Position numbers and translations under genes: made by a program
Part shown: one piece after another, positions 1 to 4,776 of the stretch
How the letters are laid out: each line of letters opens with the position of its first letter
Position numbering within the stretch: the stretch's first letter is position 1
Virus record (IMG/VR): IMGVR_UViG_2617271086_000001
Coordinates: 1-4,776 of that record
Strand: one strand, 5' to 3'
From: a virus
Lineage: Duplodnaviria; Heunggongvirae; Uroviricota; Caudoviricetes
Length of the DNA: 4,776 bases
The notes under the pieces: model-generated
Told to the model about the DNA's origin: nothing
The model's database searches: none
Seen by the model: only the letters and a program-made list of their open reading frames with translations

Positions 1-426
1 GCAAACCTTACCGTTGCTACGTCAGAACAATGGCGTGATAAGCAAACTGGAGAGCAAAAGGAGCAGACGGAGTGGCACCGTGTGGTAATGAGCGGGAAAC
101 TGGCAGAAATTGCCAGCGAATATCTGCGAAAAGGCTCTGAGGTTTATCTTGAAGGCAAATTGCGGACAAGAAAATGGCAGGATCAAAGCGGACAGGATCG
201 GTTCACTACCGAAGTCATCGTGGGCGTTGGTGGAACCATGCAAATGCTTGGTGGCAAGCAAGGAGGCAATGAACAGTCTTCACCTCAGCGAAATAACGGT
301 CAGCAACAAAGACAGCAACCTCAGCAGCAAGGGAATCACAGCGAACCACCTATGGATTTTGACGACGATATCCCCTTTGCACCAGTAACTCTCCCCTTCC
401 CTCGTCACGCTATTCACGCAATTTAA
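1..426 (+). CDS. ssb: Single-stranded DNA-binding protein, 5'-truncated by the window edge (frame 1 is open from base 1)
   Basis: Translation from base 1 gives ...[68 protein letters not shown]..., closely matching the OB-fold core of E. coli SSB as recalled from memory; Gly/Gln-rich linker; [11 protein letters not shown] acidic tip motif (nt 346-378) followed by an unusual 15-codon extension before TAA at 424-426. Confidence 0.9.
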
Positions 427-434
427 GGACTTAC

Positions 435-983
435 ATGAATCACTTAATGGTTGACCTTGAAACAATGGGCAACGGGCCATACGCGCCAGTTATTTCTATT
501 GGGGCGGTATTCTTTGACCCGAATACCGGAGAAACAGGAGAAGAGTTCTCGGTAAATATCTCGCTTGAGTCATCAATGCGATATCGGGCGCGTCCTGACG
601 CTTCAACGATTTTATGGTGGCTGGAACAGAGTGAAGAAGCCAGAAAATCGCTAACCAGCAACACTCAGGAGCTTTCAACGGCTCTTTCATGGTTATCTGA
701 ATTCATCATAAAGAACGCTAACCACAAATTCGTTCAGGTTTGGGGGAATGGAGCATCATTTGACTGCGTTATTCTCCGCAACAGTTATTCGCTGACAGGA
801 CAGCCAGTTCCGTGGCAGTGGTGGAATGACCGCGACGTAAGAACAATCGTCGAGCTTGGAAAGGTAATAGGATTTGACCCTAAGCGAGATATGCCATTCA
901 AAGGAACTCGCCACAACGCGCTTGATGATGCCATCCACCAAGCCAAATACGTTTCAGCAATCTGGAAAAAATTAGCTAAATAA
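435..983 (+). CDS. DnaQ-like DEDDh 3'-5' exonuclease (RNase T/epsilon-like fold)
   Basis: 182-aa ORF with AAGGA Shine-Dalgarno 5 nt upstream of ATG 435; Exo I-like MVDLETMG, Exo II-like WGNGASFDC, Exo III-like HNALDDAIHQAKY motifs; start 9 nt after the ssb stop. Confidence 0.75.
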   Translation: MNHLMVDLETMGNGPYAPVISIGAVFFDPNTGETGEEFSVNISLESSMRYRARPDASTILWWLEQSEEARKSLTSNTQELSTALSWLSEFIIKNANHKFVQVWGNGASFDCVILRNSYSLTGQPVPWQWWNDRDVRTIVELGKVIGFDPKRDMPFKGTRHNALDDAIHQAKYVSAIWKKLAK

Positions 984-999
984 TCAACAGGAGAAAAAC

Positions 1000-1296
1000 A
1001 TGCCAGCGCCTCTGTATGGTGCGGATGACCCGCGCCGCTGTTCCGGCAATTCCGTATCGGAGGTGCTGGATAAATTCAGAAAAAACTACGACCTGATAAT
1101 GTCGCTACCGCAGGAAACGAAAGAGGAAAAGGAATTTCGCCACTGTATATGGCTTGCAGAGAAAGAAGAACGCGAGCGAATTTACCAGACATCAATCCGA
1201 CCATTCCGCAAAGCCACATATACCCACTCCCCTGAATATATCGACCCGCGCCTGCGTAATTACCGCTCACGCTATGGCGCTATCAGTAATGACTGA
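1000..1296 (+). CDS. Phage early protein, hypothetical; possibly Abc2-like anti-RecBCD protein (recollection only, unverified)
   Basis: 98-aa ORF with AGGAG SD about 8 nt upstream of ATG 1000; charged, Arg/Lys-rich; the N-terminus [14 protein letters not shown] resembles my memory of P22 Abc2-family proteins; it sits directly downstream of the ssb/exonuclease genes. Confidence 0.5.
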
Positions 1297-1306
1297 GGAA
1301 TTTACC

Positions 1307-1471
1307 ATGAGAGGACTTGCATACAATCCCGGCATTCTTCCGGCAGAAATGATTATTCGCCAACGCGTAAAGCCAATGCCATCGAGAGAGGAATTGCTTA
1401 AGAGAAATTCTTTTCCATCAGTGAATCAAAACAAATATCTGAATGCGATGTTGCGGAGTGGGAAGAAATGA
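1307..1471 (+). CDS. Hypothetical small phage protein (54 aa)
   Basis: ATG 1307 preceded by GAGG (1295-1298) at 8 nt spacing; stop overlaps the next start in an ATGA junction (1468-1471). The track's longer 1154 start would overlap the preceding gene and lacks an SD. Confidence 0.45.
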
Positions 1472-1881
1472 AACAAATGTCACTAATTGAGATGGATGGA
1501 TTTCTTAAAGGTAAATGCATCCCAAGTGATTTAAAGGTTAACGAAACAAACGCTGAATATCTGGTGCGTAAATTTGCTGAAGCGGAGGCCAAGTGCGCGG
1601 CGCTGGCAGCGGAGAATGCGGCGCTTAAACAGTCGGAGAAGGAATTTAATAACTTCTGTCGTCAGGAGTACTACGGTTGGGAGGACAACTTCACGGAAAC
1701 CCCAGCCACCGATGCTTTCCTGGCTGAAGTACGGGCGCAGGGCGTGGATATGGCTCGTAACGCGATGATTGATTTTGTTGATGGTGAAGTTGGGCCAAAC
1801 AAGAACGTTCCGGGGCTGATTAGAGGCGCAGAGATATGCGTAAGTATTGCTGAACAGCTTCGCAAAGGAGGCAACCAGTGA
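1468..1881 (+). CDS. Coiled-coil phage accessory protein, possibly Ead/Ea22-like
   Basis: 137-aa ORF; Ala/Glu-rich heptad-like segment [23 protein letters not shown]; ATGA overlap with the upstream gene and GTGA overlap with the downstream gene. Confidence 0.55.
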
Positions 1882-2177
1882 CTGTATGTCTTATTGATAA
1901 ACGTCGACGTGGGCAACAAATACCATCTGTTGAAATGCCGAATCACACATGGTTTTGCGTACTTGATATCGATGGTATGGATGCGTTGGTTGACACTCGT
2001 CATTACTGCGATACCGCAACAGCTACTCCGGCGAAAGCAAAGAAAATGGCTGCTCTGATAGAAAACTGGACTCCACCTGATGGTTGGTGCAATGGGAATG
2101 ATCGAGATTGGCATGAAAAAATGAAGGGCTATATCTGCGATTTCTTACGTAAATGCAACGGATTCAGGGTGATGTGA
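1878..2177 (+). CDS. Hypothetical phage protein (99 aa, Cys/Trp/His-rich)
   Basis: GTG start at 1878 preceded by AGGAGG (1866-1871) at 6 nt spacing; GTGA overlap with the upstream stop; no recognisable family. Confidence 0.5.
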   Translation: MTVCLIDKRRRGQQIPSVEMPNHTWFCVLDIDGMDALVDTRHYCDTATATPAKAKKMAALIENWTPPDGWCNGNDRDWHEKMKGYICDFLRKCNGFRVM

Positions 2178-2178
2178 C

Positions 2179-2586
2179 ATGAACAAGATTGACTATCAGG
2201 CACTGCGTGAAGCGGCAGAGAAAGCCGGTGAAGATAAGTGGCAGGCTAAAAAAATAAATGGTGATTTTTTTGTTATTCGTCACGGTAGTTATACAAGACA
2301 GCATGGCTACACATCGTATCAACCCATTGCGGAGATTGATTGTAAGCCAGTCCGGGATTTTGTTGCCAAGGCTAATCCGGCTACCGTACTGGAATTACTG
2401 GATGAACTGGAAGCAGCAAAAAAGCGCATTGCAGAACTGGAAGCGCGGGAAATATCGCTCCCGGAACGTAGCAGCATGCTTCATCGAACAGATTTTCACG
2501 ATGATTACCAAACGGTAATGGCATACAAAGTTTCTGAAGTCATCGCTGCAATCCGCGCCGCAGGCATTCGCATCAAAGGAGAGTGA
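2179..2586 (+). CDS. Ead/Ea22-like family protein
   Basis: 135-aa ORF; N-terminal MNKIDYQALREAAEKAGEDKW and central LLDELEAAKKRIAELEAR coiled-coil are characteristic of lambdoid Ea22/Ead proteins as I recall them; starts 1 nt after the upstream stop. Confidence 0.6.
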   Translation: MNKIDYQALREAAEKAGEDKWQAKKINGDFFVIRHGSYTRQHGYTSYQPIAEIDCKPVRDFVAKANPATVLELLDELEAAKKRIAELEAREISLPERSSMLHRTDFHDDYQTVMAYKVSEVIAAIRAAGIRIKGE

Positions 2587-2587
2587 G

Positions 2588-2779
2588 ATGGACGGACAAA
2601 TATCAATCGTTCGACCAGGAGCATGTGACGATCGCGAAATACGAATAATTATTCGTCTGGCAATGTGGAAAGCAATAACTGCTCTCATTACCCCAGAAAA
2701 TCTCGCATTAGCATTAACAGGAAAGTCAGACCTGCCAGTAGAGCTAAAGCTGCGAAATGTTGAGATTAAGGTGAAATAG
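2588..2779 (+). CDS. Hypothetical small phage protein (63 aa)
   Basis: ATG 2588 with AAGGAG (2576-2581) at 6 nt spacing; 1 nt gap after the previous stop; no recognisable family. Confidence 0.45.
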   Translation: MDGQISIVRPGACDDREIRIIIRLAMWKAITALITPENLALALTGKSDLPVELKLRNVEIKVK

Positions 2780-2781
2780 CT

Positions 2782-3585
2782 ATGACCACTATTACCAAAG
2801 AACGTATCGAATTATTCATTAAAAATCCGCTTGAAAACGGGCTTACTCGTGGCGAACAAATGGAACTGGCACGAATTGCACTGGCATCACTGGAACGCGA
2901 ACAGATTCGCCACGAGCATGCCAAATGGTCTGACTCCACATTTGGCTGCGTTGGCCCCATTGGTCCACTGAAACACCTCTCAAAAGAGGCACTGGAAGCC
3001 GCAGCCGAACCAGACGATCTTAGCGAGTGGGCTGATATGCAGTTTCTGTTGTGGGATGCACAGCGCCGTGCTGGCATCAGCGATGCTGAAATTACCGCTG
3101 CTATGGAAGATAAATTGAAGATCAACATGGAGCGCCAGTGGCCTGAACCAAAAGATGGTGAGCCTCGCTTGCACATTAAAGAACCCGGCAACTCTCCGGT
3201 AATTCCGGATGGTTTATCCACGGTATGCGCTGAGGCTTATCAGGTTGTAGGAGTTATGGCAGATGCGCTTGGTGTATTCGGTGATGCAGCAGTACAGAAA
3301 GTTCTGGATAACCTGTCACAGCAAAAACTTGTTCACAGAGATGTGCTGCCGTTCTCGCTTCCGGTGACTCCGGATGGTTGGATAAGCTGTAGTGAGCGAA
3401 TGCCGGATAGCAAAACAGCCGTTCTTGTTGCCAGGGAGTTTGACAGGAAAGGTTACTGGCGAATGAAATGGGCGACTTACATCCCTGGGCATCCTGACGC
3501 TAATGATGGGTGGATAATTCCTGGTGCGTCGTGGAAACCGTCACACTGGATGCCGCTACCAGAGCCGCCGCAGGAGGCGAAATGA
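2782..3585 (+). CDS. MazG-like dATP/dGTP pyrophosphohydrolase domain (DUF550) fused to a C-terminal DUF551 domain
   Basis: 267-aa ORF; N-terminal all-alpha region with acidic clusters (ELARIALASLEREQIRHEH; EALEAAAEPDDLSEWADMQFLLWDAQ; MEDKLKINMERQWPEP) resembling MazG-type NTP pyrophosphatases; C-terminal DGWISCSERMPD...HWMPLPEPP matches the DUF551 signature as recalled; AAGGTGA SD at 7 nt spacing. Confidence 0.7.
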   Translation: MTTITKERIELFIKNPLENGLTRGEQMELARIALASLEREQIRHEHAKWSDSTFGCVGPIGPLKHLSKEALEAAAEPDDLSEWADMQFLLWDAQRRAGISDAEITAAMEDKLKINMERQWPEPKDGEPRLHIKEPGNSPVIPDGLSTVCAEAYQVVGVMADALGVFGDAAVQKVLDNLSQQKLVHRDVLPFSLPVTPDGWISCSERMPDSKTAVLVAREFDRKGYWRMKWATYIPGHPDANDGWIIPGASWKPSHWMPLPEPPQEAK

Positions 3586-3863
3586 TGGACTCCTTCGCAA
3601 AATATACAATTATTGACTGGATGGCCTTCCTTCAGGTTTTGCTCATCTGGTTTTATATGGCTTACAGGAGTGGGCAGTGGATTGTCAGTGTAGCCTGTAG
3701 CAAGGGATGGCGTTGGTGGAACCGAAAGAATAAAAAAGCACTGGCATTGGATTCGTTTTACGAAGCATTCAATCTTAACAGCCTTCAGCCTGGTTCTGTC
3801 ATTGTAGTCACCACTCAAAGCGGCATGACCATTCAGATTCATAAACCAAAAGAGGAAAAATGA
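3582..3863 (+). CDS. Small membrane protein (about 93 aa, one predicted N-terminal transmembrane helix)
   Basis: AGGAGG (3572-3577) upstream of tandem ATGs at 3582 and 3585; ATGA overlap with the DUF550/551 stop; hydrophobic segment YTIIDWMAFLQVLLIWFYMAY followed by a basic stretch WRWWNRKNKK (positive-inside topology). Confidence 0.55.
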   Translation: MMDSFAKYTIIDWMAFLQVLLIWFYMAYRSGQWIVSVACSKGWRWWNRKNKKALALDSFYEAFNLNSLQPGSVIVVTTQSGMTIQIHKPKEEK

Positions 3864-3949
3864 TGTGGCCTATATGTGTTAATTGCGGACGGATGTGCCT
3901 ATCTGGATGGTGCCGAAAGTGCGACAAATGCACGAAGAAAAGACAATAA
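3860..3949 (+). CDS. Cys-rich micropeptide (29 aa, MMWPICVNCGRMCLSGWCRKCDKCTKKRQ), putative zinc-ribbon-like
   Basis: Absent from the ORF track (too short). Tandem ATGs at 3860 and 3863 overlap the upstream stop (TGA 3861-3863); AGAGG at 3851-3855; six Cys including a CxxC pair and a C-x2-C-x2-C run; followed by a terminator-like hairpin. Confidence 0.35.
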   Translation: MMWPICVNCGRMCLSGWCRKCDKCTKKRQ

Positions 3950-3953
3950 CAAT

Positions 3954-3980
3954 CCTCGCACTCGCGGGGATTTCTTTTAT
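3954..3980 (+). terminator. Putative intrinsic terminator
   Basis: Stem CCTCGC (3954-3959), loop ACTC, stem GCGGGG (3964-3969) with one G-U wobble, then T-rich tract ATTTCTTTTAT; lies right after the micropeptide stop in the only sizeable intergenic gap. Confidence 0.35.
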
Positions 3981-4017
3981 CTGAACTCGCTACGGCGGTT
4001 TTTTATGGAGATGATAA

Positions 4018-4185
4018 ATGCACTTCCGAGTCACAGGTGAATGGAATGGAGAGCCATTCGACAGAGTTATCGAAGCAGAGGACATCAATGACTGCTATAA
4101 CCACTGGATGATATGGGCGCAGATAGCACATGCAGAAGTAACCAATATTCGAATTGAAGAACTGAAAGAACACCAAGCCGCCTGA
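4018..4185 (+). CDS. Hypothetical small protein (55 aa), moron-like
   Basis: ATG 4018 with GGAG (4007-4010) at 7 nt spacing; translation MHFRVTGEWNGEPFDRVIEAEDINDCYNHWMIWAQIAHAEVTNIRIEELKEHQAA; absent from the ORF track; bracketed by two terminator-like hairpins. Confidence 0.5.
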   Translation: MHFRVTGEWNGEPFDRVIEAEDINDCYNHWMIWAQIAHAEVTNIRIEELKEHQAA

Positions 4186-4200
4186 TGGCGGTTTCTTTTT
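4175..4200 (+). terminator. Putative intrinsic terminator
   Basis: GC stem CCGCC (4178-4182) / GGCGG (4187-4191), loop TGAT, extended by flanking A-T and G-U pairs, followed by TTTCTTTTT; overlaps the stop codon of the 55-aa ORF. Confidence 0.5.
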
Positions 4201-4215
4201 GCCTGGAGAATTAAG

Positions 4216-4407
4216 ATGACCGATACCAGCCTGATTCCTGAGAAAGAAGTGATGAACAAGCTCGGTGTTTCATCACGTCAGACAATCTGGAACTATACCA
4301 AACGGCACGGATTTCCAAAGCCAGTCAGAACCCACCCCAAATCATACCTTCGTGAAGCTGTTGAGGGGTGGATTCTTAACGGTGGCGTTAATCAGAAATG
4401 CTCCTGA
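4216..4407 (+). CDS. xis: AlpA/Xis-family excisionase / phage transcriptional regulator (helix-turn-helix)
   Basis: 63-aa ORF with GGAG (4204-4207) at 8 nt spacing; EKEVMNKLGVSSRQTIWNYTKRHGFPKPVRTHPKSYLREAVEGWI fits the AlpA/excisionase HTH pattern (ligand-free small DNA binder, conserved FPKP and W); adjacent to the integrase. Confidence 0.8.
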   Translation: MTDTSLIPEKEVMNKLGVSSRQTIWNYTKRHGFPKPVRTHPKSYLREAVEGWILNGGVNQKCS

Positions 4408-4776
4408 TGTGCCAGAACAATTTATCAGCGTGAAGCTCATACGCTTTGCGCTGAGCCTCTATCCAGTCGTGTTTATTGTATACGGACATTATCCCGCCAA
4501 GTTCATGACCGAGCATTCGCTCAGTAACATGAGGCTCGACATTCATCTCGGACAGACGTGTAACAAGCGTTCTTCTGAAATCGTGTGTTCGCCAGTAACC
4601 GAGATCCATCCCTCCCCTTATTCTATTTACGAATCGGTTGGCTGCAGCGATGCTGATCGGTTTGTTTATGTCTTCTCCAGGGAAAAGAACATCATTGTAC
4701 GTTGTCATGGCCTTTTCGAGGAAAGGCTTAATTTGTTCGAAGATTGGACGGCGGATAACATTACCCATCTTGCTAT
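4388..4776 (-). CDS. int: Tyrosine recombinase (phage integrase), C-terminal catalytic region; 5' part lies beyond the window
   Basis: Minus-strand frame open to the window edge; HDFRRT (His-x-x-Arg box), MLGHE and VYNKHDW (catalytic Tyr region) motifs; stop at 4388-4390 (TAA on the minus strand). Confidence 0.9.
   Translation of the reverse strand, partial: SKMGNVIRRPIFEQIKPFLEKAMTTYNDVLFPGEDINKPISIAAANRFVNRIRGGMDLGYWRTHDFRRTLVTRLSEMNVEPHVTERMLGHELGGIMSVYNKHDWIEAQRKAYELHADKLFWHIRSISD

What the first reader, a model, noticed from the sequence alone, without database searches (positions are those of the whole stretch)
346..426. SSB with its conserved acidic DDDIPF tip buried behind a 15-residue C-terminal extension
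In canonical SSB the ...DFDDDIPF motif is the extreme C-terminus, and the free terminal Phe carboxylate is needed to recruit partner proteins (established knowledge). Here the reading frame continues for 15 more codons ([15 protein letters not shown]) before TAA at 424-426. This is either a sequencing or frameshift artefact, or a phage SSB variant with an occluded tip that could bind ssDNA yet fail to recruit host partners, possibly acting as a host-interfering SSB.
Basis: partly seen in the sequence, partly recalled or inferred. Interest (0 to 1): 0.5.

Follow-up and report, generated by a model that had tools for sequence, protein, structure and literature searches.

The report
Phage SSB with capped acidic tip
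The extra 15 amino acids after the normally terminal DDDIPF motif of this prophage single-stranded-DNA-binding protein are real, conserved and common among phage SSBs, and a homing endonuclease gene inserts exactly at their start in related phages, but what the extension does has not been tested.

Summary
Window 1-426 (+) is the 3' part of a P22-like prophage ssb. It reads ...[11 protein letters not shown] (346-378), then [15 protein letters not shown] (379-423), then TAA.

It is not an artefact. 115 of the 120 nearest protein clusters carry the same cap. So do phages HK75, mEp235 and epsilon34, and 273 of 5,426 complete E. coli genomes match at least 80% of window 352-434.

The cap is as conserved as the OB fold (column identity 0.85 against 0.53 for the linker). 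Its pN/pS is 0.31, with freely varying synonymous sites. The now-internal tip is still the best-conserved segment (0.94).

Caps that start with Ala-Pro occur across Proteobacteria in families that follow the host clade. They sit on at least four unrelated families of ssDNA-binding protein. About 20 of 65 dereplicated viral MDFDDDIPF proteins are extended.

In Sf6-like phages an HNH endonuclease gene sits within one codon of the F|A boundary. It gives SSB a stop right after F and reads out through the cap codons. The window is the endonuclease-free allele.

The function is inferred: most likely the cap re-specifies or gates docking of the tip. A cleavable pro-form or a degron remains possible. 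I found no literature on it.

The parts
1..237 (+). ssb, OB-fold part. The 5' end of the gene lies outside the window; about 30 codons are missing.
   Evidence: Pfam PF00436 SSB, E = 2e-25, window residues 1-79 matching profile positions 26-100. 97% identical to the 171-aa cluster P0001.
238..345 (+). Gly/Gln-rich disordered linker of SSB.
   Evidence: Read from the translation. Least conserved region, mean column identity 0.53 in 115 homolog clusters. AlphaFold2 pLDDT is below 50 from residue 109 of P0001 onward.
346..378 (+). Acidic tip [11 protein letters not shown], identical to the E. coli SSB C-terminal motif but internal here.
   Evidence: identical to the last residues of PDB 1eqq SSB. 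Most conserved region, column identity 0.94; F150, P155 and F156 invariant.
379..423 (+). 15-codon cap [15 protein letters not shown] (family 'T1').
   Evidence: Column identity 0.85; L161, F163, R165 and H166 invariant in 115 clusters. L161, P162, P164, R165 and H166 stay invariant when the Proteus and Cronobacter phages are added. pN/pS 0.31 with pS 0.61. Absent as a clean 45-nt in-frame indel from the otherwise homologous allele L161.
376..384 (+). Insertion point of the Sf6 gp26-type HNH endonuclease gene in related phages, at the F|A boundary within one codon.
   Evidence: Sf6 L001 1411-2373, CurroJimenez L002 and L412. Alignments A4 and A5. The junction codon is GAA, GAG, GCA or GCG, followed by CCAGTAACT.
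424..437 (+). TAA stop of ssb overlapping the AAGGA ribosome-binding site, then the ATG of the downstream gene.
   Evidence: The same TAAGGACT...ATG follows the uncapped allele L161.
435..983 (+). Rv2179c-like 3'-5' exonuclease gene, the immediate downstream neighbour. It is context, not shown to be a partner.
   Evidence: Pfam PF16473, E = 2.9e-73. It lies downstream of 15 T1-capped ssb genes and 1 uncapped ssb gene in the viral sample.

Best explanation
The 15 residues are a genuine, selected C-terminal cap on a prophage SSB. They turn the host-mimicking SSB tip (DDDIPF) into an internal motif.

Shown here:
1. The cap is real, widespread and constrained at the protein level about as strongly as the OB fold.
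2. The tip upstream of it stays under the strongest constraint of the whole protein.
3. Caps beginning with Ala-Pro occur on unrelated ssDNA-binding proteins of mobile elements across Proteobacteria, in families that follow the host clade.
4. The window is the endonuclease-free allele of a site where HNH homing endonuclease genes insert within one codon of the tip/cap boundary. The insertion gives SSB a stop right after Phe, and the endonuclease reading frame ends in the cap codons.

Inferred:
- Known partners of E. coli SSB dock the terminal Phe ring in a pocket and bind its free carboxylate. The cap removes that carboxylate, so it should weaken or block the generic docking of host SSB-interacting proteins such as ExoI, RecQ, PriA and the chi subunit.
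- The small-residue-plus-proline hinge and the host-clade-specific distal part probably add or select one particular contact. The capped protein would then be a partner-selective or gated tip rather than a dead one.
- The likely benefit is control over which host enzymes are recruited to phage recombination and replication intermediates. The gene sits between a recombinase gene (seen in homologous prophages) and an exonuclease plus anti-RecBCD gene.
For: Reality and spread.

Selection:
- pN/pS is 0.31 for the cap, with synonymous divergence 0.61. This argues against a DNA-level constraint.
- Column identity is OB 0.87, linker 0.53, tip 0.94 and cap 0.85 in a homology-retrieved set of 115 clusters.
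- Cap columns L, P, P, R and H remain invariant when Proteus and Cronobacter phage SSBs are added.

Generality:
They gave the T1, T2 (APLHHLAGA, Pseudomonas), APEWR (Rhizobiales), APISRLLLNII and APHFDGQF (Psychrobacter) families, among others.
- Of 121 viral MDFDDDIPF reading frames, 48 are extended; 41 of the extended hits in the 120-row scan start with AP. After 90% dereplication, 20 of 65 clusters are all-extended.
- DDDLPF+AP caps also exist.
- Caps sit on PF00436 SSBs and also on phrog_743, phrog_9002 and gp2.5-like phrog_112 proteins. The cap type follows host clade rather than protein body.
- Genomic neighbours are recombination genes: YqaJ, ERF, AAA_24, RecT, Sak and RdgC.

Endonuclease relation:
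- Sf6 and CurroJimenez gene order and sequences.
- A second lineage, 47% identical, at the same site.
- Family members found elsewhere end ...KPIYP[DE].. with unrelated short ends. Only the lineages ending ...PIYPDE[EA] carry [11 protein letters not shown]..; Sf6 and P0142 were checked and lie directly downstream of ssb.
- Junction alignments.
- A decayed remnant in Klebsiella phage phiKp_30.
- A hybrid ...[14 protein letters not shown]..., consistent with loss of the endonuclease gene.

Occlusion principle, from published work:
- SSB with GFP fused to its C-terminus binds ssDNA normally, but ExoI binding is undetectable and strand-displacement synthesis fails (PMC7293020).
- Phe177 binds partners through both its ring and its carboxylate (PMC6393309).
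Against: - No binding, genetic or proteomic data exist for any capped SSB. The mechanism rests on analogy with a bulky GFP fusion, not with a 15-residue peptide.
- Capped and uncapped alleles coexist in otherwise similar phages: upstream of the same Erf-type gene there are 42 uncapped and 31 T1-capped ssb genes. Endonuclease insertion uncaps the protein without obvious harm. The cap is therefore not essential.
- The strong conservation of the internal tip shows it still works in some way. This fits selective docking, but it fits removal of the cap by a protease equally well.
- No partner gene co-occurs consistently with the T1 cap; the downstream genes vary.
- The AlphaFold2 model was uninformative (mean pLDDT 50, tail below 35).
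Confidence: 0.55

Rival explanations
1. Cleavable pro-form. The SSB is made with a masked tip, and a protease cuts at Phe|Ala-Pro to expose the free Phe carboxylate. The tip would then become active only at a certain time or place. The released peptide would start with X-Pro.
For: - The residues just after Phe are nearly always a small residue plus Pro: 41 of the extended hits in the 120-row viral scan start with AP, and Ser-Pro occurs in many Klebsiella clusters. The rest of the cap varies by clade.
- The tip stays maximally conserved although internal, as expected if it is later exposed.
- As an analogy from general knowledge, the photosystem II D1 protein carries a short C-terminal extension that the CtpA protease removes to free a functional carboxylate.
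Against: - No cytoplasmic protease with this specificity is known to me.
- No protease gene is linked to these loci.
- The distal cap residues L-P-F-P-R-H are invariant. That is more than a leaving group needs, unless they are the recognition element.
- No proteomic evidence was found.
Confidence: 0.15
2. Degradation tag. The hydrophobic, basic C-terminal peptide targets the phage SSB to ClpXP, FtsH or Lon, limiting its lifetime.
For: - Most caps end in non-polar residues (..HAIHAI..LAGA..LLNII..AWLI).
- From memory, not tested: non-polar C-termini destabilise proteins in E. coli, and the ClpX signal of MuA is RRKKAI.
Against: - The Rhizobiales caps end in Arg or Arg-Gly (APEWR, APEWRG).
- A degron does not explain the fixed Ala-Pro hinge directly after Phe.
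- It does not explain the invariance of LPFPRH in the middle of the cap while the last five positions vary more.
Confidence: 0.1
3. Neutral passenger. The extension arose by loss of the stop codon and persists because the tip function of a phage SSB is dispensable while host SSB is present.
For: - Capped and uncapped alleles coexist in related phages.
- Endonuclease insertion switches the protein to the uncapped form.
Against: - pN/pS is 0.31 with saturating synonymous change.
- The cap is as conserved as the OB fold and far more than the linker.
- Similar caps recur on unrelated proteins and in distant clades.
- The tip is not decaying.
Confidence: 0.07
4. Deletion scar. The tail is the C-terminus of the HNH endonuclease, left fused to ssb after the endonuclease gene was deleted.
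For: - The last 14 residues are identical, at the nucleotide level too, to the end of Sf6 gene 26.
- Partly deleted endonuclease genes exist: phiKp_30 and the chimeric proteins P0131, P0134, P0144 and P0173.
Against: - HNH family members in other contexts end ...KPIYP[DE].. with diverse short ends and never carry the tail.
- Two HNH lineages only 47% identical to each other share the same tail.
- The tail occurs on diverged SSBs (Proteus and Cronobacter phages) that show no annotated endonuclease gene next to ssb.
- So the direction of capture is from ssb to the endonuclease gene. Individual alleles may still have regained the cap after endonuclease loss, as the hybrid NFDDSDIPF+cap suggests.
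Confidence: 0.03
5. Sequencing or assembly artefact, or a DNA- or RNA-level element rather than a peptide.
For: - Nothing supports an artefact.
- For a DNA element, only the last few bases overlap the downstream ribosome-binding site.
Against: - The same frame occurs in hundreds of independent genomes and phage isolates.
- Synonymous sites vary freely.
- There is no Rfam match in the window.
- The cap is found upstream of many different genes.
Confidence: 0.01

Closest known systems
E. coli SSB and its C-terminal tip (SSB-Ct, ...[13 protein letters not shown]), the docking motif for ExoI, RecQ, PriA, chi, DnaG and others
   Same: OB fold (PF00436), disordered Gly/Gln-rich linker and an 11-residue tip identical to the E. 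coli one.
   Different: The tip is not terminal. Fifteen conserved residues follow the Phe, so the free alpha-carboxylate used in the known complexes is absent. The gene lies in a prophage recombination module, not at the chromosomal ssb locus.
Shigella phage Sf6 genes 27 (SSB) and 26 (endonuclease), and Escherichia phage CurroJimenez_Bas106
   Same: The same ssb gene (97-98% nucleotide identity), the same neighbours, and the same 45 nt encoding [14 protein letters not shown].
   Different: In those phages ssb ends ...NFDDSDIPF* with a free tip. A 159-aa HNH-type gene follows and ends in the cap codons. The window lacks that gene and has the cap fused to SSB. The Sf6 record notes 14 contiguous amino acids identical to an 'E. 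coli SSB protein' but does not explain them.
Engineered SSB with GFP fused directly to the C-terminus (Dubiel et al. 2020, PMC7293020)
   Same: The tip is followed by extra polypeptide. In that construct ssDNA binding was normal and ExoI binding was undetectable.
   Different: That construct is artificial and carries a bulky folded domain. Here the extension is natural, short, conserved and host-clade-specific, with an Ala-Pro hinge. Its effect on binding is unmeasured.
Phage T7 gp2.5 and HK620 SSB acidic C-terminal tails
   Same: These are phage ssDNA-binding proteins whose last residues mediate partner contacts. The HK620 SSB needs its last six residues (NDYPPF) to stimulate its cognate annealase Sak4 (PMC5928155). 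T7 gp2.5 needs its terminal Phe (cited in bioRxiv 10.64898/2026.02.22.705581).
   Different: In those proteins the aromatic residue is the true C-terminus. No capped variant has been described for them. Here, gp2.5-like and HK620-like (phrog_743) proteins with DDDIPF+AP caps were found.
Free-standing HNH homing endonuclease genes inserted in or next to conserved phage genes
   Same: The endonuclease gene is present or absent at one precise site between otherwise homologous alleles. The sequence around the junction is recoded in the occupied allele. Decayed copies exist.
   Different: The insertion falls inside the 3' end of the host gene. It supplies a stop that restores a canonical SSB terminus, and it borrows the displaced 14-15 codons as its own C-terminus. 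Homing activity was not tested.

Membership tests
Bacterial/phage SSB (Pfam PF00436, NCBIfam TIGR00621) | OB-fold ssDNA-binding domain | tested here: met
   The window ORF matches PF00436 with E = 2e-25, and the full-length homolog P0001 with E = 7e-38. HK75 SSB, which carries the same cap, matches TIGR00621 at 166.9 bits against a cutoff of 53.95.
Bacterial/phage SSB (Pfam PF00436, NCBIfam TIGR00621) | Disordered, low-complexity linker after the OB fold | tested here: met
   A Gly/Gln/Pro-rich stretch lies at window 238-345. It is poorly conserved (0.53). Low pLDDT is only weak support, because the whole model is poor.
Bacterial/phage SSB (Pfam PF00436, NCBIfam TIGR00621) | Acidic tip motif D-D-D-I-P-F | tested here: met
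   [11 protein letters not shown] at 346-378 is identical to the end of E. coli SSB.
Bacterial/phage SSB (Pfam PF00436, NCBIfam TIGR00621) | Tip located at the extreme C-terminus, with a free Phe carboxylate | tested here: not met
   Fifteen codons follow the Phe before the stop. The same holds in 115 of the 120 nearest clusters.
Bacterial/phage SSB (Pfam PF00436, NCBIfam TIGR00621) | ssDNA binding, tetramer formation and partner recruitment | not testable with these tools
   This needs biochemistry. The AlphaFold2 monomer model was of low confidence.
Target site of a free-standing HNH homing endonuclease gene | Endonuclease gene present or absent at one precise site between otherwise homologous alleles | tested here: met
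   The window was compared with Sf6, CurroJimenez, L412 and phiKp_30. Homology runs up to the tip and resumes at CCAGTAACT.
Target site of a free-standing HNH homing endonuclease gene | Inserted ORF is an HNH nuclease | tested here: inconclusive
   There is no Pfam or NCBIfam hit. PHROG phrog_2340 'endonuclease' matches with E = 2.6e-47. The pattern CxxC...HHCDY...WLCxxCH..WH is visible by eye in 77 homologs.
Target site of a free-standing HNH homing endonuclease gene | The enzyme cleaves the empty allele and converts it during co-infection | not testable with these tools
   This needs cleavage and mixed-infection assays.
ClpX/FtsH-type C-terminal degradation tag | C-terminal recognition signal that confers protease-dependent instability | not tested
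   There is only a recalled resemblance (non-polar end; MuA RRKKAI against RHAIHAI). The Rhizobiales caps ending in Arg do not fit.

The most novel reading that the evidence does not exclude
Mobile-element SSBs of Proteobacteria include a large, undescribed class with a capped tip. A perfect copy of the host SSB docking motif is kept internal and is followed by an Ala-Pro hinge and a short cap matched to the host clade.

The cap would act as a selectivity filter or gate. Phage ssDNA coated by such an SSB would not be a landing pad for host nucleases and helicases, nor for immune sensors that exploit free phage SSB tips. It would still engage one chosen partner.

Homing endonuclease genes that insert exactly at the tip/cap boundary would toggle phages between the capped and uncapped states.
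Probability: 0.35. Interest if true: 0.8.

Novelty: new variant of a known kind. Interest (0 to 1): 0.6.

Why it matters
The free C-terminal Phe of SSB is treated as the universal handle by which more than a dozen genome-maintenance enzymes are recruited to ssDNA. A sizeable share of phage and prophage SSBs keep that handle perfectly conserved but deliberately not terminal. This suggests either an unrecognised internal mode of tip recognition or a regulated, partner-selective form of the hub.

The question is directly testable with peptides and simple phage genetics in HK75, mEp235 or Sf6. It bears on:
- how phages protect recombination intermediates;
- how defence systems triggered by phage SSBs tell phage from host (Retron-Eco8, DARNA, and DRT10, whose trigger carries a free FDDDIPF tip);
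- the choice of SSB partners for recombineering.

It also gives a clean natural example of a homing endonuclease gene that repairs the gene it interrupts by supplying a stop, and that borrows the displaced codons. For annotation, these genes are correctly called and should not be flagged as frameshifted.

Tried and rejected
- **Artefact or frameshift:** rejected on recurrence and selection.
- **Programmed frameshift at CCC-TTT-G:** considered from the sequence. The nucleotide context is not conserved among capped genes (TTT GCA, TTC GCG and others) and no alternative frame is conserved. Dropped.
- **My own earlier idea** that the endonuclease 3' end (NKPIYPDEE) is a decayed copy of the tip region: rejected. 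HNH homologs in unrelated contexts also end KPIYP[DE][DE], so those residues are native to the endonuclease.
- **Structure prediction:** AlphaFold2 of the full-length capped SSB P0001, with a 34-sequence alignment, gave mean pLDDT 50 and a tail below 35. It says nothing about docking of the cap.
- **PDB sequence search with tip plus cap:** only the tip matches canonical SSBs and engineered fusions; nothing matches the cap.
- **Rfam on the window:** no match.
- **Literature:** searches for Sf6 + homing endonuclease + ssb, DDDIPF + phage + extension, SSB + IPF + prophage, phage SSB + acidic tip, and the string IPFAP found no description of the extension.
- **Consistent partner gene:** downstream genes of T1-capped ssb vary (exonuclease, abc2 and several small ORFs). 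Upstream recombinases are the same for capped and uncapped alleles. No candidate emerged.
- **Beta-clamp-binding motif in the cap:** compared by eye with the consensus recalled from memory (QL[SD]LF). The enterobacterial cap lacks the Gln and the spacing. Not pursued.
Full report
**1. Observation**

The + strand is open in frame 1 from base 1. It encodes the C-terminal 141 residues of an SSB: an OB fold (PF00436, E = 2e-25), a Gly/Gln-rich linker, then [11 protein letters not shown] at 346-378.

The frame continues with [15 protein letters not shown] (379-423) to TAA at 424-426. That stop overlaps the AAGGA ribosome-binding site of the next gene (ATG at 435).

**2. Context**

The window is the early-left region of a P22-like/lambdoid prophage:
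- ssb, 1-426
- an Rv2179c-like 3'-5' exonuclease, 435-983
- the anti-RecBCD gene abc2, 1000-1296
- DUF7739, 1878-2177
- an Ead/Ea22-like gene, 2179-2586
- a dATP/dGTP pyrophosphohydrolase-DUF551 protein, 2782-3585
- a small helix-turn-helix gene, 4216-4407
- the 3' end of a tyrosine integrase on the minus strand, 4388-4768

In the most similar complete E. coli prophage, a Rad52/Erf-type recombinase gene lies directly upstream of ssb. NCBI's PGAP pipeline calls the capped gene an ordinary 171-aa ssb.

**3. Not an artefact**

- A protein search with the window ORF returned 120 nearest clusters (90% identity clustering; 74-97% identical to the query) from E. coli, Klebsiella, Citrobacter and Salmonella.
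- 115 of them end in [AS]PVTLPFPRH[AT][IV][HY][AV][IL]. The top cluster holds 1,030 member sequences.
- 407 of 5,426 complete E. coli genomes match window 352-434, and 273 of them over at least 80% of it.
- Sequenced phages HK75, mEp235, mEpX2, epsilon34, g341c, ECP1, HZ41 and CP-1639 match the extension at 93-99% nucleotide identity; HK75 was confirmed by translation.
- Proteus phage vB_BPM-V3 has a quite different SSB body and ends ...[21 protein letters not shown]. Cronobacter phage JK004 (94 kb) ends ...[21 protein letters not shown].

**4. Selection**

On 45 distinct tip-plus-cap DNA sequences the cap has pN/pS = 0.31 with pS = 0.61. Synonymous sites vary freely, so the constraint is on the peptide, not on the DNA. 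The first five cap codons were partly fixed by the search filter; the last six, which were not, give 0.33.

The homology-retrieved set of 115 clusters is not biased by any motif filter on the tip. Mean pairwise column identity there is:

| Region | Column identity |
|---|---|
| OB fold | 0.87 |
| Linker | 0.53 |
| Tip | 0.94 |
| Cap | 0.85 |

L161, F163, R165 and H166 of the cap are invariant. So are F150, P155 and F156 of the tip.

Two conclusions follow. The cap is a functional peptide. The tip, although internal, has not been released from constraint.

**5. Generality**

It gave three groups:
- T1: AP[VI][GT]L[PQM][FY]P..[AL]I..[ILV], about 15 residues
- T2: AP[LH]HHL[AN]G[AVG], 9 residues
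- a set of short caps: APEWR, APAWLI, APCM and others

*Frequency.* An unfiltered scan for MDFDDDIPF gave 121 readable reading frames. 73 stop right after Phe and 48 continue; 41 of the extended hits in that scan start with AP. After dereplication at 90% identity there are 20 all-extended clusters, 44 canonical and 1 mixed.

*Host clades.* In GTDB genomes the caps sort by host clade:
- Pseudomonas: APLHHLAGA or APISRLLLNII
- Rhizobiales: APEWR(G), APEVR
- Enterobacterales, Alteromonadales and relatives: T1 variants such as APIGLQYPALLLAM
- Psychrobacter: APHFDGQF
- Alcaligenaceae: APLLARCEYVI

*Neighbours.* Upstream genes are phage recombination genes (YqaJ 11, ERF 7, AAA_24 5, RecT 3, plus Sak, RdgC and Gp157). 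These are prophage recombination modules, and no chromosomal-type neighbour ranked among the frequent families.

*Protein bodies.* The same cap type occurs on non-homologous ssDNA-binding proteins within one host clade: PF00436 SSBs, phrog_743, phrog_9002 and gp2.5-like phrog_112.

*Other tips.* DDDLPF tips with AP caps also exist.

**6. The endonuclease connection**

- In Sf6 and CurroJimenez_Bas106 the same ssb gene (97-98% nucleotide identity) ends ...PPMNFDDSDIPF*.
- Nine bases later a 159-aa gene starts (Sf6 gene 26; PHROG 'endonuclease', E = 2.6e-47). It ends ...[26 protein letters not shown], and its last 45 nt are identical to window 382-426.
- A search with gp26 found 77 homologs. Those in other contexts share the Cys/His core up to ...WHKHNKPIYP[DE].. 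and then end in unrelated short sequences.
- Only the lineages ending ...PIYPDE[EA] carry the cap. These include a second lineage only 47% identical to gp26; Sf6 and P0142 were checked and lie directly downstream of ssb.
- Hence the cap codons belong to ssb and were captured by the endonuclease reading frame, not the reverse.
- The junction codon is GAA, GAG, GCA or GCG, followed by CCAGTAACT. The insertion point is therefore within one codon of the Phe|Ala boundary (window 378/379).
- Upstream, the occupied alleles carry a recoded tip (NFDDSDIPF or NFDDEIPF) and a stop.

Several related states were found:
- Klebsiella phage phiKp_30 holds an internally deleted remnant.
- Chimeric SSB-HNH and HNH-exonuclease proteins exist.
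- One protein has the endonuclease-type tip fused to the cap, [14 protein letters not shown]....
- One viral allele, L161, has the same tip and the same downstream exonuclease gene but lacks exactly the 45 cap nucleotides.

The window is the endonuclease-free, capped allele of a polymorphic site. In a cap-anchored sample, about 27 of 117 hits were in the endonuclease context.

**7. How it most likely works**

*Shown.* The cap and the tip are both under selection. The cap begins with a small residue plus proline almost everywhere. The rest of the cap follows the host clade rather than the protein body. Capped and uncapped forms coexist in related phages: upstream of the same Erf-type gene there are 42 uncapped and 31 T1-capped ssb genes.

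*Established elsewhere.* Partners dock the terminal Phe through its ring and its carboxylate (PMC6393309). [quoted passage not shown] Phage annealases use SSB tails: Red-beta binds SSB-Ct, and Sak4 needs the last six residues of HK620 SSB.

*Inferred.* The cap removes the free carboxylate. That should weaken the generic docking of host SSB-interacting proteins. The conserved tip, the Ala-Pro hinge and the host-specific distal residues together form a composite motif that either selects one partner or gates access to the tip.

I put about 0.5 on this selective or gated reading. It sits within an overall 0.55 for the whole statement. The descriptive parts are much firmer: real and selected about 0.95, endonuclease relation about 0.9.

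*Speculative lead.* A recent preprint reports that a phage SSB-like protein with a free FDDDIPF tip is needed to trigger the DRT10 defence system, together with the host exonuclease SbcB (bioRxiv 10.64898/2026.04.29.721553). Capping could be one way to avoid such tip-dependent effects.

**8. Rivals**

- **Cleavable pro-form, cut at Phe|Ala-Pro (0.15).** It explains the fixed hinge and the conserved tip equally well. Mass spectrometry would separate it from the main reading.
- **Degradation tag (0.10).** It fits the mostly non-polar ends. It does not fit the Arg-ending Rhizobiales caps or the invariant middle of the T1 cap.
- **Neutral read-through (0.07).** Contradicted.
- **Deletion scar of the endonuclease gene (0.03).** Contradicted, although single alleles may have regained the cap after endonuclease loss.
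- **Artefact or DNA element (0.01).** Refuted.

**9. Comparison with what is known**

The protein is an SSB by fold, linker and tip. It fails one defining feature of the canonical architecture, the terminal position of the tip.

I found no paper describing the extension. I rate it a new variant of a known kind: common in databases but unrecognised.

**10. Verdict**

Its interest lies in the conserved internal tip, the host-matched caps and the endonuclease that uncaps the protein. The mechanism is open but easy to test. Interest 0.6.

Noticed in passing
L414 8185-8713 (E. coli EC38, NZ_CP200347.1): The complete E. coli prophage most similar to the window is integrated directly next to sbcB. 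That gene encodes exonuclease I, the best-studied enzyme that binds the SSB tip. This is probably a coincidence of attachment-site choice.
   Followed up: no
P0131, P0134 (SSB-HNH chimeras); P0144, P0173, P0180, P0183 (HNH-exonuclease chimeras); L006 1040-1247: Many partly deleted copies of the gp26-type endonuclease gene exist. They produce chimeric reading frames with ssb or with the downstream exonuclease gene. This is the decay phase expected of a homing endonuclease gene.
   Followed up: partly
L003 2049-2441 (Salmonella phage 103203_sal5); L411 560-1027: Other, unrelated HNH endonuclease genes sit in the same recombination module. One lies downstream of an uncapped ssb (...NFDDEIPF*). 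One, an HNH_3 gene, lies between the Rad52-like gene and ssb. The module looks like a hotspot for such genes.
   Followed up: no
window 4216-4407 (+) and 4388-4768 (-): A small AlpA/helix-turn-helix (excisionase-like) gene converges on the integrase gene, and their 3' ends overlap by 20 nt. The integrase is transcribed opposite to the early-left operon.
   Followed up: no
window 2782-3585 (+): One ORF combines a dATP/dGTP pyrophosphohydrolase domain (PF04447) with a C-terminal DUF551 domain.
   Followed up: no
window 435-983 (+): An Rv2179c-like 3'-5' exonuclease gene starts 8 nt after the ssb stop. In the viral sample it lies downstream of 15 T1-capped ssb genes and only 1 uncapped ssb gene. 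That could be linkage or a functional pairing.
   Followed up: partly
L250 and L279 (IMG/VR loci): Two loci have the cap preceded by unrelated residues (...[14 protein letters not shown]... and ...NLCTGSFAPVTL...). This suggests frameshifted or rearranged ssb genes upstream of an intact cap.
   Followed up: no
L414 5860-6141: The related E. coli prophage carries a DNA polymerase III theta-like pseudogene with an internal stop, in the region that corresponds to the right part of the window.
   Followed up: no

What the first reader, a model, noticed from the sequence alone, without database searches (positions are those of the whole stretch)
435..983. DEDDh 3'-5' exonuclease placed directly after ssb, not a classical recombination exonuclease
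Phage recombination modules normally pair an annealase with a 5'-3' exonuclease; a DnaQ/RNase T-like 3'-5' enzyme is a different fold and polarity. Sitting immediately after SSB it may process 3' ssDNA ends or act on RNA or oligonucleotides. Possible roles include proofreading-like trimming, degradation of host small RNAs or signalling oligonucleotides, or protection against host nucleases.
Basis: partly seen in the sequence, partly recalled or inferred. Interest (0 to 1): 0.45.

Follow-up and report, generated by a model that had tools for sequence, protein, structure and literature searches.

The report
Known phage DexA-like 3'-5' exonuclease gene
The gene is a real, intact 3'-to-5' exonuclease of a well-known phage family; it is an optional extra in the recombination gene block of a P22-like E. 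coli prophage, it is already annotated and described in the literature, and only its exact job remains untested.

Summary
ORF 435-983 (+) encodes a 182-aa protein that matches Pfam PF16473 (Rv2179c-like DEDDh exonuclease) over its full length (E 2.9e-73). All five catalytic residues are present: D7, E9, D110, H160 and D165. A confident AlphaFold model (pLDDT 93.5) is closest to T4 DexA (TM 0.79). The gene starts 8 nt after ssb and ends 16 nt before abc2 (anti-RecBCD).

It is not new:
- The identical protein is in phage Bas106 and on at least 1000 public contigs, named "3'-5' exonuclease".
- It is 90% identical to Salmonella phage epsilon34 gp34, the prototype "DnaQ-like" Rec-module nuclease described in Genome Research 2025.

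It is an optional single-gene cassette in Erf-SSB-[HNH]-[Exo]-Abc2 modules; Sf6 lacks it through a clean indel. Relatives at 58-64% identity sit in other temperate-phage early operons with no SSB, so the SSB adjacency belongs to one subgroup only.

The most likely role is accessory trimming of DNA 3' ends during lytic recombination, while Abc2-modified RecBCD supplies the 5' resection. This is inferred, not shown. The rivals are attack on 5hmC DNA (like the tested 37%-identical EcD), RNA trimming and host-DNA scavenging.

Interest is low.

The parts
1..426 (+). 3' part of the phage ssb gene (C-terminal 141 aa). The canonical SSB tip DFDDDIPF is at nt 355-378. A 15-codon extension, [15 protein letters not shown], follows at 379-423, and the stop codon is at 424-426.
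   Evidence: Pfam SSB E 2e-25 and PHROG 44 E 1.8e-51. NCBIfam SSB models. Tail analysis.
427..986 (+). Exonuclease cassette: 8-nt leader GGACTTAC, the ORF, and a short stretch of 3' flank. It is absent as a clean indel in Sf6, where the upstream TAA abuts the abc2 ribosome-binding region.
   Evidence: blastn of the window against Sf6: window 381-426 and 988-1310 are contiguous in Sf6. Sf6 annotation reads Erf-SSB-HNH-Abc2.
435..983 (+). DEDDh 3'-5' exonuclease gene (182 aa), PF16473 / DexA-like. It is the orthologue of epsilon34 gp34, mEpX2 gp31 and Bas106_0031.
453..461 (+). Exo I motif D7-L-E9 (metal-binding carboxylates).
   Evidence: Equivalent to DexA D7/E9. D7 is invariant and E9 at least 90% conserved in 39 homologues.
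762..764 (+). Exo II aspartate D110 (in GASFD).
   Evidence: Aligns with DexA D119. Invariant.
912..929 (+). Exo III motif H160-x4-D165 (general base His plus a carboxylate; this defines the DEDDh subclass).
   Evidence: Aligns with DexA H186/D191. Invariant.
1000..1296 (+). abc2 anti-RecBCD gene, 16 nt downstream of the exonuclease stop codon.
   Evidence: Pfam PF11043 E 6.9e-62 and PHROG 656. Downstream neighbour in 66 of 80 related loci.
1307..1471 (+). Small DUF2737-type ORF that follows abc2 in this module (homologue of HK620 hkaI, HK97 gp38 and epsilon34 gp32).
   Evidence: Synteny by tblastn in 80 loci. Annotations in mEpX2, HK620 and epsilon34.

Best explanation
ORF 435-983 encodes a small, stand-alone, metal-dependent DEDDh (DnaQ/RNase T fold) exonuclease of the DexA branch of Pfam PF16473. 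It removes nucleotides one at a time from a free 3'-OH end.

It is an optional single-gene cassette inside the recombination (Rec) module of a P22-like/lambdoid E. coli prophage. The gene order is kil, arf-like, Erf annealase, SSB, [HNH], [Exo], Abc2. It has no promoter of its own, so it should be transcribed from PL only during lytic growth or induction.

The most likely job is accessory processing of DNA 3' ends while the phage recombines and replicates. Abc2-modified RecBCD supplies the 5'-strand resection and Erf and SSB handle the 3' tails. The exonuclease would trim 3' single-stranded tails or flaps, for example non-homologous 3' ends left after annealing, or 3' overhangs that would block RecBCD loading. 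This would parallel the contribution of T4 DexA to double-strand-break repair and intron homing.

Shown here: gene, fold, catalytic residues, family, orthology, synteny, optional-cassette status and lack of an own promoter. Inferred: DNA rather than RNA substrate, and the recombination role. My confidence that it is an active DEDDh 3'-5' exonuclease is about 0.95. My confidence in the specific role of 3'-end trimming in recombination is about 0.45.
For: Family and chemistry:
- PF16473 full-length match, E 2.9e-73.
- The only sequence hits in the PDB are T4 DexA 8KEL/8KEN, E 1e-13 with the single sequence and 5e-15 with a profile.
- AlphaFold2 model pLDDT 93.5, pTM 0.89.
- Foldseek top hits are DexA (TMq 0.79, E 7e-12), then RNase T, Orn/REXO2, 3'hExo and RNase AS.
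- All five DEDDh residues are present and conserved, which indicates selection for catalysis.

Context:
- In 80 viral contigs with 80-100% identical homologues, the upstream neighbour is SSB in 64 and HNH in 12. The downstream neighbour is Abc2 in 66. The spacers are tight: 8 nt from the upstream stop codon to the exo ATG and 16-27 nt by tblastn hit ends before abc2.
- The same order is found in mEpX2, Bas106, an E. coli chromosome and epsilon34.
- The window contains no sigma-70-like promoter: 0 found against 6.0 +/- 2.4 expected.

Literature:
- Genome Res 2025 lists DnaQ-like 3'-5' nucleases as likely legitimate Rec-module members because of this tight packing, with epsilon34 as prototype (PMC12315714).
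- DexA, the closest solved relative, is a DNA 3'-5' exonuclease with roles in intron homing and host DNA breakdown (PMC12153337).
- Abc2 is proposed to hijack RecBCD to generate the ssDNA used for Erf recombination (PMC9836394).
Against: - No experiment exists for this subfamily.
- 3'-5' exonucleases usually inhibit rather than promote homologous recombination, as the Genome Res authors themselves note.
- The gene is dispensable for the module. Sf6, HK620, P22 and most Abc2 modules lack it: 60 of 70 Abc2-anchored loci.
- Relatives of 58-64% identity sit outside any Rec module, next to DndB/xis/int or next to Dam/gpA of P2-like phages. The family's core function therefore cannot depend on an annealase or on SSB.
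- The Pfam family takes its name from an RNase (Rv2179c = RNase AS). The tested E. coli homologue EcD was reported to act on 5hmC DNA as a defence.
Confidence: 0.5

Rival explanations
1. HREX-like inter-phage weapon: the enzyme selectively degrades hydroxymethyl-cytosine DNA of T-even phages that infect the same cell, as reported for the E. coli DexA homologue EcD.
For: EcD belongs to the same Pfam family. It was reported to degrade the T4 genome but not unmodified dsDNA, and to protect E. coli from T4 when carried on a plasmid (PMC12153337). I recovered EcD-like genes through the published primer: 189 aa, starting MIDTET, with Ala78. They are 37% identical to the window protein. The tryptophan equivalent to DexA W152, said to stack on 5hmC, is conserved as W130. 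The DexA tetramer residue D90 is absent, as in EcD.
Against: The window protein is only 37% identical to EcD. The second claimed 5hmC-recognition residue (DexA D169) has no clear equivalent: it aligns to V144 or F147 depending on the method. The gene lies inside the repressor-controlled PL operon with no promoter of its own, so it should be silent in a lysogen, which is when defence would matter. There is no significant PADLOC defence-model hit, only a generic DEDDh match at E 2e-4. The EcD evidence comes from plasmid expression.
Confidence: 0.15
2. RNA 3'-exonuclease: it trims RNA 3' ends (host or phage transcripts, small RNAs or RNA-phage genomes), like the family's namesake Rv2179c/RNase AS or the ISG20-like TONDO exonucleases.
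For: The Pfam and RefSeq names are '3'-5' exoribonuclease'. RNase T, Orn/REXO2, 3'hExo and RNase AS are all structural neighbours. DEDDh exonucleases encoded in prophages can block RNA phages by trimming 3' UTRs (PMC13344964).
Against: RNase AS is a distant neighbour: Foldseek rank 36, and not retrieved by a sequence profile at E <= 0.01. DexA, a DNase, is clearly the closest relative. TONDOs are a different, ISG20-like branch and usually carry an auxiliary domain. The flanking genes are all DNA-transaction genes.
Confidence: 0.1
3. Nucleotide scavenging: it degrades host DNA fragments or oligonucleotides to feed phage DNA synthesis, which is the other classical role of T4 DexA.
For: This is a documented DexA role (T4 record note). 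The same operon carries a dATP/dGTP pyrophosphohydrolase-domain gene at 2782-3585, which hints at nucleotide-pool functions. The family occurs in many early operons irrespective of recombination genes.
Against: Temperate lambdoid phages are not known to degrade the host chromosome (general knowledge, not tested here). No endonuclease that would start host DNA breakdown is consistently linked. The HNH gene is optional and looks like a mobile cassette.
Confidence: 0.1
4. Counter-defence: it destroys a host immune nucleic acid that has a free 3' end, such as linear signalling oligonucleotides or retron msDNA that guards RecBCD.
For: The only support is positional: it sits beside abc2, and anti-RecBCD proteins are known triggers of RecBCD-guarding systems (PMC9836394 introduction).
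Against: No sequence or literature evidence was found. Cyclic oligonucleotide signals have no 3' end for a DEDDh exonuclease. The gene is absent from most Abc2 modules.
Confidence: 0.05

Closest known systems
Salmonella phage epsilon34 gp34 (also Escherichia phage mEpX2 gp31 and Bas106_0031): the 'DnaQ-like' Rec-module nuclease of lambdoid phages (Genome Res 2025, PMC12315714)
   Same: 90% identical to epsilon34 gp34 (163 of 182 residues) and 100% identical to Bas106_0031. Same length and same catalytic residues. Same gene order: kil, arf-like, Erf, SSB, exo, Abc2, DUF2737. Same SSB tail.
   Different: Nothing of substance; this is an orthologue. In Bas106 an HNH gene lies between ssb and exo.
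T4 DexA (exonuclease A; PDB 8KEL/8KEN)
   Same: Same Pfam family and fold (TMq 0.79). The DEDDh residues align one to one, and W130 corresponds to W152. Both are early genes of a phage.
   Different: 31% identity. The window protein is 45 aa shorter and lacks DexA's surface insertions and C-terminal tail. It has no equivalent of the tetramer residue D90 and no clear equivalent of D169. It comes from a temperate phage with unmodified DNA, and from a different genomic context.
EcD / 'HREX' exonuclease of E. coli (NAR 2025, PMC12153337)
   Same: Same family, similar size (189 against 182 aa), stand-alone domain, DexA D90 absent, tryptophan conserved.
   Different: 37% identity. EcD-like genes lie in P2/186-like early operons (exo, ParE-like, Dam, DUF4406, gpA), not in a Rec module. 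The reported 5hmC-selective activity has not been tested for the window protein.
P22 recombination module (arf, erf, abc1, abc2)
   Same: Same operon position, with the same arf-like, Erf-type annealase and Abc2 genes. Resection is presumed to come from Abc2-modified RecBCD.
   Different: P22 has abc1 in the slot where this module has ssb plus exo. P22 encodes no SSB and no nuclease in the module.
Rv2179c / RNase AS of M. tuberculosis (PDB 4OKE), namesake of PF16473
   Same: DEDDh fold. Assigned to the same Pfam family.
   Different: Distant: Foldseek rank 36, 20% identity, and not found by a sequence profile. It is a chromosomal poly(A)-specific RNase, not a phage gene.

Membership tests
DEDDh (DnaQ-like / RNase T-type) 3'-5' exonuclease superfamily | Exo I motif D-x-E | tested here: met
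   D7-L-E9. It aligns to DexA D7/E9. D7 is invariant and E9 at least 90% conserved in 39 homologues.
DEDDh (DnaQ-like / RNase T-type) 3'-5' exonuclease superfamily | Exo II aspartate | tested here: met
   D110 in GASFD aligns to DexA D119. Invariant.
DEDDh (DnaQ-like / RNase T-type) 3'-5' exonuclease superfamily | Exo III motif H-x4-D (His rather than Tyr, hence the 'h' subclass) | tested here: met
   H160-NALD-D165 aligns to DexA H186/D191. Invariant.
DEDDh (DnaQ-like / RNase T-type) 3'-5' exonuclease superfamily | RNase H-like alpha/beta fold | tested here: met
   AlphaFold2 model pLDDT 93.5. 108 PDB matches at E <= 0.001; all of the 50 best listed are DEDD-type exonucleases.
DEDDh (DnaQ-like / RNase T-type) 3'-5' exonuclease superfamily | Divalent-metal-dependent 3'-5' exonuclease activity | not testable with these tools
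   Needs purified protein and D7A/E9A controls.
Pfam PF16473 (Rv2179c-like) | Score above the curated gathering threshold over the whole domain | tested here: met
   245.7 bits against a cut-off of 27, profile positions 1-177 of 177.
T4 DexA-type exodeoxyribonuclease | Significant sequence and structural similarity to DexA | tested here: met
   phmmer E 9.5e-14, profile E 4.8e-15, BLASTP 31% identity at E 2e-19, TMq 0.79.
T4 DexA-type exodeoxyribonuclease | Dimer-tetramer switch residues S87 and D90 | tested here: not met
   S81 aligns with S87, but DexA I89-D90 fall in a gap, followed by A83.
T4 DexA-type exodeoxyribonuclease | DNA 3'-5' exonuclease activity | not testable with these tools
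   Biochemistry is required.
HREX / EcD (5hmC-recognising exonuclease defence) | Tryptophan equivalent to DexA W152 | tested here: met
   W130 is invariant in the 5-way alignment.
HREX / EcD (5hmC-recognising exonuclease defence) | Acidic residue equivalent to DexA D169 | tested here: inconclusive
   It aligns to F147 (HMMER) or V144 (MAFFT). D148 is nearby. The region contains indels.
HREX / EcD (5hmC-recognising exonuclease defence) | Selective degradation of 5hmC DNA and protection against T4 | not testable with these tools
   Reported only for EcD, which is 37% identical.
HREX / EcD (5hmC-recognising exonuclease defence) | Expression in the uninfected (lysogenic) cell | tested here: inconclusive
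   No promoter-like site in the window (0 against 6.0 +/- 2.4 expected) and an 8-nt gap after ssb argue for PL-only transcription. This is a consensus scan, not expression data.
Lambdoid Rec module, 'DnaQ-type nuclease' class (Genome Res 2025) | Tightly packed with annealase, SSB and anti-RecBCD genes in the early-left operon | tested here: met
   In the window the order is ssb, 8 nt, exo, 16 nt, abc2. Erf lies upstream in complete relatives. Seen in 64+12 and 66 of 80 loci.
Lambda Exo / RecE-type 5'-3' recombination exonucleases | PD-(D/E)XK fold and 5'-3' polarity | tested here: not met
   No such Pfam or PHROG hit; the fold is DEDDh.
Known anti-phage defence systems (PADLOC-DB) | Significant match to a defence-system protein model | tested here: not met
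   Only a generic CRISPR-associated DEDDh model at E 2.3e-4 (19.9 bits). The neighbours gave no hit.

The most novel reading that the evidence does not exclude
The exonuclease is a working partner of the Erf/SSB/Abc2 machinery rather than a passenger. It could blunt or trim 3' tails so that Abc2-modified RecBCD can load, or so that annealed intermediates can be ligated. That would be the first annealase module shown to use a dedicated 3'-5' nuclease, in a system usually said to lack any exonuclease. Alternatively, it could double as a nuclease selective for modified DNA that clears co-infecting T-even phages during lytic growth.
Probability: 0.15. Interest if true: 0.5.

Novelty: already known. 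Interest (0 to 1): 0.2.

Why it matters
As it stands this is routine annotation. The protein is in RefSeq and in isolated phages under the same name, and its presence in lambdoid recombination modules was pointed out in 2025.

The residual question is real but modest: why would a recombination module that relies on 3' single-stranded tails carry an enzyme that destroys 3' ends? An answer would clarify how P22-type (Abc2) systems process DNA ends, and whether the reported 5hmC-DNA activity of a distant homologue applies more widely. Bas106, epsilon34 and mEpX2 are cultured phages, so a clean deletion experiment is feasible.

Tried and rejected
1. EcD identity. I asked whether the window protein is the experimentally tested 'EcD'. 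The published primers show that EcD starts MIDTET. I recovered EcD-like genes from viral contigs. They are only 37% identical to the window protein, so the EcD results cannot simply be transferred.

2. SSB-exo association. A first Fisher test (odds ratio 27, p 1.6e-4) is invalid. The 45 'SSB-less' Abc2 modules carry a short 127-aa SSB (PHROG 44, E 1e-27). What remains is that the exo occurs in 9 of 24 modules with the long E. coli-type SSB and in 0 of 45 with the short SSB. Simple linkage could explain this.

3. SSB extension as docking peptide. I considered that the 15-aa extension masking the SSB C-terminal tip might recruit the exonuclease. Rejected: the same extension is present in 11 exo-less and 8 exo-containing HNH-less modules. 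It is the shared 3' end of an optional HNH cassette.

4. Defence-system membership. PADLOC gave only a weak generic DEDDh hit. NCBIfam has no model for the protein.

5. Sequence link to Rv2179c/RNase AS. The founding Rv2179c paper is not held in the library. 'PF16473' occurs in no held paper.

6. TONDO (ISG20-like) exonucleases. This is a different branch and its sequences are not held, so membership could not be tested.

7. Supplementary tables of the Genome Research paper are not held, so I could not extract the authors' count of DnaQ-type modules.

Full report
OBSERVATION

The window is a stretch of the early-left (PL) operon of a P22-like/lambdoid E. coli prophage. All substantial ORFs lie on the + strand except a partial integrase at the right end. 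Their order is:
- the 3' part of ssb (1-426);
- the ORF in question (435-983);
- abc2 anti-RecBCD (1000-1296);
- a DUF2737-type small ORF (1307-1471);
- a PHROG 614 gene, DUF7739, Ead/Ea22 and a small ORF;
- a dATP/dGTP-pyrophosphohydrolase + DUF551 fusion (2782-3585);
- further small ORFs, and an AlpA-like excisionase (4216-4407);
- a convergent integrase fragment (4388-4768, minus strand).

The ORF exists exactly as described. It has an ATG at 435, a TAA at 981-983 and 182 codons. It lies 8 nt after the ssb stop codon, with an AGGA motif at 426-429.

WHAT IT IS

The product matches Pfam PF16473 (Rv2179c-like 3'-5' exoribonuclease domain) end to end, at E 2.9e-73 and 245.7 bits against a cut-off of 27. 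It matches PHROG 255 'exonuclease' at E 7e-86.

By sequence, the only solved relatives are the two T4 DexA entries 8KEL and 8KEN. The E-value is 1e-13 with the single sequence and 5e-15 with a 39-sequence profile.

An AlphaFold2 model built on that alignment is confident (pLDDT 93.5, pTM 0.89). Foldseek against the PDB ranks DexA first (TMq 0.79, E 7e-12). RNase T, Orn/REXO2, 3'hExo and, at rank 36, RNase AS (4OKE) follow. To my knowledge RNase AS is Rv2179c, the namesake of the Pfam family.

They align one to one with DexA D7, E9, D119, H186 and D191. The catalytic list for DexA comes from PMC12153337, which prints E12 where the sequence has E9. D7, D110, H160 and D165 are invariant, and E9 is at least 90% conserved, across 39 homologues of 57-87% identity. 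The gene therefore very probably encodes an active 3'-5' exonuclease.

HOW WELL KNOWN IT IS

- The exact protein sequence is in the public collection on at least 1000 contigs, named '3'-5' exoribonuclease/exonuclease'.
- There are 3806 90%-identity clusters of homologues.
- 173 of 5426 complete E. coli genomes carry the gene at 95% DNA identity or more.
- 1855 of 50,697 phage records encode a family member.
- The identical protein is Bas106_0031 of the isolated phage CurroJimenez_Bas106.
- The protein is 90% identical to epsilon34 gp34.

[quoted passage not shown] It calls this curious, because such enzymes usually inhibit recombination. It names the epsilon34 'DnaQ' gene as a likely legitimate module member because of its tight packing (PMC12315714). 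The epsilon34 record shows the same order as the window: kil, arf-like, Erf gp36, SSB gp35, exo gp34, Abc2 gp33, DUF2737.

SURROUNDINGS AND MODULARITY

Complete relatives show what the window cuts off upstream: N ... cIII, kil, arf-like, Erf/Rad52-type annealase, SSB.

In 80 viral contigs with 80-100% identical homologues, the upstream neighbour is SSB in 64 and an HNH endonuclease in 12. The downstream neighbour is Abc2 in 66.

The exonuclease is nevertheless optional:
- Sf6 has Erf, SSB, HNH, Abc2.
- HK620 has Sak4, SSB, Abc2.
- P22 has erf, abc1, abc2.

Aligning the window to Sf6 shows a clean gene-sized indel. Window 427-986 is missing in Sf6, and the upstream TAA there abuts the abc2 ribosome-binding region.

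Anchoring on Abc2 instead gave 70 informative loci. Only 10 carry the exonuclease, one of them truncated.

More distant members of the same subfamily (58-64% identity) are not in Rec modules at all:
- Salmonella, Klebsiella and Citrobacter prophages have YfdP, DUF2303..., [DndB], exo, xis-like, int.
- A Serratia P2/186-like prophage has Fil, TerB..., exo, Dam..., DUF4406, gpA.

The family is therefore a general early gene of temperate phages. The adjacency to SSB characterises one subgroup only.

MECHANISM

Shown:
- a DEDDh active site under purifying selection;
- DexA as the nearest characterised relative;
- co-transcription with recombination genes, supported by the absence of sigma-70-like promoters anywhere in the window (0 against 6.0 +/- 2.4 in shuffles) and by the 8-nt and 16-nt spacers.

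Established background:
- Abc2 binds RecC and is proposed to hijack RecBCD to make the ssDNA for Erf.
- Abc2-type phages 'apparently lack an exonuclease function' (PMC9836394).

Inference: the enzyme most likely trims DNA 3' ends (tails, flaps or overhangs) as an accessory step of lytic recombination and replication. It is dispensable, and it is probably redundant with host ExoI/ExoX-type enzymes. I put about 0.45 on this specific role and about 0.95 on the enzymology.

RIVALS

(a) HREX-like attack on 5hmC DNA. A DexA homologue from E. coli, EcD, was reported to degrade T4 DNA but not unmodified DNA, and to protect against T4. I recovered EcD-like genes through the published primer. They are 37% identical to the window protein. 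The W152 equivalent is conserved as W130, and DexA D90 is absent as in EcD, but the D169 equivalent is unclear. The gene's location in a repressed operon and the lack of a PADLOC match argue against a role in lysogens.

(b) RNA trimming. This is supported by the family's name and by RNase structural neighbours. A 2026 preprint also reports that prophage-borne ISG20-like DEDDh exonucleases block RNA phages. RNase AS is distant, however, and the TONDOs belong to another branch.

(c) Nucleotide scavenging.

(d) Counter-defence. I found no evidence for it.

CHECKS THAT FAILED OR WERE WITHDRAWN

A first SSB-exo association test was unsound, because the 'SSB-less' class has a short SSB.

I also considered whether the odd SSB tail is a docking peptide for the exonuclease. 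It is equally present in exo-less modules, so this idea is rejected.

VERDICT

The thing itself is already known and annotated, and only its biological role is open. Interest is low (0.2). The most novel reading not excluded is that it is a genuine working component of the Abc2/Erf machinery or a modified-DNA nuclease (probability about 0.15).

Noticed in passing
window 355-434 (ssb 3' end); compare L002 5330-5900 (Bas106) and L120 3300-3390 (Sf6): The SSB here does not end at the canonical DFDDDIPF tip; it carries 15 more residues ([15 protein letters not shown]). Those codons are 99-100% identical to the 3' end of the HNH endonuclease gene in HNH-carrying relatives, whose ssb ends ...DDSDIPF*. 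An HNH cassette of about 500 bp therefore replaces 15 nt at the ssb 3' end and brings a recoded IPF-stop, as a homing-endonuclease cassette would. A masked IPF terminus might prevent this SSB from recruiting host SSB partners (inference only). The Sf6 record already notes the 14 shared residues.
   Followed up: yes
L028 6404-6970 (-), also L007, L012, L022, L023, L025; L114 5001-5579: The 'bacterial' anti-T4 exonuclease EcD of NAR 2025 appears to be a phage gene. EcD-like ORFs lie in P2/186-like early operons (DUF4761 ... exo, ParE-like, Dam methylase, DUF4406 ... replication protein gpA). A 58%-identical homologue of the window protein sits in the same kind of operon in Serratia.
   Followed up: partly
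L123 3094-3477, L154 2002-2385 (and 43 similar loci): Most Abc2 modules sampled (45 of 70) carry a short 127-aa SSB-type protein ending ...YDDSIPF (PHROG 44, no Pfam hit) between erf and abc2. None of these modules has the exonuclease.
   Followed up: partly
window 1-4776: The consensus scan finds no sigma-70-like promoter on either strand of the whole window (0 against 6.0 +/- 2.4 in shuffles). This is a depletion, consistent with one long antiterminated PL transcript. Terminator-like hairpins lie at 3951-3972 and 4175-4194, just before the excisionase gene.
   Followed up: no
window 2782-3585 (+): A 267-aa fusion of a dATP/dGTP pyrophosphohydrolase domain (PF04447, E 5e-42) with DUF551 (PF04448) lies in the same operon. 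It is a nucleotide-pool enzyme of unknown role in these phages.
   Followed up: no
window 4216-4407 (+) and 4388-4768 (-): The AlpA-like excisionase gene and the integrase gene are convergent, and their 3' ends overlap by 20 bp. This differs from the co-oriented xis-int pair of P22 and epsilon34. The integrase ORF runs off the window end.
   Followed up: no
L182 3026-3481: One Abc2-anchored contig carries an N-terminally truncated copy of the exonuclease directly before abc2, with no recognisable SSB or annealase upstream. It is probably a deletion derivative.
   Followed up: no
L003 7504-8000 (E. coli WP7-S17-ESBL-01 prophage): RefSeq leaves a gap of about 500 bp unannotated between ssb and the exonuclease. 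The size and position match the HNH cassette, so the HNH gene is probably present but was not called.
   Followed up: no

Follow-up and report, generated by a model that had tools for sequence, protein, structure and literature searches.

The DNA analysed here (the window, 4,776 nt in its full length) carries, behind the 3' part of an ssb gene and a gene for a DnaQ-like exonuclease, two small open reading frames encoding 98 and 54 amino acids; a preliminary description of this DNA had claimed both, and both are real and lie where it placed them (Table 1). They are genuine genes and not chance ORFs, because their products give full-length matches to Pfam and PHROG families and because variation among their homologues is biased toward third codon positions. 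The first is abc2, which codes for a P22-type anti-RecBCD protein and ends at TGA 1294-1296. The second runs from ATG 1307 to a stop at 1471, has a product that starts MRGLAYNPG and ends RSGKK, and belongs to the DUF2737 family. (A mechanical listing of ORFs gives it only as the tail of a longer ORF in the same frame, starting at TTG-1154.)

Table 1. Features at the abc2-DUF2737 locus (positions in the window)
Feature	Position	Strand	Basis and remarks
ssb, 3' part, truncated by the 5' edge of the window	1-426	+	Pfam PF00436 (SSB), E = 1.1e-14; PHROG 44
DnaQ-like (Rv2179c-like) 3'-5' exonuclease, 182 aa	435-983	+	PF16473, 245.7 bits, full length; PHROG 255
AGGAG Shine-Dalgarno of abc2	989-993	+	6 nt 5' of the ATG; sequence inspection
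abc2, 98 aa, P22-type anti-RecBCD protein 2	1000-1296	+	PF11043, PHROG 656, P22 homology
GAGGA Shine-Dalgarno of the DUF2737 gene	1295-1299	+	overlaps the abc2 TGA; 7 nt before ATG 1307
DUF2737 gene, 54 aa (= P22 orf56, HK620 hkaI, HK97 gp38)	1307-1471	+	PF10930, PHROG 1117
Next gene, 137 aa, in the P22 eaE position, coiled-coil	1468-1881	+	PHROG 614/492/368; no Pfam family

The abc2 product matches the Pfam profile PF11043 (Anti-RecBCD_p2) end to end, its residues 1-98 aligning with profile positions 1-97 of 97 at 206.1 bits (E = 6.9e-62; the curated Pfam cut-off is 25 bits, for this profile as for PF10930, which defines DUF2737), and matches PHROG 656, 'abc2 anti-RecBCD', with E = 8.6e-56. 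A tblastn search of 50,697 phage records finds it in 225, including P22, whose abc2 (BK000583 abc2; J02471 abc-2) specifies a protein that is 92.9% identical to the window copy. Its sole match among solved structures is chain A of 8B1T/8B1U, 'Anti-RecBCD protein 2' (phmmer, E = 2.4e-56). Residues 1-64 are the same as in that chain, position 65 is changed from Ala to Ser, and the other differences are located in the C-terminal tail; within the stretch that is modelled in the structures (residues 3-66), A65S is the only difference. Pro68 is also kept (IRP68FRK). Variation among abc2 homologues falls mainly at third codon positions, as indicated by a pN/pS of 0.41. (None of the NCBIfam models matched abc2, the DUF2737 gene or the neighbouring genes.) Judged by its sequence, the 98-aa gene of the window is the orthologue of P22 abc2, and an assignment that the preliminary description had made, naming comparison with P22 Abc2 as its check, is borne out by clear homology.

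The 54-aa protein had been thought to have no obvious family, and this does not stand: it is a DUF2737 protein (PF10930; 110.5 bits, residues 1-53 on profile positions 1-53 of 53), it matches PHROG 1117 with E = 1.3e-37, and it is the counterpart of P22 orf56, which lies directly 3' of P22 abc2 and to which it is 77% identical. The copy in phage CurroJimenez_Bas106 is identical in its entirety (100%). Relative to P22 orf56, HK620 hkaI and HK97 gp38, the window ORF is a full-length member of the same family, occupies the same place after abc2 and differs in no notable respect. Variable sites are distributed 8/5/27 over the first, second and third codon positions, with a pN/pS of 0.10, among 50 unique homologous sequences of the same length; by this measure the gene is under purifying selection.

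The family profile, run against 1.84 billion representative proteins, retrieves only 106 clusters at 50% identity, nearly all of proteins 45-80 aa long. Alignment of diverse members shows a conserved core motif, also present in the window copy, and a variable N-terminal half: in a set of 24 diverse members M1, R33 and F36 never vary, and conservation reaches at least 90% at P23, E29, S35, N42 and L45. AlphaFold2 models are of low confidence (mean pLDDT 63.6 and pTM 0.22 with 13 sequences; 68.7 and 0.27 with 24) and yield no confident fold, proposing two or three short helices, two of them inside the core motif. A search of solved structures with DUF2737 gave only a chance-level match (E = 1.8), and a literature search found no paper naming DUF2737, or hkaI together with HK620, and no member with a described function; papers that mention orf56 together with abc2 deal, to judge by their titles, with other subjects. 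The C-terminal motif of DUF2737 is widespread in phages of the genera Jerseyvirus and Kagunavirus, and phage records matching DUF2737 number 698, versus 225 for Abc2; phage Jersey itself has no abc2 close to the gene, so that the family is wider than its abc2-linked subfamily.

The abc2 and DUF2737 ORFs do not overlap; 10 nt lie between the abc2 stop and ATG 1307, and this junction reads TGAGGAATTTACCATG without change in 78 of 83 related loci. The stop/start overlap at this locus (ATGA, 1468-1471) joins the DUF2737 gene to the gene downstream, and is seen in Cronobacter phage ENT47670 as well as in the window. The preliminary description had called the small ORF coupled to abc2, which is right in the sense of close spacing, with a stop codon and ribosome-binding site that are shared, but not in the sense of overlapping reading frames, since the real overlap is with the downstream gene. 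DUF2737 would be translated from a ribosome-binding site embedded in the abc2 stop codon and would be overlap-coupled to the next gene.

The frame of DUF2737 is open for about 50 codons 5' of its ATG, inside abc2 (the ORF that starts at TTG-1154 overlaps the 3' half of abc2), and some database proteins have N-terminal extensions in this frame. A programmed +1 frameshift fusing abc2 and the DUF2737 frame into one protein would account for such an arrangement. However, the open stretch shrinks to just 21 codons in P22 and to 28-48 codons in divergent alleles, and is conserved no further than DNA similarity would account for; the DUF2737 ATG and ribosome-binding site are conserved; family members begin at the same Met; and the extended database proteins turn out to be deletion fusions to unrelated genes. 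With the upstream open frame not conserved and the ATG and ribosome-binding site conserved, the frameshift fusion is rejected, its probability being next to nil.

The same long proteins were considered for domain fusions that might hint at the function of DUF2737, and these were rejected too, the proteins being products of deletion or read-through that fuse DUF2737 uninformatively to phage genes nearby. In three of them (P0122, P0123 and P0124) unrelated N-termini (residues 1-30 of the exonuclease, the start of an Erf-like protein and unassigned sequence) are all joined at one site to the abc2 3' end read in its alternative frame (IPTSLKLTRACV), after which DUF2737 follows; the stretch concerned corresponds approximately to window positions 1217-1306, in the DUF2737 frame. 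The pattern looks like that of deletions which have arisen repeatedly and share one junction, with most of abc2 lost and DUF2737 kept.

The place of abc2 behind SSB and exonuclease genes, in the context of a recombination module, had also been proposed in the preliminary description, and both the Pfam matches and the gene order of relatives agree with it. The best phage matches to window positions 900-1600 are CurroJimenez_Bas106 (96%) and mEpX2 (95% DNA identity). The order of genes in mEpX2 is Erf-like annealing protein, ssb, 3'-5' exonuclease, abc2, DUF2737, a hypothetical gene, xis and int. E. coli EC38 provides the closest complete E. coli chromosome, with 74% of the window at 98% identity, in a lambdoid prophage that adjoins sbcB and reads from cI to genes for a Rad52-like protein, ssb, a 3'-5' exonuclease, a 'phage anti-RecBCD protein' and a 'DUF2737 family protein'; ea-type genes, an HTH gene and a convergent integrase come after DUF2737. 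In mEpX2 and EC38 alike, ssb is annotated at the position that matches the window. The gene for an annealing protein would fall 5' of window base 1, where the relatives have an Erf-like (mEpX2) or a Rad52-like (EC38) protein.

The region would accordingly belong to a mosaic lambdoid E. coli prophage, in whose early-left (P_L-type) operon it forms the distal part of the recombination module; the probable gene order is annealing protein (5' of the window), ssb, DnaQ-like exonuclease, abc2, DUF2737, non-essential ea genes, a xis-like gene and int. The association of a DnaQ-like nuclease with Abc2 in lambdoid Rec modules has already been described (PMC12315714). Rec modules of the mEpX2 and epsilon34 type have the same order of annealing protein, SSB, DnaQ-like exonuclease and Abc2; their downstream ea region and integration module differ from those of the window, which is normal lambdoid mosaicism.

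Sigma-70-like promoter matches are absent from the whole window (positions 1-4776; 0, versus 6.0 +/- 2.4 expected from shuffled sequence), and the strongest intrinsic-terminator-like hairpins of the + strand, at approximately 3951-3982 and at 4175-4204, are downstream of the abc2 and DUF2737 genes. The lack of promoter matches and the distal position of the hairpins fit one long antiterminated early-left transcript. The Chi octamer does not occur in the window, but this is uninformative, with only 0.18 occurrences expected by chance; Rfam has no match in the whole window.

Abc2 is a textbook case of a phage hijacking a hub of host DNA repair and immunity instead of plainly inhibiting it. Residues ~3-66 of Abc2 adopt an elongated helical shape that lies against RecC at its Chi-recognition ('inactivated helicase') domains, Pro68 occupies the active site of the host protein PpiB, and the activities of RecBCD in vitro are scarcely altered; these structural data agree with Murphy's model, in which Abc2 steers the products of RecBCD to the phage recombinase (PMC9836394). 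From the near-identity of the two proteins we infer that RecC binding and its functional consequences extend from P22 Abc2 to the window protein. By homology, the window Abc2 would bind the RecC Chi-recognition (inactivated helicase) domains through its helical N-terminal two thirds and would leave the helicase and nuclease activities of RecBCD largely intact. It is thought to block the response of RecBCD to Chi and the loading of RecA; resected DNA ends would then be passed to the phage's own annealing protein. Pro68 of the window protein would engage the host's PpiB.

The two proteins differ by one residue in length (98 aa in the window and 97 in P22) and share, besides the sequence features listed above, a location at the distal end of an early-left recombination module with the same small gene next in line. 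The differences comprise a small number of substitutions together with one extra residue in the C-terminal tail, which is disordered in the structure (THSPEY in the window, TKFIE- in P22), the genes upstream (erf-abc1 in P22, ssb and the DnaQ-like exonuclease in the window) and the host, which is Salmonella for P22 and E. coli for the window. An Abc2 that adjoins a phage SSB is already accepted in print for HK620, whose protein is ~94% identical to that of P22 (PMC5928155). Gam of phage λ and gp5.9 of T7 likewise target RecBCD and likewise serve to protect and use phage DNA ends. In contrast with Abc2, which binds RecC and modulates, these mimic DNA, obstruct the site at which RecBCD binds it and inhibit every activity of the enzyme (PMC9836394), and they have no sequence relationship to Abc2.

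It might be objected that the window comes from a mosaic prophage, of which the best complete E. coli genome holds at most 74% in one place, and that neighbouring prophages contain pseudogenes, so that abc2 here might be part of a decaying remnant no longer making active protein. We regard this as very unlikely: the ORF is intact, of full length and preceded by a good (AGGAG) ribosome-binding site, the N-terminal 64 residues are those of P22 Abc2, and the flanking operon genes are all intact.

Abc2 proteins fall into two allele classes. Members of the second class (loci L007, L011, L020, L027, L063, L065-L068, L071 and L076) are 62-77% identical to the window copy. Differences between the classes are concentrated in residues ~23-64, the RecC-contacting helices of 8B1T, with residues 1-22 and the C-terminal tail (from RPF onward; disordered in the structure) conserved between classes. 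The DUF2737 proteins that follow abc2 of either class are 96-100% identical. The class split could be an adaptation to RecC variants, or else a mosaic breakpoint inside abc2.

A tie of DUF2737 to Abc2 was examined in close and in divergent loci. Close to the window the association is essentially invariant: in each of 82 close loci (the 80 closest IMG/VR loci, P22 and mEpX2) abc2 is immediately upstream of DUF2737, with the same 10-nt spacer, and the pairing is maintained across Abc2 alleles ranging in identity from 62% to 99%. Among the loci of divergent DUF2737 members (116 in number, retrieved with queries P0130, P0133, P0136 and P0150, a few of them being the same contig twice) a recognisable Abc2 is adjacent in only 21, and what lies upstream in the others is usually a gene for either a small HTH-like or an unrelated protein. 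In Cronobacter phage ENT47670, DUF2737 follows RecT-like and exonuclease genes, without abc2; in phage Jersey (genus Jerseyvirus) it is found amid other small genes (L085, 2941-3099) and has no abc2 nearby. The gene at window positions 1468-1881 has a homologue directly behind DUF2737 in all 82 close loci and in 50 of the 116 divergent ones. The wider family context speaks against a strict tie of DUF2737 to Abc2.

One subgroup of the divergent loci should be considered separately. In 11 IMG/VR loci retrieved with P0136 (L169-L179), the divergent DUF2737 is preceded (by 48 nt in L169) by a protein of ~96 aa (MPSPLPGAG...RFKEYRFRLGAVSNN) that falls into one BLASTP single-linkage cluster with Abc2 and matches the C-terminal half of PF11043 at a sub-threshold E = 0.034. 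This protein may, from such sequence relationships, represent a very distant Abc2-like family. Because it clusters with Abc2, some of the loci counted as lacking abc2 may hide very distant homologues.

[quoted passage not shown] Such a partnership is nevertheless unlikely. The complex with RecBCD forms when P22 Abc2 and RecBCD are co-expressed with no other phage protein (PMC9836394). Most divergent loci have DUF2737 next to no recognisable Abc2, and phage Jersey and ENT47670 have it without abc2. The RecC-contacting region of Abc2 varies by class while DUF2737 stays nearly constant, so there is no sign of co-variation; the deletion variants discard most of abc2 and retain DUF2737; and the stop/start overlap of DUF2737 is with the gene in the P22 eaE position, not with abc2. 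A more general proposal would make DUF2737 an effector with some link to Abc2 or the recombination module: it might, for example, be a further modulator, acting on RecBCD, PpiB or the annealing protein, or a small anti-defence factor that masks Abc2-type tampering with RecBCD from host sensors. This proposal is given the same low probability.

The best reading is that DUF2737 is an independent early accessory peptide and not an obligate Abc2 cofactor. The peptide would act by binding a partner through its conserved core motif. On balance, it sits where the Rec module gives way to the ea region and, in the lambdoid phages of enterobacteria, moves together with the abc2 3' end. Taken together, it is highly probable that the window abc2 is a functional orthologue of P22 abc2 in a lambdoid early-left Rec module and that DUF2737 is a separate conserved gene, independent of Abc2.

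The abc2-DUF2737 segment (472 bp) has matches in 1376 of 5426 complete E. coli genomes, with at least 80% of its length covered in 976, and PGAP already labels the pair 'phage anti-RecBCD protein' and 'DUF2737 family protein'. This is an already known and routinely annotated gene pair, and the observation is correct but not new. The window's abc2, 93% identical to the solved P22 protein and common in E. coli, adds nothing new, and DUF2737 is a catalogued family that follows abc2 in hundreds of known phages. What remains of interest is only the role of the small conserved 54-aa peptide.

Beyond DUF2737 the window continues into an ea-type run of four small genes (1468-1881, 1878-2177, 2179-2586 and 2588-2779) that are joined by overlaps or gaps of 1-4 nt and belong, in order, to PHROG 614, DUF7739, an Ead/Ea22-like family and PHROG 1222. 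Next in the ea region is a gene (2782-3585, + strand) for a 267-aa protein in which a dATP/dGTP pyrophosphohydrolase (PF04447, residues 42-137) is fused to DUF551 (residues 199-264). A 29-aa Cys-rich ORF (MMWPICVNCGRMCLSGWCRKCDKCTKKRQ; 3860-3949, + strand), with two CxxC-like pairs and no family match, overlaps the stop of a DUF4752 gene (3585-3863), and the terminator-like hairpin at 3951-3982 is directly 3' of it. At the far end of the window, a gene for a 63-aa AlpA/Xis-like HTH protein (4216-4407, + strand) converges on a tyrosine integrase gene (4388-4776, - strand), the two overlapping at their 3' ends by 20 nt. At no single place in a complete E. coli genome is the window present over more than 74% of its length, in keeping with its being a mosaic. 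The int genes of mEpX2 and P22 point the same way as the early-left operon, unlike that of the window; the arrangement of the window recurs beside sbcB in EC38.

Follow-up and report, generated by a model that had tools for sequence, protein, structure and literature searches.

The eight closely packed genes at positions 1307-3949 (g1 to g8) very probably, at about 85%, belong to a P22-like prophage (Lederbergvirus, HK620/Sf6-type) situated beside sbcB in E. coli IS25, in whose early-left (pL) operon they make up the hypervariable accessory segment. This accessory segment is referred to as 'ea' in P22 and 'hka' in HK620, and the exo-xis region of lambda is its positional counterpart. The genes in the block are independent cassettes held between two conserved anchors, abc2-DUF2737 on the 5' side and terminator-g9 on the 3' side, and both their selection and their order vary in relatives. 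The block is thus an ordinary, heavily shuffled accessory stretch of a known kind, and the evidence argues against the eight genes working as one system. P22-like early-left operons have been described as mosaic and mostly of unknown function (PMC2629481, PMC8022706), and phage accessory regions have been described as hotspots where variable genes gather between conserved ones, the abc1/abc2 region of P22 among them (bioRxiv 10.1101/2023.04.06.535777).

The window, i.e., the whole stretch of 4,776 nucleotides that was analysed, is the entire contig CBWG010000058.1 of E. coli IS25. It carries a recombination module (ssb, a 3'-5' exonuclease and abc2), the eight-gene block, a 55-aa gene, an AlpA-type excisionase and a convergent integrase, as follows.

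1-426, + strand: ssb, partial (Pfam SSB, 2e-25)
435-983, + strand: Rv2179c-like 3'-5' exonuclease (Pfam Rv2179c-like, 2.9e-73)
1000-1296, + strand: abc2, anti-RecBCD (Pfam Anti-RecBCD_p2, 6.9e-62), 5' anchor of the variable region
1307-1471, + strand: g1, 54 aa, DUF2737, HK620 hkaI type (PF10930, 3.4e-32), ATG start
1468-1881, + strand: g2, 137 aa, hkaH / HK97 gp37 type (phrog_614), ATG start
1878-2177, + strand: g3, 99 aa, DUF7739 (PF24881, 5.5e-21), GTG start overlapping the g2 stop
2179-2586, + strand: g4, 135 aa, Ead/Ea22-like (PF13935, 6.7e-18)
2588-2779, + strand: g5, 63 aa, hkaF type, function unknown (phrog_1222)
2782-3585, + strand: g6, 267 aa, 'EaA'-type modular protein (PF04447, 5.4e-42; PF04448, 4.9e-21)
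3582-3863, + strand: g7, 93 aa, DUF4752 (PF15944, 1.9e-36)
3860-3949, + strand: g8, candidate 29-aa ORF (SD pairing -6.0 kcal/mol)
4018-4185, + strand: g9, 55 aa, phrog_676, part of the conserved 3' anchor
4216-4407, + strand: AlpA-type excisionase/regulator
4388 to the window end (4776), - strand: tyrosine integrase, 3' part, convergent

The closest DNA matches to the window are HK620, Sf6, Kapi1, N7 and IME10, along with thousands of E. coli prophages. In complete relatives, sbcB adjoins the integrase side of the prophage, and besides the source contig, the identical prophage was recovered next to sbcB in two other assemblies. The layout of recombination module, block and xis/int is repeated in annotated relatives, where the homologues are named hkaJ/I/H/G/F/E, and the Pfam and PHROG assignments for the region agree. 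As in other early-left accessory regions, the block lies between the recombination module and xis/int on the strand of the recombination genes, and its proteins are homologous to named ea/hka products (hkaI, hkaH, hkaG, hkaF, hkaE and Sf6 gene 22; Pfam Ead_Ea22, DUF2737 and DUF551).

Every block protein except g8 has a PHROG match, in each case to a family of unknown function, and NCBIfam returned no match for any of the eight. PADLOC likewise found nothing for g1 to g9, its only hit being a weak mad1 match to the AlpA-like protein, and Rfam gave no match (E up to 1) over the entire window. Independent gene calls in the three assemblies with the identical arrangement give the same g1-g7 coordinates, apart from g1 being uncalled in one; g8 was uncalled in the source assemblies. 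The DNA of g1 is matched in 77-85 of 88 loci, making it, jointly with abc2, the conserved 5' anchor. The next gene, g2, for which a Pfam search found no family, is internally mosaic: its N-terminal module (residues 3-51) and C-terminal module (residues 28-137) match different PHROGs, and DNA depth falls from 60 to 3 inside the gene. The g7 protein carries a hydrophobic N-terminal segment (residues ~9-28, read from the sequence) and is probably a small membrane protein. With the second ATG, at 3585, as its start, it would be 92 aa long and overlap g6 by 1 nt. The g8 candidate contains six cysteines (MMWPICVNCGRMCLSGWCRKCDKCTKKRQ), and an identical sequence has been annotated in phage HK106 (YP_007151700) as well as in three Caudoviricetes records assembled from metagenomes. 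Values of pN/pS range from 0.12 to 0.34 across the only genes with a usable comparison, namely g1 (0.32), g3 (0.34), g4, g5 (0.29) and g7 (0.12), and variation in g8 is too small for selection to be judged in this way. Three minus-strand ORFs (1671-2114, 2766-3221 and 3477-3842) were rejected as genes as they match no Pfam family, and an alternative-frame ORF at 3876-4040, which also has no Pfam family and runs through the conserved terminator, was rejected in favour of g8.

The largest protein, g6, consists of a shared N-terminal leader (1 to ~45), a DUF550 / dATP-dGTP pyrophosphohydrolase domain (42-137), a linker, and DUF551 (199-264). The PF04447 match scores 142.4 bits against a cut-off of 23 and covers profile positions 1-96 of 97; acidic ExxE...ExxD residues can be read from the sequence at E69, E72, E82 and D85. 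This acidic motif and the helical secondary structure are consistent with an all-alpha MazG-like fold. PDB sequence searches with g6 alone and with a g6 profile gave only chance-level matches (E >= 0.3), and an AlphaFold2 model built on a shallow alignment of 29 sequences, with homologues all 78-87% identical, reached a mean pLDDT of 37.8 and a pTM of 0.29, values too low to judge the fold by. The same DUF551 allele is also found on five other host-protein families, and the motif that starts DUF551 occurs in 58 of 89 loci, within 37 gene families; Ea22 proteins have been reported to be mosaic and DUF551 to be a portable domain (PMC10834534). In an alignment of 29 homologues, the two ends of the DUF551 domain of g6 (3361-3404 and 3544-3576) are invariant and enclose a hypervariable core (~3406-3545), a pattern that may deserve a look.

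The sequence-only reading had described the block as a near-continuous series of overlapping or abutting genes closed by a terminator-like hairpin, and in these respects it was accurate. The junctions are -4 (ATGA), -4 (GTGA), +1, +1, +2, -4 and -4 at the coordinates given there, so that stop and start codons overlap or are spaced by at most 2 nt at all seven. The hairpin after g8 (3951-3972) has a 9-bp stem (-14 kcal/mol, z = -3.6) and is followed by a U-run; a second one follows g9 (4175-4194), and these two are the only terminators. No convincing terminator was found inside the block. A hairpin at 3195-3209 within g6 (z = -1.2) was judged not significant, as was the weak fold (z = -0.9) in g1, where 1400-1412 is identical to the sequence annotated as terminator tL3 in HK620. 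At all eight starts there is SD-like pairing with the 3' end of 16S rRNA, ranging from -4.2 to -11.6 kcal/mol and strongest at g3, against a background of -2.7 kcal/mol at which only 25% of positions reach -4 or better, and the SD of each gene sits within the 3' end of the preceding one. No sigma-70-like promoter was found in the window, where 6.0 would be expected.

That the block forms a single co-translated unit, as had been proposed, holds in part. Because the genes are on one strand with no promoter-like site, no convincing internal terminator, and stop and start codons that overlap or abut, one polycistronic unit with potentially coupled translation is plausible; since each gene has its own SD, each could also initiate independently, and dependence on upstream translation may be partial. 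However, the unit is larger than claimed, being the distal part of a pL operon that also holds ssb, the exonuclease and abc2. The upstream limit of the eight-gene block is arbitrary: from ssb through exo and abc2 to g1 the strand does not change, and the gaps measure only 8, 16 and 10 nt. Counting junctions of -4, -1, 0, +1 or +2 as tight, 23 of 51 same-strand junctions in HK620 are tight (45%), with a longest run of four. For this region in 83 other architectures the tight share is 52%; 17 of them have runs of at least five, and four have runs of seven. The run of tight junctions therefore exceeds chance against the generic expectation, but barely so against its own kind.

The analysis of 5426 complete E. 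coli genomes and 50,697 phage records shows that gene order is not kept. Pieces of the block are present in 3090 of the E. coli genomes and in 445 phage records, and in none of the 3346 matching E. coli records or the 445 matching phage records does at least 80% of the block occur in one place. Among 90 abc2-anchored regions (89 loci, sampled by their nearly identical abc2 genes, plus the window), there are 84 distinct gene orders and more than 270 gene families; gene calls in the 89 loci are crude, and the 70% identity threshold inflates the family count. A contig search with abc2 gave only six loci. In a depth map over 88 loci the flanks are conserved and the middle is variable, with DNA matches in 86 loci at abc2, in 44-64 at the 3' anchor (3951-4194), and in only 1-21 over most of the block between g2 and g8. 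Judged from the 89 loci, g2 has 17 right-neighbour families, g3 is followed by eight, g7 has 10 on its left, and g5 has 12 on its left and nine on its right. The expectation that gene order would be conserved in relatives has consequently failed.

The tight junctions are carried by boundary sequences and not by partnerships. These short sequences comprise the SD, the stop and the start plus the first or last codons, and they are common to dozens of unrelated genes, which fits cassette exchange by homologous recombination; mosaic gene content with conserved short boundary sequences at the module joints is what is seen among the relatives. Despite its many neighbours, g5 keeps unchanged +1 and +2 junction sequences at its two sides, and the near-identical run GCATCAAAGGAGAGTGAGATG ends eleven different upstream gene families before g5, one of which diverges over much of it. 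The g2/g3 junction GGCAACCAGTGA (1870-1881) recurs ahead of many unrelated genes. The g3/g4 junction is identical at 30 of 31 positions to the 'bsq3; boundary sequence' annotated in Sf6, which occurs in 47 of 89 loci, where 34 gene families stand ahead of it and 24 begin with it. In the window, g4 opens with bsq3 (2180-2210) and closes with the boundary sequence preceding g5 (2563-2590), and the junctions after g2, g3 and g5 and before g7 carry conserved motifs.

We suggest that the array would be transcribed as the tail of an N-antiterminated pL transcript after infection or induction, judging from relatives (L001, L003) and in line with the lack of promoter-like sites in the window; the HK620 annotation places pL, nutL and N upstream, and here they lie outside the 4.8-kb window. 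The overlaps would make the array compact and allow a degree of termination-reinitiation coupling. The boundary sequences may serve as substrates for homologous recombination, possibly via the recombination functions that the phage itself encodes upstream, and the cassettes would thereby be shuffled; this would account for the persistence of one tight junction type irrespective of which genes adjoin. In early infection each protein probably acts on its own against host or competitor functions, candidates being an Ead/Ea22-type modulator of lysis-lysogeny and a MazZ-like dATP/dGTP pyrophosphohydrolase fused to DUF551. A more specific version, in which the array is a recombination-driven arsenal of independent early effectors, the junctions are sites of cassette exchange and DUF551 is a swappable target-recognition module, we regard as unlikely; DUF551, found in at least 37 gene families in the region, would then direct N-terminal effectors, here the MazZ-like enzyme, to variable host or defence targets.

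It is improbable that the array holds functional two-gene modules (g3 + g4, g5 + g6, or g7 + g8), although some adjacencies are non-random in the sample and functional pairs are possible on that account. In six of seven distinct downstream sequences g3 is followed by an Ead/Ea22-motif opening, as it is in Sf6, L090 and L091; g5 is followed by a gene starting with MTTITKE in nine of ten full-length distinct downstream sequences; g8 follows g7 in five loci besides the window (97-100% identity); and g2 precedes g3 in nine of 12 cases. However, the common element is only a boundary sequence or leader of 30-110 nt and the bodies of the partners differ, as the numbers of families after g3 and g5 indicate. 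Ead-like genes, leader-bearing genes and g7 are all found without the proposed partner, hkaH in HK620 is directly followed by hkaG, and in four architectures the gene after g7 belongs to another family (F4). Close physical linkage by itself would also yield such associations.

The view that all eight genes constitute one multi-component system (e.g., for counter-defence or host takeover), with stoichiometry set by translational coupling and with the neighbours of any effector acting as its partners or regulators, is very improbable and has been largely refuted by the synteny test. Seven consecutive tight junctions are at the top of the range in relatives and exceed any run in HK620, the arrangement is identical in three assemblies, and adjacent genes of the CPS-53 cryptic prophage (yfdQ and yfdR, together with yfdS or yfdT) act jointly on DnaA when overexpressed (PMC4776307). 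However, the three copies are near-identical DNA at the same chromosomal site, which makes them one prophage lineage, and across HK620 tight junctions are equally frequent between functionally unrelated genes. The block is not kept as a unit in the genomes and phage records scanned, each gene has many alternative neighbours in the 84 architectures, and the absence of PADLOC and NCBIfam matches for the block proteins offers no known defence-system component. The earlier proposal that tight coupling marks neighbours as partners thus fails. Finally, we give hardly any credence to the idea that the block is a lysogenic-conversion ('moron') cassette, which the repressed prophage would express to benefit the host, and not an early lytic operon segment. 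In its favour, high expression in lysogens is on record for some prophage accessory loci (PMC7067206), and deletion of yfdS, which encodes a CPS-53 DUF551 protein, alters host stress tolerance (PMC4776307). Against it, the window has no promoter-like site, the block shares orientation and tight spacing with the upstream recombination genes without a terminator between abc2 and g1, and several hypothetical genes of the related phage Kapi1, Kapi1_002, 009 and 014 (low locus numbers, not mapped onto this region), were not detectably expressed in lysogens (PMC12922286).

Preferring the accessory-segment reading has practical consequences. Temperate phage operons are by default packed with ATGA/GTGA overlaps and 1-2-nt spacers, which calls for caution; here they are part of portable boundary sequences and are thus unusable for inferring functional partnership of neighbours. 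When prophages are mined for counter-defence or host-takeover functions, what should be taken as the unit here is one cassette, or even one domain such as DUF551, not the eight-gene block, and the abc2-DUF2737 and terminator-g9 anchors offer a simple way to harvest a very large pool of alternative cassettes.

Among known systems, the hka region of HK620 (hkaI to hkaE) and genes 19-24 of Sf6 share the position (abc2 to xis/int), strand and junction pattern of the block, the HK620 junctions being -4, -4, +1 and +2. In HK620, hkaI corresponds to g1 and hkaF to g5 (98% aa), hkaH resembles g2, hkaG is Ead-like as is g4, and hkaE has the g6 leader in common and a DUF551 that is 94% identical; Sf6 gene 22 is similar to g3. 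Both bsq3 (annotated in Sf6) and the tL3 motif (HK620) are present in this prophage. Compared with HK620 and Sf6, it adds DUF7739, the DUF550-DUF551 fusion, DUF4752 and the 29-aa ORF and is without eaG/hkaD and Lar, and its integration module pairs an AlpA-type excisionase with a convergent integrase beside sbcB, whereas HK620 has TorI-type Xis/IntS. Deletions in Sf6 experimental-evolution work were set aside as evidence for dispensability, as they fall in the nin region and not in the accessory region.

In its full PF04447 profile and acidic residues, the putative enzyme domain of g6 (residues 42-137) resembles the MazZ-type dATP-dGTP pyrophosphohydrolases of Z-genome phages, a family whose member from Acinetobacter phage SH-Ab 15497 converts dATP/dGTP to dAMP/dGMP (PMC12884076). 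Unlike in those phages, the predicted enzyme is fused to an ea-type leader and DUF551, and no purZ, datZ or dpoZ homologues were found in the window or in the annotated relatives examined.

The exo-xis region of lambda and Stx phages (ea22, ea8.5, orf60a/61/63/73) occupies an analogous position between the recombination genes and xis, and some stretches of the block match DNA of Stx and lambda-type phages. That region is expressed early, is non-essential and contains an Ea22-family gene, with Ea22 variable C-terminal domains that include DUF551 (PMC7093339, PMC10834534, PMC3824215). However, what the two have in common is limited to DUF551 and the N-terminal and coiled-coil part of Ead/Ea22, the other lambda exo-xis genes being absent here, and the effects on lysis-lysogeny are findings for lambda and Phi24B. 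More broadly, the arrangement in the window resembles the phage 'accessory regions' of Silas et al. (bioRxiv 10.1101/2023.04.06.535777; PMC12373910), in which variable non-core genes are bracketed by conserved genes, as they are here, and the neighbourhood of P22 abc1/abc2 is one of their examples.

Eight consecutive plus-strand genes, here called the block, occupy window positions 1307-3949. The sequence-only reading had described the ORFs and their junctions correctly, as an ORF listing and a scripted check of each start and stop matched them base for base. The genes, with their HK620 early-left accessory (hka) counterparts where noted, are as follows:

g1, 1307-1471, plus strand: DUF2737 (= HK620 hkaI)
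g2, 1468-1881, plus strand: phrog_614, without a Pfam family, similar to hkaH
g3, 1878-2177, plus strand: DUF7739, GTG start
g4, 2179-2586, plus strand: Ead/Ea22-like
g5, 2588-2779, plus strand: phrog_1222 (= HK620 hkaF, 98%)
g6, 2782-3585, plus strand: DUF550 (putative dATP/dGTP pyrophosphohydrolase) plus DUF551
g7, 3582-3863, plus strand: DUF4752, hydrophobic segment near the N-terminus
g8, 3860-3949, plus strand: 29 aa, six cysteines, without a family

The junctions from g1 to g8 are, in order, -4 (ATGA), -4 (GTGA), +1, +1, +2, -4, and -4 nt; an equally possible g7 start at the second ATG (3585), used by one public gene call, gives a 1-nt overlap. Independent annotations of this contig and of two further assemblies agree with these coordinates for g1-g7, with g1 uncalled in one of the three. 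Shine-Dalgarno (SD)-like pairing with the 16S rRNA 3' end precedes all eight starts (-4.2 to -11.6 kcal/mol), compared to a background mean of -2.7 kcal/mol, where -4 is reached at only 25% of positions. The pN/pS ratios against homologous DNA of related loci are 0.12-0.34 for g1, g3, g4, g5, and g7, as real proteins would show; usable comparison sequences were absent for g2 and g6, and g8 varied too little. Exact protein sequences of all eight genes are already in public collections. The g8 ORF (MMWPICVNCGRMCLSGWCRKCDKCTKKRQ, 3860-3949) has an SD and overlaps g7 by ATGA; phage HK106 and three metagenome-assembled Caudoviricetes records carry an annotation of exactly this sequence, and it was found after g7 in five loci. 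The source assemblies of the window's arrangement have no g8 call. We regard g8 as a candidate ORF and the weak member among the eight.

The eight genes had been proposed to act as one candidate system, with conserved synteny as a check. In a block-only search, pieces of the block were found in 3090 of 5426 complete E. coli genomes and in 445 phage records, mostly at 90-99% identity, and none of the genomes or phage records searched contained at least 80% of it at one site; the highest coverage in a single place was 77% in E. coli and 53% in phages (Kapi1). Within the E. coli genome collection, 559 of 7109 places matching parts of the block are on plasmids, indicating that cassettes of the ea type (the P22 equivalent of hka) circulate beyond chromosomal prophages too. 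We also tiled ORFs across 89 abc2-anchored loci and clustered their products at 70% identity. Together with the window, these 90 regions yielded 84 different gene orders and over 270 families, and the complete g1-g8 set was present in none of the regions compared with the window. Neighbors are correspondingly diverse, with 17 families to the right of g2, 12 to the left and nine to the right of g5, and 10 to the left of g7. A depth map of DNA matches showed two anchors, abc2-g1 (77-86 of 88 loci) and terminator-g9 (44-64 of 88), where g9 is the 55-aa gene 3' of the block; the g2-g8 interval was mostly matched in only 1-21 of 88 loci, except for shared segments at the g2 5' end and where DUF551 begins. 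Breakpoints fell at gene junctions, and also within g2, g4, and g6. Given this unconserved gene order, the eight genes are not a single conserved system; the block is one draw out of a large cassette pool, and is not co-inherited as a system.

Variation extends upstream of the block. In 19 loci (L005, L007, L009, and L013 among them), an extra gene of ~96-107 aa with an ATGA junction separates abc2 from DUF2737, so the "conserved anchor" is itself split in some phages; this is Sf6 gene 24 (3694-3984 in L092, the Sf6 locus), for which the Sf6 record notes similarity to P2 Orf83. The Rv2179c-like exonuclease gene between ssb and abc2 (435-983) is a variable cassette as well, its DNA being matched in only 10-11 of 88 abc2-anchored loci, with an endonuclease or nothing at that place in other relatives.

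When junctions were aligned across loci with differing neighbor genes, the junction sequences proved to be conserved though the flanking genes differ. Just before g5, 11 upstream gene families end in near-identical GCATCAAAGGAGAGTGAGATG, with one diverging over much of it, and the C-terminal peptide ...GIRIKGE is thus common to most families preceding g5. Likewise, AAGGTGAAATAGCTATGACCACTATTACCAAAGA comes after g5 and begins genes that diverge thereafter, GGCAACCAGTGAG comes after g2 and begins many unrelated GTG-started genes, GGGTGATGTGACATGAnCAAGATTGACTATCAGGCACTGCGTGA comes after g3, and ...CCGCAGGAGGTGAAGTGATG is immediately ahead of g7. The g3/g4 junction (2180-2210) is identical at 30 of 31 positions to a feature of the Sf6 genome record, "bsq3; boundary sequence," which is present in 47 of 89 loci, with 34 gene families ahead of it and 24 opened by it. 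The pre-g5 motif occurs in 29 of 89 loci (within 18 and 11 families), and the DUF551-start motif in 58 of 89 (within 37 families). Each junction motif contains the SD, stop, and start together. Such linkers may allow frame-neutral swapping of cassettes, which would explain the persistence of the same -4, +1, and +2 junctions across different gene pairings. [quoted passage not shown] The tight junctions here would then reflect array assembly and packing, not partnership.

It is rather improbable that small functional gene pairs exist inside the array. Among the loci sampled, the gene after g3 is usually of the Ead type and the one after g5 usually bears a leader, and there is a precedent for local cooperation in the yfdQRST genes of the CPS-53 cryptic prophage, where adjacent yfdQ and yfdR plus yfdS or yfdT jointly affect DnaA when overexpressed (PMC4776307); the part in common after g3 and g5, however, is mainly boundary sequence or leader.

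We counted as tight those same-strand junctions with spacings of -4, -1, 0, +1, or +2 nt. Genome-wide, 23 of 51 same-strand junctions (45%) in HK620 are tight, including some between nin genes, lysis genes, and virion genes, and the longest run is four. Across the abc2-to-xis region of 83 other architectures, for which a deliberately unbiased crude ORF tiler was used, 52% of junctions are tight, with runs of at least five in 17 architectures and runs of seven in four. Seven consecutive tight junctions would be expected at ~0.4-1% were junctions independent draws. The run of seven is therefore at the upper end of, yet within, this region's range. Where the block begins upstream is arbitrary too, as ssb, the exonuclease gene, abc2, and g1 follow on the same strand with gaps of just 8, 16, and 10 nt.

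Sigma-70-like promoters had no matches on either strand of the whole window (1-4776), compared to 6.0 ± 2.4 in dinucleotide shuffles, a depletion consistent with a long early operon avoiding spurious promoters. A terminator-like hairpin does follow the last gene, as originally noted (3951-3972; 9-bp stem, -14 kcal/mol, z = -3.6, U-run), and the sole terminator-like match inside the block, located in g6, is a weak hairpin with a 5-bp stem (z = -1.2). Positions 1400-1412 in g1 are identical to the core of the HK620-annotated terminator tL3 (AAGAGAAATTCTT); its AT-rich hairpin does not exceed shuffled sequences in stability (z = -0.9). With no promoter match and no strong internal terminator, the block and the recombination genes are best read as one continuous polycistronic unit. 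By analogy with relatives, pL and N antitermination may drive this unit, with pL, nutL, and N located beyond the window. The overlaps make translational coupling of the cistrons plausible, and every cistron has its own SD. The single-unit claim is half right: the block is probably one operon segment but unlikely to be one system.

PADLOC and NCBIfam searches returned zero matches for g1-g8, and every PHROG family matched by the block proteins is of unknown function. Ead/Ea22-family proteins of lambda and Stx phages favor lysogeny; in these mosaic proteins, variable C-terminal domains are joined to a shared N-terminus and coiled coil (PMC7093339, PMC10834534). In Z-genome phages, DUF550 enzymes hydrolyze dATP/dGTP to monophosphates (PMC12884076). 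The g6 protein covers the whole DUF550 profile with an acidic ExxE...ExxD pattern (E69, E72, E82, D85), and no purZ, datZ, or dpoZ homologs were found in the window or the annotated relatives examined. Its predicted structure has a mean pLDDT of 37.8, too low for judging the fold, and a PDB search with g6 found no relatives. The DUF551 domain spans window positions 3361-3576 (g6 residues ~194-265). Among 29 close homologs, g6 residues 1-208 are almost invariant, and the DUF551 core (residues ~209-254) occurs in at least 10 unalignable variants with indels, bounded by the invariant ends LPVTPDGWISCSERMP and HWMPLPEPPQE. The window's DUF551 allele is also the C-terminus of five other host-protein families at 93-96% identity, including HK620 hkaE, and ~60 of 89 loci encode a DUF551-terminated protein of some kind. 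From its variable core and the same allele on other families, DUF551 behaves like a swappable C-terminal module and, of the features described here, is the only one that might merit experiments.

The window comprises the entire contig CBWG010000058.1 from E. coli IS25, and two other assemblies have the identical arrangement adjoining sbcB. Its order is partial ssb, the Rv2179c-like 3'-5' exonuclease, abc2 (anti-RecBCD), the block, the 55-aa gene flanked by two terminator-like hairpins, an AlpA-type excisionase, and a convergent tyrosine integrase. The 3' ends of the excisionase-like gene (plus strand) and the integrase (minus strand) overlap by 20 nt (4388-4407), as is likewise annotated in relatives L001, L002, and L091. 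The best DNA matches are the P22-like (Lederbergvirus) phages HK620, Sf6, Kapi1, N7, and IME10, along with E. coli prophages in the thousands and numerous Stx phages. HK620 and Sf6 carry a TorI-type Xis/IntS module, from which the window's integration module differs. The same stretch of HK620 is annotated as hkaJ (abc2), hkaI (DUF2737), hkaH, hkaG (Ead/Ea22-like), hkaF, and hkaE (DUF551), downstream of pL, nutL, N, cIII, kil, and the recombination genes; this shared layout indicates that the block is the distal, accessory portion of an early-left operon. Its positional counterpart in lambda is the exo-xis region (PMC7093339, PMC3824215), and, as a set of variable genes flanked by conserved ones, the block also matches the "accessory region" concept (bioRxiv 10.1101/2023.04.06.535777). 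Descriptions of this region already exist for HK620/Sf6-type phages, covering its gene families, mosaicism, and even one junction motif.

Follow-up and report, generated by a model that had tools for sequence, protein, structure and literature searches.

A modular early protein with a predicted MazZ-type pyrophosphohydrolase domain and an exchangeable DUF551 cassette in a P22-like Escherichia coli prophage

MazZ of the cyanophage S-2L is a pyrophosphohydrolase that is specific for (d)GTP and has the MazG-HisE fold (bioRxiv 10.1101/2021.04.30.442174). Its residues E35, E38, E50 and D53 are Mn2+ ligands, an aspartate (D60) contacts the 2-amino group of guanine, and N20, which contacts guanine O6, is specific to S-2L (bioRxiv 10.1101/2021.04.30.442174). 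The reaction of the DUF550 family is the conversion of dGTP, or of dATP and dGTP, to the dNMP and PPi, and the DUF5664-DUF550 protein of the Acinetobacter phage SH-Ab 15497, a dATP/dGTP pyrophosphohydrolase, is in part the source of the Pfam name (PMC12884076). The DUF5664 part of that protein is itself an NTP pyrophosphohydrolase, thus DUF550 may not be responsible for the activity on dATP. All characterised DUF550 enzymes come from phages with Z-DNA, whereas most members of the family (EaA, Klebsiella T1-like phages and mycobacteriophages) are found without PurZ; the role of the domain in an ordinary phage is therefore an easily testable question. A MazG-like phage protein, Atd1, has been described as a (p)ppGpp pyrophosphatase with anti-TIR activity (bioRxiv 10.1101/2022.06.09.495361), and DUF551 has been described as a portable domain of the mosaic exo-xis proteins (Ea22 NMR paper, PMC10834534).

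The window, i.e. the whole stretch of 4,776 nucleotides that was analysed (IMG/VR record IMGVR_UViG_2617271086_000001), is identical to the E. coli contig CBWG010000058.1 (GCA_000529355.1), and on longer contigs the prophage adjoins sbcB. The gene order is ssb, a Rv2179c-like 3′-5′ exonuclease, abc2 (anti-RecBCD), DUF2737, an unnamed open reading frame, DUF7739, Ead/Ea22, a 63-aa open reading frame, the DUF550-DUF551 gene, DUF4752, a 55-aa open reading frame, a xis-like HTH gene and int. The locus belongs to a P22-like E. coli prophage and represents its early-left (exo-xis/ea) operon. An earlier note on this DNA, made from the sequence alone, was right in placing the gene in the phage accessory arm, where it lies beside the anti-RecBCD gene abc2. 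None of the neighbourhood genes points to a particular pathway. A search for sigma-70-like promoters in the window found none against six expected, and Rfam and tRNA scans as well as NCBIfam gave no match.

The open reading frame begins with ATG and ends with TGA, and it is likewise called as a gene on three contigs. Its features are collected in Table 1. The gene is common and ordinary and the protein is already known: an identical sequence (P0001) is deposited in NCBI/nr as “DUF550 domain-containing protein / Phage EaA protein”, both domains are present in all 120 of the 120 closest relatives in NCBI/nr, and close relatives occur in thousands of E. coli prophages.

Table 1. Features of the DUF550-DUF551 gene and its surroundings (positions are those of the window)
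Feature	Position	Strand	Basis
AAGGTGA, Shine-Dalgarno-like, 7 nt 5′ of the ATG	2768..2774	+	direct sequence reading
Gene for the 267-aa modular protein (leader, DUF550, middle module, DUF551)	2782..3585	+	ORF list, Pfam
N-terminal leader, aa 1–38, MTTITKERIELF...ARIALASLE, predicted helical	2782..2895	+	PHROGs phrog_3323, 10451, 660
DUF550 / dATP-dGTP_PPHyd domain (aa 42–137), predicted MazZ-type all-alpha NTP pyrophosphohydrolase	2905..3192	+	PF04447
Predicted catalytic metal-binding motif E69-x2-E72 ... E82-x2-D85	2986..3036	+	alignment with S-2L MazZ
Junction 1 (GNSPVIPDGL) with palindrome TCCGGTAATTCCGGA at 3195–3209	3187..3214	+	homology breakpoint
Middle helical module, aa ~145–192, LSTVCAEAYQVVGVMADALGVFGD...	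3215..3357	+	phrog_28884
Junction 2 (LPVTPDGW) with palindrome TCCGGTGACTCCGGA at 3360–3374	3360..3381	+	overlap of two homology blocks
DUF551 domain, aa 199–264	3376..3573	+	PF04448
Variable DUF551 core cassette, aa ~209–254	3404..3545	+	identity drop vs other alleles
Conserved 3′ island, HWMPLPEPPQ, ending just 5′ of the AGGAGG of the next gene	3546..3575	+	87–93% nucleotide identity
DUF4752 gene, a neighbour rather than a conserved partner	3582..3863	+	Pfam PF15944

The note had proposed a MazG-like pyrophosphohydrolase of the DUF550 family fused to DUF551, and an HMM search gives both domains. The match to PF04447 (dATP-dGTP_PPHyd, formerly DUF550) has 142.4 bits (E = 5.4e-42) and covers model positions 1–96 of 97; the match to PF04448 (DUF551) has 75.8 bits (E = 4.9e-21) and covers the full-length model. 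The Pfam cut-offs are 23 and 22 bits, respectively. The proposed membership in the all-alpha NTP-pyrophosphohydrolase (MazG/HisE) superfamily is likewise supported by the sequence homology to S-2L MazZ (PDB 7ODY) and by an intact catalytic motif. S-2L MazZ itself scores on PF04447 above threshold (44.4 bits), and an HMM made from 126 DUF550 sequences without S-2L recovers it (7ODY; 29.1 bits, E = 7.8e-6). A profile match of alignment A3 to 7ODY was dropped as circular, because A3 contains the S-2L sequence, and the S-2L-free HMM was used in its place. Pairwise BLAST of the window protein against S-2L MazZ shows no match, and the link was thus made through profiles. A tblastn search of phage genomes with MazZ found S-2L itself only, and when the full sequence was searched against the PDB, all matches were at chance level. 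In a profile search for diverse DUF550 sequences near-identical E. coli entries dominate, with one divergent sequence (P0270).

The window protein does not match the canonical MazG family (PF03819) at E ≤ 0.01, and S-2L MazZ has only sub-threshold matches to the MazG-like, PRA-PH and MazG models of Pfam. As judged from these profiles, the kinship with canonical MazG is at the superfamily level only. A full-length AlphaFold2 model from 43 close homologues is unusable (mean pLDDT 42.8), thus the fold of the DUF550 domain is predicted from sequence homology; in this low-confidence model the DUF550 region is predicted to be helical, and helices are placed at aa positions 6–14 and 23–50.

Residues E69, E72, E82 and D85 align with the MazZ metal ligands E35, E38, E50 and D53, and these columns are invariant in alignments A2 and A3. 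D92 aligns with MazZ D60, and K111, N115 and W120 with K76, N80 and W85, in both alignments; H131 aligns with H95 in A2, in a column that is not invariant in A3. The mapped metal-ligand and pocket residues are at least 90% conserved among 149 representatives at 50% identity, which indicates selection for activity. The guanine-contacting aspartate is kept as D92, and the preferred substrate is therefore most likely dGTP/GTP. MazZ N20, however, is not conserved in the window protein, thus its specificity may differ. With the conserved metal ligands and the aspartate taken together, the domain is likely to be an active, (d)GTP-preferring pyrophosphohydrolase. The literature searches found no enzyme assay for enterobacterial EaA-type DUF550 proteins, and searches on P22 EaA, on viperin with pyrophosphohydrolase and on MazG with prophage gave nothing specific to the DUF550 family.

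The remainder of the protein is a mosaic. In some proteins that have no DUF550 (P0150, P0191 and P0183) the leader is joined straight to DUF551 or to different modules. The middle module is found without DUF550 in P0129, P0144, P0183 and P0256, and it lies upstream of DUF550 in P0147. Homology to the DUF550 gene of the EC38 prophage ends at position 3214, the end of Junction 1, where a 28-nt stretch matches the junction in 933W. A block that resembles ev017 (positions 2782–3381, 99%) and a block that resembles 933W (positions 3360–3589, 95%) overlap only at Junction 2, and the palindrome of this junction is present at the same place in 933W, in Louie and in every allele that was examined. The 15-nt palindrome, of the form TCCGG-N5-CCGGA, occurs twice in the window, at module boundaries, against an expectation of 0.01.

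DUF551 shows the greatest variation. Its boundary motifs, W-I-x-C-S-E-R-M-P and H-W-M-P-L-P, are present and are invariant or nearly so in alignments A4 and A5. Nucleotide identity to two other alleles drops from 93–100% to 13–53% in the core. At the amino acid level, alleles are ~98% identical over residues 1–199, and their DUF551 cores have a median pairwise identity of 21%. A set of 40 proteins contains no fewer than 13 core types, and a larger set has 33. The conserved 3′ island is bordered by unrelated sequence on either side. A diversity-generating retroelement was considered as a source of this variation and was rejected, because the cores differ by wholesale replacement and by length changes of 39–66 aa, and no reverse transcriptase is present in the window or its contig contexts.

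The suggestion in the earlier note that DUF551 may target or regulate the enzyme did not hold up in the sense of a dedicated partner. DUF551 is carried by only 46 of the 149 related representatives (50% identity), and the core type of the window protein is found on proteins that have no DUF550 (933W L0140, which is of the Ead/Ea22 type, P0150, P0129, P0191 and Louie CDS0022). The pairing fails in the other direction as well, as ev017 is identical over the first 200 residues and has another C-terminus in which Pfam finds no DUF551. From these distributions DUF551 appears to be a generic, exchangeable C-terminal cassette of the operon rather than a regulator dedicated to the enzyme. Probably it is a small module for binding that is rich in beta structure. 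A search of the PDB with the DUF551 profile gave no significant match (best E = 0.22), AlphaFold2 on DUF551 alone (109 diverse sequences) reached a pLDDT of 54.5, and Foldseek searches of this model against PDB and BFVD gave nothing below E ~0.5.

The gene lacks conserved neighbours, and this bears on the functional unit that had been read from its ATGA overlap with the downstream gene. The overlap is real (3582–3585), and the AGGAGG Shine-Dalgarno sequence of the downstream gene lies at 3572–3577. However, two close homologues (P0086 and P0071) have a DUF4222 gene downstream instead, after 66–84 nt, and nucleotide homology among alleles stops at the stop codon of the DUF550-DUF551 gene. Among ten same-strand junctions in the operon, three are 4-nt overlaps and three others are gaps of 1–2 nt; the ATGA overlap reflects the usual dense packing of an operon and does not mark the gene as a functional unit with the DUF4752 gene. 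The downstream product, which had been called a membrane protein, matches DUF4752 (PF15944, E = 1.9e-36). A membrane location is plausible, as a single N-terminal hydrophobic stretch is predicted at aa positions 8–28 (Kyte-Doolittle peak 1.65).

The window protein is probably an early protein of modular build from a P22-like/lambdoid prophage, in which a MazZ-type (d)NTP pyrophosphohydrolase is combined with exchangeable modules. The gene would be transcribed together with the rest of the early-left (exo-xis/ea) operon. By homology, the DUF550 domain would form a MazG-HisE oligomer with active sites at the subunit interfaces, where E69, E72, E82 and D85 would bind Mg2+/Mn2+ and a purine (d)NTP would be converted to the (d)NMP and pyrophosphate. 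Three reusable modules, i.e. the helical leader, the middle helical module and DUF551, would be joined by short Pro-rich linkers. As to physiology, the best guess is that the protein reshapes or cleans the pool of guanine nucleotides, with dGTP and GTP and perhaps also (p)ppGpp or damaged purine dNTPs as its targets. Such a role would be early and non-essential, and this tuning of the pool would act during infection or induction, independently of Z-DNA synthesis. The sequence itself shows the open reading frame, its domains, the conserved catalytic residues, the breakpoints of the mosaic, the diversity of the cassettes and the absence of conserved neighbours; activity, substrate preference, oligomeric state and physiological role are what we infer for the protein.

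Other roles are to be weighed against this one. The same Pfam family includes the enzymes of the Z-base (2-aminoadenine) DNA pathway, where MazZ/DUF550 of S-2L and related phages supplies dGMP to PurZ. However, neither an adenylosuccinate-synthetase-like (PurZ) nor an HD-domain (DatZ) gene is present in the window or in the 14.6-kb contigs that carry the identical gene, and participation in Z-DNA synthesis is therefore rejected as extremely improbable. In addition, DUF550 is found in 513 phage records, mostly of ordinary Klebsiella, Salmonella and Mycobacterium phages; these records span Klebsiella Webervirus, P22-like “EaA”, Mycobacterium and Pseudomonas. It is also very unlikely that the DUF550 domain is a catalytically inactive scaffold that serves protein–protein contacts only, in the manner of the Ea22-type developmental regulators. 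Ea22 mosaic proteins do act on the lysis-lysogeny decision with no known enzymatic activity (PMC7093339, PMC10834534), and the leader, middle and DUF551 modules all exist without DUF550, but the four metal ligands and most of the mapped pocket residues are present in the window protein and show the conservation given above, which would not be expected of an inactive enzyme. A house-cleaning function, in which damaged or non-canonical purine dNTPs (8-oxo-dGTP, 2-oxo-dATP, dITP) would be removed for faithful copying when the prophage is induced by DNA damage or oxidative stress, appears doubtful. For the all-alpha NTP-pyrophosphohydrolase superfamily (MazG, RS21-C6) house-cleaning is the classical function. 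According to PMC4699033 the exo-xis region affects H2O2-triggered induction of Stx prophages, and cells without the DUF551 protein YfdS are cited as H2O2-sensitive in PMC4776307 and PMC10834534. The link through YfdS, however, is to DUF551 and not to DUF550; the substrates of the characterised DUF550 enzymes are canonical dGTP/GTP or dATP, and the literature searched yielded no damaged-nucleotide assay.

Counter-defence, which the earlier note had raised, is a possible function, though an unlikely one. The enzyme would destroy chain terminators such as ddhGTP made by prokaryotic viperins, dITP/ITP made by RADAR-type deaminases, or the alarmone (p)ppGpp, which helps to carry out TIR-type abortive infection, and DUF551 would direct it to a host target. 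The early accessory operon with abc2 nearby is a suitable setting, the extreme diversity of the DUF551 core resembles arms-race variation, and there is a precedent in Atd1, a ppGpp hydrolase that gives protection from TIR-STING and retron-TIR (bioRxiv 10.1101/2022.06.09.495361). S-2L MazZ is blind to the 2′-OH (bioRxiv 10.1101/2021.04.30.442174), thus sugar-modified guanine NTPs are conceivable substrates. On the other hand, the literature search found no link of DUF550 to defence systems or their evasion, PADLOC gave no match for the window protein or six neighbours, and DUF551 also occurs apart from the enzyme. Cyclic oligonucleotides have no free 5′-triphosphate and are therefore unlikely substrates for the all-alpha NTP-pyrophosphohydrolase superfamily. 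Since Atd1 has a MazG catalytic domain and the window protein has no PF03819 match, kinship between the two is at the superfamily level at most. A related and speculative reading, to which a low probability is given, concerns DUF551 by itself as a shuffled and diversified recognition module that would anchor early proteins of oligomeric form on varying host targets such as proteins of defence or replication. The tethered proteins would be the guanine-nucleotide pyrophosphohydrolase, the Ea22-type coiled coils and the leader-only proteins, and lambdoid prophages could exchange DUF551 freely through the conserved Pro-rich palindromic junctions and the conserved 3′ island. If this is true, an arms race has shaped a combinatorial system of effector plus adaptor, and the window gene is one of its alleles. 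The sharp cassette structure of DUF551 and the palindromic junctions offer a concrete way to study the assembly of exo-xis/ea proteins and to look for the part that might recognise a host target.

The modular enzyme reading can be compared with several known systems. S-2L MazZ has in common with the window protein PF04447, the metal ligands, the aspartate that contacts guanine N2, the second-subunit K/N/W residues and a C-terminal R-x-H-I strand motif. The two differ in that their identity is ~27–30%, MazZ E34 is replaced by a lysine (K68), and MazZ is a 105-aa single domain encoded in an adjacent datZ-mazZ-purZ cluster, whereas the window protein carries three further modules and its 14.6-kb contigs have no PurZ/DatZ gene. 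The SH-Ab 15497 protein, compared by its description, also has DUF550 fused to another module and converts a dNTP to the dNMP and PPi. Its partner, however, is a second NTP pyrophosphohydrolase (DUF5664) and its phage makes Z-DNA, whereas the partners in the window protein are the leader, the helical module and DUF551. Atd1, by the account of its paper, is similar as a phage-encoded MazG-type pyrophosphatase that acts on a guanine nucleotide and is encoded in an accessory/anti-defence region; it differs in its MazG catalytic domain, as opposed to the lack of a PF03819 match here, and comes from the Pectobacterium phage PcCB7V.

For DUF551, E. coli CPS-53 YfdS is likewise a DUF551 protein. 933W L0140 has the same DUF551 cassette type (95% nucleotide identity, and 88% amino acid identity over aa positions 186–265), but its N-terminal part is an Ead/Ea22 coiled coil with no enzyme. 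From its domain content (Ead/Ea22 plus DUF551) it is probably the “Ea22 V2” variant of PMC10834534. Close counterparts of the predicted enzyme part occupy the same operon position. They are ev017 gp35, which is 99% identical at the nucleotide level over the first 600 nt but differs at the C-terminus, not recognised as DUF551 by Pfam, and the Salmonella P22-like eaA, a DUF550 gene with ~80% amino acid identity in the domain.

Two Pfam families are present in the protein encoded by the window gene (see the table). PF04447 (dATP-dGTP_PPHyd, formerly DUF550) covers residues 42–137 (142.4 bits, E = 5.4e-42) and PF04448 (DUF551) covers residues 199–264 (75.8 bits, E = 4.9e-21), both well over the curated cut-offs. 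This HMM search confirms the joining of the two domains in one open reading frame, as proposed in an earlier note. Both are found in all 120 of the 120 closest relatives (≥78% identity, all Escherichia), and 4,736 related clusters emerged when 1.84 billion cluster representatives were searched exhaustively. An identical protein (P0001) is present in NCBI/nr, labelled "DUF550 domain-containing protein" and "Phage EaA protein". The finding thus repeats public annotation: the core reading, a MazG-superfamily enzyme plus DUF551 located in the accessory arm, is correct, but it was already on public record.

Features of the window gene and its junctions (window positions)
Feature	Position	Strand	Basis or remark
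Window gene	2782–3585	+	267-codon open reading frame
Ribosome-binding site AAGGTGA	7 nt 5′ of the window gene's ATG	+	sequence reading
Palindrome TCCGG-N5-CCGGA, 15 nt	3195–3209 and 3360–3374		encodes linkers at module junctions
AGGAGG of the next open reading frame	3572–3577	+	sequence reading
ATGA stop/start overlap, window gene and next open reading frame	3582–3585	+	sequence reading

The window is identical in sequence to the E. coli draft contig CBWG010000058.1, and sbcB adjoins the prophage on two longer contigs that carry an identical window gene. The genes of the arm run in the order Rad52-type recombinase, ssb, Rv2179c-like 3′-5′ exonuclease, abc2 (anti-RecBCD), DUF2737, an unnamed 137-aa open reading frame, DUF7739, Ead/Ea22, a 63-aa open reading frame, the window gene, DUF4752, a 55-aa open reading frame, an xis-like HTH protein and int. 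The matching arm in one related complete genome starts with a LexA-family repressor. This gene order identifies the arm as the early-left (exo-xis or "ea") operon of a P22-like/lambdoid prophage, in agreement with the accessory location given in the earlier note. No sigma-70-like promoter site is found in window positions 1–4776 (6.0 ± 2.4 expected from shuffles), which fits a single long transcript from a promoter further upstream.

Other features of the arm are as follows. Terminator-like hairpins are present on the + strand at 3951–3972 and 4175–4194, between the last small open reading frames and xis. The 137-aa open reading frame (1468–1881) has no Pfam family and a 4-nt overlap with each neighbour. 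Its N-terminal ~50 residues match phrog_14548/583 and its C-terminal part phrog_614/492/368; it therefore looks mosaic. At 435–983 the recombination module has, flanked by ssb and abc2, a gene for a protein of the Rv2179c-like 3′-5′ exoribonuclease family (E = 2.9e-73). This family is characterized as an RNase, yet the window member is placed amid DNA recombination genes.

The window gene itself displays a mosaic structure. When 40 close homologues are compared in pairs, the median identity is 98% over the first ~199 residues and 21% over the DUF551 cores. At least 13 core types, 39–66 residues long, can be told apart in these proteins, and 33 in a larger set. A DNA comparison with two other alleles shows 93%–100% identity at positions 2782–3403, a fall to 13%–53% at 3404–3545, and a return to 87%–93% at 3546–3575 (encoding HWMPLPEPPQ), directly before the Shine-Dalgarno sequence of the next gene. 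The outer flanks on either side are unrelated. Positions 2782–3381 are 99% identical to phage ev017 gp35, which then has a non-DUF551 C-terminus; positions 3360–3589 match the last part of the gene for 933W L0140, an Ead/Ea22 plus DUF551 protein, at 95% identity; and the match to the EC38 prophage DUF550 gene ends at 3214. Two breakpoints sit in near-identical linkers, GNSPVIPDGL and LPVTPDGW. The palindrome at these junctions has just these two copies in the window, against 0.01 expected, and it recurs at the corresponding sites of 933W, Louie, ev017 and all further alleles examined. It may either stimulate recombination or simply follow from the codons of the Pro-x-x-Pro-Asp linkers.

The DUF551 core type of the window (≥75% identity) is found on at least seven N-terminal architectures. 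Those without DUF550 include P0150 (leader only), P0129 and P0191 (leader plus other modules), 933W L0140 and Louie CDS0022. DUF550 is present in 143 of 149 representatives, only 46 of which also have DUF551, and in only 2 of the best 120 DUF551 profile matches. The Ea22 NMR paper had already described DUF551 as portable among the mosaic exo-xis proteins (PMC10834534). Core swapping, the breakpoints and the carriers without DUF550 point to DUF551 as a generic C-terminal cassette, and by sequence comparison its fusion to DUF550 appears as one product of modular shuffling. The suggestion that DUF551 is a dedicated regulator of the enzyme is not upheld. In a compact version of ~172 aa, found in many E. 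coli genomes (P0273–P0388), DUF550 is joined straight to DUF551, with neither leader nor middle module; thus at least three size classes of fusion circulate.

DUF551 alignments keep a hydrophobic/aromatic pattern between the invariant W-I-x-C-S-E-R-M-P and H-W-M-P-L-P motifs. A beta-hairpin and a C-terminal strand are predicted in both models, although the pLDDT of the DUF551 model (54.5) is too low. Together these suggest one small, strongly diverged, beta-rich fold. Sequence and fold searches gave no solved relative. Two kinds of DUF551 carrier are tetramers or expected to be so, Ea22 (PMC10834534) and MazZ-type enzymes (bioRxiv 10.1101/2021.04.30.442174); DUF551 may then be displayed in several copies, which would suit a binding module relying on avidity.

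The earlier note also proposed a functional unit with the downstream membrane protein. The next open reading frame encodes a DUF4752 protein with a single hydrophobic stretch at its N-terminus. Of the same-strand junctions in the operon, 3/10 are 4-nt overlaps and 3/10 are gaps of 1–2 nt; the ATGA overlap is thus ordinary packing. In addition, a DUF4222 gene follows the widespread homologues P0086 and P0071 (~82%–84% identical) after 84 and 66 nt, an ASCH-domain gene is next downstream of ev017 gp35, and nucleotide similarity among alleles stops at the window gene's stop codon. On comparison with relatives, both apparent special features, the dedicated fusion and the coupled membrane partner, fail.

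MazZ of cyanophage S-2L is a crystallized (d)GTP pyrophosphohydrolase with a MazG-HisE fold (PDB 7ODY). Pairwise BLAST between MazZ and the window DUF550 domain found nothing; PF04447 detects MazZ above threshold (44.4 bits), and an HMM of 126 DUF550 sequences without S-2L recovers it (29.1 bits, E = 7.8e-6 in a PDB-sized search). In MAFFT alignments that included Klebsiella, Mycobacterium and Pseudomonas phage intermediates, window E69/E72/E82/D85 correspond to the MazZ metal ligands E35/E38/E50/D53, and D92 to D60, the Asp contacting the guanine 2-amino group (residue roles from bioRxiv 10.1101/2021.04.30.442174). K111/N115/W120 correspond to K76/N80/W85 in both alignments (A2 and A3), and H131 to H95 in A2 only. 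The mapped catalytic and pocket residues are ≥90% conserved over the 149 representatives. The HMM match and aligned ligands support the MazG-like assignment; the fold rests on homology, since the full-length model failed (pLDDT 42.8). Part of the basis for the name "dATP/dGTP" is a fusion of DUF5664 to DUF550 in which DUF5664 is a pyrophosphohydrolase as well (PMC12884076). MazZ nomenclature differs between papers: the S-2L preprint equates DUF550 with phiVC8-like MazZ-2, and a 2026 NAR paper (PMC12884076) treats DUF550 as MazZ and gives MazZ-2 a separate model.

Homology to MazZ and the conserved residues make an active enzyme likely, probably one preferring guanine nucleotides, and a dead-enzyme scaffold unlikely. 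The literature searched contains no assay of an enterobacterial DUF550 member. The best-supported account is a (d)GTP-type pyrophosphohydrolase on a modular protein, early-expressed and non-essential. The purpose favoured for it would be to tune or clean the pool of guanine nucleotides while the phage infects or the prophage is induced. A counter-defence enzyme acting on ddhGTP, dITP or (p)ppGpp is possible and has a precedent in the MazG-like Atd1 (bioRxiv 10.1101/2022.06.09.495361); however, PADLOC gives no match for the window protein, and no link between DUF550 and defence evasion was found in the literature searched. A second rival to guanine-pool tuning is a house-cleaning role, with damaged purine dNTPs as substrates. 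What modest interest is left concerns the function of DUF550 in phages other than Z-phages, and the clean cassette architecture of DUF551.

Phage genome records with DUF550 number 513; most are from Klebsiella T1-like phages, P22-like phages (where it is annotated "EaA"), mycobacteriophages and Pseudomonas phages. Pseudomonas phage Baskent_P6 (L010:1312–2474) encodes a 288-aa DUF550 protein with a DNA cytosine methyltransferase upstream and DUF4406, presumably related to nucleoside 2-deoxyribosyltransferases, directly downstream. Such an arrangement may place DUF550 in a nucleotide-salvage or base-modification setting in some non-Z phages. Mycobacterium phage ChotaBhai (L009:1459–1776) has a stand-alone 105-aa DUF550 protein, between "hydrolase" and DnaQ-like exonuclease genes; this minimal single-domain form would suit biochemistry of DUF550 outside Z-phages. 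A role in Z-DNA synthesis is unlikely for the window gene: in S-2L the three genes datZ, mazZ and purZ are adjacent, whereas PurZ and DatZ genes are absent from the window and from the 14.6-kb contexts of the identical gene. The occurrence of DUF550 in the phage groups named above indicates that the family has some role beyond Z-DNA synthesis.

Follow-up and report, generated by a model that had tools for sequence, protein, structure and literature searches.

The Lar and Lar-like restriction alleviation proteins of Rac-type prophages (PF14354) are Cys-containing proteins of about 60 aa that are thought to bind a host enzyme complex, and the 26-residue Stp peptide of phage T4 acts on the host restriction/anticodon-nuclease complex. 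Lambda Ea8.5, a protein of 93 aa, combines a zinc-finger part with an additional helical domain, and is the lambda occupant of the slot equivalent to the one considered here, between ea22 and orf55/xis. Here we report the analysis of a Cys-rich micro-ORF that directly follows a DUF4752 gene in a 4,776-nt stretch of Caudoviricetes DNA (positions 1 to 4,776 of IMG/VR record IMGVR_UViG_2617271086_000001), referred to below as the window.

The micro-ORF and its neighbours in the window

The features of the window that bear on the micro-ORF are as follows:

2782-3585: dATP/dGTP-pyrophosphohydrolase plus DUF551 gene, the 3′ end of which contains the DUF4752 Shine-Dalgarno sequence
3572-3577, + strand: DUF4752 Shine-Dalgarno sequence AGGAGG, read from the sequence
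3582-3863, + strand: DUF4752 gene, encoding 93 aa from ATG 3582 or 92 aa from ATG 3585, with its TGA stop at 3861-3863
3851-3856, + strand: micro-ORF Shine-Dalgarno sequence AGAGGA, within the last DUF4752 codons (K-E-E-K)
3860-3949, + strand: micro-ORF, encoding 29 aa from ATG 3860 or 28 aa from ATG 3863, placed from the sequence and its homologues
3951-3980, + strand: intrinsic terminator, a stem-loop at 3951-3972 followed by a T-tract (z = -3.7)
4018-4185, + strand: 55-aa gene, encoding a homologue of the lambda orf55-like protein (phrog_676), annotated in mEp213 as “similar to lambdap35”
4175-4203, + strand: second intrinsic terminator
4216-4407, + strand: AlpA/excisionase-like HTH gene
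4388 to beyond 4768, - strand: integrase gene, convergent and overlapping the 3′ end of the AlpA-like gene

An Ead/Ea22-like gene lies further upstream in the window, with the orf55-like gene downstream. Re-reading of the sequence bore out the initial annotation of this locus in its main elements: both ORFs exist and overlap at start and stop, the Cys residues are spaced as described, and a terminator hairpin follows. The start of the DUF4752 gene is overlapped by the gene before it, whose TGA stop (3583-3585) overlaps both ATG 3582 and ATG 3585; RefSeq homologues of DUF4752 use the equivalent of the second ATG. At the other end, the DUF4752 stop is overlapped by both possible starts of the micro-ORF, ATG 3860 as ATGA and ATG 3863 as TGATG, with AGAGGA placed 4 nt and 7 nt 5′ of them, respectively, and the start region is unstructured. 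The peptide was originally given as 29 aa, and the ORF of that length exists (translation of 3860-3949, MMWPICVNCGRMCLSGWCRKCDKCTKKRQ), but the alignment of the family points to ATG 3863, and hence to 28 aa, as the conserved start.

With its six Cys codons (3875, 3884, 3896, 3911, 3920 and 3929), the micro-ORF stands out for its Cys content (21%, as against 11% for the next) when all 86 ORFs in the window that reach 20 aa are compared. Shuffling the sequence 300 times produced ORFs of 20-40 aa carrying six or more Cys at a rate of 0.017 per window, none of them with two CxxC motifs. The earlier count of six Cys is right for the window, but only five of them are conserved across the family (C6, C9, C13, C18 and C21 in the 29-aa numbering), C24 being subtype-specific. 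The window subtype also has a basic tail, KCTKKRQ, and other subtypes end in KRG.

The terminator begins 2 nt past the TAA stop of the micro-ORF; of 5426 complete E. coli genomes, 1624 have the same terminator downstream of different cargo, as does CUS-3. The description of the peptide as the last unit of its operon holds for transcripts that end at this terminator, but not beyond it, where the co-oriented orf55-like and AlpA-like genes follow. Rfam covariance models matched nothing at E ≤1 anywhere in the window.

The peptide was missed by the ORF track supplied with the window and likewise by NCBI PGAP, which has no call across it at any of the annotated E. coli loci that we inspected. To that extent it was correctly described as unannotated, but the same ORF is HK106_030 (gp30, hypothetical) in phage HK106, its only annotation apart from some MAG records. 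The name “DUF1244”, which it carries in TPA MAG records of nr, is unsupported, with no Pfam model matching the peptide: a hmmscan search of all Pfam-A families, Kil, Lar, TraR/DksA and DUF1244 included, returned 0 families at E ≤1. Searches of NCBIfam gave 0 matches and those of PHROGs none. Wrong-frame ORFs annotated over the peptide in mEp213 and Bas106 are ruled out by the codon-position pattern described below, as is the reading of this segment as an RNA element. A 480-aa TolC-like cluster “representative” for the peptide proved to be a clustering artefact. When three variants were joined as a protein query, the sole match was a frameshifted DUF4752::peptide fusion; larger proteins containing the module were not found, so that fusions give no hint of its function. 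Literature searches for HK106 gp30 and for the motif found nothing relevant, and neither an EHEC translatomics paper nor an Enterobacteriaceae microproteome study has the peptide sequence in its supplements.

Conservation, distribution and gene context of the peptide family

We collected about 30 distinct variants of the peptide from 28 isolated phage records and from 80 IMG/VR loci (kept from 82 relatives), all of them 24-29 aa long save a few extended or truncated singletons. The invariant core of the family is MWPICxxCGRxCxxxWCxxCD, and the invariant residues are all Cys, Trp, Gly, Pro, Arg or Asp; C6, C9, C18 and C21 are invariant in the 13 aligned variants and in all intact variants. Among 23 distinct DNA sequences of the core, third codon positions are variable at 20 of 22 sites, and first and second positions at 11 and 10 of 22, respectively. 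The pooled values of pS (0.785) and pN (0.149) give a ratio of 0.19 in the frame of the micro-ORF, with 1.7-1.8 in the shifted frames. Between context groups the 66-nt core is 64-85% identical; the 150-nt flanks have an identity of 0.59-0.60, compared with 0.59 for shuffled sequence. On this comparative evidence, the micro-ORF is a genuine, strongly conserved gene under purifying selection. The initial annotation would have been refuted had homologous prophages not kept the Cys pattern; the pattern is kept there and far beyond prophages too. L068 and L069, both prophage singletons, lack a knuckle Cys through C21Y and C21R, respectively, and a few peptide loci are recombinant (L061, L076), so that the gene is dispensable in some prophages.

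Lambdoid, P22-like and further enterobacterial prophages harbour relatives of 24-29 aa, as do siphophages without an annotated integrase (Deseoctovirus and Skatevirus) and a 154-kb Citrobacter myophage (Stephanstirmvirinae). The carriers comprise HK106, mEp213, mEp043, Kapi1, BASEL Bas106, Stx1-converting phages and Salmonella and E. coli siphophages, to which 43 metagenome stretches and one Kluyvera genome can be added. Around 3% of complete E. coli genomes carry the peptide, and a search of GTDB representative genomes, with a pattern that excludes the window subtype, matched just one Kluyvera prophage. Plasmids lack it except for one 1.4-Mb record labelled plasmid, in which it adjoins a DUF4752 gene. 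These searches show that the peptide gene is restricted to phages. Its location in prophages is always the distal early-left accessory region near xis/int, where TraR-like, NinX-like, DUF551, MazG-like and ASCH genes are its neighbours.

In every case the peptide gene abuts the stop of the gene upstream, with a junction that is always TGATG, TAATG or TGAnATG and with a Shine-Dalgarno-like purine run in every context group. Upstream, no fewer than six mutually unrelated families are represented (DUF4752, a DUF551 protein, TraR/DksA-like, phrog_7798, phrog_2510 and phrog_12750). Conversely, DUF4752 alleles without the peptide, found in E. coli, Enterobacter, Citrobacter and a Mu-like phage, have an ASCH gene, a 103-112-aa ORF or nothing behind them. 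DUF4752 and the peptide thus do not co-occur across homologous elements as the genes of a two-gene module do, and these data show that the peptide gene is independent of DUF4752 and without a fixed partner.

Predicted structures of the DUF4752 protein and the peptide

The 93-aa protein is a full-length member of PF15944 (124.4 bits against a cut-off of 27, with residues 9-92 aligned to profile positions 2-84 of 84), with no other Pfam-A family matched, and it matches phrog_667 among the PHROGs at E = 1.6e-38. Its homologues are confined to Escherichia, Citrobacter and Enterobacter, and the literature searched holds no mention of DUF4752. Kyte-Doolittle hydropathy reaches its maximum of 1.65 at residues 9-27, and an N-terminal transmembrane helix is predicted at about residues 9-28, within which D12 and Q18 are invariant. 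The helix is followed by a basic juxtamembrane stretch of charge +7, with seven K/R and zero acidic residues at positions 29-52. The AF2 model (pLDDT 72, pTM 0.29) consists of a helix at 3-62 and two strands, 73-77 and 83-87, that form a C-terminal beta-hairpin. On the hydropathy, the charge and the modelled helix, a single-pass membrane protein is a plausible prediction. DUF4752 would be a separate accessory gene whose small product is probably membrane-anchored in an N-out/C-in orientation.

The peptide has two knuckles, (W)PICxxCG and WCxxC, which lie 8 residues apart (CxxC-x8-CxxC), and both are conserved in the family, as would be expected of a C4 zinc ribbon. The closest match in a PDB profile search was the RPC2 zinc ribbon, at a non-significant E of 0.17, and a Foldseek search with the peptide model gave a best E of 3, most of the weak matches, the top ones included, being zinc modules. 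Single-sequence AF2 modelled the peptide with short beta bridges at a pLDDT of 80.6. The early suggestion that the peptide could be a zinc ribbon is, from the knuckle spacing and the nature of these weak matches, the best structural reading; we infer that the spacing fits a minimal zinc ribbon, in which zinc binding is putative. Such a fold would be built around one Zn2+ on the two conserved knuckles, with C6, C9, C18 and C21 as putative ligands and the invariant fifth Cys (C13) at the tip of the hairpin.

Competing readings, proposed function and known systems

The initial annotation regarded the two genes as a candidate functional pair, a membrane effector with a small regulator, of the kil-like, superinfection-exclusion or abortive-infection (Abi) kind. 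As the peptide gene has no fixed gene partner, such a pair is unsupported. A two-component unit of membrane effector and zinc-binding regulator or antidote can draw on the E. coli sublineage, where the peptide comes next, its start overlapping the stop, after every DUF4752 allele that ends in ...KPKEEK*, and on the position of the peptide Shine-Dalgarno sequence inside the DUF4752 coding sequence. However, genes of five further unrelated families precede the peptide at loci where DUF4752 is not in the vicinity, DUF4752 elsewhere precedes other genes or nothing, and PADLOC-DB at E ≤10 held no match for either protein or for their neighbours. Furthermore, the carriers without an annotated integrase and the 154-kb myophage argue against a superinfection-exclusion or Abi role of the peptide in lysogens, and we consider the two-component unit very unlikely. 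Even less can be said for a chance ORF or a decaying remnant whose conservation reflects recent shared DNA ancestry. The window-type subgroup, with DNA that is 96-100% identical, and the missing PGAP call would accord with it, but that subgroup alone is uninformative on selection because its DNA is nearly identical. Members that are only 64-85% DNA-identical retain frame, start, stop and Cys pattern, with changes that are mostly synonymous, and such an ORF almost never arises in shuffles; the comparative sequence data already refute this reading, and we give it practically no credence.

It might also be that translation of the micro-ORF is all that matters, for anti-polarity, modulation of the terminator or the handing on of ribosomes, and that the peptide itself is functionless. 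The distance from the stop to the terminator stem, 2 nt here and 6-8 nt in the siphophages, is in keeping with this, as are the copies in TraR/NinX prophages, which overlap their neighbours at both ends and whose last codons are the Shine-Dalgarno sequence of the next gene. Yet a pure coupling device would not keep the invariant Cys, Trp, Gly, Pro, Arg and Asp residues across unrelated flanks, as the strong purifying selection on the amino-acid sequence has done, and the terminator is present in contexts A, B and F but absent in C, D and E, which makes this reading highly improbable. An attenuator leader peptide was rejected on the same selection and because no terminator lies behind the peptide in the Tr1, TraR/NinX and MazG contexts. 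Less easily dismissed is a zinc-binding microprotein with the transcription machinery or nucleic acid as its target and with no inhibition of defence; it might, for instance, sit on RNA polymerase in the manner of the neighbouring TraR/DksA-like proteins. In at least 12 distinct prophage loci the peptide lies directly behind a TraR/DksA C4 zinc-finger gene (PF01258, phrog_54), its best sequence and fold matches are to the RPC2 zinc ribbon, and the window subtype has a basic tail. Against this, the matches are non-significant, the basic tail is unconserved and TraR is one of six upstream families, and we regard a role in transcription as unlikely.

On balance, we think it probable that the product of the micro-ORF is a stand-alone zinc-binding microprotein that is produced early in infection and binds a host target. 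The micro-ORF would be a stand-alone, horizontally mobile phage gene with a product of 24-29 residues, expressed in this prophage as part of the co-oriented chain of early-left accessory genes. Initiation would take place at AUG 3863 or 3860, by ribosomes that finish DUF4752 or bind the open AGAGGA, and transcripts without antitermination would stop at the hairpin just past the micro-ORF stop. Rather than acting as a partner of DUF4752, the peptide may serve during lytic growth as an accessory factor for host takeover or counter-defence, by binding a macromolecule that enterobacterial hosts share. The conservation of its amino-acid sequence across unrelated phage types, at about 64-90%, suggests that enteric bacteria offer it one conserved target. 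We infer a host-target or counter-defence function from the gene neighbourhood and from the carriers without an annotated integrase; against it, no defence or anti-defence model gave a match. A stronger form of this proposal, that the peptide is a 24-28-residue zinc-knuckle “plug-in” of temperate and virulent Enterobacteriaceae phages, added behind any early gene and directly neutralising a conserved host defence or core host enzyme, is rather doubtful.

A functional, selected phage gene of 75-90 nt thus escapes annotation, with no Pfam, PHROG or NCBIfam model to represent it and with two phage records carrying a wrong-frame annotation in its place. The peptide gene is a clean example of microgene mobility via translational coupling to arbitrary upstream genes, and it is carried by tractable phages. 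If the plug-in reading were true, the family would represent a new group of microproteins for anti-defence or host takeover that present-day annotation does not see, and its genes would be among the smallest autonomous, horizontally exchanged ones of phages; a target-binding peptide of 24 residues would be simple to synthesise and study.

Among known systems, the RPC2 zinc ribbon of RNA polymerase III (PDB 5fj8_B and 7ast_M), which is also the top Foldseek match, has ligand spacing identical to that of the peptide and similar residues (VCDKCGLMGYSGWCTTC aligned against ICKHCGRMCLSSWCRKC). The RPC2 ribbon is an element of an 1100-aa subunit, whereas the peptide is free, and the likeness is a structural analogy at best because of the E-values of 0.17 and 3. 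Ea8.5 occupies the same early-left slot and, like the peptide, is a small accessory protein with a zinc-binding element, putative in the peptide, but Pfam and PHROG searches detected no sequence similarity between the two. The phage TraR/DksA-like proteins are likewise small, bear a C4 zinc finger and are encoded in these accessory regions; they are 70-75 aa long and have a coiled-coil that enters the secondary channel of RNA polymerase, a part that the peptide lacks. Lar and the peptide are both small Cys-containing accessory proteins of the early region of enterobacterial temperate phages, although the peptide is under half the length of Lar, has no PF14354 match and is also found in phages without an annotated integrase. 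Stp has neither Cys nor a zinc motif, nor any sequence similarity to the peptide, but it provides a precedent of kind for a phage peptide of this size that binds a host defence complex.

Gene chain, initiation signals and terminators

The window comes from an enterobacterial prophage of lambdoid or P22-like type and covers the distal part of its early-left chain of accessory genes. The genes from 82 to 4407 all lie on the plus strand, and most are chained by stop/start overlaps.

Features of the window
82-426, plus strand, SSB C-terminus
435-983, plus strand, Rv2179c-like 3'-5' exonuclease
1878-2177, plus strand, DUF7739
2179-2586, plus strand, Ead/Ea22-like
2782-3585, plus strand, dATP/dGTP pyrophosphohydrolase plus DUF551
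3582-3863, plus strand, DUF4752 (PF15944)
3860-3949, plus strand, Cys-rich micro-ORF
4018-4185, plus strand, lambda orf55-like gene (phrog_676)
4216-4407, plus strand, AlpA/excisionase-like gene
from 4388, minus strand, convergent integrase gene

Positions 3400-4220 are ~96% identical to the nearest complete E. coli genomes, and the 151 nt around the micro-ORF are 100% identical to E. coli 13KWH46. The AlpA-like and integrase genes overlap convergently by ~20 nt (4388-4407), an arrangement also found in the matching E. coli prophage adjoining sbcB.

The initial annotation had described two overlapping ORFs, a Cys pattern in the second and a closing hairpin, all of which are present in the sequence. 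The DUF4752 ORF starts at ATG 3582 or at ATG 3585, the equivalent of which is used by RefSeq homologues, and ends at TGA 3861-3863. The micro-ORF begins ATG ATG TGG, from ATG 3860 (ATGA overlap) or ATG 3863 (TGATG overlap), and stops at TAA 3947-3949; its product is MMWPICVNCGRMCLSGWCRKCDKCTKKRQ. Because the family alignment has only one Met ahead of WPIC, and a variant (prophage locus L052) retains the second ATG alone, we take ATG 3863, giving 28 aa, as the conserved start; the one-base TGATG overlap there recurs in other context groups. A good Shine-Dalgarno (SD) sequence, AGAGGA (3851-3856), lies 4 nt from the first ATG and 7 nt from the second, within the C-terminal K-E-E-K codons of DUF4752, and shuffled controls fold more stably than the initiation region (z = +1.5), which is therefore open. 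The arrangement AAATGATG occurs at both junctions (3582-3587 and 3860-3865), each of which has a pair of in-frame ATGs, both overlapped by the TGA of the preceding gene, with the SD 4 nt from one and 7 nt from the other.

The micro-ORF stop is separated by 2 nt from a GC-rich hairpin of 9 bp that leads into a T-tract (3951-3980). A second intrinsic terminator (4175-4203) overlaps the stop of the orf55-like gene, so that terminators flank each of the two small genes that precede the AlpA-like gene. A search of 3300-4450 gave no sigma-70-like promoter.

Conservation and distribution of the micro-ORF

With 21% Cys the micro-ORF is a clear outlier among the 86 window ORFs of at least 20 aa, and a comparable ORF almost never arises in shuffled windows. 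The six cysteines previously noted are all in the window peptide; the sixth (C24, 29-aa numbering), however, is specific to the window subtype, and the family invariants are M-W-P-I-C-x-x-C-G-R-x-C-x-x-x-W-C-x-x-C-D. Among 23 distinct 66-nt core sequences, 20 of 22 third codon positions vary, as against 11 of 22 first and 10 of 22 second positions. Pooled pS is 0.785 and pN 0.149, a pN/pS of 0.19 compared with 1.7-1.8 in the two shifted frames, and the other frames and the opposite strand are mostly interrupted by stops. At the level of sequence comparison, the micro-ORF is thus shown to be a genuine gene under purifying selection, and a chance ORF is excluded.

Using tblastn against phage genomes, we found the same or a near-identical ORF in the temperate phages HK106, mEp213, mEp043, IME10, Kapi1, JEP4, Gally, Dewey, BASEL Bas106, H19J and two Stx1a-converting phages. 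Peptides of 64-92% identity occur in the Deseoctovirus/Skatevirus siphophages C1, S192, KFS-SE2, KFSST1, ST1UNAM, ZCEC08 and CF-SP1 and in the 154-kb Citrobacter phage Tr1 (Stephanstirmvirinae). IMG/VR scans yielded 82 relatives (80 kept), 43 metagenome stretches matched a strict degenerate DNA pattern, and one Kluyvera prophage turned up among the GTDB representative genomes (with a pattern that excluded the window subtype). Together these scans added ~30 distinct variants, all stand-alone and of 24-29 aa save a few extended or truncated singletons. The micro-ORF is present in 182 of 5426 complete E. coli genomes, absent from plasmids save one 1.4-Mb record so labelled, and confined to phages and prophages of Enterobacteriaceae (Escherichia, Salmonella, Citrobacter and Kluyvera). 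Several prophage singletons look like decay or mosaic joints: a knuckle Cys is replaced in L068 (C21Y) and in L069 (C21R), L061 has its 3' end swapped for that of the ASCH gene, and in L052/L096 neither the first ATG nor the stop of DUF4752 is left.

The site is unannotated in almost all tblastn-matched phages; in HK106 it is hypothetical protein HK106_030 (AFH20718.1 / YP_007151700.1; locus L220, 901-990). Since the codon-position pattern supports the 29-aa frame only, mEp213_028 (L002, 1808-2047, 79 aa) and Bas106_0019 (L003, 1819-1920, 33 aa), which are annotated across the micro-ORF and run through the terminator, are in the wrong frames. In nr the exact window peptide is listed in TPA metagenome records under the name "DUF1244", for which a Pfam scan gives no support. 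The 480-aa TolC-like representative of its 90% cluster (P0003/P0004) is an unrelated clustering artefact, and the 121-aa P0017, which derives from a short assembly contig, joins DUF4752 to the peptide through a frameshift.

Gene neighbourhood

The peptide directly abuts the stop of its upstream gene in every context, always behind an SD-like run and a stop/start junction, and the upstream gene varies.

Contexts of the micro-ORF (upstream; downstream)
Group A (window): DUF4752; terminator
Group B (siphophages): phrog_7798; terminator
Group C (phage Tr1): phrog_2510; membrane ORF
Group D (at least 12 prophage loci): TraR/DksA-like zinc finger (PF01258, phrog_54); NinX-like gene (PF10765)
Group E: phrog_12750; MazG-like gene
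Group F: DUF551 protein; terminator

Between groups the 150-nt flanks are 0.59-0.60 identical, against 0.59 for shuffled sequence, and the cores 64-85%, indicating that the conserved, transferred unit is the 75-90-nt ORF itself. Among the 80 closest IMG/VR DUF4752 loci, alleles ending ...KPKEEK* carry the peptide, and in those ending ...EEGRG* the space up to the same terminator is empty or holds an ASCH-domain gene, which starts with GTG and overlaps by 8 nt. Of 5426 complete E. coli genomes, 1624 carry that hairpin, which by its distribution is a widely shared module boundary; the slot that separates it from DUF4752 accordingly acts as a site for interchangeable cargo. DUF4752 proteins of 63-71% identity (Enterobacter and Citrobacter prophages; a Mu-like element) precede unrelated 103-112-aa ORFs.

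These comparisons show that the micro-ORF has no fixed gene partner, and they contradict the proposal that DUF4752 and the peptide form an effector/regulator pair, since the two do not co-occur. A purely regulatory translated ORF or attenuator leader is likewise contradicted, because the amino-acid sequence is conserved and some contexts have no terminator.

In the TraR/NinX group (L075-L088, e.g. L081, 2504-2590) the peptide-end codons AAG CGG GGG TGA (K-R-G-stop) form the SD of the next gene, a double role that accounts for the conserved KRG ending. The 112-aa ORF behind diverged DUF4752 genes of Enterobacter/Citrobacter prophages (L214, 2278-2616) has a Cys-rich C-terminus (RCGKCG...CPC...C) and matches no Pfam family; in the recombinant L076/L107, the micro-ORF breaks off at codon 18 and continues into the 3' portion of that gene, read in a different frame.

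Predicted structure and role

The knuckles (W)PICxxCG and WCxxC are separated by 8 residues, as they would be in a minimal zinc ribbon. The best PDB match of the family profile is the Pol III RPC2 zinc ribbon (E 0.17, non-significant; VCDKCGLMGYSGWCTTC). A single-sequence AlphaFold2 model (pLDDT 80.6) has short beta bridges, with the invariant fifth Cys predicted at the hairpin tip; its Foldseek matches all have E >= 3, the top ones being zinc modules and the first the RPC2 ribbon. Profile, model and fold matches are suggestive of a zinc binder. AlphaFold2 models DUF4752 (13-sequence alignment; pLDDT 72, pTM 0.29) as one long helix spanning residues 3-62 and a beta-hairpin. A hydrophobic stretch at residues 9-28, in which D12 and Q18 are invariant, is followed by seven K/R and no acidic residue, which fits a predicted N-out/C-in membrane anchor.

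We propose that the micro-ORF would be translated by ribosomes terminating on the upstream gene or binding the open SD site, and that the peptide may bind one zinc ion and, during lytic growth, a macromolecule that its enterobacterial hosts share. The latter is suggested by the occurrence of the gene both in phages that have no annotated integrase and in a large myophage, by its not being carried on plasmids, and by its prophage location in the accessory stretch adjoining xis/int, where its neighbours are TraR-like, NinX-like, MazG-like, DUF551 and ASCH genes. Candidate targets include a defence system and RNA polymerase; binding to RNA polymerase or nucleic acid is a live sub-hypothesis.

We found no relevant paper on the micro-ORF or DUF4752, and no family model for the peptide in Pfam, PHROGs or NCBIfam. 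We therefore file it as a new family among the small zinc-binding phage accessory proteins, remarkable for how very small it is and for occurring across unrelated phage types.

Follow-up and report, generated by a model that had tools for sequence, protein, structure and literature searches.

An orthologue of phage lambda orf55 between predicted terminators is a cassette of a lambdoid early-left operon and probably lacks its own promoter

The 55-codon open reading frame (ORF) at positions 4018-4185 (+ strand) of the window, as we call the whole stretch of 4,776 nt of viral DNA analysed here, is an orthologue of phage lambda orf55 (lambdap35). It is a conserved gene of an early-left operon, preceded by two predicted terminators and followed by a third one, and is present or absent as a cassette in related loci. 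The gene and its flanking hairpins have already been catalogued, as lambda orf55 and predicted terminators t3-t5. We consider it probable that orf55 is a promoterless delayed-early gene reached by antitermination, that its terminators insulate xis and that its product is an acidic protein binding to a host component.

The window represents the distal stretch of a lambdoid early-left operon, encoded on the + strand. Its 5' part contains the 3' end of ssb, a 3'-5' exonuclease-like gene and small genes including those for DUF7739 and Ead/Ea22. These are followed by a dATP/dGTP pyrophosphohydrolase-DUF551 fusion, a DUF4752 gene, a 29-aa Cys-rich ORF, the 55-aa ORF and a candidate excisionase of the AlpA type. 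Upstream of position 3950, stops and starts of the genes overlap or abut. Sizeable intergenic spacers occur at just two places of the operon, 68 nt 5' and 30 nt 3' of the 55-aa ORF. The excisionase candidate (4216-4407, +), preceded by a GGAG ribosome-binding site (RBS; 4205-4208, +), matches PHROG 66 (E 1.9e-8) and belongs to the AlpA family according to the HK140 annotation; its match to Pfam Phage_AlpA (PF05930; E 0.0032, 17.8 bits) is under the 21-bit cutoff. The 3' part of a tyrosine integrase gene (4388-4776, - strand) was assigned by Pfam Phage_integrase (E 2.5e-10) and by the HK140 annotation. Excisionase and integrase genes are thus convergent with a 20-nt overlap (4388-4407), whereas lambda xis and int are co-directional. 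Antiterminated pL transcription running beyond xis would be antisense to int in this module.

Identity of the 55-aa ORF was established by tblastn, which aligned all 55 residues with lambdap35 (orf55, NP_597778; NC_001416 29121-29285) at 92.7% identity. In lambda the gene occupies positions 29118-29285, directly upstream of xis, and in the phage 434 record it is named ORF55. The protein also matches phrog_676 (PHROG 676) over residues 1-55 of 55 (E 1.3e-38), a PHROG family without assigned function. Searches of Pfam, NCBIfam and PADLOC gave no useful match, the best Pfam hit being DUF3303 at E 0.069, under the cutoff. The ATG start is preceded by a GGAGA RBS (4007-4011, +) located 6 nt upstream, which is kept in relatives with the same leader. 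A preliminary description of this DNA, made from the sequence alone, had recognised this ORF and its own Shine-Dalgarno sequence (SD), and both are indeed present. In the literature, the exo-xis region is described as transcribed from pL, with orf55 as its last ORF (PMC3824215, PMC5575149). The lambda CRISPRi essentiality map skipped it because it has no PAM site (PMC10695390).

To describe conservation, we collected 84 loci (80 viral contigs, three phage records and the window) with 53 distinct coding sequences. The preliminary description had named disruption or lack of conservation in related prophages as evidence against its reading; orf55 is 168 nt long and intact in all 53 variants. Variable sites are distributed over the three codon positions as 12/3/20, and the pooled pN/pS of the 53 variants is about 0.22. 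The ORF is a real gene under purifying selection. Further, the cassette of hairpin, gene and hairpin was found at a coverage of at least 80% in 2174 of 5426 complete Escherichia coli genomes (about 40%), at up to eight places per genome. Divergent homologues (33-60% identity) occur only in prophages and phages of Enterobacterales, namely of Klebsiella, Yersinia, Citrobacter, Proteus, Morganella, Pectobacterium, Pantoea and Erwinia, and all of them are annotated as hypothetical. Larger searches, phmmer against 1.84 billion representatives (51 matches) and a profile search of 5.8 billion sequences (154 matches), retrieved Enterobacterales hypothetical proteins throughout with no relevant Pfam domain and hence provided no functional link. 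Being among the last uncharacterised lambda genes, so common in E. coli and under purifying selection, orf55 is a worthwhile target.

Two stem-loops, one on each side of the gene, are the top + strand terminator-like sites in a consensus scan of the window. Hairpin 1 (AATCCTCGC-ACTC-GCGGGGATT) has nine pairs at 3951-3972 and is followed by the T-rich tail TCTTTTATCT. It folds at -13.1 kcal/mol (z -4.65), and none of 200 dinucleotide shuffles was as good. Hairpin 2 (AAGCCGCC-TGAT-GGCGGTTT, then CTTTTTG; 4175-4200 with the T-run, +) has eight pairs at 4175-4194 and the scan tail CTTTTTGCCT. It folds at -13.0 kcal/mol (z -2.76; 2 of 200 shuffles as good), carries the orf55 stop codon inside its loop and is annotated as a rho-independent terminator in the HK140 record. 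Hairpins with T-tracts on both sides of the ORF had been noticed in the preliminary description, which missed a third one, hairpin 1b, located between hairpin 1 and the RBS. In total, the window contains nine terminator-like sites as compared with 5.0 +/- 2.3 in shuffled sequences.

Hairpin 1b folds at only -6.9/-7.0 kcal/mol in the window. In 70 of the 84 loci it forms an 8-bp stem of about -11 to -12 kcal/mol, and its variants retain pairing via U-A/U-G changes. Its weakness in the window is due to a deletion of 4 nt at 3994-4004, by which the usual GCGAGTTTTGTTTT became GCGGTTTTTT and the predicted energy changed from about -11.9 to -7.0 kcal/mol. The same deletion creates an uninterrupted T6 run.

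The three hairpins correspond in relative position to lambda t3, t4 and t5, predicted with ARNold in the exo-xis region (Bloch et al. 2014, PMC4195576, Table 4). Stems of t3 (hairpin 1) and t5 (hairpin 2) are identical in lambda and the window, with one or two T-tract bases differing (a single one in hairpin 1). On the contrary, t4 (hairpin 1b) is degraded in the window by the 4-nt deletion. All three are in silico predictions in both cases, and our literature search retrieved no experimental data on termination at t3/t4/t5 and no usable work on tL2/tL3 or on lysogen transcriptomics at this locus. Resemblance to lambda extends to the 55-codon length, the two-hairpin leader, the 3' hairpin over the stop codon and the site directly upstream of the excisionase gene. 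Neighbouring genes are different: the window has the 29-aa Cys-rich ORF upstream and the AlpA-type xis with convergent integrase (HK140/Stx-phage 2851 type) downstream, lambda has ea8.5 and the xis-int module with the pI promoter.

We wondered if the hairpins are maintained as structures. Across 13 variants of hairpin 1, 92% of cells are paired and one compensated pair (U-A to A-U) occurs in two sequences; the covariation score was reached by 5 of 500 shuffles, a comparison of low power among such closely related sequences. This may be taken as modest support for a selected structure. In some loci, unrelated hairpins replace hairpin 1 ahead of the same T-run. A hairpin with T-run is kept 5' of xis modules even where orf55 does not precede them, CCGCATCAATGCGG replacing CCGCCTGATGGCGG in front of the same lambda-xis leader. 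Moreover, homologues from Klebsiella (76% identical) and Tbat2_3 (55% identical) have a hairpin with other stems, a T-run and the stop codon in the loop. Hairpin 1 is missing in about 12 of the 84 loci and both upstream hairpins in two, which speaks against strict necessity. Since relatives either retain these hairpins or have others in their place, they appear to exceed chance expectation. The recurrence of a predicted terminator spanning the stop codon in divergent homologues, as read from the sequences, goes beyond the literature consulted.

Other readings of these structures were also considered. An Rfam search over 3800-4450 gave only a chance-level isrK match (15 bits, cutoff 50 bits). 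The idea that hairpin 2 works in both directions and also terminates transcription of the convergent int was rejected, as the minus strand has no T-run there. In the minimum free energy fold, the hairpin-1 T-tract pairs with the SD in a weak 5-bp helix containing two G-U pairs.

The 68-nt leader of orf55 is fully used by hairpin 1 with its T-tract (3951-3982, +), hairpin 1b with its T6 run (3983-4004, +) and the RBS. This leaves no space for a promoter, and any mRNA containing the orf55 RBS must have crossed two predicted terminators. The preliminary description saw no sigma70 promoter by eye, and the same came out of a scan for consensus sigma-70 sites, which gave none on either strand of the 4.8-kb window as compared with 6.0 +/- 2.4 in dinucleotide shuffles. 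This suggests that internal promoters are depleted in the early operon.

Comparison of the 84 loci revealed that the block which begins with the upstream stop and hairpin 1 and extends through the T-run of hairpin 2 hardly varies, unlike its neighbours. At least eight different genes, one of them the 29-aa ORF, end at the TAA abutting hairpin 1. At least five different modules occur 3' of the hairpin 2 T-run, namely lambda xis, AlpA-type xis, a gene for a 114-aa HK022p30-like protein and two others. Matches in phage databases share either the region from about 3945 to the end of the window or that from 3850 to about 4205. As blocks of homology start and end at the hairpins, these represent mosaic joints, hairpin 1 the left one and hairpin 2 the right one. 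The leader, composed of hairpin 1, hairpin 1b and GGAGA, runs straight into the 114-aa gene in phage 2851 and in 85 viral contigs; elsewhere, this gene comes after orf55. It follows that orf55 together with hairpin 2 is an indel of about 200 bp. The indel is flanked by the direct repeats GGCGrGTTTTGTTTTATGGAGA and GGCGGTTTTTTATTGGAGA. The discrete unit between terminator hairpins proposed in the preliminary description thus corresponds to a real presence/absence polymorphism between otherwise identical flanks, with the hairpins as its joints. Judged from these alignments, the repeated terminator/RBS units would explain gain and loss of orf55, which is also beyond the literature consulted.

The 114-aa gene (MSDLAMKVLKWQSTGD...; phage 2851 locus 1580-1924 and L085-L164) itself behaves as an alternative or additional cassette. 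It has the same leader as orf55 and, on its 3' side before xis, its own hairpin GCCTCACACTCGATGAGGC and terminator.

The joints raise the question of whether the hairpins are primarily terminators at all. They might be boundary or linker sequences that survive as recombination sites, or 3' stem-loops stabilising processed mRNA. Such a role fits the homology blocks that begin and end at the hairpins and the flanking direct repeats across which orf55 was gained or lost, and antiterminated pL transcription would ignore terminators anyway. However, all three hairpins have the canonical GC stem and T-run on the operon strand only. Moreover, different stems with a T-run occupy the same site, as expected if structure and T-tract are selected, not sequence. 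We therefore regard it as unlikely that termination is not their primary role. The two roles are nevertheless compatible and not mutually exclusive.

Further, we examined the genomic context of orf55 homologues. Every homologue examined is co-directional with, and inside, an early-left operon. The arrangement of the window, with ssb, Ead/Ea22, orf55 and xis on one strand, recurs in lambda, HK140 and Klebsiella. The Klebsiella homologue adjoins Exc-int, and that of Yersinia is two genes from int and overlaps its upstream gene. In other Enterobacteriaceae, homologues lie between a cI-like repressor and kilR/gamL/recT/yqaJ. Those of a Proteus phage, a Morganella phage and Tbat2_3 are found near N, kil and cIII, and an obligatory link between orf55 and xis was rejected for this reason. 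HK140 shares with the window an orf55-AlpA-int module of about 97% identity and has an N-like antiterminator gene and a putative boxA upstream on the same strand.

Transcription complexes from pL that are modified by N at nutL pass intrinsic terminators, whereas unmodified complexes do not. With two predicted terminators before the RBS and a third one over the stop codon, translatable orf55 mRNA must come from upstream read-through. We infer that pL transcription with N-type antitermination, following induction or infection, is its source. In our model, orf55 would close the accessory exo-xis segment of the pL operon as its last gene, would lack a promoter of its own and would be a delayed-early gene, silent as long as the prophage is repressed. 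Terminators would cost nothing to antiterminated transcription and most likely keep transcripts that are not antiterminated, or are spurious, out of xis. In the module found in the window, they may also stop transcripts running antisense into the convergent int. The terminator-plus-RBS units would serve as short repeated homologies at which recombination adds, removes and swaps cassettes. Finally, Orf55 most likely binds a host protein stoichiometrically in early lytic development.

A bolder version of this model can be put forward only tentatively, as it is more apt to be wrong than right. It assumes that orf55 and nearby small genes are promoterless cassettes, each with a unit of terminator 3' arm, T-run and RBS, which are shuffled in the antiterminated operon. 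The terminators would act as an N checkpoint for Orf55 and Xis, and the acidic Orf55 would serve specifically to inhibit a host enzyme handling DNA or RNA.

Homology and structure analysis of the 55-aa protein, proposed in the preliminary description, yielded a confident AlphaFold2 model (pLDDT 93; alignment of 18 sequences) besides the relationship to lambda orf55. The model predicts a beta-beta-alpha-beta arrangement with strands at residues 2-9, 12-19 and 41-49 and a helix at 23-37. Net charge of Orf55 is about -7, and that of most full-length family members ranges from -4 to -8. W9 and E19 are invariant in the family and N10 and D25 near-invariant, within the motif W-N-G-E...I-E-A-E-D-x-x-D. 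Small acidic inhibitor proteins of phages, namely T7 Gp2, phi29/VMY22 p56, AcrIE2 and T4 Dmd, resemble Orf55 as modelled here in length (about 55-65 aa), acidity, a three-stranded sheet on one helix and presumed early expression. The confident model shows Orf55 as a small acidic domain of the type common among phage proteins that inhibit host proteins. As a working model, Orf55 would be a small acidic protein that binds stoichiometrically to a host protein in early lytic growth.

Fold search with the model placed PurS and eL20 above T7 Gp2, which ranked 24th with a score of 4.5; RNA polymerase epsilon scored 4.9, AcrIE2 4.5, p56 4.4 and T4 Dmd 4.0. The modelled fold is generic and no match is decisive. 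Structure search of BFVD gave nothing below E 1e-3, with three Gp2-type inhibitors at E 0.05-0.1, and a profile search against all PDB sequences gave no match at E <= 10.

According to a proposal of Donaldson and colleagues (PMC8614690), Orf55 would bind to RNA polymerase in the manner of Gp2, as an inhibitor contacting the beta-prime jaw and sigma-70 region 1.1 of the host enzyme. Their argument equates N43 and R45 of Orf55 with Gp2 arginine positions that contact the beta-prime jaw, R45 being the counterpart of a critical Gp2 arginine. Our prediction reproduces the fold. However, position 45 is V/E/N/H/D/Q and position 43 N/D/E in divergent members; the residues kept by the family are W9 and E19 and, nearly so, N10 and D25. 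That the arginine underlying this model is not conserved, as indicated by the alignment, goes beyond the literature consulted. Together with the low rank of Gp2 for a generic fold, and with the lack of any sequence or profile match to a solved structure or Pfam family, this weakens the argument. We consider the Gp2-like model to be weakly supported and improbable.

Another proposal that appears doubtful, to a similar degree, is that Orf55 has a part in the block that lambda imposes on the initiation of host chromosome replication and by which the cell cycle becomes synchronised. According to the passages citing Sergueev et al. 2002 (PMC9239242, PMC3824215), this block was mapped to orf73-ea22-ea8.5-orf55. 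The early-operon context, with distant homologues beside the host-takeover genes kil, cIII and gam, would fit such a role. However, the mapping as cited covers a segment of four genes and not orf55 alone, and nothing in sequence or fold points to DnaA or oriC.

The preliminary description compared the locus with morons, i.e. with a promoter-gene-terminator layout. Morons are recognised as obvious additions with GC content unlike that of their neighbours and with their own promoter and terminator, which allow expression from the repressed prophage (Cumby et al. 2012, PMC3594210). As in the morons of Juhala and Hendrix, orf55 is additional DNA separating genes which adjoin each other in related phages and has a predicted 3' terminator. 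Unlike them, it has no consensus sigma-70 promoter and no GC shift and belongs to the early-left, not the late operon, and terminators are found on its upstream side, where a moron has its promoter. The actual layout is terminator-terminator-RBS-gene-terminator. GC content, suggested as a check, is 0.447 over the ORF and 0.40-0.52 in neighbouring windows, so a compositional anomaly was rejected. The suggested defence role found no match in PADLOC.

A true moron, read in the lysogen from a promoter that escaped recognition (being non-consensus or dependent on an alternative sigma factor or on an activator) and serving lysogen fitness, exclusion or defence, would agree with the presence/absence cassette between identical flanks, the own predicted 3' terminator and the wide spread among E. 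coli prophages, but is very improbable given the lack of a sigma-70-like site and of space 3' of the tandem upstream terminators, the GC content and PADLOC result, the distant homologues that sit among N/kil/cIII/gam genes or overlap the upstream gene, and the literature counting orf55 as pL-transcribed (PMC3824215, PMC5575149). The reading of the preliminary description is partly supported: orf55 is a cassette, but is best taken as an ordinary promoterless gene of the early operon and not as a moron. Terminator hairpins flanking a small prophage gene thus do not indicate a moron if the gene sits in an antiterminated early operon. In such an operon, transcription passes intrinsic terminators, and these can build up at the borders of cassettes.

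Several minor observations concern other parts of the window and of the lambda locus. The upstream neighbour of orf55, the 29-aa ORF MMWPICVNCGRMCLSGWCRKCDKCTKKRQ (3860-3949, +), contains six cysteines; it starts at an ATG that overlaps the DUF4752 stop (ATGA) and ends with a TAA abutting hairpin 1. It gave no family match in Pfam, PHROG and NCBIfam searches, recurs 5' of orf55 in about 9 of the 84 loci and could encode a zinc-ribbon micro-protein. The fusion gene is an ORF of 267 aa (2782-3585, +) with the dATP/dGTP pyrophosphohydrolase domain at residues 42-137 and a C-terminal DUF551 at 199-264. At most 74% of the window is found in one place of any complete E. coli genome, which is typical mosaicism. 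In lambda (NC_001416 about 29078-29118; L003 1579-1619), the T-run of the orf55 3' hairpin abuts TTGC-N6-TTGC tetrad repeats TTGCGTGTAATTGC. We take this motif to be the cII site of promoter pI, in which case the t5 hairpin of lambda would lie immediately upstream of pI.
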